Source of the DNA: a virus | Length of the DNA stretch: 64,000 nt | Strand: one strand, 5' to 3' | Virus record (IMG/VR): IMGVR_UViG_3300045257_000207 | Span: 10,059 to 74,058 of that record | Shown here: positions 1 through 64,000 of the stretch, piece by piece | How the letters are laid out: each line of letters begins with the position of its first letter | How positions within the stretch are numbered: the stretch's first letter is position 1 | Translations under genes and position numbers: made by a program | Notes under the pieces: model-generated | Told to the model about the DNA's origin: nothing | Databases searched by the model: none | The model's input: the letters and a program-made list of their open reading frames with translations, nothing else

Positions 1-2
1 AA

Positions 3-134
3 TCCATTCGGTTACGTCTGGATGCCATCAAAAACAGTGACAATTTGTATGATGTCGTCAACGATGTTAATAGGGCATTACCACCATACGAAGAACTGAT
101 TAATGTGGACAAGCTGAACTTCCCTAAATCGTAA
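3..134 (+). CDS. 3' end of an upstream gene (partial), possibly tail-related
   Basis: Open frame SIRLRLDA...NFPKS* ending at TAA 132-134, directly before the sheath promoter. Confidence 0.55.
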   Translation, partial: SIRLRLDAIKNSDNLYDVVNDVNRALPPYEELINVDKLNFPKS

Positions 135-159
135 ATTCGGCTTCGATAATGACACAGAA

Positions 160-167
160 TATAAATA
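160..167 (+). promoter_or_regulatory. T4-type late promoter TATAAATA
   Basis: Exact T4 gp55 consensus upstream of sheath gene and AGGAG RBS. Confidence 0.85.
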
Positions 168-200
168 CTTTCAACCAAATGTTTTCTAAGGAGATGCACG

Positions 201-2351
201 ATGTCAACATTGATTAGCCCCGGCGTAGACGTACAAGTTAGTGACGACGCCTTCTATCCTCTAGCTCAAGCATCCGGGGTGCCACTACTTTTCATTGCTA
301 CTGGCGATGAAAAGCTACAGGCCGATGGTGTAACTCCTGCAATCGGTACGTTTGAGAGCGGTGTTCTCCGTACTGTTACTTCCATCAAGCAGGCATTACA
401 GCTTTACGGTATTCCTGAATATCTAACTTCTGCTTCTGGCCAACCATTCCACGGCGACTGCCGCAACGAATACGGCTTGGATGCTCTTTTGAAGGTTCTC
501 GACGTTGCCGATTTGGCTTATGTAATTCGTGCCAATGTCAACTTGAACGATTCTCTTGCCGATTTGAAGGCAATGTGGGCATCTGTTATCGCCGACGCTG
601 GAGCATATCTCGAATCTTTGGTTACCGATTGGTTGACGCAGTATAACGATCTGAACGGGTTCATTCCAGCAGATGGTGGTTATAAAACCAGCATCTCCAA
701 AGCTACAATGAAAACACTTGTTGACGAGGCGTTGGTTGTTCCTTTCTCCAAGTATTCGTTCAGTAGCGACCGTTTCATGAACGCGTTTCTCATGGATCAC
801 AGCATAACACAAGCCGGATATCAAGACGTTCTTTTCAATCAGACATTCGGTTTGATTACTGCAACCGATCTTACTGGGTTAGTGGCTAGCAAGACCTACG
901 AAGCGCACGTTTCCGTTGTTACTGGTACCGGCACGGTTGTTACCGATTTCTCGTTCCTTGGTTCTGACGTAGTCACTTTCGGTGACCTCGTTGCGGCGAT
1001 GAATGCGAGCATGGGTTCAGATGGTACCGCATCCATCGTGCAGGGTAGATTGCGTATCACCAGTCCATTGACAGGTTCTACATCGGTAGTTGCGATTACA
1101 GACGGTGCCCTGAGTTCCAATGACGGTGCTTTGGCATTGTTCGGTAGCTTGAATTTGTACCGTTCCATAGCAACAGCTTTCCATGGCGTCGGCGCAGCAA
1201 CATTGTCCATTTATGACGACTCGTACAATACCATCACAGGTTCTTATGATGGATTGTATGGCATCATCACTAACTGGTCTACTGGTTCTATCGTAGGTAC
1301 CGAATTTTCTCCAGATGAAGCAGATGCCGTATTGGTAGCTGCCGCAGGAGCATTCGATAATACCAAGGAATTCAGGGGTCTTACGTCGTTGGGAAGCAAC
1401 GATGCTACACGTCGTGCAGCAGTCGTGGCTCAAATGCAGGCAGCCATCAATAACGTAAGTGCTATCGGTGACTTGGCAAGCTTGGAATACGATCTTGTTG
1501 CCGCTCCCGGTTTCCCAGAAGTATCTGATGAGTTGGTTTCGTTGTCCATCGGCAACTTCGAAGAAGTTCAGGTCATCGGCGAATTGCCGTTCGACAAGCC
1601 ACCAGTTGGCCCGAACAGTGCAGTTTCGTGGGGTCTCAGCACCGCTAAGGTTTCATCCAAGGATATCGGTTATTACTACGGACACGGACTATCGTCAAAC
1701 ATCGATGGTGCTACCATCCTGACAACTTCTGCCGCTACCGCATTGCGTACTTACGCATATAGCGACAGCGTATCAGAAGGCCCATGGATCGCTCCAGCCG
1801 GTGCGACACGTGGTACTTGCCCACACTTGACCGACGTTGGTTATGTGTCCGGTACGCTCGGTGGCCCAACAACGTTCGTTTCGAACCATTTGGACAGAGG
1901 TTCATGTGACGCGTTGTATCAGTTCCCGGTCAACATTAACCCAATTTCATTTGTACCGGGTCGTGGCATCTTGGTCATGGGACAGAAAACAACAAGCCCA
2001 TTGGCAAACCCAGAAGACCGCGTTAACGTTGCACGTTTGGCAAAATACTTGAAGAGAACGTTGCGTAAGGAACTCTTCTCCTTCACATTTGAACCGAACG
2101 ATGACATCACACGCAAGAACATCAAGTCGTCCGCTGATAACATTTTGGCCAGCTTGGTTACTCGCCGTGGGTTGTATGACTTCGCTTCCATCTGCGATTC
2201 GTCCAACAACGTTCCGGGAACAATCGATGAACATATCATCTACTTGGATGTTGCTATCAAGCCGGTGATCACGGGTGAATTCATCTACGCTCGTATCGCG
2301 ATTGTAAACACGGGTGCCAACATTGGTACAGGTGCTACACTCAACAACTGA
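201..2351 (+). CDS. Contractile tail sheath protein (gp18-like)
   Basis: N-terminal LISPGVDV; NEYGL; C-terminal PWIAPAGATRG, INPI, GQKT, DRVNVARL, FEPND, CDSSNN, IKPV..EFIY sheath motifs. Confidence 0.96.
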   Translation: MSTLISPGVDVQVSDDAFYPLAQASGVPLLFIATGDEKLQADGVTPAIGTFESGVLRTVTSIKQALQLYGIPEYLTSASGQPFHGDCRNEYGLDALLKVLDVADLAYVIRANVNLNDSLADLKAMWASVIADAGAYLESLVTDWLTQYNDLNGFIPADGGYKTSISKATMKTLVDEALVVPFSKYSFSSDRFMNAFLMDHSITQAGYQDVLFNQTFGLITATDLTGLVASKTYEAHVSVVTGTGTVVTDFSFLGSDVVTFGDLVAAMNASMGSDGTASIVQGRLRITSPLTGSTSVVAITDGALSSNDGALALFGSLNLYRSIATAFHGVGAATLSIYDDSYNTITGSYDGLYGIITNWSTGSIVGTEFSPDEADAVLVAAAGAFDNTKEFRGLTSLGSNDATRRAAVVAQMQAAINNVSAIGDLASLEYDLVAAPGFPEVSDELVSLSIGNFEEVQVIGELPFDKPPVGPNSAVSWGLSTAKVSSKDIGYYYGHGLSSNIDGATILTTSAATALRTYAYSDSVSEGPWIAPAGATRGTCPHLTDVGYVSGTLGGPTTFVSNHLDRGSCDALYQFPVNINPISFVPGRGILVMGQKTTSPLANPEDRVNVARLAKYLKRTLRKELFSFTFEPNDDITRKNIKSSADNILASLVTRRGLYDFASICDSSNNVPGTIDEHIIYLDVAIKPVITGEFIYARIAIVNTGANIGTGATLNN

Positions 2352-2368
2352 TGCATTGTAGAACAAAA

Positions 2369-2394
2369 GAAAAGGGGCCGAAAGGCCCCTTTTC
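2369..2394. terminator. Bidirectional intrinsic terminator
   Basis: GAAAAGGGGCC-GAAA-GGCCCCTTTTC between convergent genes. Confidence 0.9.
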
Positions 2395-2414
2395 GTTTCT
2401 ATGATTGTCTGTTC

Positions 2415-3137
2415 TTATTCGATGTCTGCGATCTTCGAAACATACAAGGACTTCAGGCGGGATTCCATTTTTTCTTTCATGTCCTTATTGAGATGCTCGA
2501 CTTCTGGAACTTCCTTCATAAACTTCGTGGCAAATTCAGCTTCATTCTTTCCAAACGCTTCATTTCTTAATATTGAATGAGTGATCTTCTGGGTTTCTTG
2601 TTTGCCTACGTTGAATTTATTAAATAACTGCTCTCCTTCTCCACGGGCCTTTCGATAAGAATCGATAGCCGCGTCTACAGATTTGACGATGGTGTTGTAC
2701 ATCTCTTCGAACTTCTGATCGTTGTTGACCACGTGAACCATTTCATCCTTGGTTTTGTGGGCATTTTTCGGTTCTTGGTGAACATAAACTAAATACTTCT
2801 CAAACGCGGAGATAAATGGTTTGGCTGTTTCTACATTCTCAAGGAAATCCACCAAATGTTCCTTGGTCGGCACCTCCGGAGTTTCAATTATGATGTATTT
2901 TTTCTGATTGACTTTGTGGATGCCTAATTTTGTTGAACTGACCGCGCCCTGTCGAATCTTGACCACGAGATTGTTATAGGAACTGGATTTGATAACTGCT
3001 CCAACATTGAAGGTTACGTCCGTAGCAGTGACATCGACGTGACCTTTGTCGAGCATTGAAAGGAGTTTGTGGAATACAAGAGTGGCCTCATTTCCGGCAC
3101 CTTTGAATTCTAACAAGAAGGTTTTGAAGTTTTTCAT
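2415..3137 (-). CDS. Hypothetical late protein, possible internal head protein
   Basis: 240 aa; GATAAATA on - strand at 3162-3169; N-terminus MKNFKTFLLE resembles the T4 capsid-targeting sequence. Confidence 0.75.
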   Translation of the reverse strand: MKNFKTFLLEFKGAGNEATLVFHKLLSMLDKGHVDVTATDVTFNVGAVIKSSSYNNLVVKIRQGAVSSTKLGIHKVNQKKYIIIETPEVPTKEHLVDFLENVETAKPFISAFEKYLVYVHQEPKNAHKTKDEMVHVVNNDQKFEEMYNTIVKSVDAAIDSYRKARGEGEQLFNKFNVGKQETQKITHSILRNEAFGKNEAEFATKFMKEVPEVEHLNKDMKEKMESRLKSLYVSKIADIE

Positions 3138-3248
3138 CGAGGGTTCCTTAACAGATACAGATATTTATCTTCGATTTCTTTTTTCGTTTTAATTCCACGA
3201 ACCACATAAATACTTATATCCAAATTTGAGCAAGTAAGGAGTTCTAAG

Positions 3249-3863
3249 ATGGCATTGATTACCGATATGGGCGTAACACCAGAAGCTGGTGGTATCCTTC
3301 ACCCAATGGTCAAAAACAAGTGGCAGGTCGAGTTTTATAACATCGGCGGCACACGAGGAGCGGCCAGTGGAAATACTGACACTGAAATTCTTACTTTGCA
3401 AGCAGTAACCGGCTCGCGCCCAAAATTGAGCTTCGACGAAGTTGAACTCAACCGTTACAACTCACGCGGATGGATTGCTGGTAAGCACAAGTGGGAAGCT
3501 GTTGACTTTACATTTGAAGCTGATATCGGCGGTCGTACTTCCCGCGTATTCCAGCAGCAGCTTGAAAAGCAACAGGCGTTGATCGCTTCGCGTGCTGGTC
3601 GTGTATTGAATACGGCGCGTTCTGGACAAGAGTATAAGTTTGGCATGATCGTATCCATGATGGATGGTGACATTACACCGCTTGAACAGTGGGGTTATGA
3701 AGGCACATGGATCAGCAGCATGCAATGGGGTGAAATCGACTACACGTCGTCTGACGCCATCAAGCTTCAGGTCACATTCCGCTTCGATCATGCACGTCAG
3801 TTGATCCTCGGTGAGACTGGTAACGCTACAGGCGGTATCGCTCCTCTTCCATACACAAGCTAA
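3249..3863 (+). CDS. Tail tube protein (gp19-like)
   Basis: RPKLSFDEV, IAGKHKW, YKF, EQWGYEG, DYTSSDA...FRFDHA; CATAAATA at 3205-3212; position near the sheath gene. Confidence 0.92.
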   Translation: MALITDMGVTPEAGGILHPMVKNKWQVEFYNIGGTRGAASGNTDTEILTLQAVTGSRPKLSFDEVELNRYNSRGWIAGKHKWEAVDFTFEADIGGRTSRVFQQQLEKQQALIASRAGRVLNTARSGQEYKFGMIVSMMDGDITPLEQWGYEGTWISSMQWGEIDYTSSDAIKLQVTFRFDHARQLILGETGNATGGIAPLPYTS

Positions 3864-3887
3864 CGGAAGACGTACCCACAAGGATGT

Positions 3888-3915
3888 AAAAAGCCCCCGT
3901 CATGGGGGCTTTTTT
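3888..3915 (+). terminator. Intrinsic terminator immediately followed by late promoter TATAAATA (3917-3924)
   Basis: AAAAAGCCCCC-GTCAT-GGGGGCTTTTTT. Confidence 0.85.
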
Positions 3916-3937
3916 GTATAAATACAAAGAGGGCTAT

Positions 3938-4483
3938 ATGGCAGACATCAAACAAATTGCTGACAAATTTCTTGCGTTACCAAATCCGAATGATTCTACG
4001 GTTCGGACTTTTACGCATGATATTCTTGCGGCAGAGGCAGCTAAACAATCCGGTCAATTTAGACTACCATTGCCGACCGATATCCTTGCCTCGGAGTCCA
4101 CCTTTGCATTCCTCAATGATACCGGGAATGGCCCAATCAGTGTCGGACTACAGTCCTTGGAATTGATGTCTCGCGTTCTGGCTAGAATCCCGTTGACAGC
4201 CCTTGTTTTGTTCGACGTTAAAATCGTTGCGTATTCTGCCCAAGATATTGCAAACGCTGACACCGACCATGCTAGAACTATTGTGCTAGCCAACTTGCTC
4301 GTTGAACCATATTACAGAATCGTTCAATTTAACGATTCACCTTTGGTGACTAAATACAATACGTTCCTAGATGCTGTCGCTGTAGAAGTTCGTTCTGGAT
4401 TCTTTAGAGCGGTGAGCAGACAAGCGGAAGCTATTACTCTAACAAGAGAATTCATCACATTCGTCGTACACTCGGCAAGGTAA
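3938..4483 (+). CDS. Hypothetical late protein (start revised to MADIKQ)
   Basis: GAGG RBS and TATAAATA upstream; the track start at 3902 lies inside the terminator. Confidence 0.75.
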   Translation: MADIKQIADKFLALPNPNDSTVRTFTHDILAAEAAKQSGQFRLPLPTDILASESTFAFLNDTGNGPISVGLQSLELMSRVLARIPLTALVLFDVKIVAYSAQDIANADTDHARTIVLANLLVEPYYRIVQFNDSPLVTKYNTFLDAVAVEVRSGFFRAVSRQAEAITLTREFITFVVHSAR

Positions 4484-4486
4484 TTT

Positions 4487-5188
4487 ATGCAATATTGGCG
4501 TCTGATTAAAGAGGTGACAGGTGCAGGATTGCTTAATGATCCGGGAGCAGATGCGTGGGGAGACCAGCAGATACCAGATGATTTTCTAGCTGCTGATCAT
4601 CCAAAATTTGCGTTCAACTTTACCATGGAAGTTGAATTTGCGAATGGTGTTCTACAGAATAACATCTTGGGCAATGAAGACCCAACGATCATGAACATGG
4701 CACTCAAAACGTGTTCCCGCCCGTCGCCTACCGTAACGTATATCGATGCCAACTATTACAACTACCGTACCAAGGTTGCTACCAAAATCGATTTTGGCAC
4801 AATAACAGCCGTATTTTATGATGACGGCACGAACTTAGCACACGATTTCTACACAACTTACCTGAAAGCTATCAGTCCCATAACAAGTCTGACTTCGATC
4901 CCGAGTTGGGGTGACCCTAACGGCCTAACGGCTTCGACCATCGGGGTCTTAGATCGAGCGCAAGGCATTCTTCAGTCTATCACCGTATATCATTACTATC
5001 GAACAGGCGGTCAAGACCGTCGCACGATTTACAGATACATCAACCCCAAGGTGGTCAACTTTGTGTTAGATGACCTCAATATGACTCAAAGCGATGTCAA
5101 CGTAGTCTCCCTAGCGTTTACGTTCGATTCGGTGAACATCCAAACCGAAGGACTGGAATCTGTCGGTATAGGCACGGGGCCTGCCTAA
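4487..5188 (+). CDS. Tail-tube-like baseplate/tube initiator (gp54/gp48-like)
   Basis: PKFAFNF, SRPSPTV, NYYNYRTKV, FYDD, YINPK..F.LDDL tube-fold pattern. Confidence 0.7.
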   Translation: MQYWRLIKEVTGAGLLNDPGADAWGDQQIPDDFLAADHPKFAFNFTMEVEFANGVLQNNILGNEDPTIMNMALKTCSRPSPTVTYIDANYYNYRTKVATKIDFGTITAVFYDDGTNLAHDFYTTYLKAISPITSLTSIPSWGDPNGLTASTIGVLDRAQGILQSITVYHYYRTGGQDRRTIYRYINPKVVNFVLDDLNMTQSDVNVVSLAFTFDSVNIQTEGLESVGIGTGPA

Positions 5189-5643
5189 TGGCCATGCGAG
5201 AAGCTCGAACCGGTTTCTTTATGCCTAAACACTTGGAAAAGTACATCGGTGAAATCCTACCTTTGAAATATCGTTCATCGTGGGAATTGACGACGATGAA
5301 GTTTTTGGACACAAACCCGAACATTGTTCGCTGGTCATATGAGTCAATCCAGATTCCATATTACAAACCGATGCCTAATGGCATCATGCGTCCTGCAATC
5401 TATTACCCGGACGTGTATGTCGAGTACACCGACAAAAATGGGATTTATCATCGAGAATTGATAGAAATCAAACCCAAGAAGCAAACCAGACAGTCGCGGT
5501 CACGGAACACTAGGGTCAAGATGGCTGAGAGTTATACATTTTCCGTCAACACAGCCAAATGGGAAGCCGCTAAACGCTGGTGTGCCCATCACGGGGATAT
5601 AGAGTTTCGGCTTCTGACAGAGACTTCGATTTTTGAACGATAA
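5188..5643 (+). CDS. Head completion nuclease (T4 gp4 / TnsA-like)
   Basis: YRSSWE, WSYESIQIPY, YYPD, IEIKP..QT, NTAKWEAA, LTE. Confidence 0.92.
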   Translation: MAMREARTGFFMPKHLEKYIGEILPLKYRSSWELTTMKFLDTNPNIVRWSYESIQIPYYKPMPNGIMRPAIYYPDVYVEYTDKNGIYHRELIEIKPKKQTRQSRSRNTRVKMAESYTFSVNTAKWEAAKRWCAHHGDIEFRLLTETSIFER

Positions 5644-5701
5644 ATACACCTTTGTGAATAAATATATCCACAAACCGTAAAAATGAGAATAGGATTCATC
5701 A

Positions 5702-7324
5702 ATGTCCAAGCCTACAGAACTAAACGAAGATGCCGCAGCCGGTTCTACCAGTGCAGGTAACATCGCCTCCAATTATTCCGCACATGGTGAAACCCGCCAG
5801 CGTGATAAGGGTGGCGAACATGAATGGCATCGATCAGTTGCGGATAGGAAGTCTCCGGAAGGCCAACGCCGTGAAGAACTACGTGCCAAGGCTCGAAAGA
5901 ATCTTGATGACGCTAAAGCCAAGATGAAGAAAAAGAAAGGACTCGTAGGACGTTTCAAGAGCTTCTTGTCATCGACCAACGAATCTGTTTTCAATGATAG
6001 TCTGGTCTTGCTCAAGCCAGCAACCCAGTTCAAAATTTCGGAAAGCTTCAACATGCAAGACGTGGTTTCCCGTCTTAAGGGTGTTGAACATTCCAACAAT
6101 CCAGCACCGAATGTATCATATGGTGTGGAAGACGATTCTGGTAATATGATGAAAATTACGGTAAAGTCTGATGACTCAAAGGATTTCGAGAGCGCGTTGG
6201 CCACTGCATTGTCTGATGCACAAGATTACAAGAAAGTCACGGGTGAGACTCGTGAACTTTCCATGGCAGAGTTACTGTTCAATCTCAAGGACAAGTTTGA
6301 CATTCTGGATGTCGAGTTTCCGACCATTCCAAAGGATGCCATATACAATGCAGATAAAGTCACTTATGGCGATGCGACCGGTACCGAACAGGGAATGGGA
6401 GCAGGCGGGCCAGATGACCTATTAGGTGATCCGAATGGCGCTCCACCGCCAGATGATGGCATGATCGATGGTCTTGATCCCAATGCCCCCAAAGATGGTT
6501 CTATGCCGCCTCCAGTAGGCCCAGATGGATTACCGGCCCCAGATGCTGCCGGTGGTATGGGAAATCCTGAAGGTGTCCCCGGAGAGGCTGGAGAGCCTCC
6601 TATTGGTGGTGAGATGGGCGACGATGCTTCGGTATCAGATTTTCCACCAGACACAGGCGAAACAGACGAAAAGAGTTTGATCATTTCCGTGCTTAACATG
6701 CTCAAGGCCGACGCCGAAGCTAAGATTGCCGTGGCAAACGCTGAAGCAGAAAAAGCCAGAGCGTTACAGGCGCAATATTCCAAGGAAGCCGCTGAAGGAC
6801 AATTGTCCCGCGAAGAGGAAAATGCCCGCTTGGAAGCAGAGATGGATCGCCAAAAAGATAAAGAAAAGGAAGCCAAGAAAATGGCAGACCTTGCACGTTT
6901 CCGTGTCAATTCTATGGGTGAGAACACCAAGCCACGTTTCGGAACATTCCTGATGGAATTTGTCGAACAGGGTGAAGACTTGAATTCTCTAACTAAAGCG
7001 AAGCAAGCGTTGAATCAGCAGTATATGGTAGTTCAGGGTGATGACCCGGAAACTATCCAATACAAGCGAGCAGCCTTTGTAGCGGCAACACGCGAAATCG
7101 ATGCCAAGATCGCCTTGGCACGTTTGACAGCCAATTTCAAACAAAAGCAGGACGCTAAACAACAACAGCAGCAGAACCCACAGAACAATCAGCAACCGAA
7201 CCAGAACAACCAGCAGAACCCACAGAACAATCAGGCTCATCCACAACAACAGCCTAATCCTTCTGCGCCGGGAACCAACACCCAGTCGGCGGTCGCTCCT
7301 TCCAACAACCAACCGGTGAGATAA
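5702..7324 (+). CDS. Large late protein with Gly/Pro-rich disordered middle, coiled coil and Q/N-rich tail; probable head or scaffold component
   Basis: Two ATAAATA motifs upstream (5639, 5657); LNE/ISE/LME protease-like sites; low-complexity segments. Confidence 0.75.
   Translation: MSKPTELNEDAAAGSTSAGNIASNYSAHGETRQRDKGGEHEWHRSVADRKSPEGQRREELRAKARKNLDDAKAKMKKKKGLVGRFKSFLSSTNESVFNDSLVLLKPATQFKISESFNMQDVVSRLKGVEHSNNPAPNVSYGVEDDSGNMMKITVKSDDSKDFESALATALSDAQDYKKVTGETRELSMAELLFNLKDKFDILDVEFPTIPKDAIYNADKVTYGDATGTEQGMGAGGPDDLLGDPNGAPPPDDGMIDGLDPNAPKDGSMPPPVGPDGLPAPDAAGGMGNPEGVPGEAGEPPIGGEMGDDASVSDFPPDTGETDEKSLIISVLNMLKADAEAKIAVANAEAEKARALQAQYSKEAAEGQLSREEENARLEAEMDRQKDKEKEAKKMADLARFRVNSMGENTKPRFGTFLMEFVEQGEDLNSLTKAKQALNQQYMVVQGDDPETIQYKRAAFVAATREIDAKIALARLTANFKQKQDAKQQQQQNPQNNQQPNQNNQQNPQNNQAHPQQQPNPSAPGTNTQSAVAPSNNQPVR
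7169..7234 (+). repeat. 24-nt direct repeat x2 encoding QQNPQNNQ
   Basis: CAGCAGAACCCACAGAACAATCAG at 7169 and 7211. Confidence 0.9.
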
Positions 7325-7749
7325 TGGATTTTCAGAGTAAACTCGAAGCGATAAAATTCATCATCGAAGCTGATGATGCAGCAACGTTCAATATTGAAGT
7401 AACGTCTCCGGAAAAGGAAATACCGGATGAAACGGTGGATTCTCCTGAAAACGTTGACGAGTTGCCGATTCAAGTTGGCGAGTCGCAATATGTTGCCGGT
7501 TTCTCCGATCAATTGACAACCAATGTCATCTATGTTGAACTGTGCGAAGCTGTTGAAAATTCATGCGGTACCGGTCGTATCGTGTTCAACGGAAAGACAT
7601 TGATGCTCAATATGTGCCAAATGGATAACAAGACCACTGTACACATGCCGACAATCATCGAAGGCGTTGAACATTTTGACACGGAATTTGAAGTCAAGAT
7701 AGCCAATGCCTCTCACCCAGAGAAAATCGTTCTAGCTAGAAAAAAATGA
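7324..7749 (+). CDS. Hypothetical acidic protein
   Basis: 141 aa, translationally coupled to both neighbours. Confidence 0.75.
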   Translation: MDFQSKLEAIKFIIEADDAATFNIEVTSPEKEIPDETVDSPENVDELPIQVGESQYVAGFSDQLTTNVIYVELCEAVENSCGTGRIVFNGKTLMLNMCQMDNKTTVHMPTIIEGVEHFDTEFEVKIANASHPEKIVLARKK

Positions 7750-8366
7750 GAAATCAATCCCGGTCACCGTTCTTCATCGTCGAAGAATTCGTGTCCCCCT
7801 TGACATGTGAACGTATAGTTGATAGCATCGAGTTTGGTTTCCCCGAAACCACGTTAGATGGGCGTCCGTTGCCAACACGGACTTACAACAAGTTGGTGGA
7901 ACTGCGGATAGCAGATGTTATAGAAGAGGTTTTGCCAGACCTTGAAGCGTATTACAAGGTTCAGGTGAAGGGTGTGGCACCTCCGGAATTTGAATGGTAT
8001 CCGGAAGGGTGTGCAGCGACAAAACCCAAATGCGAGAATAGTACCTATTCCAACAATCGTTGGACTCGCGTCAACAATAGAGATTTTGTAGGAATTCTTT
8101 TCCTGTGTGACTATCAGGAAAGGGCACCTTTTGACCCAGAGTTTGAAGTCAGAGGCGGAAAATTGCAGTTCCCCAACCACGGGTTCAGCTTTAATCCAAA
8201 ACGAGGAATGTTAGTAATATTCCCCGGTAGTCCTAATTTTGTCAATTCGGTTGGCAAGGTTGAAGTCGGTGACCTCTATCAAATGAGGATTCCGATAACA
8301 ACCGAAACACCGTTTGTTTACAATTTCAAGGATTATCCCGGAAACTATGAGGAATGGTTTGGGTAA
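7746..8366 (+). CDS. 2OG-Fe(II) oxygenase-fold protein with degenerate metal ligands
   Basis: ILFL.DY, GGKLQFP, PKRGMLVIFP, V..V..G pattern; HxD reads KCE and the distal His reads N. Confidence 0.75.
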   Translation: MRNQSRSPFFIVEEFVSPLTCERIVDSIEFGFPETTLDGRPLPTRTYNKLVELRIADVIEEVLPDLEAYYKVQVKGVAPPEFEWYPEGCAATKPKCENSTYSNNRWTRVNNRDFVGILFLCDYQERAPFDPEFEVRGGKLQFPNHGFSFNPKRGMLVIFPGSPNFVNSVGKVEVGDLYQMRIPITTETPFVYNFKDYPGNYEEWFG

Positions 8367-8414
8367 CAGTTCATAAACCATTTCTCTAACAACCCTTTCT
8401 AGGAGAAAGAGAAG

Positions 8415-8990
8415 ATGAATGGTTTGAAGATTACACTGTTACTATGCTGCATCGCTTTATCGGTTTCGTTACACGCTAGAGAGTATAAGTTCGACTTGTT
8501 GGACAATCTTCCCCCGGATGCGATGGTCATTGTACCGCCTGACCTCCAGACCGTCATAGTCGCTCCTGAAGCGACATCAGACCCAAATACTGTTCCCAAT
8601 GCTATCCATCCTACACCGAAGACGGCAGCGTGCTTGGCGCAAGCCATGTACCACGAGGCCAGAGGCGAAGGCCGTGTCGGAATGGAAGCTGTGGCGTTCG
8701 TAATCTACAACCGAACCCAACAGCCCTATTGGCCGCATGACATCTGCTCGGTAGTGTTCCAACGTCATCAATTCACGTTTACAAGCCGACACTATACCAT
8801 TCGCCAACGCGATGCTTATGATAATGCTATCATCATAGCAAACAACCTATTAAGTGGCGGCTTTGAACATCAAAATTCACCATGTAAAGATGCAACGTAT
8901 TTCGATTCGCTTGCACACAAGAAGAAAAGAGGATACTCTAATGGACGGCAATTCATAACAACGATTGGCCACCACCATTTCTTCAAATAG
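8415..8990 (+). CDS. SleB/Hydrolase_2 cell-wall hydrolase with signal peptide
   Basis: CLAQAMYHEARGE, VAFVIYNR, ICSVVFQRHQF, IGHHHF; hydrophobic N-terminus. Confidence 0.92.
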   Translation: MNGLKITLLLCCIALSVSLHAREYKFDLLDNLPPDAMVIVPPDLQTVIVAPEATSDPNTVPNAIHPTPKTAACLAQAMYHEARGEGRVGMEAVAFVIYNRTQQPYWPHDICSVVFQRHQFTFTSRHYTIRQRDAYDNAIIIANNLLSGGFEHQNSPCKDATYFDSLAHKKKRGYSNGRQFITTIGHHHFFK

Positions 8991-9003
8991 GAGTCAACTT
9001 CAA

Positions 9004-9291
9004 ATGAGCAGTTCCACCGACAGCTACACCTTGCCAAGCAGCCCAGCCGACCGCAAGAAGATCAAGGATGCGATACACGAGATTGCTGGCGCTCTGCAAC
9101 AGATGGAAGACAAGCGATCCTTTATCAACGATATCAAGAAGTCGTTGAAGGAAGATTTCAAGCTTCCGCCATCCGTCACAGCCAAGATGGCGAAGACCCT
9201 TTACAAGAACAACTATCAGGAAGTTCTTGGTGAGTCGTCAACATTTGAGGTAGTGTACGAGAACATCATCGGTACCAGCACCGACGCGTAA
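9004..9291 (+). CDS. Phage dsDNA-binding protein (T4 DsbA-like)
   Basis: 95 aa helical protein, KIKDAIHEI...MAKTLYKNNY...FEVVYE; GGAG RBS. Confidence 0.7.
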   Translation: MSSSTDSYTLPSSPADRKKIKDAIHEIAGALQQMEDKRSFINDIKKSLKEDFKLPPSVTAKMAKTLYKNNYQEVLGESSTFEVVYENIIGTSTDA

Positions 9292-9300
9292 TGGCATTAC

Positions 9301-9337
9301 AAAGGGGCATCGTCTTATCTGGACGATGCCCCTTTTT
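9301..9337 (+). terminator. Intrinsic terminator or hairpin before the DNA polymerase gene
   Basis: AAAGGGGCATCGTC...GACGATGCCCCTTTTT. Confidence 0.8.
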
Positions 9338-9349
9338 ATAGGAGTTTCA

Positions 9350-17662: not shown

Positions 17663-19969
17663 ATGTCACGTTCCGATGAATTAATCATCTCTGCATACGG
17701 TTCACACAATGCCACGATTAGCATGTTTTACAAAGGCAAATATACCGTTGTAGAGGTAGAACGTTGGCTTAATAGAAAGAACGCTGGCCTCGCCAATTAC
17801 AACCCAGTCCAGAACATCCAACTCGTATTCGATCAAATTTGTGATTATCTGTTCGGATTGACAGATAGGAGCGAAGCAGATGTTTACATTTCCGGATACA
17901 TGGGACAATACAAGCCGAAGTTCTTTTATAAGAAGCACCTGTCATGTGATCATCACATGGCACACGCAGCGACCGCATTTTACCAGTCGCCATACAAAGA
18001 AGCCTTGATCTATACCTATGACGGCGGCGGAGATAGTTCTTACTTCAATGTGTATCTCGCAGACAAGAACGGTATTAACTTAACCCACAAACACAATCTC
18101 GATCTGGGATTTCCTTATATGATCTTGGCCCATTATCTGGCAGATATCAAGAAAGAAGTTCTCACGGTCGGTAATCTCGTGTATGCCGGTAAACTGATGG
18201 GGCTTTGTTCTTACGGAAAGGTCAATCAAGAATGGCTCCCACATTTTGAAACGTTCTACGAGAAATTTCGCTATACGGGAGATGCGTATGCTGGTGGAGC
18301 AGAAAAGGCACGAGTGGCAGTTCCTGCTCTGTTCAAGTCAATCGGTGTCGAGTTTGACGATGCCAATTCACGTTATGAGGGTCAAGTAGCGTGGGACATT
18401 GCAGCCACAACACAAGCAGCATTTGAAAACGTTTTCCTCAAATATGCAACAAGAACGCTGGAGGAATTTCAGAATCTTCCAGTATGTCTAGCGGGTGGTT
18501 GTGCATTGAACGTTCTCTTGAATACGAAACTCTTAGAGATGCGAAGCGGGAACGTGTTCATTCCTCCGAATACAAACGATTGCGGTATTTCTGTTGGGGC
18601 GCTAATGTGGTATTTGGCTCCATCTAGCCAAGTCGATTTGACATATTCCGGTCTTCCTGTGCTTGATGCTGACAGATTGTCAGAGTACATTGAAGATGGC
18701 GACTTTCAAGTGGTAAGGGATGTCACATTAACGGAACTTGCGATATATCTCAACGAAGGTCATATCGTTGGTATCATTGAAGGAGATTCAGAACACGGAA
18801 GCCGCGCACTTGGTCATCGAAGTATCCTATGTGATCCGGTTGCTGGCATGAAGGACACACTGAACAAAAAAGTCAAGGATCGTGAATGGTATCGTCCGTT
18901 CGCTCCCATGGTTAGATTGGAAGACGCGAATACATACTTCCATTTTGAACGAGGCGAATCGCGTCACATGACTTTCGTCGGAACCGTCAGGGACGAATGG
19001 AAAAGCACTCTGCCAGCTATTACGCATGAAGACGGAACCGGACGACTACAAACAGTCACACGCGCCCAGAACGAGTTCATCTACGACTTGTTGGGAGAGT
19101 TTGAGAAACAGTCTGGACATGCTGTCTTGTTGAACACCTCTTTCAATGTCAACGGTAAACCTATCTTAACGAGATTGTCTGATGCCTTCGAAATGCTCAA
19201 AAAGACGAAATTGGATGCAGTCTATTATCAAAACAATCTGATCTTCAGAGGGCGCGAGGCTAGTAGTTTCATTTCCATACGCGAAGGTTCTCCTGAAACC
19301 GAAACTGGGACTGCGGACGTGCATAAAGTGGACTTCAATGTCTTCGTTTTTGAAACCCCGCAGACGGTAATGGATAAATGCTACCGCGCCATGGCGTTGC
19401 ATTTGAAATCCAAAGGAATCGTCCCACATTTCATGACAGATGCAGTGAACGCTGCAATACTTGAGAAAGCTTTGAAAGATGTTCCACATAGTATAGAAAT
19501 CGTAGGCGAACCTCGTCACTATTACAAAAACTTGACCATGATCCCAGACGCCGCATCTACAAGGGATCATTCACAATTGTTAAGACTTCTGTGGGCCAAG
19601 GAATCAGTTCGCGACCGAGCTATGGTCGGCATGCAGCAAATTTTCGTGAATGGCCCAATGGTTCAGACTGAAAAAATCGATCAACTGCTTGAAGATGTAG
19701 AAAATCATGTGCGAAGTGAACGTGATACCGTATTCATCCAGAAACAACCAGCGAAATCTGCTCGTAAATCCAGAGCGTTTCATCATAAATTGCCAGCCTT
19801 TCGTCTCGTGCCAAGTATCATGTACGGGAGCCGAGATGCGGTAGTCTGGGCGTTCGACTATTACGAAGCCATCATGATGGGGTATTTAAAGGATGGAGTG
19901 CAAATGGTAGAAGAAGACTATCTCACGGCGGCTTTCGTAGATCATCCGACAAGGTTCAAACTGATATGA
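17663..19969 (+). CDS. NodU/CmcH/TobZ-type O-carbamoyltransferase with C-terminal degenerate HtrL-like domain
   Basis: HHMAHAATAFYQSPY, DGGGD, GKLMGL.SYG, AGGCALN, GSRALGHRSIL, REWYRPFAP, LNTSFN; extra ~230 aa resembles the next gene. Confidence 0.92.
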   Translation: MSRSDELIISAYGSHNATISMFYKGKYTVVEVERWLNRKNAGLANYNPVQNIQLVFDQICDYLFGLTDRSEADVYISGYMGQYKPKFFYKKHLSCDHHMAHAATAFYQSPYKEALIYTYDGGGDSSYFNVYLADKNGINLTHKHNLDLGFPYMILAHYLADIKKEVLTVGNLVYAGKLMGLCSYGKVNQEWLPHFETFYEKFRYTGDAYAGGAEKARVAVPALFKSIGVEFDDANSRYEGQVAWDIAATTQAAFENVFLKYATRTLEEFQNLPVCLAGGCALNVLLNTKLLEMRSGNVFIPPNTNDCGISVGALMWYLAPSSQVDLTYSGLPVLDADRLSEYIEDGDFQVVRDVTLTELAIYLNEGHIVGIIEGDSEHGSRALGHRSILCDPVAGMKDTLNKKVKDREWYRPFAPMVRLEDANTYFHFERGESRHMTFVGTVRDEWKSTLPAITHEDGTGRLQTVTRAQNEFIYDLLGEFEKQSGHAVLLNTSFNVNGKPILTRLSDAFEMLKKTKLDAVYYQNNLIFRGREASSFISIREGSPETETGTADVHKVDFNVFVFETPQTVMDKCYRAMALHLKSKGIVPHFMTDAVNAAILEKALKDVPHSIEIVGEPRHYYKNLTMIPDAASTRDHSQLLRLLWAKESVRDRAMVGMQQIFVNGPMVQTEKIDQLLEDVENHVRSERDTVFIQKQPAKSARKSRAFHHKLPAFRLVPSIMYGSRDAVVWAFDYYEAIMMGYLKDGVQMVEEDYLTAAFVDHPTRFKLI

Positions 19970-21627
19970 ACAAAAGCAATCTAACTATCGTGACCGGTCT
20001 CTTTGATATAGGACGTGGCAATATTTCCGATTCTTTCAAGCGATCATTTGATCACTACCTCGAATCATTTAAAAGCTTCTTGGAAGCCACGAAAGACCAT
20101 CAACTTCTAGTGTATATCGAAGCAAAAAACGAACACGTGGTTTGGGAAACGCGCAATCGAACGAACACTGTCGTGGTCGTAAAAGAACTTGACTATCTAC
20201 GTTCCTTTCCATTTTATTCTCAGGTTCAAACCATTCGTCAAAATCCTGAATGGTACGGGCAGGCCGGTTGGCTGCAAGAAAGTCCGCAGGCTACACTGGA
20301 ACTATACAATCCACTTGTCATGATGAAGCAATTCATGCTTAATGATGCTTCACTGATGAACCATTTTGATTCCAAATATTTCCTGTGGATGGATGCTGGA
20401 TTGACCAATACTGTCAACCTGTCGCAATACCTCGATGCAAACTTCGAACGTAGAGTCACTTCCAAAATGAAAAAAATGCTCTATCTATGTTTTCCATATG
20501 ACGGAACCGTAGAAGTTCACGGCTTCAAGAAATCGGAGATGAATCGTTACGCCGGAAAAGAAACAACATATGTCGCCAGAGGTGGTTGTTTTGGAGGATC
20601 AAAAGACAGCATCAATCGCATCAATGAGGTGTACTACAGCTTGTTGAATGCCACCTTATCCAGTGGATTGATGGGCACCGAGGAAAGTCTCTTTACACTG
20701 ATGACATATCGCAACATGGAAATATGTCACACGCACATGATCGAACCGAATGGCTTAGTGTATAAGTTCTTCGAAGATATCAAGGCAATTCCAGTCAAAC
20801 AAAACATGGCAGAAGAAGTCGCAATTTACGCATTGACATTCAACACCCCAGAACAGTTCAGTCTGTTTGCCAAATCATTGAAGGACGCATACCCAAAGGC
20901 GTACAAGACTTACAAGAAATACGTTATCAACAATTCAAATAATGATGCTGTAAACGTTCCATACGCACAACTATTTGAAGATCATGGGTTCACAGAATTC
21001 AAATTTGACAATATCGGAATCAATAATGGTAGACAATTCGCGGCAGAACACTTCGACCAATCTGACCATGAATACATGATCTTTTTTGAGGATGACATGC
21101 TTTTACACCCAGAGGAACCGAGTGTACGCTGCAAAAATGGATATTCCGGGTGGCAACCGGGACTGTTAGAGAAGGCGATCCACATTGTTCAATCCGAAGA
21201 GTTGGACTATTTGAAACTTAGCTTCAGTGAGTTTTTCGGATCAAATGAACAAAACTGGGCGTGGTTCAACATCCCGGACGACGCTCGTCGTGCCGAGTAT
21301 TTTCCAGCGTCCAATAGTGAAGAAGAGGCACTTCGCAAGTTTACGAAGATTTCGTACATTTCAGCATATCGTGGACTACCGTTTGCGGTTGGTCAGTTCC
21401 ATTATTGTAATTGGCCACTTGTGTTCAGTAAGACCGGAAACAAGAAAGTCTTTCTCGATACAAAGTGGGAACATATGTACGAACAGACGCTGATGAGCAA
21501 CACCATGCGATTGATGCATGAGGGCAAGATGAAGGTTGGTTGTCTTCTAGCTTCGCCTATCAACCATTTCCGCAAATATCACTATGCAAAGGGCACGCGC
21601 CGAGAGAATAAACACTACAAAAACTAA
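19966..21627 (+). CDS. HtrL/YibB (WlaTC)-family glycosyltransferase fused to a GT-A domain
   Basis: TIVTGLFDIGR, YNPLVMMK, WMDAG, GGCFGG, MGTEE; second domain GINNGRQ...FFEDDM. Confidence 0.8.
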   Translation: MNKSNLTIVTGLFDIGRGNISDSFKRSFDHYLESFKSFLEATKDHQLLVYIEAKNEHVVWETRNRTNTVVVVKELDYLRSFPFYSQVQTIRQNPEWYGQAGWLQESPQATLELYNPLVMMKQFMLNDASLMNHFDSKYFLWMDAGLTNTVNLSQYLDANFERRVTSKMKKMLYLCFPYDGTVEVHGFKKSEMNRYAGKETTYVARGGCFGGSKDSINRINEVYYSLLNATLSSGLMGTEESLFTLMTYRNMEICHTHMIEPNGLVYKFFEDIKAIPVKQNMAEEVAIYALTFNTPEQFSLFAKSLKDAYPKAYKTYKKYVINNSNNDAVNVPYAQLFEDHGFTEFKFDNIGINNGRQFAAEHFDQSDHEYMIFFEDDMLLHPEEPSVRCKNGYSGWQPGLLEKAIHIVQSEELDYLKLSFSEFFGSNEQNWAWFNIPDDARRAEYFPASNSEEEALRKFTKISYISAYRGLPFAVGQFHYCNWPLVFSKTGNKKVFLDTKWEHMYEQTLMSNTMRLMHEGKMKVGCLLASPINHFRKYHYAKGTRRENKHYKN

Positions 21628-21646
21628 GGGCCTTTCGGCCCTTTTG
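21626..21646. terminator. Terminator between convergent genes
   Basis: AAGGGCC-TTTC-GGCCCTTTT. Confidence 0.8.
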
Positions 21647-21647
21647 T

Positions 21648-22838
21648 TTATGGTGAAATGTACGTGGCTGATGTACTGCCAGTGATAGAGACTGTCAACT
21701 GGTAAGTGATTTCCAATGCTCGATCTTTCGACTTGAGAATAGGATCGAAGATGAAATGCGTCAACAGACGTTCACGCTCTTTAGAAGGGTCGATAGGGTT
21801 GTTAGCGATACCAGCATTCACACCATTGACCGAAGCGTAATTCACGTTGGCACAGATACCGGAAGTCATCACATTGAAGATATTGGATACGTCGTCAGAG
21901 GCACACTGCATAACAACGGCAGACCCCGGCCCAATCGTAAAGCTTTGGAATGTGATAAGCCCGAAACTCTGTTTTCCAGTAATGGATGGATACGTGCCGC
22001 CGCTGCGGTCGGTCACATAAACATACACTAGTGTGTTAAGCGGATCACCACTAAGAATCCATGCTCCAGTGTTAAACCCTTCACAGAAGTCACCATATGT
22101 CAATTGTCCGGATAGTCCAGTGCCGGATGATGGTGTACGAATCGCACAGTTGTAGAATGTGCCATCAACACGAATGGACATACTATAAGTTGTATTCGTG
22201 GCCAAAGTGGAATTGTCGGTGGAAATGACATCACCCAAATTGACTGACGCAAGACCGGCAGTCGAAACCGCCTGTAGACCCGGACTGTATAATCCAATTT
22301 CATCGAACCGGAAGAAGATTTCATCGGTACTTACATCAATGCCCAAATCTTGGGTAGGCATCTGACCGCTTGGCTCATTTTGATTGAGAACGACGACTAC
22401 TGTGATATTTGATTTCTTGCCGACTTCAACAGAAGTGACACCCCCGCCTGACGGGTCATCGGCAGGGTCGGCTCCGCCGCCCGGACGAATTACGTTGTTA
22501 TCCGCTGAACCGGGGTCTGAACCGAACAACGTGCTGGATTCGTCAATGATTTCTGAATAGGTTTCATTATACAGACGAGATTCCCAACCTGCATCAGAAC
22601 CATCGTTTGGAGGATTGAAAACGGTGTTACCTGCCGCATCAGTATACGAACCACCATTACCAAAAGCCATACGGTAAAAGAATGAATTTGGTTCGTTTGC
22701 CAACGCTCTGGCAATGATTCTGCTCATGTTCTGGGGATGAATACGATTTCCCTTATCCACCAAGACTTCATTGGTCGCCATGTCTCGAATGCGGACGCGA
22801 GTGTGAATGTTAATTCCCATTTTTTCATCGTATTGCAT
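21648..22838 (-). CDS. Probable virion structural protein (baseplate or fibre-associated)
   Basis: MAFGNGG, FDEIGLY, LTHFIFDPILKS...ITYQL; TATAAATA on - strand at 22860-22867. Confidence 0.65.
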   Translation of the reverse strand: MQYDEKMGINIHTRVRIRDMATNEVLVDKGNRIHPQNMSRIIARALANEPNSFFYRMAFGNGGSYTDAAGNTVFNPPNDGSDAGWESRLYNETYSEIIDESSTLFGSDPGSADNNVIRPGGGADPADDPSGGGVTSVEVGKKSNITVVVVLNQNEPSGQMPTQDLGIDVSTDEIFFRFDEIGLYSPGLQAVSTAGLASVNLGDVISTDNSTLATNTTYSMSIRVDGTFYNCAIRTPSSGTGLSGQLTYGDFCEGFNTGAWILSGDPLNTLVYVYVTDRSGGTYPSITGKQSFGLITFQSFTIGPGSAVVMQCASDDVSNIFNVMTSGICANVNYASVNGVNAGIANNPIDPSKERERLLTHFIFDPILKSKDRALEITYQLTVSITGSTSATYISP

Positions 22839-22875
22839 CGAATTCTCCTGACTTTGATCTATTTATAGGAACAAC

Positions 22876-23589
22876 TCAAACGTTATTACTTGCTACCTTT
22901 TTACATAAACGAATAAAATGTTCGCTTGAGAATTTTTGCTTCATGAAATTGATGTCCAATAGCAACCATTGGATGTTCCCTTTCACATACCCTTTAGAAC
23001 TATCGATACGATCAATGGATGCAGTTCTTTGTTGTCGATGCCCATTTTTGTATGCAAATTGAATAGGTAATCCGCTTAGGGCGCATCGACCATTTTGTTT
23101 TATGTAGATATCCCAAACATACGCTAAATCGATCTCAAATACATGTCCTCTCGATTTAGCACCGGCTTGAATGTTTTTCCAATATTTTCCATCAATATCT
23201 TTATATCCTGTCCAATTTGGACTATTGTTCCCGGTCTCTCCATAACAACCGCATGATTTAGCTTTTCTTAATTTAGAACCATTCACGAGTACAGTGTTGC
23301 CGCAATCACATTCACACTCCCACCATGTGGGACGTTTGGGCATAGAATGTTTAACGAGTAATCTACCATACCTATTACCAGTCTCGTCGTCCGTTCCTTG
23401 ACGATCAAATTTAACACACCCGCATGAGGTGGTTGTGCCTCTTTTTAGATTATTGCTCGTGGTTTGGGTAATAGTTCCACAATCACATTCACACTGCCAT
23501 ATAGCTTTGTAATGTTTATCGGTGCCGAGACATTGGATCGGTGTCAATTTTCCAAATTTTTGGCCTCTTAAATCTTTGATCTTAGCCAT
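22876..23589 (-). mobile_element. Free-standing HNH-type homing endonuclease gene
   Basis: Two GQKFGKL...W.CECDCG...SCGC repeats, CALSG, SIDRIDSSKGY..GNIQW..N..K; own TATAAATA at 23617-23624. Confidence 0.8.
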
Positions 23590-23637
23590 ACGTGGGATTC
23601 CTTGAATGCATAATTCTATTTATACCACGTTTACTTC

Positions 23638-23666
23638 TTGATCTAGATTCGTAAAGAGTGTATATT
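23638..23666 (+). promoter_or_regulatory. Sigma70-like promoter
   Basis: TTGATC-17-TATATT with TG extension. Confidence 0.55.
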
Positions 23667-23694
23667 TGTTCGGTTCATCAATAAGGATTGCGCC

Positions 23695-24588
23695 ATGAGC
23701 AGCATCATCAAGAAACTCAACAAAATGGAACTCCTCACTACACCGCCAGCGTGTGTAATTGAGCCAGAGTTTGAGGTTATTATGGGCAGTACGGCCTATG
23801 GCGTCACTGGGTCTTCAAGTGATGTTGACGTTTATTCGGTCTGCATTCCTCCTGTCGAAGAGGTGTTCACCCACATGAACGGTATGGTTCCGGGTTTCGG
23901 CCCGAAGCCTAGCGTGTTCAAGACGTGGCAGCAGCATCACATCAAGACCGAGGCTGGAACCGTTCAGGAGAAGGAATACGACCTGTGTTCATATTCCATG
24001 GTTGAATTCTTCAATCTTGCTGCCGAAAACAATCCGAACATCATCGATTCCTTGTTCGTTCCTGACAGGTGCATCACCCATGTTACGGAAGTTGGCAAGG
24101 TCATGCGGGAGAGTCGTCGTCTGTTCCTTCATAAAGGTGCGTATCACAAGTTTAAGGGTTATGCGTACTCGCAACTGTCCAAAATCAAGACCCGCAAACC
24201 GGTGGGAAAACGTGCCGAGTTGGTTGAAAAGTTCGGATACGATGTCAAGTTCGCTTACCATGTTGTTCGTCTTGCTCAAGAATGTGAACAAATCTTGATG
24301 GAAGGCGACCTCGACCTAGAACGTTGCCGTGAAATGCTGAAGGTCATCCGCAAGGGTGAATGGACGCTGGAACAGCTTGAGGAATGGTTCCGTAACAAGG
24401 AACTCATGCTTGACCAGTTGTACATCGACAGCAAGCTACAACACAAGCCAGATTACGCCAAACTAAATCGTTTGTTGATGGTCTGCTTGGAGAGTAAATT
24501 TGGGTCGCTTGACAATCTAATGAAAGGCGGAGTTGACCAGAAAGCCTTGCGCAACTACGAAAAGATTGTTAGAATCATCCAAGGTTGA
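23695..24588 (+). CDS. RlaP/YcgL-like Pol-beta nucleotidyltransferase
   Basis: GSTAYG...SDVD, NNPNII, FKGYAYSQL, YDVKFAYHVVRL. Confidence 0.85.
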   Translation: MSSIIKKLNKMELLTTPPACVIEPEFEVIMGSTAYGVTGSSSDVDVYSVCIPPVEEVFTHMNGMVPGFGPKPSVFKTWQQHHIKTEAGTVQEKEYDLCSYSMVEFFNLAAENNPNIIDSLFVPDRCITHVTEVGKVMRESRRLFLHKGAYHKFKGYAYSQLSKIKTRKPVGKRAELVEKFGYDVKFAYHVVRLAQECEQILMEGDLDLERCREMLKVIRKGEWTLEQLEEWFRNKELMLDQLYIDSKLQHKPDYAKLNRLLMVCLESKFGSLDNLMKGGVDQKALRNYEKIVRIIQG

Positions 24589-24590
24589 GA

Positions 24591-24618
24591 AAAGGGCGAC
24601 CTAAAGTCGCCCTTTTTC
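24591..24618 (+). terminator. Intrinsic terminator
   Basis: AAAGGGCGAC-CTAAA-GTCGCCCTTTTT. Confidence 0.85.
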
Positions 24619-24632
24619 TTTGGAGATTCTGT

Positions 24633-25757
24633 ATGGCATGTAATTGTATGGGGCCGCAAAACGGCGACCCACTTTGTCCTTGCATGATGGGTAATAGATT
24701 CCGATTCCCCCCGGTGGACTTTGATAGCCACCTTTTATGGCGACACCCGGCTCCGGATGCCGCACCGCCATCGAGTATTGGGCCATCTAAAACCTATTTC
24801 GCTTCACCTACCCTACCCTACATTTCACTTCCAACTGTCGAAGAACTTGCGCTGTTGACCAAACATCGCCAAGTCAAGAACAATCCGGATTATATCTTGA
24901 TGGACTTCGATCAGAAGTTGGAACTCGTGTTAAGAACAGGTAGCAACATGATCGACCGTACCGGCGTAGGTGTTCGCTATTTGCCGGGGATTTCCACCAC
25001 CATGGATATATCGTCTCGCATTCCTATTCCAACACGTCGCAAGACGAATTGGAAGAGTATGTTGAAGGAGTATTTGTGGTTCTTGACAGGTTCAGACAAT
25101 ATCAACGATCTAAACAAAATGGGATCGAAAGTTTGGGATTTCTGGAAGGATGACAAATTCACAGAAGCGGGTGGCTTCGATAACGGCTCCATCGGGTATG
25201 GATATGGCCCTAACCTCATCCACTACGGTGGTGACCTCAAGGACTTAGAAAACAACCCCGGCGTCAACCAAATAGAATACGTGCTGAACGAACTACGCAC
25301 CAATCCATTCTCCCGTCGCATCTTGTTCACCTTTTGGCGTCCAGACAAGATAGGCAAGTTGGACTGTAAGCTCCCACCATGCCACCACACCTATCAGTTC
25401 GTCGTAGAACCGGATGAAACAGGTGAGATGACCCTACTATCGTGTGTCATGTACGCTCGCTCCACAGACGCGTTTGTGGGCGCTCTGGCGACCAACCTAC
25501 AAGGTGCAGCCTTCTACACTCATATGATCGCCCAGCAAGTAGGCATGACTCCGAACACTTTAACTTTCTGTTCAGGCCACTTCCACATATATAACAATCA
25601 TATCCCCCTCGTTGAAGAGTACCTAGCGAGACCGATAGTTCCGTCGCCGATTCTTAAACTCAACAAGGCTGCATCAATCTATGACTATGTTCCCGATGAT
25701 TTTACGTTATCTGAATATGAACCATTACCCGCAATGCGCGTTCCTATCGCGGTGTAA
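24633..25757 (+). CDS. thyA: Thymidylate synthase with Cys/Pro-rich N-terminal extension
   Basis: DRTGVG, EYLWF, YG, SRR, LPPCH, RSTD, Asn177-equivalent, HIY.NH, C-terminal PIAV; GGAG RBS before 24633. Confidence 0.9.
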   Translation: MACNCMGPQNGDPLCPCMMGNRFRFPPVDFDSHLLWRHPAPDAAPPSSIGPSKTYFASPTLPYISLPTVEELALLTKHRQVKNNPDYILMDFDQKLELVLRTGSNMIDRTGVGVRYLPGISTTMDISSRIPIPTRRKTNWKSMLKEYLWFLTGSDNINDLNKMGSKVWDFWKDDKFTEAGGFDNGSIGYGYGPNLIHYGGDLKDLENNPGVNQIEYVLNELRTNPFSRRILFTFWRPDKIGKLDCKLPPCHHTYQFVVEPDETGEMTLLSCVMYARSTDAFVGALATNLQGAAFYTHMIAQQVGMTPNTLTFCSGHFHIYNNHIPLVEEYLARPIVPSPILKLNKAASIYDYVPDDFTLSEYEPLPAMRVPIAV

Positions 25758-25762
25758 CTGAT

Positions 25763-25975
25763 ATGTTTTCCAAGACACAATTCATATCATTCGGGGTTGG
25801 AGTCATATTTGGCAGTTTGTTGGCCATTTCGATTCATTATCCGGTTAAACAGACTACCATCGAAGAAGTCAGAGCCATTTGTCGGCAACAGACTTTCCTC
25901 AGCTTCAAGATAGGTATCACCGGGAAAGTCTACGAAATTACATGCCAAGACGGCCAAACATATTACTTGAAGTGA
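25763..25975 (+). CDS. Small single-TM protein
   Basis: 70 aa, N-terminal hydrophobic segment, Cys pair. Confidence 0.6.
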   Translation: MFSKTQFISFGVGVIFGSLLAISIHYPVKQTTIEEVRAICRQQTFLSFKIGITGKVYEITCQDGQTYYLK

Positions 25976-27031
25976 TCAGTGAGGGGCTAACTCTGTCAAC
26001 GGATAGGTTTTCTCTATAAGTGATTGATCCAAATAGAAATCTCCGTTGTGATACGTGAAATACCCGTTCGTCATATCCACAAGTTCACCCAAATCGATCA
26101 ATTGATCCCGCGTCTTGTCAGACGTTTGGTATGGGGCTTTAGAAAGTAATATGAAAAGACCCTCTGGCGCAATAGGGGTCTTGATTCCGGTACCGTAATC
26201 TACGCGAGTAAACCGTAGTTGCGTGCCTTCTGGAATATCATCGAACACCAACTGACTATCATTGAATGTGGTGAACTTGAGGACATTTTTGTTTCTGGTG
26301 TAGTAGTTGCGTCTCTTACGAATCAAAATCTCATCCCACCCAGCCCATGCAGTTACTTCTTGCAGCATCGGCAACGATTCAAAACAGACCAACGCTTCTT
26401 CGTTCGGTTTCTGGATACTTACTTCGATTTGGATAGAATCGAAGTAATTTGCCAAGTCCATGGGCAATGGGAGAGGAGAACCGCTGAATGTGGTTTTGGT
26501 AATGTACTTAGGAAGAGCGAAAACGAAGGTGCCATTTGTGGTCACTTGTACCGATGCGAATAGTGGAGAAATGAACTTCGGCTTTAGAGCTACAGAAGTA
26601 CGAGCAACACAGTGCGCCACACCGTATGCCTGTCGGTTCAAGACGATAGAAACGGTATTTTGATCAACGATTGAAACCGAATAATCTTCTGGAGACACCT
26701 TCGAAGGATAGACTTTATTTGTCGGAGAAACCAAATATTCAAAAACTGAAATAGCTGGAGATACACCTAAATTGTGAGGTACAACCCATTCCGTAGCGGG
26801 AGACGGTTGAACAAAGTTGAAAAACGAACGACGTTGTTCATAATTCTGAAAACGAGGATCGAACTTCGGGAAGGATTCACGGATACTGTCACGATTACGC
26901 TTCGTTTTATATAGTTTTCCGATGCAACCTTTAGTAATGATACACGAAGATACGATATCAAGACCTTTGGCATTTTCCAATACCTCTATATTTCGCTTAC
27001 AGAGGTTGCACTTGTATGAATTGGTTGCCAT
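25976..27031 (-). CDS. Hypothetical late protein, N-terminal Zn-ribbon-like plus HNLG beta domain
   Basis: CNLC...CIITKGC; WVVPHNLGVSP; GATAAATA on - strand at 27057-27064. Confidence 0.7.
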   Translation of the reverse strand: MATNSYKCNLCKRNIEVLENAKGLDIVSSCIITKGCIGKLYKTKRNRDSIRESFPKFDPRFQNYEQRRSFFNFVQPSPATEWVVPHNLGVSPAISVFEYLVSPTNKVYPSKVSPEDYSVSIVDQNTVSIVLNRQAYGVAHCVARTSVALKPKFISPLFASVQVTTNGTFVFALPKYITKTTFSGSPLPLPMDLANYFDSIQIEVSIQKPNEEALVCFESLPMLQEVTAWAGWDEILIRKRRNYYTRNKNVLKFTTFNDSQLVFDDIPEGTQLRFTRVDYGTGIKTPIAPEGLFILLSKAPYQTSDKTRDQLIDLGELVDMTNGYFTYHNGDFYLDQSLIEKTYPLTELAPH

Positions 27032-27071
27032 TAGGTTAATGCCTCGTGTGATAACCTATTTATCGACAAAC

Positions 27072-27098
27072 AAAAAAGGAGGCTTTCGCCTCCCTTTT
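27072..27098 (-). terminator. Intrinsic terminator
   Basis: AAAAAAGGAGGC-TTTC-GCCTCCCTTTT. Confidence 0.8.
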
Positions 27099-27114
27099 AT
27101 GAGTCATCCGAACA

Positions 27115-27396
27115 TCAAGGTCGCTTTTCTACCGAATTCAACATTGAAATCAGATCATTCGCAATGGCAATCTGTTGGGTTGCGAAGAAGACCGGCCCGC
27201 GTTCGATTTCGTTGATAATGTACGAAAAATCATTCTGGGCAGCATAAAGCACTGTGCCCTTCACGTTTTTTGTATCATTGGTACGATGCCGATAAGCGTC
27301 ACATGCTTCTTTGAACTTATGCGAAAGGAACTGTACGCTCTGGCGGATTTGATCACTGTTCAGTGACTTACTGTTGCTGCTGTTAACGTTGCTCAT
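27115..27396 (-). CDS. Hypothetical protein
   Basis: 93-aa ORF filling the gap. Confidence 0.6.
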   Translation of the reverse strand: MSNVNSSNSKSLNSDQIRQSVQFLSHKFKEACDAYRHRTNDTKNVKGTVLYAAQNDFSYIINEIERGPVFFATQQIAIANDLISMLNSVEKRP

Positions 27397-27471
27397 GAAA
27401 TTACCATATTAGGTAATGGCTGCCCTGAATCGGGATGAATCAGGTGAATTGTCATTCTACTCGTACCCATT

Positions 27472-28176
27472 TTACGTGTCAACAGTTTTCCAATTATTTG
27501 ATATTATCGGGTGAGTTATGTTATGCGGTTTCGGTATCCCGTGAAAGCAAATGACACTAGCCCCGTTGGGGATGCCAACGATTTCTCTGGGGTTACGATT
27601 CCTGCAACAATGTTTCTTGAAAGACACGAACTTACGCGGAAAGAGAGTTTGAAACCTATCATATTCCCCACCAAGACACTGCTTAATCCACGTTTGATCG
27701 CCGGTAGGAGTATTACGCATCACACTGGTCGGGTCTTCCATGAACTTCTGATAGATGAAGTCATACTCTCCACCGACAAATTTCATAATTCCGCTCCCAA
27801 GATTTTCTGCCACATAAAAGTCTTCAAGAGCCACCAACCGGGTTGTATTCTTTTCAAAAACGAAGTCTAAACTATTAACAATTACCGTATCAAGATCGAG
27901 GAAAAATATGTTACAACGAGCGAAGGTTGGCTGGTTGAACAACTCCATCTTGCTCCACCAGCCGGGTAAATCATCTTTCAGTGGGATCACTTTATCGACA
28001 GACGTATCGAACGCCTGTGTAGTATCTGTTAAGCAGACGAATTCGTAGAGGATGTTAGTTAAATGACGCTTACAAGCCAATGCCAAAACATTAACGTATT
28101 CAACATCATAGGTACTACCACCAGTTTTAAGAACACAGACGACTAGATTTTTTTGTGTTATGAAATTTTGCGACAT
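27472..28176 (-). CDS. GT-A (GT8-like) glycosyltransferase
   Basis: FVCLTD, GWWSKMELF, FLDLDTVI (DxD), SGIM, GDQ, CFHGIPKPH. Confidence 0.85.
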   Translation of the reverse strand: MSQNFITQKNLVVCVLKTGGSTYDVEYVNVLALACKRHLTNILYEFVCLTDTTQAFDTSVDKVIPLKDDLPGWWSKMELFNQPTFARCNIFFLDLDTVIVNSLDFVFEKNTTRLVALEDFYVAENLGSGIMKFVGGEYDFIYQKFMEDPTSVMRNTPTGDQTWIKQCLGGEYDRFQTLFPRKFVSFKKHCCRNRNPREIVGIPNGASVICFHGIPKPHNITHPIISNNWKTVDT

Positions 28177-28745
28177 GGTGTTCCGATATATGTCCCCCGC
28201 TCGTGAATATTCTTAACTACTCCGGCATTCAATCCAATCGTTACATCATCGCAGATAACAAGTTTTTCTTTAGCACACGAGTTCGTCCCGAAATACACGC
28301 GATGCCCGATATCACAATTCCCGGAAATGGCGACATGTGGTGCTGTGGTGAAAAAATCGCCTATAACACAATCATGTCCGATAGTGGTCTGTAGGTTCAG
28401 ATGAGCATGTTTACCGATGATAATGTTGGTGGTCAGTATCGACCCAGCACAAACGATTGAACCTTCCCCGAGAATTAAATCGTCTAGGACGATAACACTG
28501 GGGTGAATGAACGTATCAAAAATAGTGTTCGGTGGTAACCTGTTGACCATAGCTTGGCGTTTGGCAGGATCACCAATTGCCACCAAAACCTTACAGGACG
28601 TGACATCTAAGGATGACAGTGGTTTGGCATCATCGGTGCAATATTCGTCGTCTACATAGAACTCTATGACTCCTGCAACATGATATTTCATGTGGTGGAA
28701 CACTTCACGTCCGAACCCTCCGGCTCCAATAATTGCATGTTTCAT
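28158..28745 (-). CDS. PglD/NeuD-family sugar acetyltransferase (left-handed beta-helix)
   Basis: IIGAGGFGREV, AIGDP..R, IHPS, hexapeptide repeats, IGHD, G.P. Confidence 0.92.
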   Translation of the reverse strand: MKHAIIGAGGFGREVFHHMKYHVAGVIEFYVDDEYCTDDAKPLSSLDVTSCKVLVAIGDPAKRQAMVNRLPPNTIFDTFIHPSVIVLDDLILGEGSIVCAGSILTTNIIIGKHAHLNLQTTIGHDCVIGDFFTTAPHVAISGNCDIGHRVYFGTNSCAKEKLVICDDVTIGLNAGVVKNIHERGTYIGTPCRKIS

Positions 28746-30670
28746 GCGACCTTTCCTTTGTTGGTGATCGTTGCGTGCCACGGTCTACTGTTGACTTCAC
28801 AGTATACATCCAACGCGGCCCCAATATCTAGTTGAGTTACTTTATCTTGATACGTCTTGTGGAATTTGTCGATCAATACCTTGGCAACAAAAGAACAGGC
28901 ATAAAGTACGACCGGTTTATCGAGTTCATCGATTAATAGTTTCGTTCTAGCGTGAATTTCATCGAAATGATTCCACACGGCATCAGGATGAGTTACGACC
29001 AACCTAAGAGGAAAATGTTTGTTCAATTTTGACATATATGCTGGCCCAACGATGATCACGTTGCGACCTTTCAATAGTTCAAAAACCTTCAATAGTGATC
29101 CATCGATAGACATTTTGGCGAAAAGTCCACCATCAAAGACCTGCAATTTTGACATATATGGTAGAATTTGTTCCATCATATACGGCTTTTTCATAACTTC
29201 CGAAGAGATTCCGATAGGGTAGTCAATTGTCGATTGAATGATCGGCATTATATTGGCATCTACAAATTTCTGCCCAGACTCTTTCCATTTTGGAAAATGA
29301 ACATCATATAGTCCATTAGCTTTGATTTTCAGTGCAGCAATCCATTCGCCATCATTGTAACGTGCCAGTGAAAATGGGGTCTGTGTTTCAAGATTAGTGA
29401 AAATGAATTGGTAAATATCAGGTTCGATAATCGAGACTTCACGGCCTATCATTGGGGACGTGCAAGCGGGCTTTAGACGAAAAATAGTGCTTTCGTGGTC
29501 GTACTCTGGACATACTGTCCTGTAGTTGTTCATGCTCCGTCTACTATTAATCTCATCTACAAAATCGAAAATTTTCTGCTGCTGATTTTGATATGAAAAT
29601 ACCTGTACTGAGTGATCTTGGATTTTTTGTGACATTGACAATAGCAAATCCCGATCATCATATAATGTTTTTATGTGTTTAACGATTTGATTGTAACCCT
29701 CTGAAGGTATGATTTGCAACATATCTTCTGTGTATTGGAAATGCTTGTTCGCTCGGTGAACATCGGTCGTAAGTAGTACGACGCCCTGTAGTGCTGCTTC
29801 TATTCCTAATGGCCAACCATTGAGTGCCGCTCCATTTTCTACGTTGATTAGAATGTCTATTTTCTCATGGTAGAAGGAGTCAAGATCAGATTGTGACATC
29901 GGTTTTAGGAATGTCATTGGGAGCAAAGATTTGGTTAAACCTGCGGTGCTTCCGATGAAGACGAATTCGATATCATCGTTCGGGTGAAGTTTTTTGTATG
30001 TCTCAGCAACGGTTGCATATGAATTGCTGCCTTTATGAACACCTTGTCCCATAGTGGCAAAACAAACTCGTAACGTTTTATCATTGCGACGTTTTCTTGA
30101 TATAGTGTGGTGTTGGGGGAGCAAACTGCTACCGTATACATTAACGTAACTTTTTATGCCGTGTTGTCGCACGTCAAATGTGCAAAATGGCTGAGTACAT
30201 ACAACATTAATGTTCTTCGGAAGATCGACTAACGATTTGGGACTGGAGTATCCTCCGCCCGGATACAGGTGAATTATTTGCTTCTCAGGAGGCGCTCTAA
30301 ACTCCGCCTTAAATCTGTTATACGATGAAAGGAAGATGTGGTAGATGGTATCGTATTGTCCAATATTGAAAGTTTCCGACAACGTGTACATGTAACTTTG
30401 GCTACATTTATGATTGAACCTCATACCGTTGATTTTGGTGTTGTATTTGTTTAGATAATTGTATCGCGGGTCAAAAATCAAAATGTTGTATCGATCAAGA
30501 CCATAATATTCTCTCATGATATCATGATCAACCTCATAGCTCACTCCGGCAAAGTAATCGACTTTGCTCACTAAAATATCGGCGTCCCCTGCATCGATAA
30601 ATGCCTTTATCTCTTCAATGCGCCATTTGGCGTATTTGGAAGGAAACAGAACATCATTGATCAAGATCAT
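28742..30670 (-). CDS. Two-domain glycosyltransferase: GT-B (GT4-like) plus GT-D (DUF1792-like)
   Basis: HKG...GWPLGIEAALQG..LTTD; C-terminal domain FSLARYNDGE...IIVGP...LDIGAALD. Confidence 0.78.
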   Translation of the reverse strand: MILINDVLFPSKYAKWRIEEIKAFIDAGDADILVSKVDYFAGVSYEVDHDIMREYYGLDRYNILIFDPRYNYLNKYNTKINGMRFNHKCSQSYMYTLSETFNIGQYDTIYHIFLSSYNRFKAEFRAPPEKQIIHLYPGGGYSSPKSLVDLPKNINVVCTQPFCTFDVRQHGIKSYVNVYGSSLLPQHHTISRKRRNDKTLRVCFATMGQGVHKGSNSYATVAETYKKLHPNDDIEFVFIGSTAGLTKSLLPMTFLKPMSQSDLDSFYHEKIDILINVENGAALNGWPLGIEAALQGVVLLTTDVHRANKHFQYTEDMLQIIPSEGYNQIVKHIKTLYDDRDLLLSMSQKIQDHSVQVFSYQNQQQKIFDFVDEINSRRSMNNYRTVCPEYDHESTIFRLKPACTSPMIGREVSIIEPDIYQFIFTNLETQTPFSLARYNDGEWIAALKIKANGLYDVHFPKWKESGQKFVDANIMPIIQSTIDYPIGISSEVMKKPYMMEQILPYMSKLQVFDGGLFAKMSIDGSLLKVFELLKGRNVIIVGPAYMSKLNKHFPLRLVVTHPDAVWNHFDEIHARTKLLIDELDKPVVLYACSFVAKVLIDKFHKTYQDKVTQLDIGAALDVYCEVNSRPWHATITNKGKVA

Positions 30671-31671
30671 AAATTGTTCTTGTCAATGGCAGCACATATA
30701 AATAAAATCTCATCGCACGTCATGTCTTCATTTAAAGGAAAATTGATGATACGATCATACAGATTCTTTGAGTTGGGGAAATCGGCTAGCGGATTGTAAT
30801 ATTTGTTGGCCTCTATTCCGAGATTTCTAAAGACTGAAGGTTCGATAGGATTCTTGAAAACGACAGGAATATTGCCGTAGAACACATTAGAACTATCATT
30901 GAATAGCTCAGCATTTGTCAAACTATGTCTGAACAAGTCTTGATGGGCTTGATGCCGATCCAGATCATAGCTTTCTAGGTGTTGCAGAATGTACGCAGCG
31001 GCGACATCAGACATTTTGTAGTTCGATGCTGCTACATCATGAGTTCTGGCACCTAAACGGAACCCGAACCCGCACAGAGCTTGCATATCGTCATACATGG
31101 TATCGTCAACAACCATGAAGCCGCCTTCACCGAAACCGAGAAATTTGGTATGATGTAATGAGCCAAATGACGCGTCCCCTAAGAGGCAAATGTTAATACC
31201 ATCCTCGGTTTTGCTCATAAATGATGATGCGTTGTCATAGATGACGATTTTATCAGGAAATTGACTTACGTCAAAATCTACCACGGAGCCGAACAAATTT
31301 GTGATGATGATACCATCCGCATCTTGAATAGCGGTAGCATGTAACGTATATGTTGTTGGATCAATATCCACAACACGCGTATTTGAATGGTTCATCAAAC
31401 AGCTTGGGAAGGTAAATGATGGAGTAACCCATCTTAACGTTCTGCAATTGAGCTTATCGTAATAGGCTATCAAAGCATGTAGAGCGATTGTCCCGTTAGC
31501 TACGCACAAGACACGTTTGTTTGCCGGAAGGCATATCATCTGTCCGATTTTATCTTCCAATAATGCCTTTACTGGCCCGGCATTAGTGTAATGGTTTTTG
31601 CTTTCGCATATGGCTAGAAGTTCGTTAATACGAACGTGATTTATGGACTTGCGCTGAATATACGGAATCAT
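30667..31671 (-). CDS. DegT/DnrJ/EryC1/StrS PLP-dependent nucleotide-sugar aminotransferase
   Basis: NGTIALH, PSFTF, DNASS, SLHHTKFLGFGEGG with PLP Lys, NYKMSD. Confidence 0.92.
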   Translation of the reverse strand: MIPYIQRKSINHVRINELLAICESKNHYTNAGPVKALLEDKIGQMICLPANKRVLCVANGTIALHALIAYYDKLNCRTLRWVTPSFTFPSCLMNHSNTRVVDIDPTTYTLHATAIQDADGIIITNLFGSVVDFDVSQFPDKIVIYDNASSFMSKTEDGINICLLGDASFGSLHHTKFLGFGEGGFMVVDDTMYDDMQALCGFGFRLGARTHDVAASNYKMSDVAAAYILQHLESYDLDRHQAHQDLFRHSLTNAELFNDSSNVFYGNIPVVFKNPIEPSVFRNLGIEANKYYNPLADFPNSKNLYDRIINFPLNEDMTCDEILFICAAIDKNNL

Positions 31672-31679
31672 AAATCACC

Positions 31680-32441
31680 TTATTGGATGTGATATTTATC
31701 ATTCTGATTTCGTATTAGACAGTAATCTTGCTCTGATCCGGGGGAAAACCACGGTCTCGTGCATAATCCGGCCCAACCATCTAGAGTTGCTCCAAAATCG
31801 ATGGCGATCTTCCTGTATGATTTCATTATGACGCCTATATCCTTCCCGTAAAGACTTGCTCCAAACAAGACAATATCGTCTTGGATCAATTTCAAAGAAT
31901 CCAGCATCGTTTCGCGGTGATTGTCAATTTGTGTGTAGGTAACATGAGTCTCTAATAGGCGTTCTATTTCATTATTTTGTAGCTGTTCTACGTTTGGTGA
32001 TATGATATTAACCGACCTACCCTGTAACAGTTGTTTGAAACTGTGAATGTCTCCGAAAAGTCTATTACGGGTTATTTGGTGATCACATACCAACACGGCA
32101 GCGTTCTTGATCTTATCCATCGGAAGCGACCATTTTCGCTCATCGTATTTGAGCTTTTTGCATATGATGTTATTTGGATCGAGTAGTCCAATGATATCTG
32201 AATCCAAAGCAGAAGCCAAAATATTACAAATGTCAGTTCTGACTTTATCGAAATCTCCGGGCCATGCGTAATTCCACAACTGACAGACTTTCTGTTGTAA
32301 TGCTATGGGCACATTATTGTTCAGAAAAAAGATTTCAGCATCACCGAAACGTGTTAAGCAAAACGGCGTTAGTGTTCTAATTCTCTCATGAATTATTTTA
32401 TAAACGTCATGGTCTGATACGGATGGTATGAGATACTTCAT
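31680..32441 (-). CDS. GT-D-fold glycosyltransferase
   Basis: FCLTRFGDAE, SDIIG, LFGA...GK, AIDFGATLD. Confidence 0.72.
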   Translation of the reverse strand: MKYLIPSVSDHDVYKIIHERIRTLTPFCLTRFGDAEIFFLNNNVPIALQQKVCQLWNYAWPGDFDKVRTDICNILASALDSDIIGLLDPNNIICKKLKYDERKWSLPMDKIKNAAVLVCDHQITRNRLFGDIHSFKQLLQGRSVNIISPNVEQLQNNEIERLLETHVTYTQIDNHRETMLDSLKLIQDDIVLFGASLYGKDIGVIMKSYRKIAIDFGATLDGWAGLCTRPWFSPGSEQDYCLIRNQNDKYHIQ

Positions 32442-33211
32442 ATTTTTACAGGAAAGGCTCGCAGAAGTTTCATGTCGTCGAATTTATCCGGGAGGAAATA
32501 GTTCAATTTGATTAATTCATCGAGAGATAGTTTATTATGTATTTGAACAAAGGATTGTTTGGCGTTCTGAGATGCGAAATAGTCGTGGAATTTTATATCA
32601 TCACCTGATAACTTTTCATCAAATTTAACCCATGTAGCGGGAATGTTGTATGCATGTGCAACGATAAGGCCATGGAGGGAGCTACTAACAATACGCTCGC
32701 ATTCGAGCATCTGATCGATGACTTGTGTTACATCTTGATTAATGGTCGAAATGACCTTTACCTCGCCCTCGGGATACCAAGGCGAAACCTGATTGAAATT
32801 GACATAATGAGGTATGATTCCTACTTTGTACTTTTTCGATATCGACGGGGTATACACTCTAGGAAGTAACAGAGCGGGGTCGCCGAAAATATGAGGGCAT
32901 CGTATACCACGAGCCTTAAGGATTTCATATGTCAATGGGCCTCGCACTGCAAGATAGGTCGAATGTAGAGATGCTATGGTGGACTGACTCATACAACCAG
33001 ACCCCCACACCGTTGTCCTTGGAGTGGTTTTCTCGATAATGCTCCCTATGCCTAGCAAGACTTTGCTAGGGTTATCGATAAGAGGGGTGTGTCGTGCGGT
33101 ATACTTGAATAGACGTTTAATCAGCCACGGGGTTAATATGTCACCAAAGTTGCCCGGTAATGGCGTTCTTGACCACCATACATTAATGATTTTGTTGTTG
33201 CTATCAATCAT
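32438..33211 (-). CDS. Polysaccharide pyruvyltransferase (ExoV-like)
   Basis: NFGD, GSII, WGSG, AVRGPLT, GDPALLL, IPHY, SSSLHGLIVAHAY, KFHDY; start revised to MIDSNN. Confidence 0.9.
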   Translation of the reverse strand: MIDSNNKIINVWWSRTPLPGNFGDILTPWLIKRLFKYTARHTPLIDNPSKVLLGIGSIIEKTTPRTTVWGSGCMSQSTIASLHSTYLAVRGPLTYEILKARGIRCPHIFGDPALLLPRVYTPSISKKYKVGIIPHYVNFNQVSPWYPEGEVKVISTINQDVTQVIDQMLECERIVSSSLHGLIVAHAYNIPATWVKFDEKLSGDDIKFHDYFASQNAKQSFVQIHNKLSLDELIKLNYFLPDKFDDMKLLRAFPVKI

Positions 33212-33225
33212 CTTGTCTGGCAACC

Positions 33226-33873
33226 TTATAGGTACTTCTCTACTACTATTTTTGGGAAGCAAAGTAACCGACTTTCAATCGAACAGTTAATGACTTCGAT
33301 ATTTCTATCTGCCAACGGTTTAGCCATCGACTCGATGCATGGTATGAAACTGTTGGTGTAAATATCTCGGTGAACCGGTAAAGTTTGTAAATCGTGCCAA
33401 TGGCTCTTTTTGTTGATATGACACATGTCGAATCCAAGCAAGAGGATACGTTTAGGTTTCATATTTGCAATCAAATTCAACGCATGCGCTCCACTATTGT
33501 TCCCATGCACGTTGTCTCTGTTGTCGTCTAATCCAAATATACCGGTACGTCTAAGGTAAGTACATCCAACGATTCCTTTACTGTGCGCTAACATAGCATC
33601 TGTTACATTGAATCTTGCCATAAATCGACGTTTACATGGATGTCGAACTAGGTTATCATAGTTCTGTGCTGCCCACGGCTCATCACACCAATACAACACA
33701 CTCGCATTAGGTAATTTCAGATATGCAGAATTGATCGCTACTGTCACTTTATCATGGAGCAGACCGAAGTCGAAATTGGTGAGACTAGAACCACCTCCAA
33801 CGATGAACACGTCCTGTTGGAAGGTCAGCTTGAACAGTTTTTCAATTTCTTCACGCATCGACATGGCTCTCAT
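33226..33873 (-). CDS. Maf/DUF115 (MptE-like) putative sugar transferase
   Basis: IVGGGSSL, VAINSAY, WCD, NNSGAHALNL, RILLLGFDM, VINCS. Confidence 0.75.
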   Translation of the reverse strand: MRAMSMREEIEKLFKLTFQQDVFIVGGGSSLTNFDFGLLHDKVTVAINSAYLKLPNASVLYWCDEPWAAQNYDNLVRHPCKRRFMARFNVTDAMLAHSKGIVGCTYLRRTGIFGLDDNRDNVHGNNSGAHALNLIANMKPKRILLLGFDMCHINKKSHWHDLQTLPVHRDIYTNSFIPCIESMAKPLADRNIEVINCSIESRLLCFPKIVVEKYL

Positions 33874-33895
33874 AAATAATCACACCTCTATTTAG
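33871..33895. promoter_or_regulatory. Overlapping divergent late promoters
   Basis: CATAAATA (+) at 33871-33878 and CTAAATA (-) at 33889-33895, the latter heading the glycan operon. Confidence 0.6.
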
Positions 33896-33904
33896 ACAAG
33901 AAAA

Positions 33905-34432
33905 ATGATACCTACCCTGTCACATGAATGTAGTCAGTTCCTTGCCGACTCTAAAGGAAACCCGATCTTGAAGCATTTGCCCATACCGGGACAAGGCTTT
34001 CGAAGAGTAAAGGTACGGCAAAAAAAACATATCGATCAATTCAGTAGCACATTCAGTGAAGCGTTCTATCAAGAGCGCAAAAATCTGTTGCGACGCGCTG
34101 TCATAGCTCGTAACGAAAGCACACTTTTGCCAGCCCCTCCGGGAATGGAACCATTTTACGTGTTTCCTCGTAATGGATTTCGGTTCATGTATTGCCAAAA
34201 CCCGGAAGTAACGACTGAAGCGTACAAGGACATTTTGACTCAGATGATCAAGGCCGTTGGTACCGAATCCGGCCTATCGGTTTTTCATGAAGTAGTCAAA
34301 TATCAATATACTTTTTCTGACTTGGATTGTGGTATCATGAGTGGTGCCGAAGTGATTTTTTATCAAATACCTTGGTATTACGCCATCCGAAAATCATTGG
34401 TACTAGACTACCAAAAATTTATATACACTTAA
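33905..34432 (+). CDS. Hypothetical late protein, possibly degenerate ART fold
   Basis: CSQFL, FYVFPRNGFRF, SGAEVIF pattern. Confidence 0.65.
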   Translation: MIPTLSHECSQFLADSKGNPILKHLPIPGQGFRRVKVRQKKHIDQFSSTFSEAFYQERKNLLRRAVIARNESTLLPAPPGMEPFYVFPRNGFRFMYCQNPEVTTEAYKDILTQMIKAVGTESGLSVFHEVVKYQYTFSDLDCGIMSGAEVIFYQIPWYYAIRKSLVLDYQKFIYT

Positions 34433-34519
34433 CCTGTTGATATCCTTGTCAATTGTCGGTTAAGTGTCTGCGTCGAATAAATAAAAAATAACAAGAAAAT
34501 TTCATAGCGGAGAGAAATA

Positions 34520-36955
34520 ATGGTAAGTAAGTCACTGAATTTTAAGGATATTGTTGTAAAGAAACGCGATGGAACCACGGAACTTTTCAACGCGGATAAG
34601 ATACACAAAATCCTTGAAAGGGCTTGTGACGATATAACCGGAGTTTCGATTTCTGATGTGGTCATGGCAGCACATTTGACCTTCTTCGATGGCATGACAT
34701 CAAAAGAAATCCATGGTGCCGTTACCATGGCAGCAGCAGACCTCATTTCCGAAACGTCACCGAACTATCAGTTCGTTGCAGGACGGTTGCTCAACTTCGA
34801 TTTGCGTAAGACAGCATGGGGTGGAATGAACCCCCCGAACCTCTATGACCACATCGTCAAGATGGTTTCTTTGGGTTTCTACACCGAAGAGCTTCTTACC
34901 ATGTACGATAGCGCCATGTGGCACAAGATGAACGATATCATGGATCATGCACGCGATCTTAAGATGAGTCACATCGGTGTCATGGAATACGCTACTAAAT
35001 ACGCCATACGTGATCGCAGTGAGATAGACTTCACTCCACTGGAGACACCCCAACTTACCTATATGTTGATCGCAGCCATCATGTGCAGCGATACGAAGAA
35101 CATCAAGGATATCAAGAGCTACTACAACGACATTTCCAGTTGGAACATCAGTCTTCCTACTCCCATCATGGCCGGTGTTCGAAGCAAAGTGAAGCAATTC
35201 AGTTCATGCGTATTGCTCGAATGTGGCGATGATCTGAATAGCATAAGCGACAATTCTGCTGCCATTATCAAGTACGTGTCCAAGAAAGCGGGCATTGGAA
35301 TCGGTGCATCCGCAATTCGTGCCGAAGGGTCAAAAGTAGCCGGTGGCGAAATAAAGCATACTGGCGTTATCCCGTTTTTCAGGCTCTTTGAGTCGTCCGT
35401 GAAGTCTTGCTCTCAAGGTGGTGTTCGCGGCGGATCAGCCACGTTATACACCATGTTGTGGCATCTGGAAATGGAAGATATTCTCGTGTTACGCAACAAT
35501 AAGGGCACACCAGACGCACGCGTTCGTAAGATCGATTATGCTATTCAAATCAATAACTTCCTGTACAATCGGCTTGCCACAAATGGAAACATAACCCTAT
35601 TCTCACCAAATGAGGTTCCGGGGTTGCTGGATGCCTTCTTTGCAGACCAAACCAAGTTCGCGGAATTGTATGTGCAGTACGAAAACGATCCAACAATTCG
35701 AAAGAAAACCGTACCTGCCCATGAATTGTTCAGCAAGTTGATGATCGAACGGAAAGACACTGGCCGCATCTACATTTTCAATGTGGACAACGTCAATGAC
35801 CATAGTTCCTTCCTCGAACCCATCAAGATGTCGAACTTGTGCTGTGAAATTACTTTACCTACGGTTGCATTAGGTAGCACCGAAACTCAACAAGAACTCC
35901 ACCACCCACTCGGAGCGTTGGTACGATTAGAAGAACTGTCCAATGATCCGGCAGTCCAAAATGTCAAAGTTGCCAAGATATCAGACGATTTCAATGACTG
36001 TATGCGATTGACTGTACAGCGTGATACATCACGAATTGCGTTATGTACCCTTTCCGCGATCAACCTTGGCAACATTCGCGATCTATCTGACCTCGAAGGA
36101 TGGATGTACAACGCTGTCAAGGCGCTGGACAACCTCCTCACCTATCAGGACTACCCTCTCGTGGCCTCCAGAGAGGCTACACTGGACTATCGTCCTCTGG
36201 GGATAGGTGTCATCAACCTCGCCTATTACCTCGCTAAGAACAACGTCAAGTACGGTGATCCGGAAGCTAATCAGTTGATCCATGATACCTTTGAAGCGAT
36301 TCAATTCTATGGTATCAAGGCATCAATCCGTTTAGCCAAGGAACGCGGGCCGTGTCGTCTGTGGAAAAAAACCAAATATGGTCAGGGCATCTTGCCAATC
36401 GATCATTACAATAAGAATGTTGACCAACTCATTGCGCCAAAGTACAAACTGGATTGGGAATCGCTTCGTCCTGACTTGATCCAATACGGCATCCGCAATG
36501 CAACGATAACGGCATTGATGCCAGCCGAATCCAGCGCCAAGATTAGCAACAGTACAAATGGCATGGAACCTGTGCGAGCGTTGATCACGGTAAAAGGCAA
36601 CAAATCCAATATTTCAAAGCAAGTCGTTCCAGAAATAACGAAACTCAAGAACAAGTACCACATGTTGTGGGACATGGATTCCATGAGCGGTGTCATCAAG
36701 ACTATGGCCATCATCCAGAAATTCGTTGATCAGGCCCTGTCCTCAAACCTCTCATACAATCCGGCACATTGGCCAGAAGGTAAAATTTCATTGTCAGCGA
36801 TGTTGAAAGACCTTCTGCTTTGCAACAAGTTCGGCCTCAAGACTTTGTACTACCACAATACAAACGATCAACGCGACGTTTCAATGGTAGACGTTCAACG
36901 CGAAGTCGTAGAAGAGCCAGTTTTAGAGGAAAGTTGTGAAGCTTGTACGATATGA
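34520..36955 (+). CDS. nrdA: Class Ia ribonucleotide reductase large subunit with ATP cone
   Basis: VVKKRDG, PTPIMAG, QFSSC, SQGGVRGG, SNLCCEI, ALCTLSA, KTLYY, C-terminal CEAC. Confidence 0.98.
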   Translation: MVSKSLNFKDIVVKKRDGTTELFNADKIHKILERACDDITGVSISDVVMAAHLTFFDGMTSKEIHGAVTMAAADLISETSPNYQFVAGRLLNFDLRKTAWGGMNPPNLYDHIVKMVSLGFYTEELLTMYDSAMWHKMNDIMDHARDLKMSHIGVMEYATKYAIRDRSEIDFTPLETPQLTYMLIAAIMCSDTKNIKDIKSYYNDISSWNISLPTPIMAGVRSKVKQFSSCVLLECGDDLNSISDNSAAIIKYVSKKAGIGIGASAIRAEGSKVAGGEIKHTGVIPFFRLFESSVKSCSQGGVRGGSATLYTMLWHLEMEDILVLRNNKGTPDARVRKIDYAIQINNFLYNRLATNGNITLFSPNEVPGLLDAFFADQTKFAELYVQYENDPTIRKKTVPAHELFSKLMIERKDTGRIYIFNVDNVNDHSSFLEPIKMSNLCCEITLPTVALGSTETQQELHHPLGALVRLEELSNDPAVQNVKVAKISDDFNDCMRLTVQRDTSRIALCTLSAINLGNIRDLSDLEGWMYNAVKALDNLLTYQDYPLVASREATLDYRPLGIGVINLAYYLAKNNVKYGDPEANQLIHDTFEAIQFYGIKASIRLAKERGPCRLWKKTKYGQGILPIDHYNKNVDQLIAPKYKLDWESLRPDLIQYGIRNATITALMPAESSAKISNSTNGMEPVRALITVKGNKSNISKQVVPEITKLKNKYHMLWDMDSMSGVIKTMAIIQKFVDQALSSNLSYNPAHWPEGKISLSAMLKDLLLCNKFGLKTLYYHNTNDQRDVSMVDVQREVVEEPVLEESCEACTI

Positions 36956-37016
36956 CATCGTGACAATCGAATGGTGTCATGGTAAGATGGATTCCAACTT
37001 TCCTTTGAGAAAATAA

Positions 37017-38141
37017 ATGATCAAGTCGTTCAACCGCATCAAAAATGAACCGATGAAAGAGTTCATGTTTTTCGGGAACCAGCCGAACGTATCGCGTTTC
37101 GATATACAGAAATTTGATATCTTCAAGAAGCTGTACGAGAAACAACTTGGTTTCTTCTGGAAACCAGATGAAATTGATCTAAGCAAGGACAGCCGAGACT
37201 TCAAAGGTCTACCGGCCAACGAGCAGCATATCTTCATCAAGAATTTACTTTTCCAAACTCTTCTAGATTCCGTCCAGTCGCGAGGCCCACAGCTAGCTCT
37301 GTTGCCACACGTTTCGCTGCCTGAGTTAGAAAGCATGATCGAACTGTGGTCGATGATCGAATCGCTTCACAGTTTCAGCTATTCATGGATCATCCAGAAC
37401 GTGTTCGCCAATCCGACAGGAATCCTAGACGGTATCATGGAAGACGTGAACATCATGAATCGAGCGGATTCAGTAACACAATACTACGACGATTTCATTG
37501 AATATTCGACGCTGTTCCGTGCGCTTGGAAAAGGCGAACACTCCGTTAACGGAGTTCCGGTTCAGTTGAGTCTTCGCGAGTTAAAGCGAAAAATGCTTCT
37601 TTGTGTGGCATCTATCAACGTGTTGGAAGGAGTACGCTTCTACGTTTCTTTCGCTTGCTCGTTTGCATTCGCAGAACGTTCACTGATGGAAGGCAACGCC
37701 AAGATCATTACTTTGATTGCGAGAGACGAGAACCTTCATCTAGCTATCACTCAGAACATTCTACGAAAGTGGGCGAACGGCGAAGACGATCCTGAGATGC
37801 AAGAATTGTTCACTGAAGAAACGGATACCATTGTAAAGATGTATACTGATTGTGTCGATCAAGAAACCGAATGGGCATCCTATTTGTTCAATGATGGCCC
37901 AATGCTTGGACTGACTGAAGACATCTTGAACGAATATGTCAAGCATATCGCTGGAAAGAGAATGCGAGCCATCGGCCTCAAACATACCTATCCAAGCAAG
38001 AATCCGTTGACATGGACTGAAAAGTATCTCAGTGGGTCAGGCACCCAAGTCGCTCCACAGGAAGTTGAAATCACTTCCTATGTGATCGGTGGCGTCGATA
38101 ATGATGTTCAAAGCGGCAATTTCTCCGACCTTACATTCTAA
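37017..38141 (+). CDS. nrdB: Class Ia ribonucleotide reductase small subunit
   Basis: FFWKPDE, QTLLDSVQ, ESLHSFSY, LEGVRFY, RDENLH, APQEVEITSY. Confidence 0.98.
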   Translation: MIKSFNRIKNEPMKEFMFFGNQPNVSRFDIQKFDIFKKLYEKQLGFFWKPDEIDLSKDSRDFKGLPANEQHIFIKNLLFQTLLDSVQSRGPQLALLPHVSLPELESMIELWSMIESLHSFSYSWIIQNVFANPTGILDGIMEDVNIMNRADSVTQYYDDFIEYSTLFRALGKGEHSVNGVPVQLSLRELKRKMLLCVASINVLEGVRFYVSFACSFAFAERSLMEGNAKIITLIARDENLHLAITQNILRKWANGEDDPEMQELFTEETDTIVKMYTDCVDQETEWASYLFNDGPMLGLTEDILNEYVKHIAGKRMRAIGLKHTYPSKNPLTWTEKYLSGSGTQVAPQEVEITSYVIGGVDNDVQSGNFSDLTF

Positions 38142-38150
38142 GGAACTACA

Positions 38151-38780
38151 ATGCGACACTTACCGAAATACCGTACTGTTCTTGAGACGCGTTCATTTTT
38201 GTCTCAACTTTATGCCGAATCGCACCGCAAATACCATACGATGAATCATATCATGCAATGTATGGCGGCAAATGTTACATTCTTTGAAAACGAAAGGAGC
38301 TTAGGAACGCATTCTAATCGCAACGAGATGCTTGTCGGAGCGATGGTATGGTTTCACGACTCCGTTTACAACCCATACGCCCCCTTCGGCTTTAATGAGC
38401 GTTGGAGTGCAGAACTATACAAAGATTACGCTGAACAATACTATTCTCAGTTACCTGATGAAGATGTTCAAGAGGTCTACGATGGTATCATCGCTAGCAG
38501 TCTACATCATCGCGACCAGCCGAACTTGACCAAAGCGCAACAGGCTTTTCTTGATATTGACTTGGCCGAAATGGCATGCGACTACAGCACTTTCACTATC
38601 AATGGTCAAAACATTCGTGAAGAGTACGCACATGTTCCGTTTGAAACATTCCTTGAAAAACGTATTGAGTTCTTCAAGACGATGTTGAAGCGTAAGTCCT
38701 TGTATTACACAGACTTTTTCAAGGAAAAATGTCAAGAAAAGGCAGTTGCCAACATTACCAAGTATCTGTCTACTCTCTGA
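38151..38780 (+). CDS. HD-superfamily phosphohydrolase
   Basis: RKYHTMNHI, WFHDSVY, NERWSA, FLDIDL, IREEY. Confidence 0.85.
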   Translation: MRHLPKYRTVLETRSFLSQLYAESHRKYHTMNHIMQCMAANVTFFENERSLGTHSNRNEMLVGAMVWFHDSVYNPYAPFGFNERWSAELYKDYAEQYYSQLPDEDVQEVYDGIIASSLHHRDQPNLTKAQQAFLDIDLAEMACDYSTFTINGQNIREEYAHVPFETFLEKRIEFFKTMLKRKSLYYTDFFKEKCQEKAVANITKYLSTL

Positions 38781-39070
38781 TGTCAACGATCAATAACTCA
38801 TTGGTCAAACTTCTTGTTCTTTGCCTCGAAGGTGCCATCATCAGTTACATATGGGATGGATTGCAACCGACCTTCCATTGGCCGGAAATAACGTTCGGAC
38901 AAAGCGTCGGACTGTTGATCATCGCTAGAATCTTATGCCGTCCCCTTCTGAAGACCGAATCAGAGAAGACGCTGGAAAGGATAGAGAACCTGATTTTCTT
39001 CCAAATTCAGATGCAATCCGTAAGCATGTCAACAAAAACAAAAACTGACGAATCTGGAAAGCCAAAATAG
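38780..39070 (+). CDS. Small membrane protein
   Basis: Two hydrophobic segments; TGATG coupling to the HD gene. Confidence 0.6.
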   Translation: MSTINNSLVKLLVLCLEGAIISYIWDGLQPTFHWPEITFGQSVGLLIIARILCRPLLKTESEKTLERIENLIFFQIQMQSVSMSTKTKTDESGKPK

Positions 39071-39115
39071 TTAAAGCGGTAGTAATAAATATCTCCATGT
39101 CCACGGAGATATTTG

Positions 39116-40042
39116 ATGTCAACTCACCAATTCGGCTATAATTTCCACCCTAATGACCGGGTTTGGTCGTATGACTCTGCCAGTTCCTCCTTCAATGAAG
39201 GAACATGCTACCAAGTTTACATAAAAGTCTTTACGAAGGCTGATCTTTCGATTGATTCGAAATTGATCTATCTCATCATGTTTGATGACAACCCAACGCC
39301 TCTTCGTTTAACAGAAGACAAATTGTATATATTGTCCTCTGGCGGGTTAGTACGCCCTCCGCTTGATCCGATTTATCAAGTCAGTTACGATTTCTATCCG
39401 AATGACGTGGTTTGGGTGATCAATCGTACAGAAACATCTGTTAAATATGGAATTGTTTATCAGGCCGATATTGAAATTTTCCTCAAGGCTGACCTGACCT
39501 CTGAAATAAAAACTTCCTATTTGATCAATTTTAGCGATGCATTATTAGGCACACCGCGTCTTAGTAGTTCGGATATTTTTCTAACATCAACAGATGCATG
39601 GGCCGCACTCGGCATCGTAATCGGGCCACCTCCTACTCCGGTTCCTACTGGTACTCCTCTGCCAAGTACAGAGAGCATAACTGTTACAAAAACAAACTCT
39701 GATAATGTCATTCTATATAAAGGAACTCCGGTTTATATCAAAGCTAATGGGACAGTTGGGCGCTCCAATAGTGATGCAACTGCATTGGTTTTCTTGGGAT
39801 TTGTAGCAGATGCGTTAATCCCGATCAACGGTTCCGGACTGATAATGACAGAAGGCACTGTCGATACAACATGGGGGTCAATTATTGATGGCGGGGTATT
39901 ACAAAGTGGATCGATTTATTATTTGTCTCACCTTGGAACGATTTCAGCTACCGCTCCGGACACCGGTTTCTCTAAACAAGTGGGAATCGGCGTTTCATCC
40001 ACTGAACTTAATATCACCTTAATGCCGACTTACGAACTATAA
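39116..40042 (+). CDS. Virion decoration-like protein: tandem duplicated domain, Pro/Thr linker, capsid-cement-like C-domain
   Basis: YNFHPNDRVW / YDFYPNDVVW duplication; PPPTPVPTGTPLPST; G.PVY...G..YYLS..G.I; AATAAATA at 39084-39091. Confidence 0.7.
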   Translation: MSTHQFGYNFHPNDRVWSYDSASSSFNEGTCYQVYIKVFTKADLSIDSKLIYLIMFDDNPTPLRLTEDKLYILSSGGLVRPPLDPIYQVSYDFYPNDVVWVINRTETSVKYGIVYQADIEIFLKADLTSEIKTSYLINFSDALLGTPRLSSSDIFLTSTDAWAALGIVIGPPPTPVPTGTPLPSTESITVTKTNSDNVILYKGTPVYIKANGTVGRSNSDATALVFLGFVADALIPINGSGLIMTEGTVDTTWGSIIDGGVLQSGSIYYLSHLGTISATAPDTGFSKQVGIGVSSTELNITLMPTYEL

Positions 40043-40053
40043 ATGAGTAAATA

Positions 40054-41337
40054 ATGGCAAACGTAAAACCATTTAAACTCGTAAGAGGCCAAGGCGTCCA
40101 ATTTAAGACAGGGGACACAGTCGATCCCGTATTCGGTGGAACTGGATTATCGTCTTATCATATAGGCGATATTCTCGCTGCATCGTCTACTACTGTATTG
40201 GCTCCCATTGTTGCAGTAACCGTAGGTAATGTGTTGCTGTCTAGTGGGGTATCAACCTTACCTGTGTGGGGAAAAGTAGATTTAACCATTCACGTTTCGG
40301 GTACATTACAAGCACCTAATGGCGGAACTGGTATTTCCACGTATACAATCGGCAATTATCTAAATGCTGCCTCATCATCAACACTTCAGCAACGTACACC
40401 GGCCCAAGTTTTATCAGATATTGGTGCTGCCAGCGTTTCTCATAATCATGATGGCAGCAACATAACAACTGGAACAATAGCTCCAGCAAGACTTGGTACT
40501 GGAACTCTATCAGCGTCCACCTTTCTTTCCGGAAATGGCACATGGCAAGCCGTATCGGTTGTTTTAGGCTCCACCACGATAACAGTAGGGGCCGCACCAA
40601 CTCTAGTAATCGCCGGATTGACTTCCGTTACGGCAACTAACTTTATAGGAAATTCCTCCTCATCAACCAACATAGCTGTAACAACAGATAACAGTTCCAA
40701 CGTGACGTTCTATCCATTAATAGCTTCTGCTTCTAATGGAACTTTACCAGTTTTTTCATCTTCAAATGGATTACAGTATAATCCTTCTACCGGTCGTTTG
40801 ACTGCGACAGCAGGCCAGTTCGGAGCAGTTACACTAACTGGCGTTGCTCAAATCACAAATTCCACCGATTCGACCAATTTGTCAACAGGAGCATTACTAG
40901 TTTCCGGTGGAATGGCCGTAACAAAGGCAGTCAATATTGGTGGAAATTTAAGTGTTCAAGGTGATGTGGAACTCGGAAATGCGGTAGGTGGGTTTATCGA
41001 AATCGGTGTTATCGGTGGAATGACTACATTTCTTTCATCCACCGCTTCTATGGCCACCAATCAAGTTCTAGCTACCGTTTCTGGGTTACTTTATCGATCT
41101 GCTGAATTCAGAATTCAAGCCGTTGATATAACTGACCAAATTTACCATACAGCAACGATACTCGTGGTACATAACGGAACTGTTTCAGATTTTGTGGAAT
41201 TTGGAGACATTGCACTCGGAGGTCGCTGTGGAACTTTTTCTGTAGGTTATGCAGCAGATACTTTCACTTTAACGGTAAGCCCATCCTCATCAAACGTGAT
41301 AGCGTATAAAATTGTAGCAATGTTAACGAAAGTATAA
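40054..41337 (+). CDS. Ser/Thr/Gly-rich fibre protein
   Basis: GGTG repeats, TFLSGNGTW, GALLVSGG, C-terminal YRSAEF...EFG domain. Confidence 0.8.
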   Translation: MANVKPFKLVRGQGVQFKTGDTVDPVFGGTGLSSYHIGDILAASSTTVLAPIVAVTVGNVLLSSGVSTLPVWGKVDLTIHVSGTLQAPNGGTGISTYTIGNYLNAASSSTLQQRTPAQVLSDIGAASVSHNHDGSNITTGTIAPARLGTGTLSASTFLSGNGTWQAVSVVLGSTTITVGAAPTLVIAGLTSVTATNFIGNSSSSTNIAVTTDNSSNVTFYPLIASASNGTLPVFSSSNGLQYNPSTGRLTATAGQFGAVTLTGVAQITNSTDSTNLSTGALLVSGGMAVTKAVNIGGNLSVQGDVELGNAVGGFIEIGVIGGMTTFLSSTASMATNQVLATVSGLLYRSAEFRIQAVDITDQIYHTATILVVHNGTVSDFVEFGDIALGGRCGTFSVGYAADTFTLTVSPSSSNVIAYKIVAMLTKV

Positions 41338-41398
41338 AAAACTGCCATCATTCATAAATACATGAGCACGAACCAATGAATGATCAGGGAGCTTCAAA

Positions 41399-44300
41399 AT
41401 GGCTGTAAAAAGTTTTAATGCCCGAACTGGCATATCAGTCGGTACCACCCCATTTGAATTGGTCGATGTTAACGGTGCAATAGTATTACCGGCATCTACA
41501 ACAACCAAAGCCGGATTGAACGTAGCTCCCGGTTCGGCTCCGACTTCTCCTGTAAACGGTGACCTGTGGTCAACGACTACAGGCTTTTTTGGTCGGGTAA
41601 ACGGTGCAACGGTAGGGCCATTCTTAGACTCAACAGGTTCTGTCACTGGTAGTGCAGCTAGCTTGTCAATTGCCGGTCAATCTGGCCTATTGACGGTAAC
41701 CGGTTTACTCAGCACAAACCGAGTTAAAACTGTAAGAGACGCAGCAGATACGATCCTTGAACTAGGTGGTTCATATACCCCAACAGGTACGTGGACGAAC
41801 ATGCCTCTCACAACTCCGGCAATTACCGGATTGGCGACTGGTAGCGGCGTTGCATCAGCGGCAACTGCGTCCACCTTAGCAGCACGTGATGCCAGCGGTA
41901 GTTTAACCGCAGTAAACCACATTGAAGGTTGGACAACTACAGCTACTGCTGCCGGTACAACCACAATGGCAGTGGGCGACAATTATCAACAGTTTTGGAC
42001 TGGTTCGTCTACTCAAACTGTCAAACTCCCAACAACAAGCGTTGTAGCTGGTCAGCAATGGATGATCACCAACAACAGCACTGGTCTGGTCACAGTTCAG
42101 TCGTCTGGTGCGAACACCATCTTGATCCTTGGTGCTGGTACGTCCGCCGTTTTCACTTCTCTTGTAGCGACTCCAACAACAGCAGCTAACTGGAACGCCC
42201 AATATAACGGAACCAACGTTCAAACTGGTAAAGTAGCTACGATCAATGGAACGATCACCCTAACCGGTACTGATGCGCAGACTTATACATTCCCGACAAC
42301 ATCAGCTACTTTAGCAAGAACAGATGCCGCCAATACATTTACTGGCGTGCAGACGATGACTTCGCCAAACTTTACGACTCCGGTTCTTGGTACACCGACT
42401 TCTGGTAACTTAACGAACTGTACGTTCCCAACGCTCAACCAGAACAGCACAGGTAGTGCAGCAAGTTTGTCTATTTCTGGACAATCTGGTCTATTGACAG
42501 TAACAGGTCTTACCAGCACCAACCGAATCAAAACTGTAAGAGACGCGGCAGATACCATCCTTGAATTGGGCGGTTCTTACACGCCAACAGGTACATGGAC
42601 GAACATGCCTCTCACGACTCCGGCAATTACCGGATTGGCGACTGGTAGTGGTGTGGCCTCTGCGGCGACAGCATCAACTCTTGCCGCTCGCGATGCGAAT
42701 GCTAGCTTAACCGCTGTAAACATGATCGAAGGTTGGACAACCACTGCTACAGCAGCAGGTACAACGACAATGGCGGTTGGTGACAACGCCCAGCAATTTT
42801 GGACTGGTTCTTCTACTCAAACTGTCAAACTCCCTACAACAGGTGTAGTTGCTGGGCAGCAATGGGTAATTACTAACAACAGCACTGGTCTGGTCACAGT
42901 TCAGTCGTCTGGTGCGAACACAATCCTGACTTTAGGTTCTTTGACTTCTGCGGTCTTCACTGCCGTTGTAGCAACTCCTACCACTGCGGCTAACTGGAAT
43001 GCCCAATATAATGGCGTGAATGTTCAAACCGGTAAGGTAGCGACAATCAACGGTACAATTACGTTAACTGGTACTGACGCACAAACCTATACATTCCCGA
43101 CTACGTCCGCAACGCTAGCTCGTACTGACGCTGCCAACACCTTTACTGGTGTGCAGACAATGACATCGCCAAACTTTACGACCCCAGTTTTGGGAACGCC
43201 AACGTCAGGTAACTTAACGAACTGTACGTTCCCAACGCTCAACCAGAACAGCACAGGTAGTGCAGCAAGTTTGTCTATTTCTGGACAGAGCGGCTTATTG
43301 ACTGTAACCGGTTTGCTTAGCACCAACCGAATCAAGACCGTAAGAGACGCGGCAGATACCATCCTTGAATTGGGCGGTTCTTACACGCCAACAGGTACAT
43401 GGACTTCCTTGACGATGGTGACGCCAGTTCTTGGTACTCCGACATCTGGTAACTTAACGAACTGTACGTTCCCAACGTTCAACCAAAACACGACTGGTAG
43501 TGCAGCAAGTTTGTCTGTCTCTGGCCAGTCTGGGCTTATTACGCTAACAGGCATCACCAGCACCAACCGAATCAAAACTGTAAGAGACGCAGCAGATACA
43601 TTACTTGAGCTAGGTGGTTCATATACCCCAACCGGTACGTGGACGAATATGCAGTTGACGACTCCAACTGTTACCACCAACATCACGGTTCCACTTGTAC
43701 AAGGTACTAGCGGTACAGGTGGCACTGTCACGATTCGCGGTGGTACAGACACAACAGGCACTGTTGCATTAAATGCTGCGACAGTGAACTCCAGCGTATC
43801 TTCTCTTGTATTGTTTGGCACTCCAACATCTGTAACAGCGTTCGGTGCTGCTACATCACTCGCGATGGGTGCCACAACAGGTACCACGACTGTCAACAAC
43901 AGTTTGGTTATTACCGGTCAATTGATCGTCAAGGGTGGAAGCACGATCACCTTGAACGAAGGTACGTTGAACATTGAAGATAAGATATTGTACTTGGGTG
44001 CAGTAGCTTCAACTTCAGGCTTGGTAGGTACATCCGCGAATGGTTCTGCTGTAGTTACAGCATTGACTTCTACCGCAGGAATCATACAAGGAATGGTTGT
44101 CACTACATCCGCTGGTTCCTTGACTCTTGCGGCTAACACGACAGTTCTAAGTGTTGATAGTTTGACCCAGATCACATTGAGCAATAACTTTGGCGGTTCT
44201 GGTACTACTACAACGTTGACATTTAGCATCAGCGGTTCTTCTTCAAATGGTTCTGCCGTTGTAACAGCAATGACAACCACTGCCGGATTGATTCCGGGTA

Positions 44301-45586
44301 TGGGCGTAACAGTTACATCCGGTTCGTTGACCTTGGCCGGTGGTACAGTTATCAGCAGCGTCGATAGCGCAACACAGATCACATTGAGCAATAACTTTGG
44401 CGGTTCTGGTACACCGACAGCCTTGGCATTTGGTGGCGCTACAGATACGACGGCCAATGGTGGCGGGTTGACAATTCGCGGAACGTCCGATAAGACGATT
44501 CTATGGGATAGCACGAACAGTAACTTCACATCTTCTGAAAATTGGAACTTGGTCACTGGTAAAGTATACAAGATCAACAACGTTTCAGTATTGAGTGCAA
44601 CTACTCTTGGTTCTGCCGTTGTCGCTTCTTCGTTGACAAGTGTTGGCACATTAACATCGTTGACTACTTCTGGACAGATTACATCTACCCTTTCAACTGG
44701 TACGGCTCCATTCGTTGTTTCATCTACCACTTTGGTAGCGAACTTGGCAGCACAGACAGCCGTTACTGCAACGAATATTGCTAGTGGTGCAATAGCACAA
44801 TTAGTTTATCAGACCGGTGCGGGGGCTACTGGATTCATTTCTGCTGGCTCTACTTCACAGGTATTGGTAGGTTCTGCAACGACGCCTACATGGTCGAATA
44901 CTCCAACGTTGACAGGTACTAACTTCACAGGCATTCCACTCGCTACTGCGGTTACCGGTAACCTTTCAGTCAACAATCTTAACTCTGGTACTTCTGCATC
45001 GTCCTCCACATTCTGGCGTGGTGACGGTACATGGGCAACTCCGGGCGGTGGTGGTACTGTTACATCTATTCCTGACGGTTCAACCAACGGCGTAACGTGG
45101 ACAGTTGCAACTCGCACTTCGACACCTACCTTCACTTTCTCTCTTGGTGCAATTACCCCATCTTCAGTGGTCGCCTCCGGTTCGATAACCGCAGGTACAG
45201 GCGGATTGATTGCGGGTTCCGGAACAACAACTTCCGATGTTATGACTTCTGGTGCAATGTATTTGCAGCGTGCTGGCGCTCTAACAACTTCCGCCGTTAC
45301 ATTGGTCAACTTGGATACGTGGGCAGCCGCTACTTATCGCAGTGCCAAGTATGTCATTCAAGTCATTGACACGGTATCCGGTAATATCTATATAAGTGAA
45401 GTCTTGGTAGCCAAGGATAACTCGAATACCGTTTACATTACTGAATACGGTGTTATTCAAAGTGCGTCCAGTTTGGTTACGTTCTCTGCCGACTATGACG
45501 GTTCAACCAACATTCGTCTGCGTATAACCCCAGCTTCCACGAATAGCACTCAATTCAAGTTCCAAGCAGTGATATTTAATATCTAA
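41399..45586 (+). CDS. Long Thr/Ser/Gly-rich fibre protein with internal repeats
   Basis: 268-aa duplication, [16 protein letters not shown] modules, C-terminal YRSAKY...EYG; CATAAATA at 41353-41360. Confidence 0.85.
41646..43650 (+). repeat. Intragenic repeats: 804-nt unit x2 plus partial copies (period 240 nt)
   Basis: [32 protein letters not shown] starts near 41646, 42450, 43254 and 43494. Confidence 0.92.
44030..44430 (+). repeat. 69-aa (207-nt) tandem duplication
   Basis: NGSAVVTA...[14 protein letters not shown] x2; identical 38-mer at 44168 and 44375. Confidence 0.88.
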
Positions 45587-45661
45587 TAGAGTTTTGCGCA
45601 TTTATTGGTGGCGCATAAATACTACCATACAAAAATAGTCATTTAATGGAGAGTGAAGTTA

Positions 45662-48600
45662 ATGACAACCGTAAATTCGAACTTCAAGGTTAAGTATAAC
45701 CTTGACGTTCTAGGGACAGGCTTATCTACGATAGCCGGTTCATTAACTATCAGTTCTTTATTAACTACAGCAGCCTCAGCCACAGGTTCTGCTGGTCTAA
45801 ATTTGCCCCATGGTGCAGCACCAACAAGTCCAGTTAATGGAGATTTTTGGTCAACGACTACAGGATTTTTTGGTCGAGTAAACGGTGCAACTATCGGCCC
45901 GCTTTTAGATTCTACAGGTACCATCACAAATGCAACAAATGCAGCAAACGCGGCAACGGCGGACAGTTCTAGCAATTCCGTCATGTTCCCGACGTTTGTA
46001 TCGGCAACAGGTGGCAATGAAGCTCTAAAAACAGCCAGTTCATTATTCACGGTCAACCCCTCAACTGGTCATCTAGGCATCGGCGGCAATGCTGGTGGCA
46101 ACAACAGCCTGTACATCACTGGTACTTCCTTCGGCACTGCTGCCACCGTCTACGGGATGATGAATGACGCTACTATCCCCGTGACTGCTACCTCTGCCTG
46201 CAATGTGTATAGCACGAATACCTCAACGACGGCAGGTACCTACACGACAGCAAATATGCGACACTTCATCGCCCAGTTTGGTACTGTTGGGCAGGGCAAT
46301 ACAATCACCAATATGTATGGGTTCCAATCCCCGGCAACAACGGCTAACAATGCGACGGTGAACTATGGTTTCAATGGTGGCCTTGCAGTCAATACGAACG
46401 TCAACAACGGGCAGGCAGCAGCGACCATAACCAACGTAGCGGTGACTTCTAACGTAGCTACTCTGACAGTATCAGCACCTCATGGTTATACAACAAACAC
46501 TGTAATCACAGTTGCAGCCACTACCCACACTCAATTGAACGGCTCTGGCATTGTTTGCATCGCAGGCACTACGGGTTCAACAATTGTCTATAACTGGACG
46601 ACGGCAAACATCAGTTCTGTTGCAGATACGGGTTCTGTTACCCCGGCTTTTAACTGGAACTTCTATGCAGCAGGTACTGCTCCCAATTACATGCGTGGCA
46701 ACCTGATTATCGGTACCTCCAACACGGATAACGGTACTGACAAACTTCAACTTACTGGGTCTGCCACGTTCACAGATCAAGTCAAGAGTACCCTATCGAC
46801 TGGCACTGCACCTTTCGTAGTAGCCAGCACTACACAGGTAGCAAACCTGAACGTCGCTACCGCTGGTAATATTGCATCTGGTGCTGTTAATCAAATTTTA
46901 TATCAAACTGGCGCAGGAGCCACAGGTTTCATCGCAACTGGAAACAATGGTGTACTTGTCACTGACGGTTCGGGTGTACCTACTATCAGCAGCACTTTAC
47001 CTACCGGGTTGTCTATACCGGGTGCGTTGATGTCTACAAGCAATGCGGTAACTGCTGCGGGTACTACGCAAGGCACTGCTACCGCGCTCACGAGCGACTT
47101 CAACGTAGTGACCACGGTAGGTTCTGGTCAAGGTGTTGTACTGCAAACTTCGGTGGCAGGTAAGACAGTAGTTGTTGTCAACAAAGGTGCAAATGCACTG
47201 CTCGTCTACCCAGCAACAAGCGGATTTATTGATTCTCTACTCGTGAACGTAGCCATCAGTCTACCAGTCAACTGCTGGATAGAATTCAATGCCTCGTCTA
47301 CGACCCATTGGCAATCTACTGCAAATGCTCTAATCAATGCCAGTGGAGTATCAGGTGTTCTTTCAACCGCCAACTTAGGCACTGGCACGCAGACCAGTGT
47401 TACTTTCCTACGTGGTGATGGAACTTGGTCATCGACGCTCACGGGTAACAGTTTTACTCAGGACAACACTGGCGCAGCCGCACAGTTGTCCCACATTTTC
47501 AATACGGACACGGGCCAGATTGCTCAGTTTTCGTGGAAAACAGGCAACTCTGCTCGCTGGACAATGGGTAAGAATGGAACAGCAGAAGGCGGGTCTAACG
47601 CGGGATCAGACTTTTTCCTTACTCCATTCGACGATAGTGGTTCATCGTTGGGCAATGCGTTCAAAGTCACTCGTTCTACCGGCCTAGTGTCAATAACTAA
47701 TCAGGCCACTGTGGGTATAAACACCCTGACGGCGACTAGCGGCCCAATCGCCACTCTCAGTACGCTGGTCGCAGGTACCAGCTACACTAATGGCAGCTAC
47801 ACCAACGTCGCCCTGACTGGTGGTTCAGGTAGCAAGGCCCTTGCCAACATCACCGTCTCAGGCACAGTGGTCACGGTCTGCACCTTGGTAAGAGGCGGCT
47901 CGCGTTACTCCGTGGGTGACGTTCTCAGTGCGGCAAACACAGACATTGGTGGTACTGGTTCAGGTTTCACTATCACGGTAGCAACGACCACTCCTGCAAC
48001 CCTATATGTGACAGACGCAAGTACCGCCACGATTCGCCTTGAATCACAGGTAACCGCAGCGACCGCCAACCAACAGATGGGTGCAATCTACTTCGCCACC
48101 CGTGACGTTAACGCTGGTGCTACGGGCGACATTGCTTACATTGAGGGTGTAACTGTAGGTACGACGGGTGGTGGTGCGCTTAGGTTCTATACGGCACCCG
48201 CTGCGTCTGCTACTGCCCTTGCGTTGACTGTCAACTCGGACAAGAGCCTAACCTTCGGTGGTACATTGGGTGCTGCTACATTTACTGGCCTCGTAACGAC
48301 AGTAGCCTCTGCAACGGGCACTGCTGGTTTCAATCTTCCTCATGGTGCAGCACCAACAAGTCCAGTCAATGGTGATATGTGGACTACCTCTGCAGGTGGT
48401 CTATTCACTAGGATCAATGGCGCGACGAAAACATCGGCATTCCTAGAGGGTGCTACATTCACTGGACTCTTGACGACAGTAGCCTCTGCAACAGGCACAG
48501 CTGGATTCAACGTACCTCATGGCTCTGCCCCAACCTCACCTGTCAACGGAGACGTTTGGACTACGACTGCAGGCATGTTCGCGCGGATCAATGGCGGTAC

Positions 48601-56287: not shown

Positions 56288-56758
56288 ATGCAAGAATATC
56301 GGGCATACTTCTTCACCCTATTCCACCTGCGAACCATGCAGCAGGGCATTCAAGCAAGCCATTGTGTATCCACGATGGCGCTAGCTCTTGAACAGAAAGT
56401 ATTCAAGCATCAAGAACAAGCCTACCGTGTATATTATGAATGGGCCGAATCTCCGACCAAAATTCTCCTGAACGGTGGTTCTTCGGATTACATGGAACTG
56501 TATAAGAAGCTAATCCGCCGTTTCGGCGATTCGCTGAAGCTTCCGTATGCTTGGTTCAATGAACCTGACATCTACAACATCATGACTTCCATCGGTATTG
56601 TGGTACCGGATTACATTTACGGTATCAAGGTTGTGGACGTTCCACCGGAAATGTTCTCGCTGTCCTTGGAAGATATCTTGAACACGTCATCGGCAGATGA
56701 CACGGAAGAGATGTATTTGCTGTACCTGACGCTGCGTTCGGCGAGTCTGGCTACTTGA
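56288..56758 (+). CDS. Peptidyl-tRNA hydrolase 2 (PTH2)-like protein
   Basis: QGIQASH, W...TKILL, FNEPD...TSIGI. Confidence 0.6.
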   Translation: MQEYRAYFFTLFHLRTMQQGIQASHCVSTMALALEQKVFKHQEQAYRVYYEWAESPTKILLNGGSSDYMELYKKLIRRFGDSLKLPYAWFNEPDIYNIMTSIGIVVPDYIYGIKVVDVPPEMFSLSLEDILNTSSADDTEEMYLLYLTLRSASLAT

Positions 56759-57822
56759 TGGGCACATTCTATACACACCCAGAGCAGTTGGACTTTTGTG
56801 ACGTAACCATCGTACCGACAGACATTTCATCCATCAACTCAAGAAACGAACCGTCGCTTCAACGGCGGTTCGTTTTCAAGCATTCCGGATTACACCTTTC
56901 GTGCGTGCCGATCATAGCAGCAAACATGCTGACCGGCTCCTTTGCTATGGCCGATGCTCTAGCAGAACAGGAAATGATCACGGTATTACACAAGCATCAT
57001 TCCATCGAAGCCTATGGTAATTTCTTTAACAATAGAACCTTCGATAAGCTGCAATACGTTTTCTATACGTTGGGGTTGTCTGACCTTGAAGCGATCAAAT
57101 ACAAGAAAGTCGCCGATTTGATCGGATACCGTCCTCCGATGGTTTGCATTGATGTGGCGAATGGTTACATGGCCAAATTCCGTGACTATGTCGCGCGATT
57201 CCGTGATGAAAATCCACGTGCGGTGATCATGGCCGGTAACGTGGTTACTGGCGAAGCCGTAGAACAACTTCTGGAGAGTGGTGCCGACATTGTAAAGATT
57301 GGTATTGGGTCTGGCCAGAATTGTTTAACCCGCAGGGTGACGGGCGTAGGTCGCCCGCAGCTTTCCGCTGTGTTGGAATGTGCCGATGCGGCAGATTTGA
57401 ACGGTGGCCTCATATGTAGCGATGGCGGCTGTTCTGAAGGTGGAGATGTTGCTATCGCCTTCGGGGCCGGTGCGGATTTCGTGATGCTGGGCACTATGTT
57501 GGCGGGATCGGACGAAACTGAAGGCACTACATATTACTTGGATGGTAAACCGTTCAAGGAATTCTTTGGTATGTCTTCCAATACCGCCATGGCACGCTTC
57601 GGCAACGGTCGTCCTTCTTACAAAGCCAGTGAAGGCAGAACCACACTGGTTCCCGGTACAGGCCCAGTTTCAAATACCCTAGAGGAAATATGCGGTGGGG
57701 TGCGAGGGGCGATGAGCATGATAGGCGCAAGAGAAATGCATGAAGTCAGCGAAAAAACAAAATTCATCAGGGTGCGTAGACGTTTGAATACCACCATGGA
57801 ACGTTACACAACAGGCAATTAA
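56758..57822 (+). CDS. guaC: GMP reductase
   Basis: PIIAANM, IDVANGY, MAGNVVTGE, KIGIG.G..C.TR, SDGGC, FFGMSS, ASEGRT. Confidence 0.93.
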   Translation: MGTFYTHPEQLDFCDVTIVPTDISSINSRNEPSLQRRFVFKHSGLHLSCVPIIAANMLTGSFAMADALAEQEMITVLHKHHSIEAYGNFFNNRTFDKLQYVFYTLGLSDLEAIKYKKVADLIGYRPPMVCIDVANGYMAKFRDYVARFRDENPRAVIMAGNVVTGEAVEQLLESGADIVKIGIGSGQNCLTRRVTGVGRPQLSAVLECADAADLNGGLICSDGGCSEGGDVAIAFGAGADFVMLGTMLAGSDETEGTTYYLDGKPFKEFFGMSSNTAMARFGNGRPSYKASEGRTTLVPGTGPVSNTLEEICGGVRGAMSMIGAREMHEVSEKTKFIRVRRRLNTTMERYTTGN

Positions 57823-57831
57823 GGAGCCAAA

Positions 57832-58158
57832 ATGATCGACACGCTATCAGAGGACGACGTTCGCGCGTACAAATTAAGCAACGGCATGGAAATATACGGA
57901 AAGGTTGTAGACGAAAATTCCGAAATAGTCGAATTGGACGATGCGGTTATAGCATTGGTTCAACAAGGTGCCCGTGGAGCGGATGGCCAGCAGGAATCGG
58001 CTCTGCGTTTCGTTGCGGTGAGTCCTTTGTCGATTGGTCAAGCGCAAAGCAAAATTCTTTTGCGTAAGACCTCAATCATCTTCGAATACAAACCGGAACC
58101 AGCATACCATAAGGCTTATCGTGGTACAGTTTCCGGCCTGATCCTAGCTACCGCGTAA
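57832..58158 (+). CDS. Sm-like fold phage protein
   Basis: KLSNGMEIYGKV...AY....SGLI pattern. Confidence 0.55.
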   Translation: MIDTLSEDDVRAYKLSNGMEIYGKVVDENSEIVELDDAVIALVQQGARGADGQQESALRFVAVSPLSIGQAQSKILLRKTSIIFEYKPEPAYHKAYRGTVSGLILATA

Positions 58159-58160
58159 TA

Positions 58161-58448
58161 TCAGAAGTCGAAGAACGCGATCCCGCGTTTTTCTAGATAG
58201 ATGCGTTCGTAGTGAGAAATTGTGGCTCGGATGCCAGCTTGATCCCACATACTCGGATGTTGATCGTAACAAAGGATAATGGAACCACTGTCTTCGACAT
58301 GGAACCAGAAATTCGTGTTACCAAACATTGTTCGGGTTCGCATATCCTGAACCTTGCGTTCAAGACGTGCTTTGTAGGTTAGAGCTTCAGCAACCATCGC
58401 TGTAAGTTCTTTGATATCTTCGTTGTCAAGAATGTAGACTTTTTCCAT
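58161..58448 (-). CDS. Hypothetical protein
   Basis: 95-aa ORF. Confidence 0.6.
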   Translation of the reverse strand: MEKVYILDNEDIKELTAMVAEALTYKARLERKVQDMRTRTMFGNTNFWFHVEDSGSIILCYDQHPSMWDQAGIRATISHYERIYLEKRGIAFFDF

Positions 58449-58728
58449 AACCCTTCACCGTCTGCGAATGTGCGACCCGTAAATGGGGGAAGTCACTCTT
58501 AAGCATATTTAGGCTCTGTACAAATTCATATTCCGGAGTGTAAACTATGGCTTGGTCTCGAATATTTTCGATGAAACAAAAGGCAGGAAACCGATTGTAG
58601 ATAAACGGAGTTTCCAATCCGTCAAATATGTTGTAAAAAACGATCACGTCAGCGACAAAGATGCCGTACTGGATGGTTCTCGTAGACCAGTAATGCATGT
58701 CCATCAAGTCGCGATCATCTATTTGCAT
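58426..58728 (-). CDS. Hypothetical protein
   Basis: Start revised to MQIDDR. Confidence 0.55.
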   Translation of the reverse strand: MQIDDRDLMDMHYWSTRTIQYGIFVADVIVFYNIFDGLETPFIYNRFPAFCFIENIRDQAIVYTPEYEFVQSLNMLKSDFPHLRVAHSQTVKGYGKSLHS

Positions 58729-58738
58729 AAGAATATTT

Positions 58739-59065
58739 ATGAAAGAAAAGAAGCAAGAGCCAAAACTTGAAACATGCGGAACCTGTTCAGTATGCCTTCG
58801 TGGCATGGTGCCCGGTCATTCCGTGGACGAACATCACTGGGTACCAGTCGTCAAGGGTGGAAAGAAGGGAGCAAAGAGTCTCATCCATCGCATGTGCCAT
58901 CAAAAAATCCATTCGGTATGGACTGAGGGTGAACTCGCTCGACAGTTCAATCATCCTGAAATCATTCGGGAAGCCCCAGAAATGCAAACCTATCTGGTCT
59001 GGGTTCAGAGTAAACCGTTGGATTATTACGATTCGACCAAGATGAATAACCGAAAGCGACGATAA
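58739..59065 (+). CDS. Small HNH endonuclease
   Basis: CSVC, EHHWVPVVKGG, HRMCHQKIH. Confidence 0.85.
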   Translation: MKEKKQEPKLETCGTCSVCLRGMVPGHSVDEHHWVPVVKGGKKGAKSLIHRMCHQKIHSVWTEGELARQFNHPEIIREAPEMQTYLVWVQSKPLDYYDSTKMNNRKRR

Positions 59066-59089
59066 ATACCGTAACGCTTAGAGGTTATC

Positions 59090-59710
59090 ATGGATTTTAT
59101 TCAAGAACTAATTCTGTTGGAAAGTAATCTTTCTTCGATGAAAGAACTTGCCCATGTCAACCAGATCATCAATAAGCTGTACGGCGAGTGGAAGAAGATT
59201 AAACGTCGTACCAATGCGGTCGATATGACCACCAAGTCAGCAAACAAGCTGGCTCAGTTGAATCCAGAAACAGCCAAAAGGCTTCATGATGCCACCAAAC
59301 TGAAATTGGTGGTCATTCTGATGCGTTGCATGGATATCCCACCTTGGAAGCCGCTGGACTCCAAAGAGAGAATCTACAAGAAGCTTCTCCCGATGCTCAC
59401 AGCGTTCCAGAACGTCGATCCCAATACGGGGACAGGGGGAAAGCTGAAAGAAGTCGTCCTGACGCGATTCAGTGCGGCTATGGCCACTCAAGACGGCGAA
59501 GAAGAGAAGGTATTCGTGGCATACGAACCACGACTCCCTTCCGACTACATTCGTTATCTTTTCGGCGACATTAAGCCTGTCAAGACTTATCGTATGATGG
59601 CGCTCGAATTTCCTCCAGACTTTGAATCTTTGATCAACATCCTGTCGATCAATTACGAGAAAGCACGTTCAAAGTTCAAAGACGAGTCCAGTGTCGAAAC
59701 TCAGCCTTGA
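59090..59710 (+). CDS. Hypothetical late protein
   Basis: GATAAATA at 59061-59068, GAGG RBS, MDFIQELILLE start. Confidence 0.72.
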   Translation: MDFIQELILLESNLSSMKELAHVNQIINKLYGEWKKIKRRTNAVDMTTKSANKLAQLNPETAKRLHDATKLKLVVILMRCMDIPPWKPLDSKERIYKKLLPMLTAFQNVDPNTGTGGKLKEVVLTRFSAAMATQDGEEEKVFVAYEPRLPSDYIRYLFGDIKPVKTYRMMALEFPPDFESLINILSINYEKARSKFKDESSVETQP

Positions 59711-60475
59711 ATTCTGATACCCGTTCGGGTCATTGGAATATCCGCGAGGGTTACAAACAACACGTGTATCGCCAATCATGTAATCTGCCTTCGCGTGTGT
59801 ATGCCCGTGTAGCCAGAATGGCGGACTGTAATCCAGAATCAAATCCTCCAACCCGGTGTTGAAATAGGCATAGTCCAGCAGCCCGGTTTGATATTCCGCA
59901 CTGCGTGACAGAACGTGCGGTGAATGGTGCGTTACCACCACACAACGCTGGCCAGCCACCTTGGCTTCTTCCAGTTCCTTCAGGAGGACGCGCCGTGCGT
60001 GAAGATTCTCCAACTGAATATCGTTGGTCGAAACTTTCTTCATATACGGCTCACTTACGGTACCAGTACGAATTTGATTGTAATCATTCATCTGCCCACC
60101 GGCCAATAGCTTGACTACCGGGTCACTGTCATGGAAATCTGTCCAGAATACGCTTCCAAAGAAACGAATTCCATCAAGAACGACAGATGTGTTGTCAAGG
60201 AAATGAACGTTGGGAAACTCAGCGACGATTTCTCGAATTTTCACCGGAGTCCTGACAAGACTACCGCCGCCATAGAATTCATGATTACCGGCAATCACAA
60301 TAACATTCTTGAATCGCCCGGAAACATTCGTCAGGAAGGCAATGCCATTGGCTGGCTTCTTGACGACGAAAATATCACCGGCAAGCACCAGCGTCATCTC
60401 GGATTCATTCTCCAAAACTGGAAAATTGAATACCGAAAATTCATTGTGAATATCGCTGGCAAGATAGAAGCGCAT
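59669..60475 (-). CDS. Calcineurin-like metallophosphoesterase
   Basis: SDIH, AGDI, GNHEFY, THHSP, HGHTH, NPRGY. Confidence 0.92.
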   Translation of the reverse strand: MRFYLASDIHNEFSVFNFPVLENESEMTLVLAGDIFVVKKPANGIAFLTNVSGRFKNVIVIAGNHEFYGGGSLVRTPVKIREIVAEFPNVHFLDNTSVVLDGIRFFGSVFWTDFHDSDPVVKLLAGGQMNDYNQIRTGTVSEPYMKKVSTNDIQLENLHARRVLLKELEEAKVAGQRCVVVTHHSPHVLSRSAEYQTGLLDYAYFNTGLEDLILDYSPPFWLHGHTHAKADYMIGDTRVVCNPRGYSNDPNGYQNSRLSFDTGLVFEL

Positions 60476-60539
60476 GGTTCCTCCTTTAGGGTCTCCAAGT
60501 ATAGCAGATTATAAATACATGATCAAAATGGAGAAGATC

Positions 60540-61271
60540 ATGCTCAATTTCACCCCAATCATGGGTCGCCTCGAACATCCAGACGCTCGTGACACCTTGT
60601 TTTCGGTTTCAGCCGTATTACCTGCCGCTGACCCTTTCATAACCGAGAAATACTGGTGGGATGATGCTTGGTGGGGGAACCAAGGAGCTACGGAAGAATG
60701 TACTGCCTACAGTTGGATGCATTGGATCGAGAACGGCCCGGTATTCCAAGATGACATTCCCGGCAGAACAAAGCCATTTTATCAACCAATTGATTTCTAC
60801 AACCAGTGCCAGCAGCGCGATCCTTGGGCTGGAACTCCACACAATGGAAGCAGTGTTCGAACTGCTGTCAGACTGCTCAAAATCCTTGGAGTTATCAAGG
60901 AATATCGTTGGGCCACCAACGTTGAAGATGTAGCCCAGACATTGATCAACCTTGGGCCAATGATTGTGGGAACATCATGGTTTTCTAATATGTTTACACC
61001 GGATGCGAACGGTCTCATCAAACCAACCGGTTCTAACGCAGGCGGACATGCTTATCTCCTGAATGGTGTTGATCTTAAGAAAAGGTTGTTCAGAATCAAG
61101 AATTCTTGGGGCCAAGAATGGGGCGTCAACGGTCACGCTTTCATCGGGTTCGATGATTTTCAATTCTTGTTAAATAATGGCGGAGAAAGTTGCATAGCGT
61201 TCGAAAACAAACTCGCCGCTATTCCAAGCTTCGATGTTCTTCCGCCACCGGGAAGGTCTAACGACGGCTAA
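60540..61271 (+). CDS. Papain-like (C1) cysteine peptidase
   Basis: NQG....CTAYS, GGHAY, KNSWGQEWG.NG; TATAAATA at 60510-60517. Confidence 0.88.
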   Translation: MLNFTPIMGRLEHPDARDTLFSVSAVLPAADPFITEKYWWDDAWWGNQGATEECTAYSWMHWIENGPVFQDDIPGRTKPFYQPIDFYNQCQQRDPWAGTPHNGSSVRTAVRLLKILGVIKEYRWATNVEDVAQTLINLGPMIVGTSWFSNMFTPDANGLIKPTGSNAGGHAYLLNGVDLKKRLFRIKNSWGQEWGVNGHAFIGFDDFQFLLNNGGESCIAFENKLAAIPSFDVLPPPGRSNDG

Positions 61272-61494
61272 TAAGCTTTTCCCAAAACTTCTTCCATCGA
61301 TTGACGATATATTTCTGCTCCAACGCCTCACGAATGCGGCGTTCGCCCTCTTTCATCTTCTGTGAGAAAGACTTTTGAAGGTCAGCGGCTACGATAGCCT
61401 CGATTTCCAGAGCCTTGGTCTTTTCTTTAAATTCGCGGACACGCTTCAAAAGGATAGCAGCCTCGACATGGCTCAATTTCCTTTTGATCGTCAT
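61258..61494 (-). CDS. Small basic protein
   Basis: GGAG RBS; CTAAATA on - strand at 61519-61525. Confidence 0.6.
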   Translation of the reverse strand: MTIKRKLSHVEAAILLKRVREFKEKTKALEIEAIVAADLQKSFSQKMKEGERRIREALEQKYIVNRWKKFWEKLISRR

Positions 61495-61556
61495 GGCGAA
61501 TTCTCCAAATGGTTGTTCTATTTAGATAAATAGCCTGAAACGAAAAAGGATAAACC

Positions 61557-62003
61557 ATGCAACTTACTCAGGCTATCATTGATCATTTCAAAGCAGAAGA
61601 AGGGTACCGTACCGTATCTTATCTGGACACGTTGGGTTATTGGACTATAGGTATCGGCCACATGTTGGGGAAAGGTGCAGAATTTGCCCACATCACATGG
61701 ACGGACGAAGAGATTATAGCTCAATTACAGAAGGATGTAGATCATGCCGCAGCAGAAGCCGAAAAACTGTATCCACGGTTTGACCACTTCTCGGAAGGTT
61801 TACAAATAGCATTACTGGATATGTGTTTTCAACTTGGTGAACATTTGGCCGGGTTCCATACGATGAATGCAGAAGTTAACGCCGGTCATCTGGCAGAAGC
61901 TGCTGATGATGCTCTCCAAACCTTGTGGGCAAGGCAGACGCCACACCGGGCACGTCGTGACGCCGACTTGATCAGAAACGGTTCAATCAATTCCGCTGAC
62001 TGA
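61557..62003 (+). CDS. T4-type lysozyme (GH24)
   Basis: EEG......YLDTLGYWTIGIGH (E-D-T triad), M.FQLG, WARQTPHRA; GATAAATA at 61525-61532. Confidence 0.93.
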   Translation: MQLTQAIIDHFKAEEGYRTVSYLDTLGYWTIGIGHMLGKGAEFAHITWTDEEIIAQLQKDVDHAAAEAEKLYPRFDHFSEGLQIALLDMCFQLGEHLAGFHTMNAEVNAGHLAEAADDALQTLWARQTPHRARRDADLIRNGSINSAD

Positions 62004-62517
62004 TAATCGTCAAATACCATTCCGGGATTGTTTCCATTTGTTCCAATTCCCGGCAATGGTCAGGTGTGAAATCACCACGCAGAATGTTGCCAGCTTCGAT
62101 TTCTACAATGCGAACCAAATAGGGAATGAAATCCATCATTCCCTGATCTTCGAATGTAATCTCGAAGCCATAGTCTTTATCATGGATTCGCCAAAAGAAA
62201 CAAATGCGATGCACGTCATGCATAACAAAATCAATGTCGTACAATCGAAATTCGATATTTTCTTTGATGAATAGTTGCTTTACATATTTCACAGCTTCAT
62301 GAAGAGATTCTTTATAGTATCGAATCTTTCGCTGTGTCAACTGGACGCCTTCCAAGGGATCAATATCGGTAACAAACCCCTTCTTCGAATGGGCCTTGAT
62401 CAATTCCGTTTCGACTTCTTCACTGAATTCATCAAATAGACCTTCTTTGACATGTGGAATGTCAAAGTGTCGTTCGATTTCAGAATCAATAGTGGTTGGT
62501 TGTTTCATCGACTTCAT
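61987..62517 (-). CDS. Hypothetical protein
   Basis: 176-aa ORF. Confidence 0.65.
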   Translation of the reverse strand: MKSMKQPTTIDSEIERHFDIPHVKEGLFDEFSEEVETELIKAHSKKGFVTDIDPLEGVQLTQRKIRYYKESLHEAVKYVKQLFIKENIEFRLYDIDFVMHDVHRICFFWRIHDKDYGFEITFEDQGMMDFIPYLVRIVEIEAGNILRGDFTPDHCRELEQMETIPEWYLTIISQRN

Positions 62518-62538
62518 TATAGCAGTACGATGAGAGAC

Positions 62539-63090
62539 TTAATAGCCTGTACGCTCGTCGTCTTCGGCTTCTTGCTTTAACTGGTCGATGTGGGTACGAA
62601 TGAACTCACGCAAATTACTACTTCCGTTGGTGACAACCTTGGAAAGTAGCGTCTTCAAGTAGACCGGATTAGCGTCCATCGCTTTCTGGATATAGAACTC
62701 CACCCCCACATTCTCATCGAAATCGTCCTGTGTAGGGGCTGTATCCGTCAAACGACGGTATTTTTCTATCTTCTCGACGGTAGGATATTTGGTAATACCG
62801 AGGCGACCGCTATCGCCTTCGACCGATACCGCGACTTGCAACTCGGCCAGAATCGAGACCACATGCGCTTTCCACTTGTCTATGACGCGGACATCAACAT
62901 TGAAGTCGATTTCGAAGTCGTAGATATCGGCATTTCCACGCTTTGTAAAATATGCGTCAGTGGAAAGCGGTGGGAAGATAACATGATTCACGATGAATTC
63001 GTAATCCTTGTCCTTGAAGACAAAGTATCGCTCATCTAGAGTATTCTGGTAATTGGATTCCGTTAGAATCAATTCGCGTAACAGGCCCAT
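62539..63090 (-). CDS. Hypothetical late protein
   Basis: AATAAATA on - strand at 63109-63116, GGAG RBS, MGLLRELILTE start. Confidence 0.72.
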   Translation of the reverse strand: MGLLRELILTESNYQNTLDERYFVFKDKDYEFIVNHVIFPPLSTDAYFTKRGNADIYDFEIDFNVDVRVIDKWKAHVVSILAELQVAVSVEGDSGRLGITKYPTVEKIEKYRRLTDTAPTQDDFDENVGVEFYIQKAMDANPVYLKTLLSKVVTNGSSNLREFIRTHIDQLKQEAEDDERTGY

Positions 63091-63130
63091 GTACATCTCC
63101 GAATACTGTATTTATTCGGAGACGACAGCT

Positions 63131-63490
63131 TTAGTTGAAGAATTCCGGGTACTCTGCCACGATGAAGGGACGCAGCTTCAAAATCAGAATGGTATCCAAC
63201 AGATGAATCAACTCTCGATTGGAGTGTCTGGATTTGTAGAAAGCAGAGTATCGGATGGTGTCTCCGAGAGTAATGTGGGAAAAGACAGCCGAATGCTTTC
63301 CAGCATCTCTGCTAATATCAACCGCCCCGTTTCCGTAACCTGCGATGCTAAATCGGTATGATACATAGGGAACGGTAGTTTCGTTTGGTTCGGCATCAAA
63401 AGTGACCTTCGCTGCAATGAATTCCGGAGTCATGAGGGGGCGAACGATTTTGTGCGCCTGAATGAGATGTTCTAGTCGTAGATTTTTCAT
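63131..63490 (-). CDS. Hypothetical protein
   Basis: 119-aa ORF. Confidence 0.6.
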   Translation of the reverse strand: MKNLRLEHLIQAHKIVRPLMTPEFIAAKVTFDAEPNETTVPYVSYRFSIAGYGNGAVDISRDAGKHSAVFSHITLGDTIRYSAFYKSRHSNRELIHLLDTILILKLRPFIVAEYPEFFN

Positions 63491-63522
63491 CCGGACAGTA
63501 TAGAGGATTAGACCTCCAAAAA

Positions 63523-63550
63523 CAAGAATGGCCCCGAAGGGCCATTCTTT
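63523..63550 (-). terminator. Intrinsic terminator
   Basis: AAGAATGGCCC-CGAA-GGGCCATTCTT. Confidence 0.8.
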
Positions 63551-64000
63551 TACTTGCGTGTCTTTGCTTTACGTTTCGTTGTGGGTACCGGAGCATCCGC
63601 ATGGGGATGTGCTTGTTCTTCTGTCTGCTGTGTTTCTTCGACTCTGTCAGATGGAAGACGCGCCGCATAGATAATTTCATCCACACATCCAAGTTCCATG
63701 GCCTCTTCCGCATCAAGATAAAGGTTACGTTTTGTTTTGTAGATTTCTTCGATAGTAGCAACCGGGATGCGCGTTTTTTGAATGGTCATTTTTTCGATCA
63801 TAGTCTGAAGACGCTTGCTTTCTATGATACTTTCTTCCATATCCTTCACTTTACCGATAGTTCCGCTACTAACCTGATGATACATCAAGGTAGAATTCTC
63901 ATAACAGAAACGCTTGTGTCCATGAATCGCGATCATGAAACCGCAACTCAGCGCCGTACCAGTTACGTAGGTCTGGATCGGAGTCAACGAGACATTCATG
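63550..64000 (-). CDS. ClpP-like protease (5' part outside the window)
   Basis: ALSCG, RF...NSTLMYHQ, YLDAEEAMELGCVDEI. Confidence 0.88.
   Translation of the reverse strand, partial: MNVSLTPIQTYVTGTALSCGFMIAIHGHKRFCYENSTLMYHQVSSGTIGKVKDMEESIIESKRLQTMIEKMTIQKTRIPVATIEEIYKTKRNLYLDAEEAMELGCVDEIIYAARLPSDRVEETQQTEEQAHPHADAPVPTTKRKAKTRK

What the first reader, a model, noticed from the sequence alone, without database searches (positions are those of the whole stretch)
17663..21627. Carbamoyltransferase fused to a dead copy of its neighbour's HtrL domain
The last ~230 aa of the carbamoyltransferase align by eye with the HtrL domain of the coupled next gene: YGSRDAVVWAFDYYEAIMMGYLKDGVQMVEEDYLT versus FGGSKDSINRINEVYYSLLNATLSSGLMGTEESLFT. 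The WMDAG motif appears replaced by FVNGP. Inference: a pseudo-GT used for glycan recognition or heterodimer formation, pointing to glycan O-carbamoylation (NodU-like) rather than the 5hmC-DNA carbamoylation described in other phages.
Basis: partly seen in the sequence, partly recalled or inferred. Interest (0 to 1): 0.72.

Follow-up and report, generated by a model that had tools for sequence, protein, structure and literature searches.

The report
Phage carbamoyltransferase with degenerate HtrL-like domain
A giant phage encodes an apparently intact sugar-carbamoylating enzyme fused to a worn-down glycosyltransferase-like domain, inside a conserved sugar-adding gene block, so it most likely decorates a glycan on the phage's own proteins and not its DNA, although no sugar has been measured.

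Summary
Gene 17663-19969 encodes a 768-aa TobZ/NodU-type O-carbamoyltransferase. Both catalytic domains look intact. A flexible linker then leads to a ~215-aa C-terminal domain (residues ~555-768) that no Pfam or PHROG model recognises.

- **Single-sequence searches:** BLASTP and phmmer find no link to the neighbour's HtrL domain.
- **Profile comparison:** hhalign does find the link, with probability 87-89%, P about 2e-6, ~190 co-linear columns and clean controls.
- **Structure:** the AlphaFold model is a GT-A fold. Its two best solved matches (4cj8_A, 7ui6_A; Z about 13.7) are the same two as for the neighbour's HtrL domain. The ESM Atlas structure search ranks HtrL_YibB clusters first.
- **Degenerate motifs:** the WxDxG Asp is Asn here and variable in relatives. 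HtrL's His185 and second Glu are also not conserved. The domain is 17.5% identical to relatives, against 60-65% for the catalytic domains.
- **Age:** it is not a recent copy of the neighbour. Every complete carbamoyltransferase gene recovered in ~20 XacN1-like jumbo-phage loci has the fusion.
- **Context:** a GT60 gene and an HtrL+GT2-like gene flank it, the thymidylate synthase is the Asn177 type, and XacN1 virions carry glycoproteins. This favours glycan carbamoylation over 5hmC-DNA carbamoylation.

This scan reported the same fusion before on other DNA (e1-5651925, e1-5683354, e1-5822452).

The parts
16226..17599 (+). GT60-type glycosyltransferase (PF11397 'GlcNAc'). It is the first gene of the conserved module and the homologue of XacN1 ORF334.
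   Evidence: Pfam E 1.4e-76; phrog_24687 E 1.5e-172; sits directly upstream of the carbamoyltransferase in every locus that extends far enough.
17604..17622 (.). GC-rich hairpin followed by a T-run. It looks like a terminator and lies between the GT60 gene and the carbamoyltransferase gene.
   Evidence: This is a consensus match only.
17663..19243 (+). O-carbamoyltransferase catalytic part of P0001 (residues 1-527): a Kae1-like domain and a YrdC-like domain whose family motifs are present.
   Evidence: Carbam_trans_N E 4.9e-32 and Carbam_trans_C E 1.4e-56; phrog_1601 E 4e-125 over residues 8-527; aligns to solved carbamoyltransferase 7xb6, TobZ, GdmN and NovN. HHMAH, the NDCGIS segment, EHGSRALGHRSI, REWYRPFAP and NTSFNV are all matched.
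19244..19324 (+). Linker, residues ~528-554, predicted to be disordered.
   Evidence: pLDDT below 50 for model residues 1-19; variable in sequence and length among relatives.
19325..19966 (+). C-terminal degenerate HtrL/WlaTC-like GT-A domain (residues ~555-768). FVNGP at 19643-19657 replaces WxDxG. G722 and E750/E751 lie at 19826-19915.
   Evidence: AF2 pLDDT 78.9, pTM 0.77; Foldseek PDB GT6 hits at E 1.4e-7; VIA Z 13.8 and 13.7 to 4cj8_A and 7ui6_A; Atlas TM 0.67-0.71 to PF09612 clusters; hhalign P 2e-6; motif map.
19966..20775 (+). HtrL_YibB domain of P0002 (residues 1-270). All family-invariant residues are present: W141, D143, G145, G210, G211, E239, E240.
   Evidence: PF09612 E 2.1e-17, 64.1 bits against a cut-off of 24.1; TIGR02192 E 4e-21; AF2 pLDDT 93.8; GT-A matches at Z 13.7; invariant columns.
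20803..21624 (+). Second domain of P0002 (residues ~280-553). It is a GT2-like GT-A domain of a viral family often fused to HtrL domains and contains an FFEDDM motif.
   Evidence: Atlas structure hits at TM 0.81-0.84 to viral HtrL-fusion clusters and TM 0.59-0.64 to Glycos_transf_2 clusters; no Pfam hit.
21626..21643 (.). Bidirectional terminator-like hairpin between the two convergent genes.
21648..22838 (-). Conserved 396-aa protein of unknown function (phrog_11259). It lies convergent to the module in the relatives whose locus extends far enough.
   Evidence: homologues in 15+ loci; no Pfam hit.
24585..25757 (+). Thymidylate synthase homologue of the Asn177 (uracil-specific) type. It is not a dCMP hydroxymethylase.
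   Evidence: PF00303 E 5.9e-67; TIGR03284 167.6 bits against a cut-off of 108.35; sequence ...RSTDAFVGALATNLQG...; one TS each in XacN1 and RAS14, both with Asn at this position.

Best explanation
P0001 is a two-part enzyme. The first part is an active TobZ/NodU-family O-carbamoyltransferase. By analogy with TobZ, its YrdC-like domain would make carbamoyl-AMP from carbamoyl phosphate and ATP, and its Kae1-like domain would transfer the carbamoyl group to a sugar hydroxyl. A ~25-residue flexible linker joins it to an ancient, fast-evolving HtrL/WlaTC-type GT-A domain. That domain has lost the HtrL family's invariant polar residues but keeps a conserved motif set of its own. I infer that the degenerate domain no longer transfers sugar. 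It more likely works as a binding or docking module, either for the nascent glycan or its carrier, or for the partner glycosyltransferases. This would place the carbamoyltransferase on the product of the co-transcribed glycosyltransferases (GT60, and HtrL+GT2-like P0002, which is translationally coupled by ATGA). The likely final target is an O-glycan on the phage's own structural proteins, not DNA. What is shown: the domain architecture, the fold, the remote homology, the motif loss, conservation of the fusion and the module, and the absence of an Asp177-type TS. What is inferred: loss of catalysis, the docking role, and the acceptor.
For: - Catalytic part: both Pfam domains score far above their cut-offs, and the motifs align to solved carbamoyltransferases.
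- C-terminal domain: it is a GT-A fold whose two nearest PDB chains are the same as for the neighbour's HtrL domain. Five of the six best Atlas structure rows are PF09612 clusters. hhalign gives P 2e-6 over ~190 columns with clean controls, and only short weak hits to the other GT families of the same loci.
- Degeneracy: the HtrL D143 position is D8/T5/N4/S2/I1 (Asn in the window), the H185 and E240 positions are variable, and the N-terminal VT/Arg segment does not align. The domain is 17.5% identical to relatives, against 60-65% for the catalytic domains of the same polypeptide and 54-55% for P0002.
- Still constrained: Y621, L643, W644, K646, G722 and E735 are invariant; W729 is in 19 of 20 and F661 in 18 of 20 (Tyr otherwise). 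The 750 position is always acidic.
- Fusion and module are conserved in ~20 loci, including XacN1, Xoo-sp13, RAS14 and CM1.
- ATGA coupling and flanking hairpins.
- Target: the GT60 neighbour, XacN1 virion glycoproteins (PMC5852040), and Pro/Thr-rich tracts in XacN1 ORF325, three genes downstream of the module.
- Not DNA: the TS is Asn177 type and single-copy in complete relatives. In the 5hmC-carbamoyltransferase study, the pairing of carbamoyltransferase with TS-family genes was seen only in cytosine-modified contigs, whose TS homologues mostly have Asp177 (PMC8670742).
Against: - No biochemical data exist for any member.
- 'Dead' rests only on comparison with uncharacterised HtrL family invariants.
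- Eight of 20 relatives keep an Asp at the D143 position, and all keep an acidic residue at the E239 position. As far as I recall, the GT6 enzyme BoGT6a works with NXN in place of DXD, so a divergent active glycosyltransferase is not excluded.
- The window's copy departs from the family consensus at five of its conserved positions (589, 622, 659, 715, 730), so it may be decaying and not functional.
- The contig is only 21% complete, so genes elsewhere, such as a hydroxymethylase, cannot be excluded for this phage itself.
Confidence: 0.55

Rival explanations
1. The C-terminal domain is an active glycosyltransferase with a divergent, possibly metal-independent site. P0001 would then be bifunctional: it adds a sugar and then carbamoylates it.
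For: It has a GT-A fold with Z 13-14 to retaining GT6 and GT8 enzymes. The position aligned with HtrL E239 is always acidic, G211 is invariant, and an aromatic residue sits at the W141 position. Eight of 20 relatives keep an Asp at the D143 position. The domain has its own strictly conserved residues. From memory, BoGT6a is active with NXN in place of DXD.
Against: The D143 position holds Thr, Ser, Asn or Ile in 12 of 20 sequences. The H185 and E240 positions are variable, and HtrL's N-terminal conserved VT/Arg segment has no counterpart. Divergence is three- to four-fold greater than in the neighbouring catalytic domains. No Pfam GT model matches any of 17 members, even at E up to 10.
Confidence: 0.2
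2. The module modifies DNA. The carbamoyltransferase would act on a hydroxymethyl-pyrimidine or on a sugar attached to one, as in the published 5hmC carbamoyltransferase.
For: Phage carbamoyltransferases of this family can carbamoylate 5hmC in DNA (PMC8670742). A TS-family gene lies 4.6 kb downstream in the window. The module sits among replication genes: DNA polymerase, RNase H / 5'-3' exonuclease.
Against: The TS is Asn177 type and scores above NCBI's thymidylate synthase cut-off. The complete XacN1 and RAS14 genomes hold one TS-family gene each, both Asn type. In XacN1 that gene lies about 65 kb from the carbamoyltransferase. The partner enzymes are GT60-, HtrL- and GT2-like GT-A proteins, none of which belongs to a family I know to glycosylate DNA. 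The fused GT-like domain also points to sugars.
Confidence: 0.08
3. The module remodels a host envelope glycan (LPS or exopolysaccharide) during infection and does not act on the virion. The HtrL-like domain would dock onto a host glycan intermediate.
For: HtrL/YibB and WlaTC are named after genes in bacterial LPS/LOS loci (NCBI name 'WlaTC/HtrL family glycosyltransferase'). From memory, NodU-type enzymes act on lipo-oligosaccharides.
Against: None of these proteins was annotated with a membrane or lipid-carrier domain, although transmembrane segments were not scanned. GT60 enzymes are cytoplasmic protein-modifying enzymes (family knowledge). XacN1 virions contain glycoproteins. These are lytic jumbo phages, for which host surface conversion has no obvious benefit.
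Confidence: 0.1
4. The C-terminal domain is a decaying remnant with no function. The similarity to HtrL would be either chance or a fossil.
For: It diverges very fast (13-20% identity to relatives). The window's copy departs from five family-conserved positions. No single-sequence search finds a relative.
Against: It is kept in frame at a constant length (765-777 aa in total) in all 21 complete carbamoyltransferase ORFs recovered from distinct loci. It has invariant residues and a confident, compact AF2 fold. Chance similarity is excluded by the controls and by structure.
Confidence: 0.07

Closest known systems
TobZ / NodU / CmcH / NovN / GdmN O-carbamoyltransferases (Pfam PF02543 + PF16861; PDB 3VEN, 7XB6, 7VYJ, 9S2T)
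   Same: Residues 1-527 have the same Kae1-like plus YrdC-like two-domain architecture, and the conserved motifs align. The presumed chemistry is the same: carbamoyl phosphate plus ATP gives carbamoyl-AMP, which O-carbamoylates a hydroxyl.
   Different: None of the solved matches aligns beyond residue ~532. The 215-aa GT-A domain is an extra, found so far only in the XacN1-like jumbo-phage clade. P0001 is not a NodU orthologue (173.7 bits against a cut-off of 1000).
HtrL_YibB / WlaTC family (Pfam PF09612), as in the neighbouring gene P0002 and many viral multi-domain glycosyltransferases
   Same: Same GT-A sub-fold, the same order of secondary-structure elements and the same nearest solved structures. 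Profile-profile homology runs over ~190 columns. Shared features are an aromatic residue at W141, the Gly at G211, an acidic residue at E239 and a basic residue at K121.
   Different: No Pfam hit at any threshold. The family-invariant D143, H185 and E240 are not conserved, and the N-terminal conserved segment is missing. It occurs only as a C-terminal appendage of a carbamoyltransferase.
Phage 5-hydroxymethylcytosine carbamoyltransferase (eLife 2021, PMC8670742)
   Same: Same enzyme family, and phage-encoded.
   Different: That enzyme is a 63-kDa protein, too small to carry an extra ~215-aa domain, and is encoded with a TS-family gene (TS homologues of modified contigs mostly have Asp177). Here the protein carries a GT-like domain, sits among glycosyltransferases, and the only TS is Asn177 type.
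Non-catalytic glycosyltransferase-fold partners such as GtfB of the GtfA-GtfB O-GlcNAc transferase (from memory, not tested here)
   Same: The concept is the same: a glycosyltransferase fold that has lost catalysis and serves to bind the acceptor or stabilise a partner enzyme.
   Different: GtfB has a GT-B fold and is a separate subunit that pairs with a glycosyltransferase. Here a GT-A fold is covalently fused to a carbamoyltransferase, and no interaction has been shown.

Membership tests
NodU/CmcH/TobZ O-carbamoyltransferase family (PF02543 + PF16861) | Both Pfam domains score above their gathering cut-offs, in N-to-C order. | tested here: met
   112.1 bits (cut-off 24) and 191.1 bits (cut-off 27); phrog_1601 E 4e-125.
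NodU/CmcH/TobZ O-carbamoyltransferase family (PF02543 + PF16861) | Conserved Kae1-like His motif and the YrdC-like carbamoyl-phosphate/ATP motifs. | tested here: met
   HHMAH aligns with HHRAH of 7xb6. The NDCGIS segment, EHGSRALGHRSI, REWYRPFAP and NTSFNV all align with matching residues of the solved enzyme. Assigning these motifs to metal and nucleotide binding rests on knowledge of the TobZ structure.
NodU/CmcH/TobZ O-carbamoyltransferase family (PF02543 + PF16861) | ATP- and carbamoyl-phosphate-dependent O-carbamoylation activity. | not testable with these tools
   Needs an enzyme assay.
NodU proper (NCBIfam NF041651 equivalog) | Score above the equivalog cut-off. | tested here: not met
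   173.7 bits against a cut-off of 1000.
HtrL_YibB / WlaTC (PF09612): C-terminal domain of P0001 | Match to the Pfam/NCBIfam family model. | tested here: not met
   No PF09612 hit for P0001 at E up to 1, nor for any of 17 family members at E up to 10. No TIGR02192 hit.
HtrL_YibB / WlaTC (PF09612): C-terminal domain of P0001 | Homology detectable by profile-profile comparison over the whole domain. | tested here: met
   hhalign probability 87-89%, P 2e-6 to 3.8e-6, 191-194 columns. Reversed controls scored 12.6-12.8 and shuffled controls at most 26, against 48.6 for the real pair.
HtrL_YibB / WlaTC (PF09612): C-terminal domain of P0001 | Same fold as a bona fide HtrL domain. | tested here: met
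   Both AF2 models have 4cj8_A and 7ui6_A as their top two PDB chains (Z 13.8/13.7 and 13.7/13.1). Atlas structure search: five of the top six rows are PF09612 clusters, TM 0.67-0.71.
HtrL_YibB / WlaTC (PF09612): C-terminal domain of P0001 | Family-invariant residues: WxDxG Asp, His185, Glu239-Glu240, Gly210-Gly211, and the N-terminal VT and Arg. | tested here: not met
   D143 maps to D8/T5/N4/S2/I1 (window Asn663). H185 maps to a variable position. E240 maps to a variable position, where only the window has Glu. G210 maps to W9/G7 and others. The N-terminal segment is unaligned. Kept: G211 (20/20), an acidic residue at E239 (20/20), and an aromatic residue at W141 (20/20).
HtrL_YibB / WlaTC (PF09612): N-terminal domain of P0002 | Match above the gathering cut-off, with invariant residues present. 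| tested here: met
   64.1 bits against 24.1. W141, D143, G210, E239 and E240 are invariant in the 27-sequence alignment that includes the window.
Phage 5hmC carbamoyltransferase system (PMC8670742) | Co-occurrence with an Asp177-type TS homologue (dCMP hydroxymethylase). | tested here: not met
   The window TS has Asn at the 177-equivalent position. XacN1 and RAS14 each have one TS-family gene, both Asn. The window's own genome is only 21% complete.
Phage 5hmC carbamoyltransferase system (PMC8670742) | Carbamoylation of 5hmC in DNA or RNA. | not testable with these tools
   Needs an assay on 5hmC DNA.
Phage 5hmC carbamoyltransferase system (PMC8670742) | Differentially conserved residues at TobZ positions W408, G421 and R423. 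| not tested
   The main text names the positions but not the residue states that go with modification.

The most novel reading that the evidence does not exclude
A clade of jumbo phages builds a carbamoylated O-glycan on its own mucin-like virion proteins. The degenerate HtrL-type domain would be a purpose-kept 'reader' that recognises the nascent glycan, or the glycosyltransferase complex, and steers the carbamoyltransferase to it. I know of no described pseudo-glycosyltransferase that targets a non-glycosyltransferase tailoring enzyme, and no described carbamoylated viral glycoprotein.
Probability: 0.3. Interest if true: 0.65.

Novelty: new variant of a known kind. Interest (0 to 1): 0.45.

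Why it matters
Phage carbamoyltransferases are common, for example the 'Nol-like' enzymes of cyanophages. The only phage activity shown in the papers I found is on 5hmC DNA. This clade links the same chemistry physically to glycan-building enzymes, through a fused glycosyltransferase-derived domain and a conserved GT60/HtrL/GT2 block. XacN1, a cultured relative, has virion glycoproteins. That makes a concrete question testable: do jumbo phages put carbamoylated sugars on their particles, and is a dead glycosyltransferase fold used as the targeting device? The result also gives a domain annotation to a ~215-aa region that Pfam and PHROGs leave blank in XacN1, Xoo-sp13, RAS14, CM1 and about 20 metagenomic relatives.

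Tried and rejected
- **BLASTP of P0001 against P0002:** no alignment of the relevant regions.
- **Family scans of the extension:** nothing in Pfam, PHROGs or NCBIfam. A weak YjcZ hit (E 0.004, residues 598-643) occurs in only 1 of 17 family members, so I treat it as chance.
- **phmmer of the extension against 1.8 billion representatives:** one hit, P0003. It is a tandem-repeat protein that matches a 28-residue stretch many times over, so the score is an artefact.
- **Word-based homologue searches:** the single sequence found only itself. The 17-sequence profile found only fragments of fused carbamoyltransferases. No stand-alone relative turned up.
- **Locus searches:** the single-sequence scan of viral contigs found nothing.
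- **Profile search of PDB sequences with A5:** only a chance hit at E 0.4.
- **Megablast of the locus against phage genomes:** no match.
- **First small hhalign (8 against 8 sequences):** only a 57-column local hit at 5% probability. It became convincing only with deeper profiles.
- **BFVD fold search:** many viral GT-A proteins, mostly unnamed, so no resolution at family level.
- **'Recent duplicate of the neighbour':** rejected. hhalign gives P 0.013 to the neighbour-type HtrL domain against P 2.8e-4 to the ORF332-type, and the fusion is clade-wide.

Full report
**What is at the coordinates**

The window is part of a 74-kb viral contig that CheckV rates 21% complete.
- P0001: 17663-19969, + strand, 768 aa.
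- P0002: 19966-21627, + strand, 553 aa.

The two genes overlap by ATGA at 19966-19969. Terminator-like hairpins at 17604-17622 and 21626-21643 bracket the pair. All quoted peptides are present at the stated places.

P0001 residues 80-313 and 362-527 match Carbam_trans_N (E 4.9e-32) and Carbam_trans_C (E 1.4e-56). P0002 residues 5-255 match HtrL_YibB (E 2.1e-17, above the cut-off). Residues ~535-768 of P0001 match nothing in Pfam, PHROGs or NCBIfam.

**Is the C-terminal extension related to HtrL?**

Single-sequence methods say nothing.
- BLASTP of the two proteins does not align the relevant regions.
- phmmer against 1.8 billion representatives returned only a tandem-repeat artefact.

I therefore collected relatives.
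- Full-length fused homologues occur in Xanthomonas phages XacN1 and Xoo-sp13 and in Stenotrophomonas phages RAS14 and CM1. Cyanophage carbamoyltransferases match only residues ~3-530.
- Scans of viral and metagenome contigs gave about 20 more loci. Every complete carbamoyltransferase ORF in them is 765-777 aa.

Profile-profile results:

| Comparison | Probability | P | Aligned columns |
|---|---|---|---|
| 17 extensions vs 27 HtrL domains | 64% | 6.6e-5 | 199 |
| 20 extensions vs 54 HtrL-type domains | 87-89% | 2e-6 to 3.8e-6 | 191-194 |

Controls for the last comparison (real score 48.6): reversed profiles scored 12.6 and 12.8, and 40 block-shuffled profiles scored at most 26.0.

The same extension profile gave only short hits (13-46 columns, P above 0.03) to the other protein families of these loci. 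Those were GT60, the C-terminal half of P0002, the ORF331 type, and the 396-aa protein. The signal is therefore specific to HtrL-type domains and not a general GT-A resemblance.

**Structure**

| Model | Alignment depth | Mean pLDDT | pTM |
|---|---|---|---|
| Extension (P0001 535-768) | 17 sequences | 78.9 | 0.77 |
| P0002 HtrL domain (1-270) | 27 sequences | 93.8 | 0.92 |

- In the extension model, the first 19 residues are disordered and form the linker. The rest is an alpha/beta domain.
- Foldseek against the PDB gives GT6 blood-group transferases at E about 1e-7.
- VIA-align against 48,161 chains puts BoGT6a 4cj8_A first (Z 13.8, rmsd 3.3, 190 aligned) and the LARGE1 xylosyltransferase domain 7ui6_A second (Z 13.7).
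- The HtrL-domain model has the same two chains on top (Z 13.7 and 13.1). It also shares GTB, UGGT, LgtC, XXYLT1, WbbM and MGS further down the list.
- The secondary-structure elements come in the same order in both models. The bona fide HtrL domain has extra helices between strand 3 and the long helix.
- Independently, the ESM Atlas structure search with residues 535-768 ranks HtrL_YibB-containing viral clusters in five of its top six rows (TM 0.67-0.71). GT6 (0.62) and GT8 (0.65) clusters come lower.

I conclude that the extension is a remote HtrL/WlaTC-type GT-A domain.

**Is it 'dead'?**

Mapping through the hhalign alignment:

| HtrL position (54 sequences) | Conservation in HtrL | Equivalent in the 20 extensions | Window residue |
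|---|---|---|---|
| W141 | 54/54 | F18, Y2 | F661 |
| D143 (of WxDxG) | 54/54 | D8, T5, N4, S2, I1 | N663 |
| G145 | 52/54 | variable | P665 |
| H185 | 53/54 | variable | I692 |
| G210 | 54/54 | W9, G7 and others | Y721 |
| G211 | 53/54 | G20 | G722 |
| E239 | 52/54 | D15, E5 | E750 |
| E240 | 52/54 | variable (only the window has Glu) | E751 |

HtrL's N-terminal conserved Val-Thr and Arg residues have no aligned counterpart.

The extension has its own conserved set: Y621, L643, W644, K646, H659, F661, V662, P715, G722, W729, E735, Y753. The window's copy departs from five family-conserved positions. Three belong to that set: Gln for His at 659, Leu for Pro at 715, and Lys for His at 622. The other two are positions 589 and 730.

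Divergence is much higher than in the neighbouring domains:

| Region | Identity of the window to its relatives |
|---|---|
| Extension | 17.5% (range 13-20%) |
| Kae1-like domain | 60% |
| YrdC-like domain | 65% |
| Two domains of P0002 | 54-55% |

This pattern fits a domain that has lost the ancestral catalytic constraint but is kept for something else. It does not prove loss of activity, because no HtrL enzyme has been characterised.

**Is it a copy of the neighbour?**

Not in any recent sense.
- The fusion predates the split of all the sampled relatives.
- The extension scores slightly better against the small ORF332-type HtrL-like proteins (P 2.8e-4) than against the neighbour-type domain (P 0.013).
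- Most relatives carry an ORF332-type gene between the carbamoyltransferase and the P0002 homologue. The window, L006/L027 and L024 lack it.
- The donor lineage cannot be resolved at about 10% identity.

**The carbamoyltransferase part**

It aligns to solved carbamoyltransferase 7xb6, TobZ, GdmN and NovN. The His motif (HHMAH), the NDCGIS segment, and the YrdC-like motifs EHGSRALGHRSI, REWYRPFAP and NTSFNV are all matched. I take it to be active. It is not a NodU orthologue (173.7 bits against a cut-off of 1000).

**Surroundings and likely target**

The conserved block runs in this order:
1. GT60-type glycosyltransferase (PF11397, 16226-17599).
2. Carbamoyltransferase with the extension.
3. 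Optional ORF332-type and ORF331-type genes (absent in the window).
4. HtrL + second domain (P0002).
5. A convergent 396-aa protein of unknown function (phrog_11259).

The second domain of P0002 belongs to a GT2-like viral family that is often fused to HtrL domains.

The evidence against DNA as the target:
- The nearby TS homologue (24585-25757) has Asn at the E. coli-177 position and passes NCBI's thymidylate synthase cut-off.
- The complete genomes of XacN1 and RAS14 have a single TS-family gene each, both Asn type. In XacN1 it lies about 65 kb from the carbamoyltransferase.
- In the study that discovered 5hmC carbamoyltransferase, the pairing with TS-family genes was seen only in cytosine-modified contigs, whose TS homologues mostly have Asp177. 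In unmodified contigs the carbamoyltransferases sat next to glycosyltransferases (PMC8670742).

The evidence for a virion glycan as the target:
- The XacN1 paper reports at least two virion glycoproteins and proposes that the phage's own glycosyltransferases make them. One of those is ORF334, the GT60 gene next to the carbamoyltransferase (PMC5852040).
- XacN1 ORF325, a 3313-aa protein next to the baseplate wedge gene and three genes downstream of the module, carries Pro/Thr-rich tracts near residue 3080-3150.

These points favour carbamoylation of a glycan on phage structural proteins. None of it has been measured.

**Mechanism proposed**

1. GT60 and the HtrL/GT2-like enzymes build a short O-glycan on a phage protein (inferred).
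2. The carbamoyltransferase makes carbamoyl-AMP and caps a sugar hydroxyl (by analogy with TobZ).
3. The tethered, degenerate HtrL-type domain binds the glycan, its carrier or the partner glycosyltransferases, and so supplies targeting (inferred).

The main rival is that the extension is still an active, divergent glycosyltransferase. That would make the protein bifunctional.

**Comparison, novelty and score**

The catalytic core is an ordinary family member. The fused degenerate HtrL-type domain is annotated in none of the libraries searched, and I did not find it described in the papers searched. It is best called a new variant of a known kind.

Earlier notes of this scan describe the same fusion on other genomes and reached the same reading. 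My analysis was done before I read them. I score interest at 0.45: a well-supported, unannotated architecture with a testable hypothesis, but no direct evidence of function.

Noticed in passing
L002:11304-12161 (XacN1 ORF332) and homologues in L003, L004, L008, L011-L026: Most relatives carry an extra small (283-335 aa) HtrL-like gene between the carbamoyltransferase and the P0002 homologue. Pfam does not recognise it, even at E up to 1. hhalign to the P0002-type HtrL domain gives 98.5% probability (P 2e-15). The window, L006/L027 and L024 lack it.
   Followed up: partly
window 24585-24900: As called from a TTG start, the thymidylate synthase ORF has an N-terminal extension of about 100 aa with a Cys-rich stretch (CMACNCMG...CPCMMG). 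It may be a mis-called start or an added small domain.
   Followed up: no
window 22876-23589 (- strand): An HNH / endonuclease VII-like homing endonuclease gene (phrog_374 E 3.6e-34) sits just beyond the conserved 396-aa gene. At the same position the XacN1, Xoo-sp13 and RAS14 records annotate other genes, none named an endonuclease, so it is probably a mobile insertion.
   Followed up: no
L032 (XacN1 ORF325, residues ~3080-3150 of 3313): This giant protein lies next to the baseplate wedge gene and three genes downstream of the glycan module. It contains Pro/Thr/Ser-rich tracts (PSPSPTPTPTTTP..., PEPTPTPTPTPTP...), which are candidate O-glycosylation sites.
   Followed up: partly
window 21648-22838 (- strand): A 396-aa protein (phrog_11259) with no Pfam match lies convergent to the module in the relatives whose locus extends far enough. 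Its function is unknown, and it may be part of the pathway.
   Followed up: partly
window 17604-17622 and 21626-21643: GC-rich hairpins with T-runs bracket the carbamoyltransferase/P0002 pair. This suggests a two-gene transcription unit separate from the upstream GT60 gene.
   Followed up: partly
window 23695-24588: An RlaP-type nucleotidyltransferase gene (PF10127 E 4.4e-18; phrog_388) overlaps the start of the TS gene as called. Its role was not examined.
   Followed up: no
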